Origin: Escherichia coli
GTDB taxonomy: Bacteria > Pseudomonadota > Gammaproteobacteria > Enterobacterales > Enterobacteriaceae
NCBI RefSeq assembly: GCF_003334405.1
Contig: NZ_QOWM01000075.1
DNA length: 232 bases
Strand: one strand, 5' to 3'
Part shown: positions 1 to 232 of the stretch, piece after piece
How positions within the stretch are numbered: position 1 is the stretch's first letter
How the letters are laid out: every line of letters begins with the position of its first letter
Position numbers and translations under genes: made by a program
The notes under the pieces: model-generated
Seen by the model: the letters and a program-made list of their open reading frames with translations, nothing else
Told to the model about the DNA's origin: nothing
Databases searched by the model: none

Positions 1-76
1 GTCCCCTTCGTCTAGAGGCCCAGGACACCGCCCTTTCACGGCGGTAACAGGGGTTCGAATCCCCTAGGGGACGCCA
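1..76 (+). tRNA. gltT: tRNA-Glu (anticodon UUC), complete, with genomically encoded 3' CCA
   Basis: The cloverleaf can be folded directly from the sequence. Acceptor stem: 1-7 gtcccct pairs with 66-72 aggggac (7 bp), with discriminator g73 and CCA at 74-76. Anticodon stem: 28-32 ccgcc pairs with 40-44 ggcgg (5 bp), loop 33-39 ctttcac, anticodon TTC at 35-37 (reads GAA/GAG codons). T-arm: 49-53 agggg pairs with 61-65 cccct, with the canonical T-loop ttcgaat at 54-60. A short D-arm lies around 10-26. The 76-nt length and the sequence match my recollection of E. coli tRNA-Glu. The gene symbol is uncertain among the rrn-operon paralogues (gltT/gltU/gltV/gltW), which cannot be told apart from this window. 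Confidence 0.96.
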
Positions 77-109
77 CTTGCTGGTTTGTGAGTGAAAGTC
101 ACCTGCCTT

Positions 110-149
110 AATATCTCAAAACTCATCTTCGGGTGATGTTTGAGATATT
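110..149 (+). promoter_or_regulatory. boxB-like stem-loop of the rrn spacer antitermination module (RNA hairpin)
   Basis: Seen in sequence: 111-120 atatctcaaa is the exact reverse complement of 139-148 tttgagatat (10 bp, plus a110-t149). A 2x2 internal mismatch follows (121-122 / 137-138). The inner stem is 123-127 tcatc pairing with 132-136 ggtga (one G-U wobble), capped by a TTCG tetraloop at 128-131. Its position immediately 5' of a boxA-like motif matches the boxB-boxA arrangement described for rrn leader and spacer regions. Confidence 0.55.
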
Positions 150-161
150 TGCTCTTTAAAA
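150..161 (+). promoter_or_regulatory. boxA-like antitermination element (binding site for the NusB-NusE/S10 complex in rRNA antitermination)
   Basis: The sequence tgctctttaaaa at 150-161 closely matches the rrn boxA consensus (TGCTCTTTAACA-like). It sits directly 3' of a hairpin, as expected for the spacer boxA of rrn operons. Confidence 0.7.
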
Positions 162-190
162 ATCTGGATCAAGCTGAAAATTGAAACACT

Positions 191-208
191 GAACAACGAA
201 AGTTGTTC
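191..208 (+). other. Predicted RNA hairpin with GNRA tetraloop in the pre-23S spacer (possible processing or folding element)
   Basis: Seen in sequence: 191-197 gaacaac is the perfect reverse complement of 202-208 gttgttc (7 bp), closing a GAAA tetraloop at 198-201. Its function is not established from the sequence alone. Confidence 0.4.
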
Positions 209-232
209 GTGAGTCTCTCAAATTTTCGCAAC

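Follow-up and report, generated by a model that had tools for sequence, protein, structure and literature searches.

General features of the window

We studied a 232-base stretch of Escherichia coli DNA, hereafter called the window, that carries on its plus strand a tRNA-Glu gene, two hairpins (H1 and H2), a boxA motif and, in its 3' third, a match to the RNA family StyR-44. The tRNA-Glu(UUC) gene occupied positions 1-76 and was called by both ARAGORN and the Rfam tRNA model RF00005, the latter with 60.1 bits over 1-73 (gathering score 29); RefSeq also annotates the matching copies as tRNA-Glu. The anticodon ttc (UUC in the RNA) lies at 35-37 within the anticodon loop CUUUCAC (33-39), the 3' CCA is encoded at 74-76, and the cloverleaf was the minimum free energy fold of 1-76. 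This segment was identical to the E. coli genes gltT, gltU, gltV and gltW. The rest of the window (77-232) folded at -42.8 kcal/mol (z = -3.67), and none of 200 shuffled sequences folded as well. An earlier reading of these letters, made without database searches (the sequence-only reading), had proposed a tRNA-Glu(UUC) gene followed by a structured non-coding spacer and had expected a covariance model to call the tRNA at 1-76; the two tRNA searches and the fold of the downstream segment bore this out.

Neither strand of the window contained an ORF of at least 27 amino acids, in agreement with the sequence-only reading, which had found no ORF of meaningful length; the longest, on the minus strand, had 26. 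Four small ORFs of 20-26 amino acids, all on the minus strand, were considered and rejected: they overlap the tRNA or conserved RNA structures and had nothing else in their support. The window had also been said to lack repeat periodicity, and we found no tandem repeats in it. The direct repeats amounted to a single two-copy pair of 10 nt, and the inverted repeats to the hairpin at 110-149 (H2, see below) and the palindrome of the tRNA T-arm. No promoter-like or terminator-like site was detected in the window.

Copies in complete genomes and the rrn context

Megablast searches located the window in 5425 of 5426 complete E. coli genomes, at a median of seven places per genome, and in 4,983 matching records the best place was at least 99% identical to it. 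In E. coli K-12 MG1655 there were four full-length copies. Those in the Glu-type spacers of rrnC and rrnE (the gltU/gltV regions) showed no difference from the window over all 232 bases (100% identity), and the nearest variants after these were the spacers of rrnB (98.3% identity, 4 mismatches) and rrnG (93.1% identity, 16 mismatches, mostly compensatory within the 110-149 hairpin). The three remaining operons, rrnA, rrnD and rrnH, have Ile/Ala-type spacers and held partial copies covering positions 148-232; these last 85 bases were 100% identical to the window in rrnA and rrnD and 98.8% identical in rrnH. The region had been described earlier as multi-copy by virtue of the Glu-type spacers. 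This stands for the window as a whole, present in four of the MG1655 operons, and has to be amended for its last 85 bases, which are common to all seven.

Every MG1655 copy, full or partial, sits between annotated 16S and 23S genes, and in each copy with a tRNA-Glu gene examined (MG1655, ER1709 and CFT073) the annotated order was 16S, tRNA-Glu and 23S on one strand. The layout of rrnC and rrnE, shared by ER1709, was 16S, 85 nt, tRNA-Glu, 193 nt and 23S; 85 nt thus separate 16S from window base 1, and 37 nt separate base 232 from 23S. The rrnB, rrnG and CFT073 operons had a like architecture with other spacer lengths. The window itself comprises no 16S or 23S sequence, and its rrn context is taken from the identical copies in complete genomes. 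The rRNA flanks of these copies and the multiple copies per genome place it among the Glu-type rrn spacers, and the 16S and 23S flanks that the sequence-only reading had predicted were found around every copy examined. A single copy outside an rrn operon, flanks devoid of rRNA genes and a missing tRNA-Glu call were each looked for, and none of the three was found. The window is thus almost certainly the tRNA-Glu half of the Glu-type 16S-23S internal transcribed spacer of an E. coli (or Shigella) rrn operon.

Two variant spacers were observed in the course of these comparisons. The CFT073 rrn operon next to aroE/yrdA (locus L002, 3001-3364) has a chimeric spacer that is Glu-type up to the equivalent of window base 174, where the terminal 16 nt of tRNA-Ala (CCGCATAGCTCCACCA) take over, followed by the complete Ala-type trailer and another boxA. 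It therefore has two boxA copies, and the distance from tRNA-Glu to 23S is 288 nt, 95 nt longer than the 193 nt of rrnC; recombination between a Glu-type and an Ala-type spacer seems to have produced it. In rrnH, tRNA-Ile and tRNA-Ala are 42 nt apart, and this interval (locus L007, 3459-3500) contains a hairpin, AAAUUUGCacgGCAAAUUU, in whose 5' arm the anticodon loop sequence of tRNA-Ala, UUUGCAC, recurs.

Window ends and assembly ambiguity

Window base 1 and base 232 fall exactly where the K-12 rrn copies (loci L003-L006) diverge from one another. Upstream of base 1 there were two unrelated spacers between 16S and the tRNA, one of 85 nt in rrnC and rrnE and one of 171 nt in rrnB and rrnG; after base 232 there were two variants, beginning ACGATGATG and TCTGAAGTG, that differ by a 9-nt indel. 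Because both ends coincide with these divergence points, the window suggests a collapsed repeat contig, i.e., a node of the assembly graph. In a wider set of 117 Glu-type loci from draft genomes (see below), 65 were contigs shorter than 1 kb, which shows that assemblies routinely leave the Glu-type spacer as an orphaned repeat contig, and one of the 117 was also exactly 232 bases long. The warning of the earlier reading that assembly can be ambiguous here was well founded.

Records labelled as phage or plasmid

A few database matches raised the alternative that a mobile element (phage or plasmid), and not a chromosomal rrn operon, is the source of the window. Two records named as phages, 'Escherichia phage ECO111 5-P' (OR844775.1) and 'Staphylococcus phage SA 1298 Kay' (OR850364.1), were 99.6% and 96.6% identical to the window, near-identical matches occurred in a plasmid collection, and ten places in the complete E. 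coli genomes lay on records labelled as plasmids. Nevertheless, both 'phage' entries lack annotation and carry the tag UNVERIFIED_ORG; they are contigs of 5386 and 1627 bp, respectively. The first (L138) aligned with rrnC at 99.1% identity over its positions 427-5386 and the second (L139) at 96.9% over its whole length; therefore, both are fragments of a bacterial host rRNA operon, and OR850364.1 is enterobacterial despite its Staphylococcus label. Many of the matching 'plasmid' records measure 4-5 Mb, the size of a chromosome, and against the labelled exceptions stand 37,973 chromosomal places out of 37,983. With the 'phages' aligning to the rrnC operon and the 'plasmids' often chromosome-sized, we rejected a phage or plasmid source for the window, which we regard as extremely improbable, and retained the chromosomal rrn spacer. 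Fragments of rrn operons thus stand under wrong labels in public phage and plasmid collections.

Two other records of this sort were noted. KM209255, a clone of 'Dickeya phage phiDP10.3', is also a 16S-tRNA-Glu-23S fragment. A Pasteurella multocida 'plasmid' of 34.6 kb (NZ_CP020348.1, L137) carries a 16S-tRNA-Glu-23S stretch as well; in its spacer (2577-2620), a single short hairpin separates the tRNA from a variant boxA, TGTTCTTTAAAAA, after which comes the conserved segment GGAAACAAGCUGAAAAA.

Spacer boxA and the hairpin preceding it

The spacer boxA, TGCTCTTTAAAAA (UGCUCUUUAAAAA), is located at 150-162 on the plus strand and was an exact pattern match where 0 were expected by chance. It agrees with the consensus UGCUCUUUA (PMC6614797), and the same pattern search found the same motif, TGCTCTTTAACAA, in the leader upstream of 16S in rrnC. 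Directly 5' of boxA, in the position of a boxB, lies the 40-nt hairpin H2 (110-149, plus strand), which was detected as an inverted repeat, as a local fold and by covariation. Its stems pair 110-120 with 139-149 and 123-127 with 132-136 around a UUCG loop (128-131), and it folded at -17.9 kcal/mol (z = -5.7).

To compare this region among bacteria we scanned a genome collection with a pattern composed of the tRNA-Glu 3' end, 55-85 nt and TGCTCTTTAA, which yielded the 117 draft-genome loci mentioned above. The 82 distinct spacers among them, together with the window, rrnB and rrnG, made up an alignment of 85 rows (A1), from Enterobacterales and a few Aeromonadales. The boxA was unchanged in all 85 rows, in part because it had been built into the search pattern. 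Taking H1 and H2 together, 86.5% of the alignment cells were paired versus 28-42% in slid controls, 21 of 23 pairs changed on both sides, and none of 500 shuffles reached the observed covariation score. For H2 alone, both partners had changed in 15 of 16 pairs, 88% of cells were paired, and the loop sequence was highly variable. The rrnG spacer is an example: its H2 apical stem is kept by compensatory changes, from UCAUC/GGUGA to AGACU/AGUCU.

The spacer thus has a boxA and a hairpin immediately 5' of it, two members of a nut-like site, and H2 is the candidate boxB. The sequence-only reading had spoken of antitermination-like elements after the tRNA, and the exact boxA with its covarying hairpin substantiates that description. 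In the rrn leader, the nut-like site has the same boxA core, UGCUCUUUAA, and a hairpin that ends 3 nt before boxA, so that leader and spacer hairpins both end 0-3 nt 5' of boxA. The two sites differ in that boxA ends with AAA in the spacer and CAA in the leader, and in that the leader hairpin is unrelated in sequence to H2. Inspection by eye of the window 3' of the spacer boxA revealed no boxC-like motif (GUGUGGG, or the leader's GU-rich UGUGUGGG); in its place there is a conserved segment, CUGGAUCAAGCUGAAAA, that pairs with the 23S trailer (see below). The Ile/Ala-type spacers also carry a hairpin directly 5' of boxA, different in sequence from H2 and with a lambda-boxB-like loop (GCAAA or GAAAA).

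The spacer nut-like element was reportedly the specific subject of studies by Berg et al. in 1989 and by Pfeiffer and Hartmann in 1997. By analogy with published rrn work, the spacer boxA would act as a NusB/NusE-binding element that confers resistance to Rho termination. According to that work, each of the seven rrn operons has boxA and boxB elements in its leader as well as in its spacer, and the rrn antitermination complex nucleates at boxA, where NusB/NusE bind (PMC6614797; PMC8632103).

StyR-44 and the 23S leader-trailer helix

The sequence-only reading had expected Rfam to return tRNA-Glu alone. This did not hold, since a second family, StyR-44 (RF01830), was called on the plus strand at 154-232 with 93.4 bits (gathering score 54), the match being cut at the 3' end of the window. 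Window 154-232 corresponds to model positions 1-79, and the family runs 28 model positions further 3'; in rrnC the 107-position family was matched at full length (124.9 bits) at 4589-4697 of locus L003, equivalent to window 154-262. The additional match agrees with the earlier rrn-spacer interpretation because the family itself is the 23S leader of rrn operons: Chinni et al. (2010, PMC2943607) place StyR-44 upstream of 23S in each of the seven operons, as an rrn-derived fragment present seven times.

The same bases are complementary to the 23S trailer. An RNAcofold of the rrnC 23S flanks gave one long helix (-103.9 kcal/mol), in which window segments 161-166, 169-171, 173-182, 214-220 and 225-229 pair with the 23S-5S spacer at L003 7629-7663; when the 37 nt beyond the window end are included, the pairing extends over L003 7599-7663. 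Between these segments, window 187-211 remained a local hairpin with a GAAA loop (198-201). We then examined an alignment (A2) of 29 Enterobacterales operons with both 23S flanks available. The outer leader-trailer helices were 83-89% paired, and the whole structure 90%, versus 34-46% in slid controls. About 10-17% of the cells were unpaired, a part of which may be alignment error in the variable 23S-5S spacer. Covariation in the outer helices was modest, most pairs being conserved on both sides, and compensatory changes were few (e.g., U-A to C-G and U-A to A-U). Given the cofold pairing with the 23S trailer and its retention across the 29 operons, window 161-229 (plus strand) is predicted to supply the 5' strand for the outer portion of the 23S leader-trailer (processing) helix. 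Cleavage of this helix by RNase III is established for E. coli rrn operons; the RNase III site and the part of the helix nearest the mature 23S ends lie just beyond the window end.

In both A1 and A2, many Enterobacterales (Citrobacter, Pantoea and others) had a longer hairpin, about 30 nt larger and with a conserved CUCCGUAAUAAGA apex, instead of the GAAA-loop hairpin at 187-211, and the flanking segments AAGCUGAAAAUUGAAAC and GAGUCUCUCAAA stayed conserved.

The StyR-44 call could also be taken to mean that 154-232 encodes an independent regulatory small RNA with targets of its own, beyond its place in the 23S leader. The family is a curated one and strongly matched, the local fold of the region has a z of -2.4, and a species of roughly 109 nt, regulated by growth rate, was seen on northern blots of Salmonella Typhi and E. 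coli (PMC2943607). The discoverers nonetheless described it as processed from longer precursors and left it possible that it is a metastable maturation intermediate (Chinni et al. 2010, PMC2943607). Other observations likewise speak for the leader: the window showed no promoter-like site, the family match in rrnC stops 8 nt before the annotated 23S start, and the bases in question are those that pair with the 23S trailer. The 3' end of StyR-44 is presumably close to the RNase III cut site that has been reported. We therefore consider an independent small RNA very unlikely and treat 154-232 as 23S leader.

The trailer hairpin H1 and the tRNA-Glu anticodon loop

The first hairpin, H1 (83-107, plus strand), is situated in the 3' trailer of the tRNA and was identified by folding and by covariation on the 85 spacers of A1. 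It has outer pairs between 83-85 and 105-107, an inner stem of 88-91 with 99-102 and a 7-nt loop, GUGAAAG (92-98). All four inner pairs and two of the three outer pairs changed on both sides, while the GUGAAAG loop was kept in 76 of the 85 rows, which are all the Enterobacterales rows. It was also found in one Dickeya/Pectobacterium and one Serratia spacer with quite different stems. H1 was absent from the Aeromonadales and Pasteurella spacers examined, which carry the same tRNA-Glu, and the Ile/Ala-type spacers of E. coli are without an H1-type hairpin. GUGAAAG, which includes the Glu codon GAA, is perfectly reverse-complementary to CUUUCAC, the anticodon loop of tRNA-Glu (33-39). A literature search retrieved no description of H1 or of a pairing between its loop and the anticodon loop, GUGAAAG being matched only in unrelated siRNA and miRNA papers.

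This complementarity raises the question of whether the H1 loop forms a kissing interaction with the anticodon loop, either in cis within the pre-rRNA or in trans with mature tRNA-Glu; such a pairing would guide the spacer tRNA in its folding or processing, or would serve to sense the tRNA. The match is 7 out of 7 and covers exactly both loops, with a duplex energy of -6.5 kcal/mol, and the anticodon loop is the single place where CUUUCAC is found on the transcribed strand of the 9-kb rrnC locus. The loop is also invariant in the 76 Enterobacterales rows despite its covarying stem, and is kept in Serratia and Dickeya/Pectobacterium. On the other hand, the 7-mer arose somewhere in 3.8% of dinucleotide-preserving shuffles of this A-rich spacer, in which GAAA-type motifs abound, and the hairpin is missing in Aeromonadales and Pasteurella in spite of the same tRNA-Glu. 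The anticodon loop itself never varies and thus offers no covariation with the H1 loop. The match could therefore be due to chance in an A-rich spacer, and the evidence does not separate pairing from coincidence; we hold the kissing interaction to be a doubtful possibility, with perhaps a slim chance of being right. The same slight likelihood attaches to the idea that GUGAAAG is kept because of its pairing with the anticodon loop, as a built-in 'codon' for the spacer tRNA.

Complementarity between a trailer loop and the anticodon loop was also tried as a general rule for the tRNAs of rrn operons and was rejected, as it fails for tRNA-Ala, Ile, Asp, Trp and Thr; this failure also counts against a real pairing of the H1 loop. 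For tRNA-Ile, Asp, Trp and Thr, no complement of the anticodon loop was found within 200 nt. In E. coli, the loop of the Ala-type hairpin (UGCAAA) is complementary to 6 of the 7 bases in the anticodon loop of tRNA-Ala; other bacteria have GAAAA there, which presumably resembles the boxB loop of phage lambda and not an Ala codon. A metagenome scan for Ala-type spacers yielded 10 loci, with 7 distinct sequences plus 1 E. coli rrnH variant, too few for covariation statistics.

Proposed working of the spacer

Nus-factor binding, antitermination and the cleavages by RNase P, RNase E and RNase III within the window are transferred here from published rrn work, and the scheme that follows is to be read in that light. 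The window would be transcribed as part of the long pre-rRNA, from which tRNA-Glu (1-76) would be cut out. The nascent RNA would then present the hairpin at 110-149 and, right after it, boxA at 150-162, which together form the spacer's putative version of the nut-like site. Here the rrn antitermination complex, NusB/NusE included, would load onto RNA polymerase, and the site may in this way reload or reinforce the Nus-factor complex for the 2.9-kb 23S gene, so that it is transcribed fast and without Rho termination. From about position 161 onward, the transcript would act as the 5' strand of a helix that closes only once the 23S 3' trailer has been made. This leader-trailer helix would join both 23S ends for RNase III cleavage, and the leader piece so released would be what was cloned as StyR-44.

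Significance

The content of the window is already known: it is ordinary housekeeping sequence and, biologically, textbook material, with its spacer tRNA, a second place for the rRNA antitermination complex to load and the beginning of the 23S processing helix. Its practical meaning lies in its being a high-copy, nearly invariant repeat of 232 bases that collapses in short-read assemblies, and matches to this spacer should never be taken to indicate a mobile element or a new locus. The exception to the familiar picture, if true, would be the pairing of the H1 loop with the anticodon loop. It could affect the folding or excision of tRNA-Glu, or couple rRNA synthesis to tRNA, and it would constitute a new cis element in a very well-studied operon.

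Follow-up and report, generated by a model that had tools for sequence, protein, structure and literature searches.

A Glu-type 16S–23S spacer segment of the Escherichia coli rRNA operon, with tRNA-Glu, a spacer antitermination module and the pre-23S leader

Ribosomal RNA operons carry a second boxB-boxA-boxC set upstream of 23S (PMC10250234). The boxA consensus of rrn operons is 5'-UGCUCUUUA-3' (PMC2724277), and boxA is the binding site of NusB/NusE in antitermination (PMC2800207, PMC2724277). Leader-trailer helices flanking 23S rRNA are known and ubiquitous (PMC10250234; PMC11404451), and pre-23S rRNA contains a 27-bp helix that is processed by RNase III (PMC10250234). StyR-44, an RNA of ~109 nt, has been described upstream of 23S in all seven operons of Salmonella Typhi and E. 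coli and classed as 'part of ribosomal operon' (PMC2943607). On northern blots it is discrete and growth-rate regulated in both S. Typhi and E. coli, and its discoverers allowed that it could be a metastable processing intermediate (PMC2943607). Here we compare with these systems a stretch of 232 nt of DNA, hereafter the window. All positions are given in window numbering, and the features described lie on the + strand.

Over its full length the window is identical (232/232) to the 16S–23S spacers of E. coli K-12 rrnC and rrnE, as found by comparison with all seven rrn operons of MG1655. In these two operons it occupies positions 86-317 of a 354-nt spacer of the short Glu-type, which carries the gltU/gltV tRNA-Glu. 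The exact E. coli match over all 232 nt has an E value of 3e-117 (megablast, complete E. coli genomes) and is far beyond chance. Megablast matches were found in 5,425 of the 5,426 complete E. coli genomes, with coverage of at least 80% in 5,394 of the 5,426 and a median of 7 matching places per genome; the best place is at least 99% identical to the window in 4,983 of 5,432 E. coli records. The annotated context of exact copies is 16S – tRNA-Glu – 23S – 5S, with a single tRNA-Glu in the spacer. In strain 120899, the exact copy lies between annotated 16S and 23S genes, separated from 16S by 85 nt and from 23S by 37 nt; there, as in K-12 rrnC/rrnE, 23S starts 38 nt after window position 232. Since 16S and 23S sequence lies outside the window, this operon context is assigned through identity to the annotated copies.

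The sequence-only reading had proposed a Glu-type rrn spacer of the Escherichia/Shigella kind, and for E. coli this proved accurate, both in the identity to rrnC/rrnE and in the position between 16S and 23S in the matched genomes. The comparison it proposed between the Glu-type and Ile/Ala-type spacers of K-12 is equally clear: the window is of the rrnC/rrnE Glu-type and is shared with the Ile/Ala-type only from position 148. We are therefore close to certain that the window is an rRNA-operon segment of E. coli (sensu lato), from a Glu-type 16S–23S spacer in the rrnC/rrnE variant of K-12, comprising the Glu tRNA, the antitermination module and the pre-23S leader. It covers the transcribed region from the first base of tRNA-Glu(UUC) to 37 nt before 23S.

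The chromosomal operon of origin is a separate matter. In strain 120899, the operon with the exact copy is flanked by clpB and kgtP, which is the rrnG position in K-12. Because the rrnC/rrnE-type variant sits at the rrnG position in this strain, the operon of origin is not inferable from the window. The spacer variant is not tied to one chromosomal operon, and assignment to one particular rrn operon was rejected, as the same variant stands at different operons in different strains. Gene conversion between E. coli rrn operons has been measured and fits the presence of one variant at differing operon positions (PMC8022953).

Two further observations concern the E. coli Glu spacer itself. The distance from 16S to tRNA-Glu is 171 nt in K-12 rrnB/rrnG and 85 nt in rrnC/rrnE and in the rrnG-position operon of strain 120899, so that the Glu spacer has another length polymorphism immediately 5' of the window. 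In CFT073 (NC_004431.1 3858141-3858504), a hybrid spacer is identical to window positions 1-174, continues with a 104-nt insert and then resumes with window positions 175-232. The insert consists of a tRNA-Ala 3' end (CCCGCATAGCTCCACCA), the Ala-type post-tRNA spacer with its boxB hairpin, and a second boxA, giving this spacer two boxB-boxA modules and a tRNA-Ala fragment. The hybrid apparently arose by recombination of a Glu-type with an Ile/Ala-type spacer at a short GATC homology.

Readings of the window as a coding or independent gene were rejected. On both strands, the longest open reading frame encodes 26 aa, and scans for sigma-70-like promoters and intrinsic-terminator-like sites gave none in the window. 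Weak Rfam matches to SNORD24, ceN33, mascRNA, Tymo_tRNA-like and plastid psbI-rps4 scored far below their gathering scores and were set aside as chance. All elements of the window are already known, and it is a textbook piece of the E. coli rrn operon. The value of the analysis is bookkeeping: the source is fixed as an E. coli-type rRNA operon, and every base is annotated with known elements.

Positions 1-76 form a tRNA-Glu(UUC) gene with the gltT/U/V/W sequence. ARAGORN finds a single gene on the + strand, a tRNA-Glu with anticodon TTC, whose limits are exactly 1-76. The Rfam tRNA model RF00005 matches with 60.1 bits (gathering score 29, E = 5.9e-13) and all four arms paired, and the gene is identical (76/76) to the annotated gltT, gltU, gltV and gltW of K-12 MG1655. 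The acceptor stem is formed by 1-7 and 66-72 (GTCCCCT/AGGGGAC), the D arm by 10-26 and the anticodon arm by 28-44, with anticodon TTC at 35-37; a 4-nt variable loop (45-48), the T arm (49-65), the discriminator G73 and an encoded CCA (74-76) follow. The genomically encoded CCA, which the earlier reading had pointed out, is read directly from the sequence. The usual tRNA-processing enzymes cut tRNAs out of pre-rRNA, and the tRNA of the window would be excised in the same way; with CCA encoded, no CCA addition would be needed. Its identity to the E. coli genes suggests that it is charged by GluRS and used in translation.

Identity to the window drops stepwise from E. coli to other Enterobacteriaceae and then to sequences in which the tRNA alone matches, and the enterobacterial source suggested earlier is borne out by this gradient. 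Full-length identity is 95.7-100% in E. coli. Ungapped full-length identity is 90.5-91.8% in Klebsiella, Enterobacter and one Salmonella spacer (spacer a); the comparators other than E. coli are mislabelled chromosomal pieces in PLSDB, one or two per genus, and the upper bound of ~92% rests on few sequences. A second Salmonella spacer (spacer b) agrees at 224/232 positions apart from a 39-nt insertion, or at 82.7% when the insertion is scored. Citrobacter reaches 94%, over 1-187 only, and Serratia ~78-81%, over 1-188. For Proteus, Plesiomonas, Aeromonas, Pasteurella, Vibrio, Pseudomonas and Azospirillum, the match is confined to the tRNA.

In the tRNA gene itself, all 76 positions agree in Klebsiella pneumoniae, K. 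aerogenes, Salmonella, Enterobacter and Citrobacter; the agreement is 75/76 (C21T) for Proteus, Plesiomonas and Aeromonas, of which Aeromonas belongs to another order, and 71/76 for Serratia. No aligned tRNA, tRNA-Ala included, departs from the CCA. Beyond these groups, tRNA-Glu genes on replicons of the alphaproteobacteria Azospirillum lipoferum (NC_016587.1) and A. thermophilum (NZ_CP029356.1) and of Pseudomonas aeruginosa (NZ_CP042268.1) are 96-97% identical over 76-79 nt. The tRNA and its CCA thus carry almost no taxonomic signal and give no placement below the family or order level. The sequence-only reading had put the tRNA with its encoded CCA in first place, beside the spacer, as a clue to the origin; the origin was right, but the signal lies in the spacer, the tRNA being identical in five genera.

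The taxonomic signal sits in the spacer blocks 77-149 and 187-211. In a table of segment identities, the discriminating parts are 77-109, the top of the 110-149 hairpin and the 187-211 hairpin; among the Enterobacteriaceae compared, boxA and 163-186 show no variation and 212-232 almost none. The segment 77-109 is the variable spacer just 3' of the tRNA, and forms the tRNA 3' trailer in the precursor. Its identity to the window is 30/33 in rrnB, 29/33 in rrnG, 27/33 in Klebsiella, 19/33 in Salmonella spacer a, 33/33 in Salmonella spacer b and 17/33 in Serratia, and it is one of the two blocks most discriminating between taxa and operons. A weak hairpin (88-91/99-102) is predicted here in the centroid fold only, and one of its pairs is broken by the Klebsiella sequence. 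The 187-211 hairpin matches the window at 24/25 positions in Salmonella and at 9-11/25 in Klebsiella, Enterobacter and Citrobacter.

These blocks are mosaic and shared across genera. Salmonella spacer b has a 77-122 block identical to the window, placed after the 39-nt insertion, and Klebsiella resembles the window in the 110-149 hairpin (38/40) but at only 11/25 positions of 187-211. The window's 123-138 hairpin top and its 187-211 hairpin occur together in none of the sampled non-Escherichia sequences, and all blocks are combined only in E. coli. In the Glu spacer of Salmonella Senftenberg NCTC10384 (NZ_LN868946.1), the 39-nt insertion directly follows the tRNA CCA and ends in a repeat of the tRNA 3' end (CCAGGGGACGCCA), after which comes the E. 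coli-identical 77-122 block. The other Salmonella Glu spacer, unlike that of NZ_LN868946.1, differs strongly from the window in this block.

An exact 84-mer (window 71-154) was found at 3 loci among ~100,000 species-representative genomes, a set with one genome per species and many draft assemblies without rrn spacers: in E. coli, in a Chryseobacterium contig and in an Oxalobacter MAG contig. The scan bears on the possibility that the window comes from another genus of Enterobacteriaceae with the same spacer variant, such as Salmonella, Klebsiella, Enterobacter or Citrobacter. Such a source would be in keeping with the 76/76 tRNA and with the invariance, or near invariance, of 150-186 and 212-232 in these four genera, and Salmonella spacer b even has the exact 77-122 block. 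Yet the best full-length agreement outside E. coli is either the 90.5-91.8% ungapped identity or the 224/232 with its 39-nt insertion, the combination of the 123-138 top and the 187-211 hairpin is confined to Escherichia among the sequences sampled, and the exact 84-mer was found in no representative genome of the four genera. We consider this origin highly improbable.

A closer relative is harder to set aside. Shigella is placed phylogenetically within E. coli, and an identical spacer is thus plausible there. An origin in Shigella or in a non-coli Escherichia species (E. albertii, E. fergusonii, E. marmotae and others), instead of E. coli proper, we regard as unlikely while granting it more weight than any of the other sources discussed here. 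The great majority of the 5,426 complete E. coli genomes contain exact copies, making E. coli the most likely source by prior abundance, and nothing positive points to another Escherichia species. The exact 84-mer is in no other Escherichia species representative, a weak indication given that drafts often come without rrn spacers.

The two exact 84-mer matches in unrelated taxa could be taken to suggest a non-enterobacterial organism, and the 10 matching places on E. coli plasmid records, together with many PLSDB matches, a mobile element. The records themselves argue otherwise. The match in Chryseobacterium mucoviscidosis VT16-26 (NZ_MVAG01000169.1) was rejected as contamination of a Bacteroidota assembly: the contig is 249 nt long with ~1.5x coverage by name, and is an E. 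coli rrn spacer covering window positions 1-209 with the single change A200G. The match in an Oxalobacter sp. MAG (JAHAYL010000010.1, locus 9676-13266) was rejected as part of a chimeric contig joined through conserved rRNA. The terminal 3.36 kb of this contig contains the E. coli 16S end, tRNA-Glu, spacer and 23S (~2.5 kb) at 99.5-100%; identity then falls to 96% and 90% over the last ~400 nt of 23S, the trailer and 5S are unrelated, and the first 6 kb have no match in any E. coli genome searched. With one exact match a contaminant and the other a chimera, the best genuine matches stay within the Enterobacteriaceae, as the earlier reading had expected. The full-length PLSDB matches, for their part, are chromosome pieces of 0.4-5.4 Mb or small unannotated contigs, and the 93.8-kb 'plasmid' among the E. 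coli records appears to correspond to the chromosomal rrnC-rrnA interval. An origin in a non-enterobacterial organism or a mobile element is, on these grounds, barely credible.

The database records deserve a comment of their own. Whole chromosomes or large pieces of them are labelled as plasmids in PLSDB (CP125156.1, 5.37 Mb; NZ_OL790812.1, 4.09 Mb; NZ_AP026896.1, 4.94 Mb), a caveat for plasmid-based inference, though such pieces are useful as comparators. The circular E. coli F526 'plasmid' pF526-2 (NZ_OY757140.1, 93,760 bp; NZ_OY843411.1 is of the same size) has a single rrn operon, with trkH-hemG (the K-12 rrnA side) upstream of it and hdfR (the rrnC side) downstream, and its size is close to the distance of 93,723 bp from rrsC to rrsA in K-12. 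It looks like the chromosomal rrnC-rrnA interval circularized by rrn-rrn recombination, or like an assembly artefact of a tandem duplication. Two lessons follow for short rrn fragments: a tRNA gene with its CCA is too conserved for placement below family or order, the information being in spacer blocks 77-149 and 187-211, and an exact spacer match in an unrelated taxon is best regarded as a contaminant or a chimera unless proved genuine.

The spacer antitermination module begins with a boxB-like hairpin at 110-149, recognized from an inverted repeat, folds, covariation and its location. It has an 11-bp lower stem (110-120/139-149), a 5-bp upper stem (123-127/132-136) and a UUCG loop, and is predicted by MFE and centroid folding alike (z = -3.67 for 77-232). 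In a ten-sequence alignment, 96.9% of the cells of this helix are paired and 4 pairs are changed on both sides. The 187-211 hairpin, discussed below with StyR-44, behaves similarly, with 89.8% of cells paired and 6 of 10 pairs changed on both sides; one such change is ACTGAACAAC/GTTGTTCGT in E. coli vs GACACACAG/TGTGTGTTC in Klebsiella. For the two hairpins together, 94.2% of cells are paired and 10 pairs are changed on both sides. Sliding the partners by 1-3 columns lowers the paired fraction to 27-46%, and none of 500 shuffles reaches the observed values. Both hairpins are conserved structures with variable sequence. At the equivalent of 110-149, K-12 rrnG and the Ile/Ala spacers form the same hairpin from different sequence. 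The position of the hairpin directly 5' of boxA agrees with the boxB-boxA-boxC set described upstream of 23S (PMC10250234).

The spacer boxA, TGCTCTTTAAAAA, follows at 150-162, with its core TGCTCTTTA at 150-158. The core is the exact rrn boxA consensus UGCUCUUUA; the window has one copy of it, and none of 200 shuffles contains it. Neither the seven K-12 operons nor any of the Enterobacteriaceae spacers compared deviates from the full boxA at any of its 13 positions. By analogy with the published systems, the boxA of the window would be a NusB/NusE site that nucleates an antitermination complex for transcription of 23S. The boxB-like hairpin and boxA UGCUCUUUA may act together here to reload or retain this NusB/NusE-nucleated complex as transcription proceeds into 23S.

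Beyond boxA, two segments are predicted to serve as leader strands of the pre-23S leader-trailer helix. The first, at 160-184, is in the boxC position and is the candidate leader strand of a distal part of this helix, with a predicted partner at +33 to +56 past the 23S 3' end. The second, at 214-229, is predicted by co-folding to pair with trailer positions +21 to +32 and is nearly invariant. In the co-fold of the K-12 rrnC spacer and trailer, 161-182 and 214-229 pair with trailer +21 to +55, and the co-fold also reproduces the known helix beside the ends of mature 23S, outside the window. The published 27-bp helix lies beyond the 3' end of the window, at about 250-275 in its numbering.

The complementarity was also measured across operons. 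Computed duplex energies between the 30 nt that follow the boxA core and the real trailer are -23.5 to -29.7 kcal/mol in 10/10 operons from 9 species (two E. coli operons and one each from Salmonella, Klebsiella, Enterobacter, Citrobacter, Serratia, Proteus, Plesiomonas and Aeromonas). Against 500 dinucleotide shuffles, z lies between -4.9 and -8.3, and at most 1 of 500 is as good, in the 10 operons. The test is alignment-free, as the offset of the partner varies from +33 in E. coli to +62 in Plesiomonas and +92 in Aeromonas, and the trailer sequence of the pairing partner also differs between the operons tested. The change T169A in the Serratia and Proteus leader has its counterpart in the trailer, A-to-T, and in Aeromonas there are coordinated changes of length. 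Within K-12, 160-184 is invariant in all seven operons.

From this computed complementarity, 160-184 probably pairs with the 23S trailer. The sequence after boxA would then pair with the region downstream of 23S in a long leader-trailer helix, which may bring the two ends of 23S close to each other for cleavage by RNase III and for 50S assembly. Such pairing would explain why 150-232 is frozen across the seven operons and across genera. The roles given here to factor binding, cleavage, antitermination and assembly are those that the literature suggests for these elements. The distal helix beside boxA is likely a known extension of the leader-trailer helix. A more specific proposal is that pairing of 160-184 and 214-229 with trailer +21 to +56 extends the helix beyond its usual 27 bp up to boxA, with the outer stem of the Rfam StyR-44 model as an alternative conformer formed after processing; we offer this with little confidence and think it quite unlikely. 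If it should not have been explicitly described, the distal helix may be of interest as a link between an antitermination complex that holds the leader and the joining of the 23S ends.

The same part of the window, 154-232, matches Rfam RF01830 (StyR-44) over model positions 1-79 of 107, the match ending at the window end, with 93.4 bits (gathering score 54, E = 1.5e-15). StyR-44 is Salmonella Typhi npcRNA 44 and occupies the same site upstream of 23S; the window is without the last 28 positions of the model. In the chimeric contig JAHAYL010000010.1, a full 107-position match stops 7 nt short of the LSU rRNA match. The inner stem-loop of the model is the local hairpin at 187-211, seen in the Rfam structure line and in folds, with stems 187-189/209-211 and 191-197/202-208 and a GAAA loop. 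The outer stem of the model (173-182/220-229) competes with the long-range trailer pairing supported by the duplex comparison above. In Serratia, this local outer stem is broken and the long-range complement is retained.

The strength of the Rfam match, together with the discrete, growth-rate-regulated RNA of ~109 nt on northern blots (PMC2943607), might suggest that 154-232 is an independent small regulatory RNA gene and not pre-rRNA leader. The surroundings of the match speak for the leader: in all seven operons it is internal to the rrn transcription unit, the window contains no promoter- or terminator-like site, boxA makes up the 5' part of the match, and the sequence following boxA has its complement in the 23S trailer in 10/10 operons. 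Serratia, moreover, loses the Rfam outer stem and keeps the long-range complement, and a metastable processing intermediate was left possible by the discoverers (PMC2943607). An independent gene is thus very unlikely. As part of the pre-23S leader, 154-232 may also be recovered as StyR-44 RNA, most likely as a by-product of pre-23S processing.

Compared with the K-12 operons, the window shows no difference from rrnC/rrnE and the same order of tRNA-Glu, boxB hairpin, boxA and 23S leader. The operons with the long Glu spacer type share an identical tRNA-Glu and boxA with it, and 163-232 is the same save for single bases. Within this type, rrnB (440 nt) differs from the window at 101, 104, 105 and 200, and rrnG (431 nt) at 13-16 positions depending on the alignment, including a different upper hairpin (123-138) with compensating changes and the substitutions T109C, G144T and C197T. 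The Ile/Ala-type spacers of rrnA, rrnD and rrnH share 148-232 and the boxB-boxA arrangement, but carry tRNA-Ile and tRNA-Ala instead of tRNA-Glu and have other post-tRNA spacer and hairpin sequences. Within 148-232, positions 197 and 200 alone vary among the seven K-12 operons.

The closest relatives of the antitermination module outside the spacers are the rrn leader site (boxB-boxA-boxC after P2) and the nut sites of phage lambda, which have the same boxA core UGCUCUUUA. The rrn leader also has a hairpin immediately upstream of boxA, but its sequence after the core is ACAAUUUA, in contrast to AAAAUCUG in the spacer copy of the window, and it lies upstream of 16S, whereas the spacer boxA lies upstream of 23S. 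In lambda nut, the order is boxA followed by boxB and N protein is required, unlike the window, where boxB precedes boxA.

Follow-up and report, generated by a model that had tools for sequence, protein, structure and literature searches.

The hairpin-boxA element in the tRNA-Glu-type 16S-23S spacer of an Escherichia coli rRNA operon

A stable hairpin followed by a T-rich tract lies between the tRNA-Glu and 23S rRNA genes of an Escherichia coli rRNA operon, and the locus raises the question of whether this arrangement is an antitermination signal, a terminator or a determinant of RNA processing. The window, which is the whole 232-nucleotide stretch of DNA that was analyzed, corresponds to the 16S-23S spacer, of the tRNA-Glu type, in an E. 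coli rrn operon and is 100% identical to rrnG-type spacers. The full window matches E. coli chromosomes with 100% identity and has a median of 7 places per genome. In strain 120899, it is located inside the operon clpB-16S-tRNAGlu-23S-5S-kgtP, which is rrnG. The 23S gene starts 37 nt beyond the window end, and the mature 23S 5' end corresponds to window-equivalent position 270. The rRNA-operon spacer context assumed in the initial annotation is confirmed by the tRNA-Glu(UUC) gene at one end of the window and by the operon with 23S downstream. A sigma-70 promoter scan of both strands of the window found no promoter. Four minus-strand open reading frames of 20-26 amino acids within the rRNA operon were taken as chance, and weak Rfam matches (SNORD24, ceN33, DicF, Spd-sr07, mir-8315 and others) that scored far under their gathering scores were also attributed to chance. 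The features in the first part of the window are as follows.

1-76, plus strand: tRNA-Glu(UUC) gene, the marker of a Glu-type spacer (ARAGORN; Rfam tRNA, 60.1 bits; RefSeq annotation).
110-149, plus strand: boxB-like two-tier hairpin (repeat finder; minimum free energy (MFE) fold; covariation).
150-158, plus strand: boxA core, identical to the published rrn boxA consensus and predicted to be single-stranded (exact match; alignment; co-folds).
159-162, plus strand: A-rich extension of boxA, AAAA in Enterobacteriaceae (alignment; comparison of leader and spacer).

Hairpin and boxA of the Glu-type spacer

The hairpin is located 33 nt downstream of tRNA-Glu. A repeat finder identified inverted arms of 16 nt at 110-125 and 134-149 that are 88% complementary. 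The MFE fold of 110-149 has an outer stem of 11 bp (110-120/139-149) and an inner stem of 5 bp (123-127/132-136), which are separated by an internal loop (A121 C122/U137 G138); the inner stem is capped by a cUUCGg tetraloop with UUCG at 128-131. C122 and G138 are paired in the centroid structure. The initial annotation had described a 40-nt hairpin with a 10-11 bp outer stem, a mismatch, a 5-bp inner stem and a TTCG loop, and each element was correct; the 111-120/139-148 pairing that it proposed lies inside the folded outer stem. The folding energy was -17.9 kcal/mol compared to -8.1 ± 2.3 kcal/mol for 200 dinucleotide shuffles (z = -4.26), and 0 of the 200 shuffles folded as stably, although shuffle counts in the fold and covariation tests are not probabilities.

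The motif tgctctttaaaa begins at position 150, the base directly 3' of the stem. Its 9-mer TGCTCTTTA (150-158) has a single occurrence in the window, and none of 200 shuffles contains it. It agrees at 9 of 9 positions on the transcribed strand with the rrn boxA consensus UGCUCUUUA printed in PMC2724277 and PMC6614797. The motif that the initial annotation called boxA-like is therefore the exact rrn boxA. In rrnG, this boxA is 120 nt upstream of the 23S 5' end, between tRNA-Glu and 23S. The boxA core sequence TGCTCTTTAA occurs exactly twice in the 8.2-kb operon, once in the 16S leader and once in the spacer, and each copy is directly 3' of a hairpin.

The window contains every sequence-level feature of an rrn nut-like element except a GU-rich boxC. 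A stem-loop stands immediately 5' of boxA, with hairpin 110-149 ending one base before it, and the element is placed in a 16S-23S spacer shortly upstream of an rRNA gene, between tRNA-Glu and 23S. We did not detect a GU-rich boxC-like motif 3' of the spacer boxA, and matches elsewhere were no better than chance. The boxC position is taken here by a helix strand predicted by co-folding (161-182).

The E. coli rrn leader element is the closest comparison. Both elements are on the same strand of the same operon, share the boxA core and have a hairpin that ends 1-3 nt before it. In both, boxA is followed by the 5' side of a helix that RNase III processes, and published reports have the same factors acting at both copies. 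In the leader, the hairpin (gccgctgagaaaaagcgaagcggc) is short, GC-rich and unrelated in sequence to that of the spacer. The boxA of the leader has ACAA as its 3' flank and, 18 nt further on, a GU-rich boxC (tgtgtggg; ...tgtgtgggcactcg), whereas the spacer boxA is followed by AAAA and has no GU-rich boxC. The strand of the processing helix begins almost directly after boxA in the spacer, unlike in the leader. ACAA is also the boxA 3' extension in the spacers of Photorhabdus, Xenorhabdus and Edwardsiella.

The Ile/Ala-type spacers of rrnA, rrnD and rrnH are identical to the Glu-type spacer from boxA on (tgctctttaaaaatctggatcaagctgaaaattgaaac...), and their hairpin ends 3 nt before GCUCUUUAA. 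The sequence of the Ile/Ala-type hairpin, acttcagagtgtacctgcaaaggttcactgcgaagt, is wholly different (-15.5 kcal/mol, z = -2.6; E. coli K-12 rrnH spacer, L022 352-387). Because of this difference, a 66-nt query containing the Glu-type hairpin and boxA has only about 4 matches in an E. coli genome. With a different hairpin before boxA in the leader, the Glu-type spacer and the Ile/Ala-type spacer, E. coli thus has 'boxB' hairpins of three unrelated kinds. RefSeq has no feature annotated under the matches to the hairpin-boxA query, and no Rfam family spans the hairpin-boxA module of either the leader or the spacer.

Residues 110-162 are very probably the rrn nut-like site in its spacer copy, which would act in this E. 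coli rRNA operon as an antitermination and tethering signal. The proposal of the initial annotation that this is a nut-like boxB/boxA module of the rrn type is supported by the exact boxA, the covarying hairpin and the literature on this element.

In outline, the element resembles an intrinsic terminator or an attenuator, which would restrict read-through from 16S and the tRNA into 23S. Both have a hairpin followed by a U-containing tract, and here the -17.9 kcal/mol hairpin precedes UGCUCUUU, which has 5 U in 8 nt. In contrast to intrinsic terminators, the spacer stem has an A-U rich base, G and C break up the U tract, and a conserved protein-binding motif lies downstream. A scan for Rho-independent terminators on both strands of the window returned 0 terminator-like sites. 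The element is present upstream of 23S in every rrn operon, where 23S is needed in stoichiometric amounts with 16S, and the leaders and the other species have the conserved GCUCUUUAA after the hairpin rather than a variable U run. A terminator function is extremely improbable. The initial annotation had also warned that automated annotation could mis-call the hairpin as a terminator. This concern did not materialize; the hairpin went unflagged in the terminator scan, and RefSeq carries no feature at this place.

Conservation of the hairpin and boxA

Conservation of the nut-like element was examined in Enterobacterales by scanning one genome per species. The anchors, placed at the 3' end of tRNA-Glu and at the 5' end of 23S, were chosen outside the element to avoid sample bias. 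The scan yielded at least 20 loci with 14 distinct spacers, and 13 of these were aligned with MAFFT without reference to structure (alignment A1). The genera sampled were Enterobacter, Klebsiella, Superficieibacter, Photorhabdus, Xenorhabdus and Edwardsiella. When the E. coli stem was imposed on this alignment, 90.5% of the cells were paired compared to 28-46% with slid 3' partners, a comparison that covers 13 related sequences and a structure derived from one of them (E. coli). Changes on both sides were found in 8 of 17 stem pairs, compared to 1-4 in the slid controls, and the covariation score of the stem was reached by 0 of 500 shuffles. The outer stem illustrates these exchanges: it is UAUCUCAAA/UUUGAGAUA in E. 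coli, UAUCGUUAA/UUAACGAUA in Photorhabdus, and UAUUGCUAA/UUAGCAAUA in Xenorhabdus. The two-tier hairpin was recovered when the spacers were folded singly (13/13), and it ended 0-3 nt 5' of boxA.

The boxA core GCUCUUUAA was invariant in the 13 Enterobacterales spacers, and GCTCTTTAA was without change in the MAFFT alignment. Spacer positions G75-A83 of alignment A1 were invariant. In every locus long enough to hold both copies, the boxA core occurred twice on the operon strand, approximately 1,920 nt apart; this count covered 6 genera, among them Enterobacter, Klebsiella, Photorhabdus, Xenorhabdus and Edwardsiella.

The apical loops were mostly of the UNCG type. The loop is UUCG in E. coli, K. 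michiganensis and E. mori, and UACG or UGCG in Enterobacter, Edwardsiella and Xenorhabdus, with the sequence of the inner stem varying beneath it. The loops of Photorhabdus, Superficieibacter and K. spallanzanii do not follow the UNCG-type pattern. The A-U pairs beside the internal loop never vary across the Enterobacterales spacers.

Could the hairpin be chiefly a processing or stability determinant whose proximity to boxA is incidental? It might guide the nucleases that release tRNA-Glu, or it might shield the end of a fragment. The 33-nt distance from tRNA-Glu would fit such a role, as would the preservation of the structure while the sequence varies and the 5' end of a stable fragment, StyR-44, at position 154 just past the hairpin. 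However, in the E. coli Ile/Ala-type spacer, in 14 Glu-type spacers and in 12 distinct leaders alike, 1-3 nt separated the end of a hairpin from the GCUCUUUAA that follows it, and the hairpin sequences were unrelated among these three contexts. Since the leaders have unrelated hairpins at the same distance from boxA and no upstream tRNA, the constant partner of the hairpin is boxA and not the tRNA. The literature that we consulted also contains no report of a cleavage site within hairpin 110-149. A primarily processing role is very unlikely.

A second hairpin is located at window positions 88-102, 12 nt after tRNA-Glu. It has a GUGA/UCAC stem and a 7-nt loop, GUGAAAG, that is invariant in 13 of 13 Enterobacterales Glu-type spacers. 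Its stem was 86.5% paired compared to 15-54% in slid controls, with changes on both sides in 3 of 4 pairs. The 88-102 hairpin is missing from the Ile/Ala-type spacer, and we know of no function for it. One idea is that hairpin 110-149 and the 88-102 hairpin together form a specific recognition platform that exists only in Glu-type spacers. Candidate ligands could be a ribosomal protein, NusA/S4 or a processing nuclease. We consider this idea improbable. If it were true, the Glu-type hairpin would be more than a dispensable 'boxB' defined by position only, a possibility raised by the two-tier shape kept by compensatory changes, the invariant A-U pairs and the UNCG-type loops.

More distant spacers were collected from metagenome contigs anchored solely on a variant of the 23S 5' end. 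This sample comprised 22 distinct spacers, 20 of which had enough upstream sequence. The exact sequence (T/C)GCTCTTTAA was found in 16 distant spacers, in one copy each and 111-281 nt before the 23S start. All 16 had a hairpin 1-12 nt upstream of boxA and an AGCTGA block downstream. A single-base boxA variant, GTTCTTTAA, was at the expected place in 2 more, so that boxA was present, exact or variant, in 18 of 18 recognizable distant spacers. The initial annotation had staked its reading on compensatory changes in the stem and on conservation of the boxA core among rrn spacers, and the comparisons answered both points in its favor.

Several other observations came from the metagenome contigs. 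The boxA variant, (A/U)GUUCUUUAA, is a C-to-U change at the third position and was found in L031 (-139) and L044 (-244), relative to the 23S start; in both, it occupies the normal position 3' of the spacer tRNA. L039 and L041 have 23S genes with the conserved 5' end and had no 16S 3' end, tRNA or boxA in up to 1.7-2.7 kb upstream of 23S; they are not ordinary spacers and may be unlinked 23S genes or assembly chimeras. Longer Glu-type spacers (gap 204-234) gave 0 matches in the metagenome scan. The contig of L016 (JAHAYL010000010.1, 'MAG: Oxalobacter sp.') contains an rrn segment at 9909-13266 with 98% identity to E. coli and a spacer 100% identical to the window, whereas positions 1-8000 of the locus are without any E. 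coli match. This contig is probably a chimeric assembly or misbinned.

Predicted processing helix after boxA and the StyR-44 match

The sequence that follows boxA in the window was assigned to the pre-23S leader. The features of this part are as follows.

161-182, plus strand: nearly invariant block AAUCUGGAUCAAGCUGAAAAUU, predicted to form the distal part of the 5' strand in the 23S leader-trailer helix processed by RNase III (alignment; co-folds).
187-211, plus strand: local hairpin CAC-U-GAACAAC[GAAA]GUUGUUC-GUG in the pre-23S leader (fold and co-fold; part of the Rfam StyR-44 consensus structure).
214-232, plus strand: further predicted 5'-strand segments of the 23S leader-trailer helix (co-fold; sequence).
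154-232, plus strand: match to Rfam StyR-44 (RF01830), 93.4 bits, partial at the window end (PMC2943607).

The spacer and the 23S trailer were co-folded for 9 operons from 6 species, and the results are MFE predictions. The hairpin stayed local in 9 of 9 co-folds, and boxA was unpaired in 8 of 9. The first spacer-trailer pair was 1-4 nt 3' of the boxA core in 7 of 9 co-folds; for E. coli, this is window position 161. The co-folds of Edwardsiella and K. michiganensis have the same start of the helix, and a few spacer positions far upstream are paired with the trailer in addition. The block at 161-182 is predicted to pair with AUUUUCAGCCUGAUACAGAUU in the trailer, and spacer columns A85-A104 are invariant. 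The later segments are UCUCUCA (214-220) and UUCGC (225-229), and the co-fold continues the helix strand past the window to the 23S 5' end. Membership of hairpin 110-149 in the 23S processing helix was considered and ruled out; the hairpin is local in every co-fold, and the helix begins only after boxA. In the predicted layout, the hairpin precedes boxA and boxA precedes the 5' strand of the RNase III helix of 23S, an arrangement that parallels the 16S leader.

StyR-44 is the only Rfam family nearby. The full match covers window-equivalent positions 154-262 (L001 4154-4262) with 124.9 bits against a gathering threshold of 54. Like the nut-like element, StyR-44 is found upstream of 23S in all rrn operons, and it overlaps the 3' half of boxA and the entire downstream pre-23S leader. 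It differs in that it lacks the hairpin and the first four bases of boxA, and it denotes a detected RNA fragment rather than an antitermination signal. Since StyR-44 extends from inside boxA (CUUUAAAAAU) to 7 nt before mature 23S, it resembles an excised fragment of the pre-23S leader. It is most likely such a fragment or processing by-product and not an independent small RNA. Its authors noted that a processing intermediate could not be excluded (PMC2943607).

The sequence GCUGAAAAU (173-181) has two predicted partners. It pairs locally with AAUUUUCGC (220-228) in the Rfam StyR-44 consensus structure. Its alternative in the co-fold is a long-range pairing with AUUUUCAGC in the 23S trailer (L001 7205-7230). 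These two pairings are mutually exclusive, so a local helix formed during transcription may later give way to the leader-trailer helix.

Function of the spacer element

The nut-like element has a long literature. A boxB-like hairpin and a boxA are described in both the rrn leader and the spacer in an order reversed relative to lambda, and RNA polymerase is modified at both boxA elements (PMC6614797, PMC8632103, PMC6614801, PMC3639268, PMC4807359). BoxA is the essential part and is bound by NusB-NusE, whereas boxB has no consensus and is not required; the leader boxB is reported to be dispensable for antitermination, as is boxC (PMC6614797). NusB:NusE binds rrnG BoxA RNA with a Kd of 5-8 nM (PMC2800207), a value for the leader version, which has the same 9-mer core and a 3' flank of ACAA rather than AAAA. 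The founding papers, as cited by later work, are Berg, Squires & Squires 1989 (J Mol Biol 209:345) and Pfeiffer & Hartmann 1997 (J Mol Biol 265:385), the latter cited for the spacer boxA and 23S synthesis. The account in PMC4807359 is that boxA mutations lower rRNA synthesis, and it includes the spacer boxA study of Pfeiffer & Hartmann 1997. Read-through and efficient synthesis of downstream rRNA are credited to the spacer copy through these two founding papers in the passages of PMC2724277 and PMC4807359 that cite them.

The phage lambda nutL and nutR sites share with the rrn element a linear boxA (CGCUCUUA in lambda, UGCUCUUUA in rrn) that is bound by NusB/NusE, and a hairpin, both of which act in the nascent RNA to modify RNA polymerase. 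The spacer differs in that the order is reversed with the hairpin first, there is no N protein, and the hairpin sequence is not conserved. The lambda boxB loop is a purine-rich, N-binding pentaloop, whereas the loop of the spacer hairpin is UUCG, and SuhB and S4 take part at the rrn element in place of lambda N. Because the order, the loop and the protein differ, the spacer element is not a lambda-type nut site. The spacer hairpin is a 'boxB' by position only, with no conserved sequence and no N-type loop.

NusB/NusE binding and assembly of the antitermination complex are taken from the literature, tethering for 23S and an insulator role of the hairpin are inferred, and the following sequence of events is proposed for the spacer copy. 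Hairpin 110-149 would fold locally once the transcript leaves RNA polymerase after tRNA-Glu, and this folding would leave the adjoining boxA (150-158) single-stranded. The most likely role of the hairpin is that of a structural insulator, which would keep boxA unpaired and offer it in a fixed register. The NusB-NusE(S10) heterodimer would bind boxA, as reported in the literature, and together with NusA, NusG, SuhB and S4 would form or renew the rRNA transcription antitermination complex. Assembly would take place on the polymerase shortly before the untranslated 2.9-kb 23S gene and would give fast, Rho-resistant elongation. Because the complex would keep boxA bound, the sequence from 161 onward, the predicted 5' strand of the 23S processing helix, would be tethered near the RNA exit channel. 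The 5' strand would be held until its 3' partner emerges past the 23S gene, leading to RNase III excision of pre-23S. Since the leader boxB is reported to be dispensable, the contribution of the spacer hairpin may be small despite its covariation.

The primary output of the element is a separate matter. It is debated whether BoxA and the Nus factors serve mainly for antitermination at rRNA or for the tethering and maturation of the RNA during transcription. An alternative to the combined reading keeps the same element and the same factors and assigns the main function to RNA tethering and chaperoning, with boxA-bound Nus factors and SuhB holding the pre-23S leader for co-transcriptional formation of the leader-trailer helix. 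The 'delivery' model has been stated for both the leader and the spacer elements: the complex holds the nut-like element and presents 5' regions to their later 3' partners (PMC6614801, PMC8632103). According to Singh et al., Rho resistance is inherent to most rRNA transcription, and they put forward maturation, not antitermination, as the major role of Nus/SuhB at rRNA (PMC4807359). Two observations made here point the same way: in the co-folds, the leader-trailer helix is predicted to begin 1-4 nt beyond the boxA core, and the block at 161-182 is nearly invariant. On the other hand, the direct data for tethering all concern the 16S leader and not the spacer copy, and boxA gives read-through of Rho-dependent terminators in reporters and in vitro (summarized in PMC4807359). 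The two roles are also compatible with each other. The position of the helix 5' strand directly after boxA in the co-folds fits the delivery model as well as an antitermination model. We regard tethering as the main function as a serious possibility, to which we give somewhat less than even weight.

The hairpin-boxA element of the spacer is already known and has been described since the 1980s, and its recovery here adds no new biology. Since RefSeq and Rfam carry no annotation of the hairpin-boxA module, scans that work from sequence will keep rediscovering it, and the sole Rfam family in the vicinity, StyR-44, starts within boxA and is probably a processing by-product. On the published account, the element is one of the two places in each rRNA operon at which RNA polymerase becomes the fast, Rho-resistant and RNA-chaperoning rrnTAC.

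Follow-up and report, generated by a model that had tools for sequence, protein, structure and literature searches.

The window analysed here, a 232-nucleotide stretch of Escherichia coli DNA, opens with a tRNA-Glu gene (anticodon UUC; positions 1–76 of the plus strand, on which all features described below also lie) that was identified by ARAGORN, matches the Rfam tRNA family with 60 bits and is annotated as tRNA-Glu in E. coli genomes. The window is therefore a 16S–23S spacer of the tRNA-Glu type from an rrn operon, with 16S on one side and 23S on the other in the reference E. coli operon used throughout (L001, flanked by clpB and kgtP). E. coli chromosomes carry it with 100% identity, at a median of seven places per genome across 5425 genomes. 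The annotated 23S rRNA start in L001 corresponds to window-equivalent position 270, that is, 38 nucleotides beyond the end of the window.

The spacer contains a boxB-like hairpin at positions 110–149, formed by an inverted repeat with 16-nucleotide arms (88% complementary) and a cUUCGg loop, which is present in both the minimum free energy (MFE) and the centroid folds. Directly 3′ of this hairpin lies a boxA element, tgctctttaaaaa (positions 150–162), read from the sequence. Together these two elements (110–162) constitute the spacer boxB–boxA nut-like antitermination site. BoxA is the element of the spacer antitermination site that is bound by NusB/NusE (PMC10250234; PMC8632103), and a second boxB–boxA–boxC set, in that order, has been described upstream of 23S (PMC10250234). 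A match to the Rfam family StyR-44 (RF01830) starts inside boxA and runs past the end of the window (positions 154–232, 93.4 bits within the window); the full match in the reference operon covers L001 4154–4262 (window-equivalent 154–262) and scores 124.9 bits, against a gathering threshold of 54 bits. No promoter-like signal was found in the window.

Two short recurrences within the window are probably due to chance: the anticodon arm of the tRNA-Glu (CTTTCAC, 33–39) is perfectly complementary over seven nucleotides to GTGAAAG in the spacer (92–98), and the sequence GAAAGT is present twice (94–99 and 198–203).

The hairpin at 187–211 in the E. coli sequence

Within the StyR-44 match, the sequences GAACAAC (191–197) and GTTGTTC (202–208) form fully complementary arms (100%) around a four-nucleotide GAAA loop (198–201). 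No other perfect 7-bp Watson-Crick hairpin with a loop of 3–8 nucleotides exists in the whole window. The initial annotation had described an uninterrupted 7-bp stem with a GAAA loop at 191–208 and had placed it just upstream of 23S; the first description is exact, and the second was confirmed by a distance of 62 nucleotides between the 3′ end of the hairpin and the annotated 23S start. The predicted fold adds three basal pairs (CAC with GUG; 187–189 with 209–211) and leaves U190 bulged, giving a leader–leader hairpin that extends from 187 to 211. All of the structures described here are thermodynamic predictions or comparative inferences.

The predicted folding energy of nucleotides 186–213 is −11.4 kcal/mol (z = −3.5), with one of 200 shuffled sequences being as stable, and the seven core pairs have predicted probabilities of 0.997–1.0 whether the spacer alone, the leader alone or the leader together with the trailer is folded. 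A perfect 7-bp hairpin with a 3–8 nucleotide loop appeared in 8.4% of 5000 dinucleotide shuffles of the spacer (77–232), and the version with a four-nucleotide loop appeared in 2.2% of the same shuffles. Taken alone, the single sequence is thus weak evidence, and the hairpin is only mildly unusual in it.

Two other identities for this element were considered and rejected. The window contains no terminator-like sites, and with two G-C pairs among the seven core pairs and a tail reading GUGAGUCU the hairpin does not correspond to an intrinsic terminator. Nor does it correspond to boxB, as it is positioned 24 nucleotides downstream of boxA, and the boxB slot is filled by the hairpin at 110–149.

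The RF01830 consensus structure includes the exact hairpin (three base pairs, a bulge, seven base pairs and a four-nucleotide loop), and the lower-case letters in both of its arms mark those positions as variable. The hairpin is therefore an ordinary feature that is already known and catalogued. The initial annotation missed this family membership, as well as the pairing of the immediate flanks of the hairpin with the 23S trailer that is described below.

Stem and loop variation across genomes

We scanned one genome per species for boxA (using GCTCTTTAA as an anchor), followed by a gap of 95–125 nucleotides and the 5′ end of 23S. This yielded 70 loci with 50 distinct leader sequences, a collection with no Salmonella and few non-enterobacterial taxa. 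The Enterobacterales set comprises 30 distinct variants of the interval between two invariant anchors, AAGCUGAAAA and GUCUCUCAA. This is a small and phylogenetically clustered basis for comparison, with 30 leader variants, plus 14–20 leader–trailer pairs from about 10 genera. In two of the loci, labelled 'MAG: Oxalobacter sp.' (L054) and 'uncultured Desulfovibrio sp.' (L057), the boxA-to-23S spacer is identical to that of the E. coli reference operon; both are probably mis-binned Escherichia rrn contigs.

When each sequence was folded individually, a single hairpin filled the interval between the anchors in all 30 Enterobacterales variants, with stems of 8–20 bp, energies of −9.2 to −20.4 kcal/mol and z-scores of −2.8 to −6.1. 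The stems themselves comprise at least 11 unrelated sequences: one type is found in Escherichia, Mangrovibacter and Superficieibacter, another in E. albertii, a third in Enterobacter, Klebsiella and Citrobacter, and further ones in Franconibacter, Dickeya, Edwardsiella, Xenorhabdus (three types) and Photorhabdus (two types). A hairpin is also predicted, by co-folding, at the equivalent position in Arsukibacterium. In Catenovulum, a non-enterobacterial relative, a long leader–trailer helix is predicted and no hairpin was predicted at the equivalent position.

When leader and trailer sequences were concatenated and aligned with plain MAFFT, RNAalifold did not recover the hairpin. The cause is register, as the bulge is located in the 5′ arm of Escherichia-type hairpins and in the 3′ arm of Enterobacter-type hairpins, and stem lengths differ. 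The hairpin was therefore tested on a subset sharing one register, alongside the folding of individual sequences. The 17 variants in the E. coli register were aligned with MAFFT from sequence only, with no fitting to structure; in this alignment the five core pairs are 97.6% paired, and each of them has changes on both sides. Neither the observed pairing nor the covariation score was reached by any of 500 column shuffles, and control positions slid along the same alignment were 22–60% paired. The outermost eight MFE pairs of each sequence, which are structure-fitted by construction, were used solely to describe the diversity of pair types.

The loops, in contrast to the pairing, are not retained. 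GAAA is present in five of the 30 variants, GCAA in one and GAGA in one, bringing the GNRA class to seven; the remaining 23 loops are non-GNRA sequences of 3–8 nucleotides, such as GCUCA, UUAA, ACCGA, UUGC and CCGUAAUA. In the explanation favoured below, the stem would matter and the sequence of the loop would not.

Comparison across enterobacterial spacers, which the initial annotation had named as a means of checking the stem, thus bore it out, with hairpins in 30 of 30 variants and compensatory changes in five of five core pairs. This comparison lifts the hairpin above the chance level that applies to the single sequence, and the argument is a strong one. The element at 187–211 is a real, conserved stem-loop in the part of the pre-23S leader that is removed before mature 23S is formed.

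Flanking strands, the 23S trailer and StyR-44

Co-folding of the E. coli leader (from boxA to position +8 of 23S) with the 3′ end of 23S and the 23S–5S spacer gave a predicted energy of −99.1 kcal/mol, versus −64.8 kcal/mol for the separate strands. The hairpin was kept in the presence of the trailer, with a probability of about 1.0. Pairing of this region with distant sequence, such as the 3′ flank of 23S, had been raised in the initial annotation as an outcome that would speak against the stem; the hairpin itself does not pair with that flank.

It is the strands on both sides of the hairpin that are predicted to pair with the trailer. On the 5′ side, positions 161–182 form the leader strand of a distal leader–trailer helix (co-fold probabilities of 0.82–1.0, and also predicted by RNAalifold from 14 species or operons), in which AAUCUG (161–166) pairs with CAGAUU (L001 7223–7228), UCA (169–171) pairs with UGA (7218–7220), and the immediate 5′ flank of the hairpin, GCUGAAAAUU (173–182), pairs with GAUUUUCAGC of the 23S–5S spacer (L001 7207–7216). 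On the 3′ side, positions 214–229 form the leader strand of the next leader–trailer segments (co-fold probabilities of 0.86–1.0), with UCUCUCA (214–220) pairing with UGAGAGA (L001 7199–7205) and UUCGC (225–229) pairing with GCGGA (7194–7198). A GAAA strand at 183–186 remains unpaired in the co-fold; together with AG (212–213) and one A on the trailer side, it makes up the strands of a three-way junction. This strand is part of a UUGAAAC motif that is identical in most of the 30 Enterobacterales variants, a minority of which carry insertions of one or two nucleotides or one substitution. In these models, the long 23S leader–trailer (processing) helix has a three-way junction, with the hairpin as its side branch.

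The same architecture, with the hairpin between flanking helices, was predicted in 20 of 20 Enterobacterales leader–trailer pairs and in Arsukibacterium, and leader–trailer complementarity with predicted pairing was found in all 25 co-folded pairs (20 of them from Enterobacterales). RNAalifold, applied to a plain alignment of the 14 concatenated sequences, likewise placed leader–trailer helices on both sides of the hairpin. In the distal helix 95.6% of alignment cells are paired, and one pair is compensatory (UA in eight sequences and AU in six); none of 500 shuffles matched these values, and slid controls reached at most 53%. The other changes in the adjacent leader–trailer helices are one-sided or involve wobble pairs, and these helices are almost without true covariation because their leader strands are invariant.

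Shuffling of the trailers gave results that differ between segments. For GCUGAAAA, 3–8 of the eight nucleotides pair with the trailer in native co-folds (5–8 in 19 of 20 pairs), versus means of 0.8–3.0 with shuffled trailers. GUCUCUC pairs with the trailer in 20 of 20 pairs, a comparison for which the control is weak since GA-rich shuffled trailers also pair. The UCUCUCA and GAGAGA elements are complementary everywhere and invariant, and for them the shuffled mean lies within one nucleotide of the native value in five of 20 pairs and above it in one.

Conservation is strong over positions 169–186 and 209–221: none of the 30 Enterobacterales variants departs from the leader segments GCUGAAAA (173–180) and GUCUCUCAA (213–221), and the adjoining CAA, UUGAAAC and GA are close to invariant. 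The trailer partners of these segments vary (examples are GAUUUUCAGC, AAAUUUCAGC, GAUUUUAGC and GAGAUUCAGC). The constraint on the leader segments exceeds what pairing needs, and they may represent the spacer equivalent of boxC or a site of contact with protein.

Several operons from the same genome (L003 and L004; L050, L051 and L052; L010, L011 and L012) have a common 23S leader and different trailers, the differences being insertions between the GAGAG and UUUCAGC elements. Leader–trailer structures are therefore heterogeneous within a genome. A second small leader–leader hairpin, in the ACGAUGAUGAAUCGAAAG region just past the end of the window (L001 4233–4256), occurs in Escherichia and in certain Enterobacter and Klebsiella operons, with a shorter segment instead in four other loci (L025, L047, L049 and L069). 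This hairpin, too, is a variable branch of the leader–trailer structure.

The RF01830 consensus contains, in addition to the hairpin, an outer helix that pairs positions 173–182 with 221–229. In E. coli this helix has predicted probabilities of 0.5–0.95 without the trailer, and in the co-fold with the trailer it is fully displaced (probability 0.0). Its pairing across the 14 sequences amounts to 76.8%, no compensatory change occurs in it, and despite an invariant 5′ strand it is disrupted in four or five of them (in Xenorhabdus, Photorhabdus, Dickeya and Edwardsiella). These predictions suggest that the RF01830 structure probably depicts the fold of an excised or leader-only RNA and not that of the precursor. 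For Escherichia-like spacers our inference is that the local fold exists transiently or after cleavage at most, with the hairpin constant in both states.

The S. Typhi RNA cloned as StyR-44 is 109 nucleotides long and is encoded upstream of 23S in each of the seven operons (Chinni et al. 2010, PMC2943607). The same study detected a discrete RNA of ~109 nucleotides on northern blots of S. Typhi and E. coli, found it to be growth-rate regulated, and allowed that it might be no more than a metastable intermediate in rRNA maturation (PMC2943607). RNase III leaves seven nucleotides at the 5′ end of 23S and eight at its 3′ end (PMC7261194). The StyR-44 match ends at window-equivalent position 262, immediately before the RNase III cut, with positions 263–269 as the remaining precursor nucleotides; the 3′ end of StyR-44 thus coincides with the cut. 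StyR-44 is most likely the excised leader strand, a by-product of processing.

A probable structural role for the hairpin, alternatives and known systems

The explanation that we favour, and regard as very probable, is that the hairpin is a leader–leader stem-loop of the pre-23S leader that branches from the three-way junction and has a structural or organising role. The hairpin would fold co-transcriptionally on leaving RNA polymerase and would then stay folded. In Escherichia-like spacers its flanks, GCUGAAAAUU and UCUCUCA..UUCGC, would first pair with each other to form the StyR-44 outer helix. Some 30 s later, as estimated from the 2904-nucleotide length of 23S and a rate of about 90 nt/s given in a bioRxiv preprint, the 23S–5S spacer, 2.9 kb downstream, would be transcribed and would replace the flank–flank pairing. 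During this wait the leader might be tethered near the RNA exit channel via boxA, by analogy with the 16S leader, for which a model has been proposed in which anchoring of boxA delivers the leader strand to the trailer (PMC10250234; PMC8632103).

Once the trailer had annealed, the hairpin would jut from a three-way junction in the middle of a helix spanning from just after boxA to the ends of 23S. It would thereby absorb roughly 25 extra leader nucleotides that have no partner in the trailer; sequestered in this way, those nucleotides would be neither single-stranded nor mispaired, and the register of the two helix segments would be fixed. The RNase III cut seven nucleotides before 23S would then free the leader piece that carries the hairpin, to be seen transiently as the 109-nucleotide StyR-44 RNA. 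The role of the hairpin is likely structural; it may contribute to 50S assembly or may be merely tolerated. The proposal in the initial annotation that the hairpin takes part in pre-rRNA folding or processing fits this position inside the leader–trailer helix.

The most serious competitor, although we consider it unlikely, is that the hairpin has no positive function and is a tolerated, fast-evolving insertion in the leader, self-complementary because unpaired extra nucleotides would be harmful through nuclease attack or mispairing. The sequence, length (8–20 bp) and loop of the stem do vary freely while the flanks are invariant, as this would predict, and Catenovulum has no predicted hairpin at the equivalent position; against it, a hairpin is found at the exact position in every sampled Enterobacterales variant and in Arsukibacterium, and deletion, which would be the easiest neutral outcome, is seen in none of the sampled lineages. 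Much further down the scale is a reading in which the loop is the functional part, docking in a receptor within the pre-rRNA or being bound by protein. A stable stem capped by GAAA is a classic motif for tertiary contacts, and GNRA loops are found in Escherichia, Superficieibacter, Pseudenterobacter, Mangrovibacter (GCAA) and Dickeya (GAGA). The variation of the loop largely refutes this reading, with 23 of 30 variants being non-GNRA, and a stem whose length ranges from 8 to 20 bp would shift the loop in space. The part of the earlier proposal that treated the GNRA tetraloop as a motif for tertiary contacts or protein recognition accordingly did not hold, with GAAA itself in five of the 30 variants and any GNRA loop in seven.

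Two further alternatives concern StyR-44. That the hairpin is the functional stem-loop of an independent, trans-acting small RNA seems to us highly improbable. The discrete ~109-nucleotide, growth-rate-regulated species on northern blots (PMC2943607) and the curation of StyR-44 in Rfam as a gene both speak for it, but the Rfam match begins within boxA and its 3′ end coincides with the RNase III cut, anything rrn-derived would be expected to be growth-rate regulated, and the discoverers themselves allowed for a mere metastable maturation intermediate (PMC2943607); a hypervariable hairpin is, moreover, unlike the seed of a small RNA or a conserved protein-binding site. Somewhat less remote, and still improbable, is that the local StyR-44 fold (173–182 with 221–229, enclosing the hairpin) is the final structure of the precursor, with the leader–trailer helix stopping proximal to it. 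The curated Rfam consensus, and the probabilities of 0.5–0.95 for the outer helix in the leader alone, are consistent with such an arrangement. The predicted loss of that helix once the trailer is present (0.0), its 76.8% pairing with no compensatory change and its disruption in four or five of 14 sequences argue the other way, as does the distal leader–trailer helix, which is better conserved and has a compensatory pair.

An extension of the structural reading is more speculative, and we regard it as improbable. The junction strands UUGAAAC and GAGUCUCUC are conserved beyond the requirement for pairing. In this extension, the always-folded hairpin would be the fixed hinge of a timed switch, in Escherichia-like spacers from the StyR-44 fold to its displacement by the trailer; the two junction strands would form a boxC-like site recognised either by an assembly factor or by some component of the rRNA antitermination complex, and the junction would act as a checkpoint in 50S assembly.

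The hairpin has little significance beyond its correct annotation as a catalogued piece of the rRNA precursor. It does illustrate that homologs need to be checked before a GNRA loop seen in a single genome is taken for a functional tetraloop. The RF01830 consensus, for its part, probably represents the excised or leader-only fold, with the flanks predicted to be paired to the 23S trailer in the precursor, which puts a three-way junction at the base of the hairpin. If the 23S leader–trailer helix were to be dissected by mutation, as the 16S helix has been, the hairpin branch and the conserved junction strands would be obvious targets.

Among the closest known systems is the 23S leader–trailer helix itself (Young and Steitz 1978 and Brosius et al. 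1981, as cited in PMC11404451); long helices of this kind flank 23S, with variable leader–leader and trailer–trailer helices (Gemler et al. 2024, PMC11404451). As in that system, complements flanking 23S form a long helix that is cut by RNase III and carries variable branches formed by the leader only, and the hairpin described here is predicted to lie between two of its segments. This exact hairpin is presumably drawn in the published leader–trailer model for E. coli 23S. The boxB element of rrn and lambda nut sites is similar in being a short stem-loop near boxA in an antitermination region; it differs in its location upstream of boxA (110–149 in this spacer), whereas the hairpin lies 24 nucleotides downstream, inside the leader–trailer helix. 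The E. coli copy resembles the GNRA tetraloop/receptor motif in presenting GAAA on a stable stem, and, unlike that motif, its loop varies among homologs. The likeness to StyR-44 is complete for the hairpin itself: the window scores far above the gathering threshold of the family, the same hairpin is present, and it occupies the same place upstream of 23S in every rrn operon; the one difference is in the surrounding structure, where the RF01830 outer helix is not conserved beyond the core Enterobacteriaceae.

Follow-up and report, generated by a model that had tools for sequence, protein, structure and literature searches.

Leader–trailer helices around 16S and 23S rRNA are textbook features of ribosomal RNA transcripts. 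They are essential in Escherichia coli and have been reported in nearly all prokaryotes (PMC10250234, PMC11404451, PMC8782170). For E. coli 23S rRNA, the helix has been given a length of 27 bp (PMC10250234) or of about 30 bp (PMC8782170), and RNase III cuts at −7 in the leader and +8 in the trailer (PMC12817084), i.e., within the 27-bp helix (PMC10250234). The 16S leader carries a short element, boxC, which has been proposed to be delivered to the trailer by an antitermination complex tethered at boxA (PMC10250234; PMC8632103; bioRxiv 10.64898/2026.03.17.712431). There, helix structure was of far greater importance than the sequence of boxC itself (PMC10250234). A third described system is StyR-44 (Rfam RF01830), which is npcRNA 44 of Salmonella Typhi. 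Its discoverers regarded it as part of the ribosomal operon, processed from longer precursors and possibly a metastable intermediate, and were unable to exclude that it is a processing intermediate (PMC2943607).

The segment described here, positions 209–232 of the window (W209–232), lies in the leader of E. coli 23S rRNA, and shares with the known pre-23S leader–trailer helix and RNase III stem the transcript, both flanks and the principle of a leader pairing with a trailer. The known 27-bp helix is to be distinguished from the predicted pairing of W161–182, W214–220 and W225–229 with trailer positions +21 to +55, which is a distal, interrupted extension. This extension is not described in PMC10250234 or PMC8782170; the consensus models of Gemler et al. 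2024 may contain it (PMC11404451; Zenodo 10.5281/zenodo.11051088). The closest likeness on the 16S side is to boxC, in that both are nearly invariant short leader boxes which lie downstream of boxB and boxA and pair with the trailer. However, the sequences differ (UCUGUGUGGG in the 16S leader, GAGUCUCUCAAA in the 23S leader), and the distance from boxA is fixed at 18–19 nt for the 16S boxC but is variable, about 50–80 nt, for the corresponding box of the 23S leader (here called L2), due to a hairpin of variable length between L2 and the preceding element, L1. The element beside boxA in the 23S leader is L0/L1 and not L2, and the 23S case is known here from sequence and folds. With StyR-44 the likeness is direct, as the window scores well above the threshold of the covariance model; the difference is that Rfam files StyR-44 as a gene with a purely local fold, whereas its ends and a competing pairing with the trailer indicate an excised strand.

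Our preferred reading, to which we give roughly seven chances in ten, is that W209–232 is the middle section of a composite leader–trailer structure in the full primary transcript, and that the strand released from this structure is StyR-44. Very probably, 12 bases of the segment take part in the conserved pairing by which the leader–trailer structure is extended distally.

Layout of the spacer and position of the segment

The window, i.e., the whole stretch of DNA analysed, has 232 nt and occurs with 100% identity in E. coli genomes, with a median of seven occurrences per genome. In NZ_CP025916.1, a copy lies in an rrn operon flanked by clpB and kgtP, in which the annotated order is 16S, tRNA-Glu (window 1–76), spacer, 23S and 5S. 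Window position w (W) is position w+4500 of the locus taken from this genome (L001). W232 is therefore locus base 4732; the annotated start of 23S is 4770, and the gap to mature 23S is 37 nt. The window is the tRNA-Glu-type 16S–23S spacer of E. coli, and W209–232 is ordinary pre-23S leader, as was stated in a preliminary description made from the letters of the window, which had the window ending inside the pre-23S leader, just 5′ of 23S. The string quoted there for the segment (cgtgagtctctcaaattttcgcaac) has 25 nt and begins at W208; the coordinates given with it, 209–232, define 24 nt starting with ‘gtgag’, and it is these that hold.

All features of the window discussed here are on the + strand. 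The tRNA-Glu (UUC) gene of the 16S–23S spacer occupies positions 1–76 (ARAGORN; Rfam tRNA, 60.1 bits; annotation in NZ_CP025916.1). At positions 110–149 there is a boxB-like hairpin of the nut-like antitermination site in the spacer, an inverted repeat with 16-nt arms that are 88% complementary, present in both the minimum free energy (MFE) and the centroid folds; the name boxB is taken from work on rrn nut-like sites (PMC10250234, PMC8632103). The spacer boxA, TGCTCTTTAAAAA, is read directly from the sequence at positions 150–162 and is a NusB/NusE site (PMC10250234). Its orthologues in Pantoea, Proteus, Providencia and Serratia are TGCTCTTTAACAA, the constructs for Pantoea showing the last bases only. 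The match to StyR-44 covers positions 154–232 and continues in the operon to W262 (leader −8). Positions 161–182 are the leader strand of the outer leader–trailer helix, comprising L0 (161–171) and L1 (173–182), and pair with trailer +34 to +55. They are followed by a local hairpin at 187–211, found as an inverted repeat, in folds and as an element of the Rfam consensus, and variable in length across lineages. The L2 box, UCUCUCA, is at 214–220, with trailer +26–32 (UGAGAGA) as predicted partner, and L3, UUCGC, is at 225–229, with +21–25 (GCGGA) as predicted partner once the trailer exists. The segment, starting at W209, overlaps neither the boxB-like hairpin nor boxA. The window contains no promoter-like or terminator-like sites. 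Rfam matches to SNORD24, ceN33, DicF and other families in the window score far below their gathering scores and were dismissed as chance.

Two repeats in the window may be recorded here. Two copies of the heptamer TCTCAAA are present, one in the boxB-like hairpin, in its 5′ arm (W114–120), and one in the conserved L2 box (W216–222), so that a perfect 7-nt complement of W216–222 (TTTGAGA, W139–145) lies in the 3′ arm of the hairpin. A direct repeat, GTTTGTGAGT at W84–93 and GTTCGTGAGT at W205–214, has 90% identity between copies that are 121 nt apart; being short and present in two copies, it may be due to chance.

Pairing with the 23S trailer in E. coli and in related lineages

The 3′ flank of 23S was taken from the same operon, and the leader, a linker replacing 23S and the trailer were folded together, which is the approach of published surveys of leader–trailer helices (PMC11404451). 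With a linker in place of 23S, competition from the 23S body and from proteins is left out of the folds. The preliminary description had made its proposal, a role of the segment in the processing stem, depend on complementarity to the 23S 3′ flank. Such complementarity was found: W214–220 are complementary to +26–32 and W225–229 to +21–25.

In the partition function for the linker construct of L001, the long-range pairs of the segment have probabilities of 0.86–1.0 (0.96–0.99 for W225–229:+21–25 and 0.86–1.0 for W214–220:+26–32). The first three bases of the segment, GUG at W209–211, pair locally with CAC at W187–189 and close the hairpin 187–211 (probability 0.95–0.98). Thus, of the 24 bases of the segment, 12 are predicted to pair with the trailer, three to close the hairpin and nine to be unpaired. 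Upstream of the hairpin, W173–182 (GCUGAAAAUU) pair with trailer +34–43 in the MFE fold (probability 0.82–1.0) and W161–171 pair with trailer +45–55, also in the MFE fold.

The same fold recovers the canonical helix, in which 23S +1 to +8 pair with the 3′ end of 23S, and leader −1 to −20 pair with the trailer up to +19. This core has exactly 27 bp (8 bp of H1 and 19 bp), equal to the published length. Its 5′ strand extends from leader −20 to 23S +8 (W250–277) and starts 18 nt past the end of the window, and an internal loop and a small hairpin separate it from the distal extension. The 3′ end of the segment is at −38 and the published RNase III cuts are at −7 and +8, i.e., the segment is not in the duplex that is cleaved. 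In the preliminary description, the segment was suggested to belong to, or to adjoin, the 5′ strand of the stem; this is supported, with the qualification that the segment adjoins the 27-bp helix 18 nt to its 5′ side, and comparison with the cuts places its pairs in the distal extension, outside the cut helix.

The trailer positions to which the leader is predicted to pair, +21 to +55, belong to the 23S–5S spacer and are 3′ of the RNase III cut at +8; we take this region to be the 5′ part of the 9S (pre-5S) precursor. The leader fragment may stay base-paired to 9S after cleavage. A local hairpin, AUCAGAACGCAGAAGCGGUCUGAU, lies between 5S and the trailer stretch that pairs with the leader, just 3′ of the latter (L001 7731–7754, trailer +58 to +81), and equivalent trailer-local hairpins are present in most other taxa; it is probably part of the structure of pre-5S (9S).

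Operons for comparison were collected by a scan of species-representative genomes with an anchor in the 5′ end of 23S, which gave 105 loci, and 26 distinct operons with both flanks, from Enterobacteriaceae and Erwiniaceae, were aligned with MAFFT (alignment A1). Further operons were added from the PLSDB plasmid collection, which holds many mis-filed chromosomal rrn operons, and from one metagenome scan. The taxa added were Salmonella, Kosakonia, Klebsiella pneumoniae, Proteus, Providencia, a Serratia-like operon, Serratia symbiotica, Plesiomonas, Pasteurella and a Providencia-like operon. In the metagenome scan, 10 of the 15 matches were chance matches in unrelated DNA, and the yield was one distinct full operon (L115, of which L122 is a part duplicate), two leader-only contigs and L114, which is without a recognisable 3′ end of 23S. 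Amphritea (L134) was left out, as the 23S-start pattern was not matched. Counting pairs by alignment column (L2 with its trailer box T2, L0 with T0) was abandoned, because variable spacing and bulges of 1 nt put the trailer boxes of A1 out of register; folds of each sequence with motif anchors were used in place of the column counts.

Several oddities were met in the databases. A number of PLSDB ‘plasmids’ are rrn fragments or whole chromosomes (L107, L129, L131 and L132; NZ_CP070573.1, NZ_CP087347.1, NZ_OL790812.1 and CP125156.1): a Proteus record of 4.5 kb is essentially one rrn operon, other ‘plasmids’ have 4–5 Mb, and a record of 5.4 kb labelled Acinetobacter baumannii has a Serratia-type spacer, near the S. 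liquefaciens leader. These records are probably due to mis-assembly, mislabelling or contamination. The exact enterobacterial 23S 5′ sequence was also found in assemblies labelled Pseudomonas, Oxalobacter, Microbispora and Desulfovibrio (L027, L053, L063, L069), probably through mis-binning or contamination of metagenome-assembled genomes and draft assemblies. In a scaffold of Pantoea sp. 1.19 (L020), two pattern matches lie 219 nt apart, a duplicated 5′ piece of 23S with N being joined to the spacer; this looks like an artefact of scaffold assembly, and the second copy was excluded.

The same architecture is present in 36 operons, from Enterobacteriaceae to Pasteurellaceae. In spacers that are otherwise variable, the leader islands GCTGAAAAT and GAGTCTCTCAAA recur, as do trailer islands of the GAGAGAC type and ATTTTCAGC; the leader and trailer islands are mutually complementary, and their order fits nested pairing. 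In 26 independent folds for Enterobacteriaceae and Erwiniaceae, the L0 and L1 boxes are paired with the trailer in every case (26/26 each) and L2 in 25/26. In Proteus, Providencia, the Serratia-like operon, Plesiomonas and Pasteurella, there are several leader–trailer segments, from just past boxA to the 23S terminus, which in these distant taxa are interrupted by lineage-specific hairpins. As for the segment itself, W213–219 are paired with the GAGAGAC-type trailer box in 25–31 of 32 distinct operon types, and for W225–229, pairing with the trailer is seen in roughly half of these types, other arrangements being used in Pantoea agglomerans and its close relatives, Buttiauxella, Proteus and Providencia. 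Elsewhere, L2 has the variant GUCUCUCAA, pairing with variants of UUGAGAGAC. Pasteurella, Plesiomonas and Serratia symbiotica have no L2 box.

In the last of these, an aphid symbiont (L127), both GAGTCTCTC in the leader and the GAGAGAC box of the trailer have been lost, and the outer and core helices have been kept. This joint loss is suggestive of coupled evolution, from a single case in a decaying genome. Treating it as a replacement of L2:T2 at the level of the helix was dropped, since the fold puts the region in a local hairpin, and it was not counted as covariation.

The hairpin 187–211 (A1 columns 29–83; L003–L104) has a short form of about 25 nt and a long form of about 50–55 nt, the latter with a conserved apical motif like CTCCGTAATAAG. 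Neither form is confined to one genus, and operons of Enterobacter, Citrobacter and Klebsiella that are closely related differ in this respect. This variation in length resembles what we take to be the ‘ribosomal spacer loop’ polymorphism of the older E. coli literature. In the Rfam consensus, the hairpin is a paired element with covarying lower-case columns.

Compensatory changes are seen in the two helices that flank the segment. In the canonical core, 97.7% of cells are paired, four pairs have changed on both sides, and the score was reached by 0/500 shuffles. In the outer helix, the pair at W165 is U–A in 15 operon types and C–G in 8, and the pair at W169 is U–A in 11 and A–U in 10; the two positions vary independently (U165/A169 in Proteus, U165/U169 in E. 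coli, C165/A169 in Pantoea). Thus, helices supported by compensatory changes lie on both sides of the segment and of the 14 nt of trailer with which it is predicted to pair. Within W213–220 there is no covariation among the 32 operon types, because both strands are invariant: there is one pair type at each of W214–219, and W213 forms G–C or G–U. At W224–228, other pair types occur in one Pantoea lineage only (Pantoea sp. IMH).

In a chimera test, the cognate core trailer was combined with a cognate or a foreign distal trailer, and the mean energy was −23.8 kcal/mol for cognate and −17.0 kcal/mol for foreign combinations; on these means, which are the only result of the test used here, 0/20,000 permutations reached the cognate advantage. 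For single leaders, the cognate trailer was often not ranked first, some trailers binding all leaders well; this is because Pantoea trailers bind every leader strongly and because the cut at 60 nt shortens the Providencia trailer.

In the composite structure that we prefer, W209–211 would close the hairpin 187–211, and W214–220 and W225–229 would pair with +26–32 and +21–25 of the 23S–5S spacer. This middle section would join the outer helix (W161–182:+34–55), which starts at the last bases of boxA (W161), to the 27-bp helix, and the composite structure would keep the 5′ and 3′ ends of 23S, 2.9 kb apart, together. Upon cleavage by RNase III at −7/+8, the leader strand, from inside boxA to −8, would then be released as the roughly 109-nt StyR-44.

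StyR-44 and the local fold of the leader

The match to RF01830 scores 93.4 bits in the window, with truncation at the 3′ side, and 124.9 bits in the operon, where it covers the full 107 model positions (L001 4654–4762, W154–262); the gathering score is 54. The segment corresponds to model positions 56–79. At its 3′ side, the match stops at W262, which is leader −8 and directly precedes the published RNase III cut at −7 (PMC12817084); at its 5′ side, it starts within boxA, 7 nt ahead of the first distal pair. StyR-44 does not present itself in the window as an independent small-RNA gene: there is no promoter or terminator, and the ends fall at boxA and at the RNase III cut. The simplest reading of StyR-44 is thus that it is the leader strand excised from the leader–trailer structure.

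The Rfam consensus contains a local helix, in which W173–182 (L1) pair with W221–229. Folds of the leader alone, which represent the state during transcription of the 2.9 kb of 23S, give this helix in most Enterobacteriaceae, namely in eight genera (Escherichia, Salmonella, Enterobacter, Citrobacter, Klebsiella, Kosakonia, Buttiauxella and Phytobacter). Once the trailer is added, the local helix falls to a probability of about 0, and the best structure that keeps it and lacks the long-range pairs of the segment is 12.7 kcal/mol worse. The two partners of L1 are not discriminated by covariation: in the alignment of 26 operons, pairing amounts to 91.5% for the local helix and 93.5% for the long-range alternative, i.e., both exceed 91%, and neither shows covariation, because L1 is nearly invariant. 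The local and the long-range structures are best read as successive states of one RNA, between which an exchange may take place in vivo.

This can be taken a step further, to a composite of ~60 bp from the last boxA bases in Enterobacterales, in which the segment acts as a co-transcriptional switch and StyR-44 is the released strand; we regard this fuller scheme as tentative and its truth as doubtful. According to it, W221–229 would sequester L1 (W173–182) in the StyR-44 fold during the roughly 30 s in which 23S is transcribed, and UCUCUC (W214–219) would be left largely single-stranded, as a toehold for the GA box of the trailer. The emerging trailer sequence ATTTTCAGC would then displace W221–229 from L1, and the exchange might be assisted by an antitermination complex tethered at the adjacent boxA.

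An alternative is that the local fold is the functional one, W221–229 pairing with W173–182 in a leader that never engages the trailer, and that StyR-44 is a structured small RNA, possibly with a function of its own. Rfam models exactly this helix, the leader-only folds yield it, its conservation of pairing is essentially equal to that of the long-range alternative, and StyR-44 is detectable on northern blots and regulated with growth (PMC2943607). Nevertheless, we consider this improbable in view of the energetic cost of the local helix once the trailer is there, its lack of covariation, and the position of the StyR-44 3′ end at the RNase III cut, with promoter and terminator absent. Moreover, in leader-only folds the local helix shrinks to 2 bp in most Pantoea operons and in the Serratia-like operon and to 3–4 bp in Proteus and Providencia, yet L1 and its trailer partner are kept. 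The local fold fits an early or a post-cleavage state of the same RNA, and so complements our preferred reading, the composite leader–trailer structure, more than it competes with it.

Strength of the segment's own pairs and bearing on 23S maturation

As the preliminary description gave a position and not a sequence pattern, chance is at issue only for the proposed complementarity. Taken alone, the segment does not bind the trailer beyond chance. The duplex of the 24-mer with the trailer has −15.2 kcal/mol, a value that 15% of shuffles match (p about 0.15), and 14/143 windows of the 23S body bind the 24-mer as well or better; the duplex was therefore dropped as stand-alone evidence. For L2, the longest complement in the trailer is 7.25 nt, compared with a mean of 5.7 nt in dinucleotide shuffles, a difference mostly without significance, since shuffling of the short and GA-rich trailer yields GAGAGA again; the pairing UCUCUCA:UGAGAGA is of low complexity, (UC)n:(GA)n. 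Thus, the pairs of the segment by themselves are statistically non-significant, and the case rests on context and comparison. The context is strong: the distal trailer beyond +19 gains 12–28 kcal/mol over dinucleotide shuffles in 26/26 operons, with z-scores of −3.9 to −10.8, and 0/40 shuffles reach the observed value in every operon. The complementarity of the segment is convincing only in this context, and not for the 24-mer or the L2 box alone.

The same figures bear on the least probable of the readings considered, namely, that the segment is an unpaired linker beside the 27-bp helix, that the GAGUCUCUCAAA box is a site for a protein or a nuclease (e.g., a boxC-like contact of the antitermination complex), and that the GA-rich match is compositional. 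Such a linker would suit a box that is nearly invariant across four families without covariation, a complement barely longer than in shuffles, chance partners of equal quality in the 23S body, and a published helix of only 27 or about 30 bp (PMC10250234, PMC8782170). However, it is made unlikely by a GAGAGAC-type box that is kept in highly variable trailers, always between the core helix and ATTTTCAGC and so in the right topological place for pairing; by covarying helices on either side that hold both strands together; by a same-sense control for L2 that matches over only 3.3 nt, the complement reaching 7.25 nt; and by the analogous invariant boxC of the 16S leader, which does pair with the trailer (PMC10250234).

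Our preferred reading remains the composite leader–trailer structure. By computation, the location of the segment, its complementarity, its conservation across families and the covariation of the flanking helices are shown, and we infer that these pairs are also formed by the segment in vivo, with a contribution to 50S biogenesis and processing.

The basic finding is known biology in the best-studied organism, and what is added is a modest structural refinement: the leader–trailer pairing of E. coli 23S appears to be well longer than the usual 27 bp and to reach the 3′ edge of the spacer boxA. An extension that starts from boxA fits the model of boxA-tethered delivery and would carry that model from 16S to 23S, where the role of proteins is suggested by analogy. 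Boxes for compensatory mutagenesis can be named, UCUCUCA/UGAGAGA and GCUGAAAAU/AUUUUCAGC; revisiting compensatory mutagenesis for pre-23S was explicitly suggested by Warner et al. For the Rfam ‘sRNA’ StyR-44, a concrete origin is offered, i.e., the excised leader strand. For specialists in ribosome biogenesis, the refinement of note would thus be a longer composite helix that extends to boxA, two alternative states of W221–229, and an origin for StyR-44.
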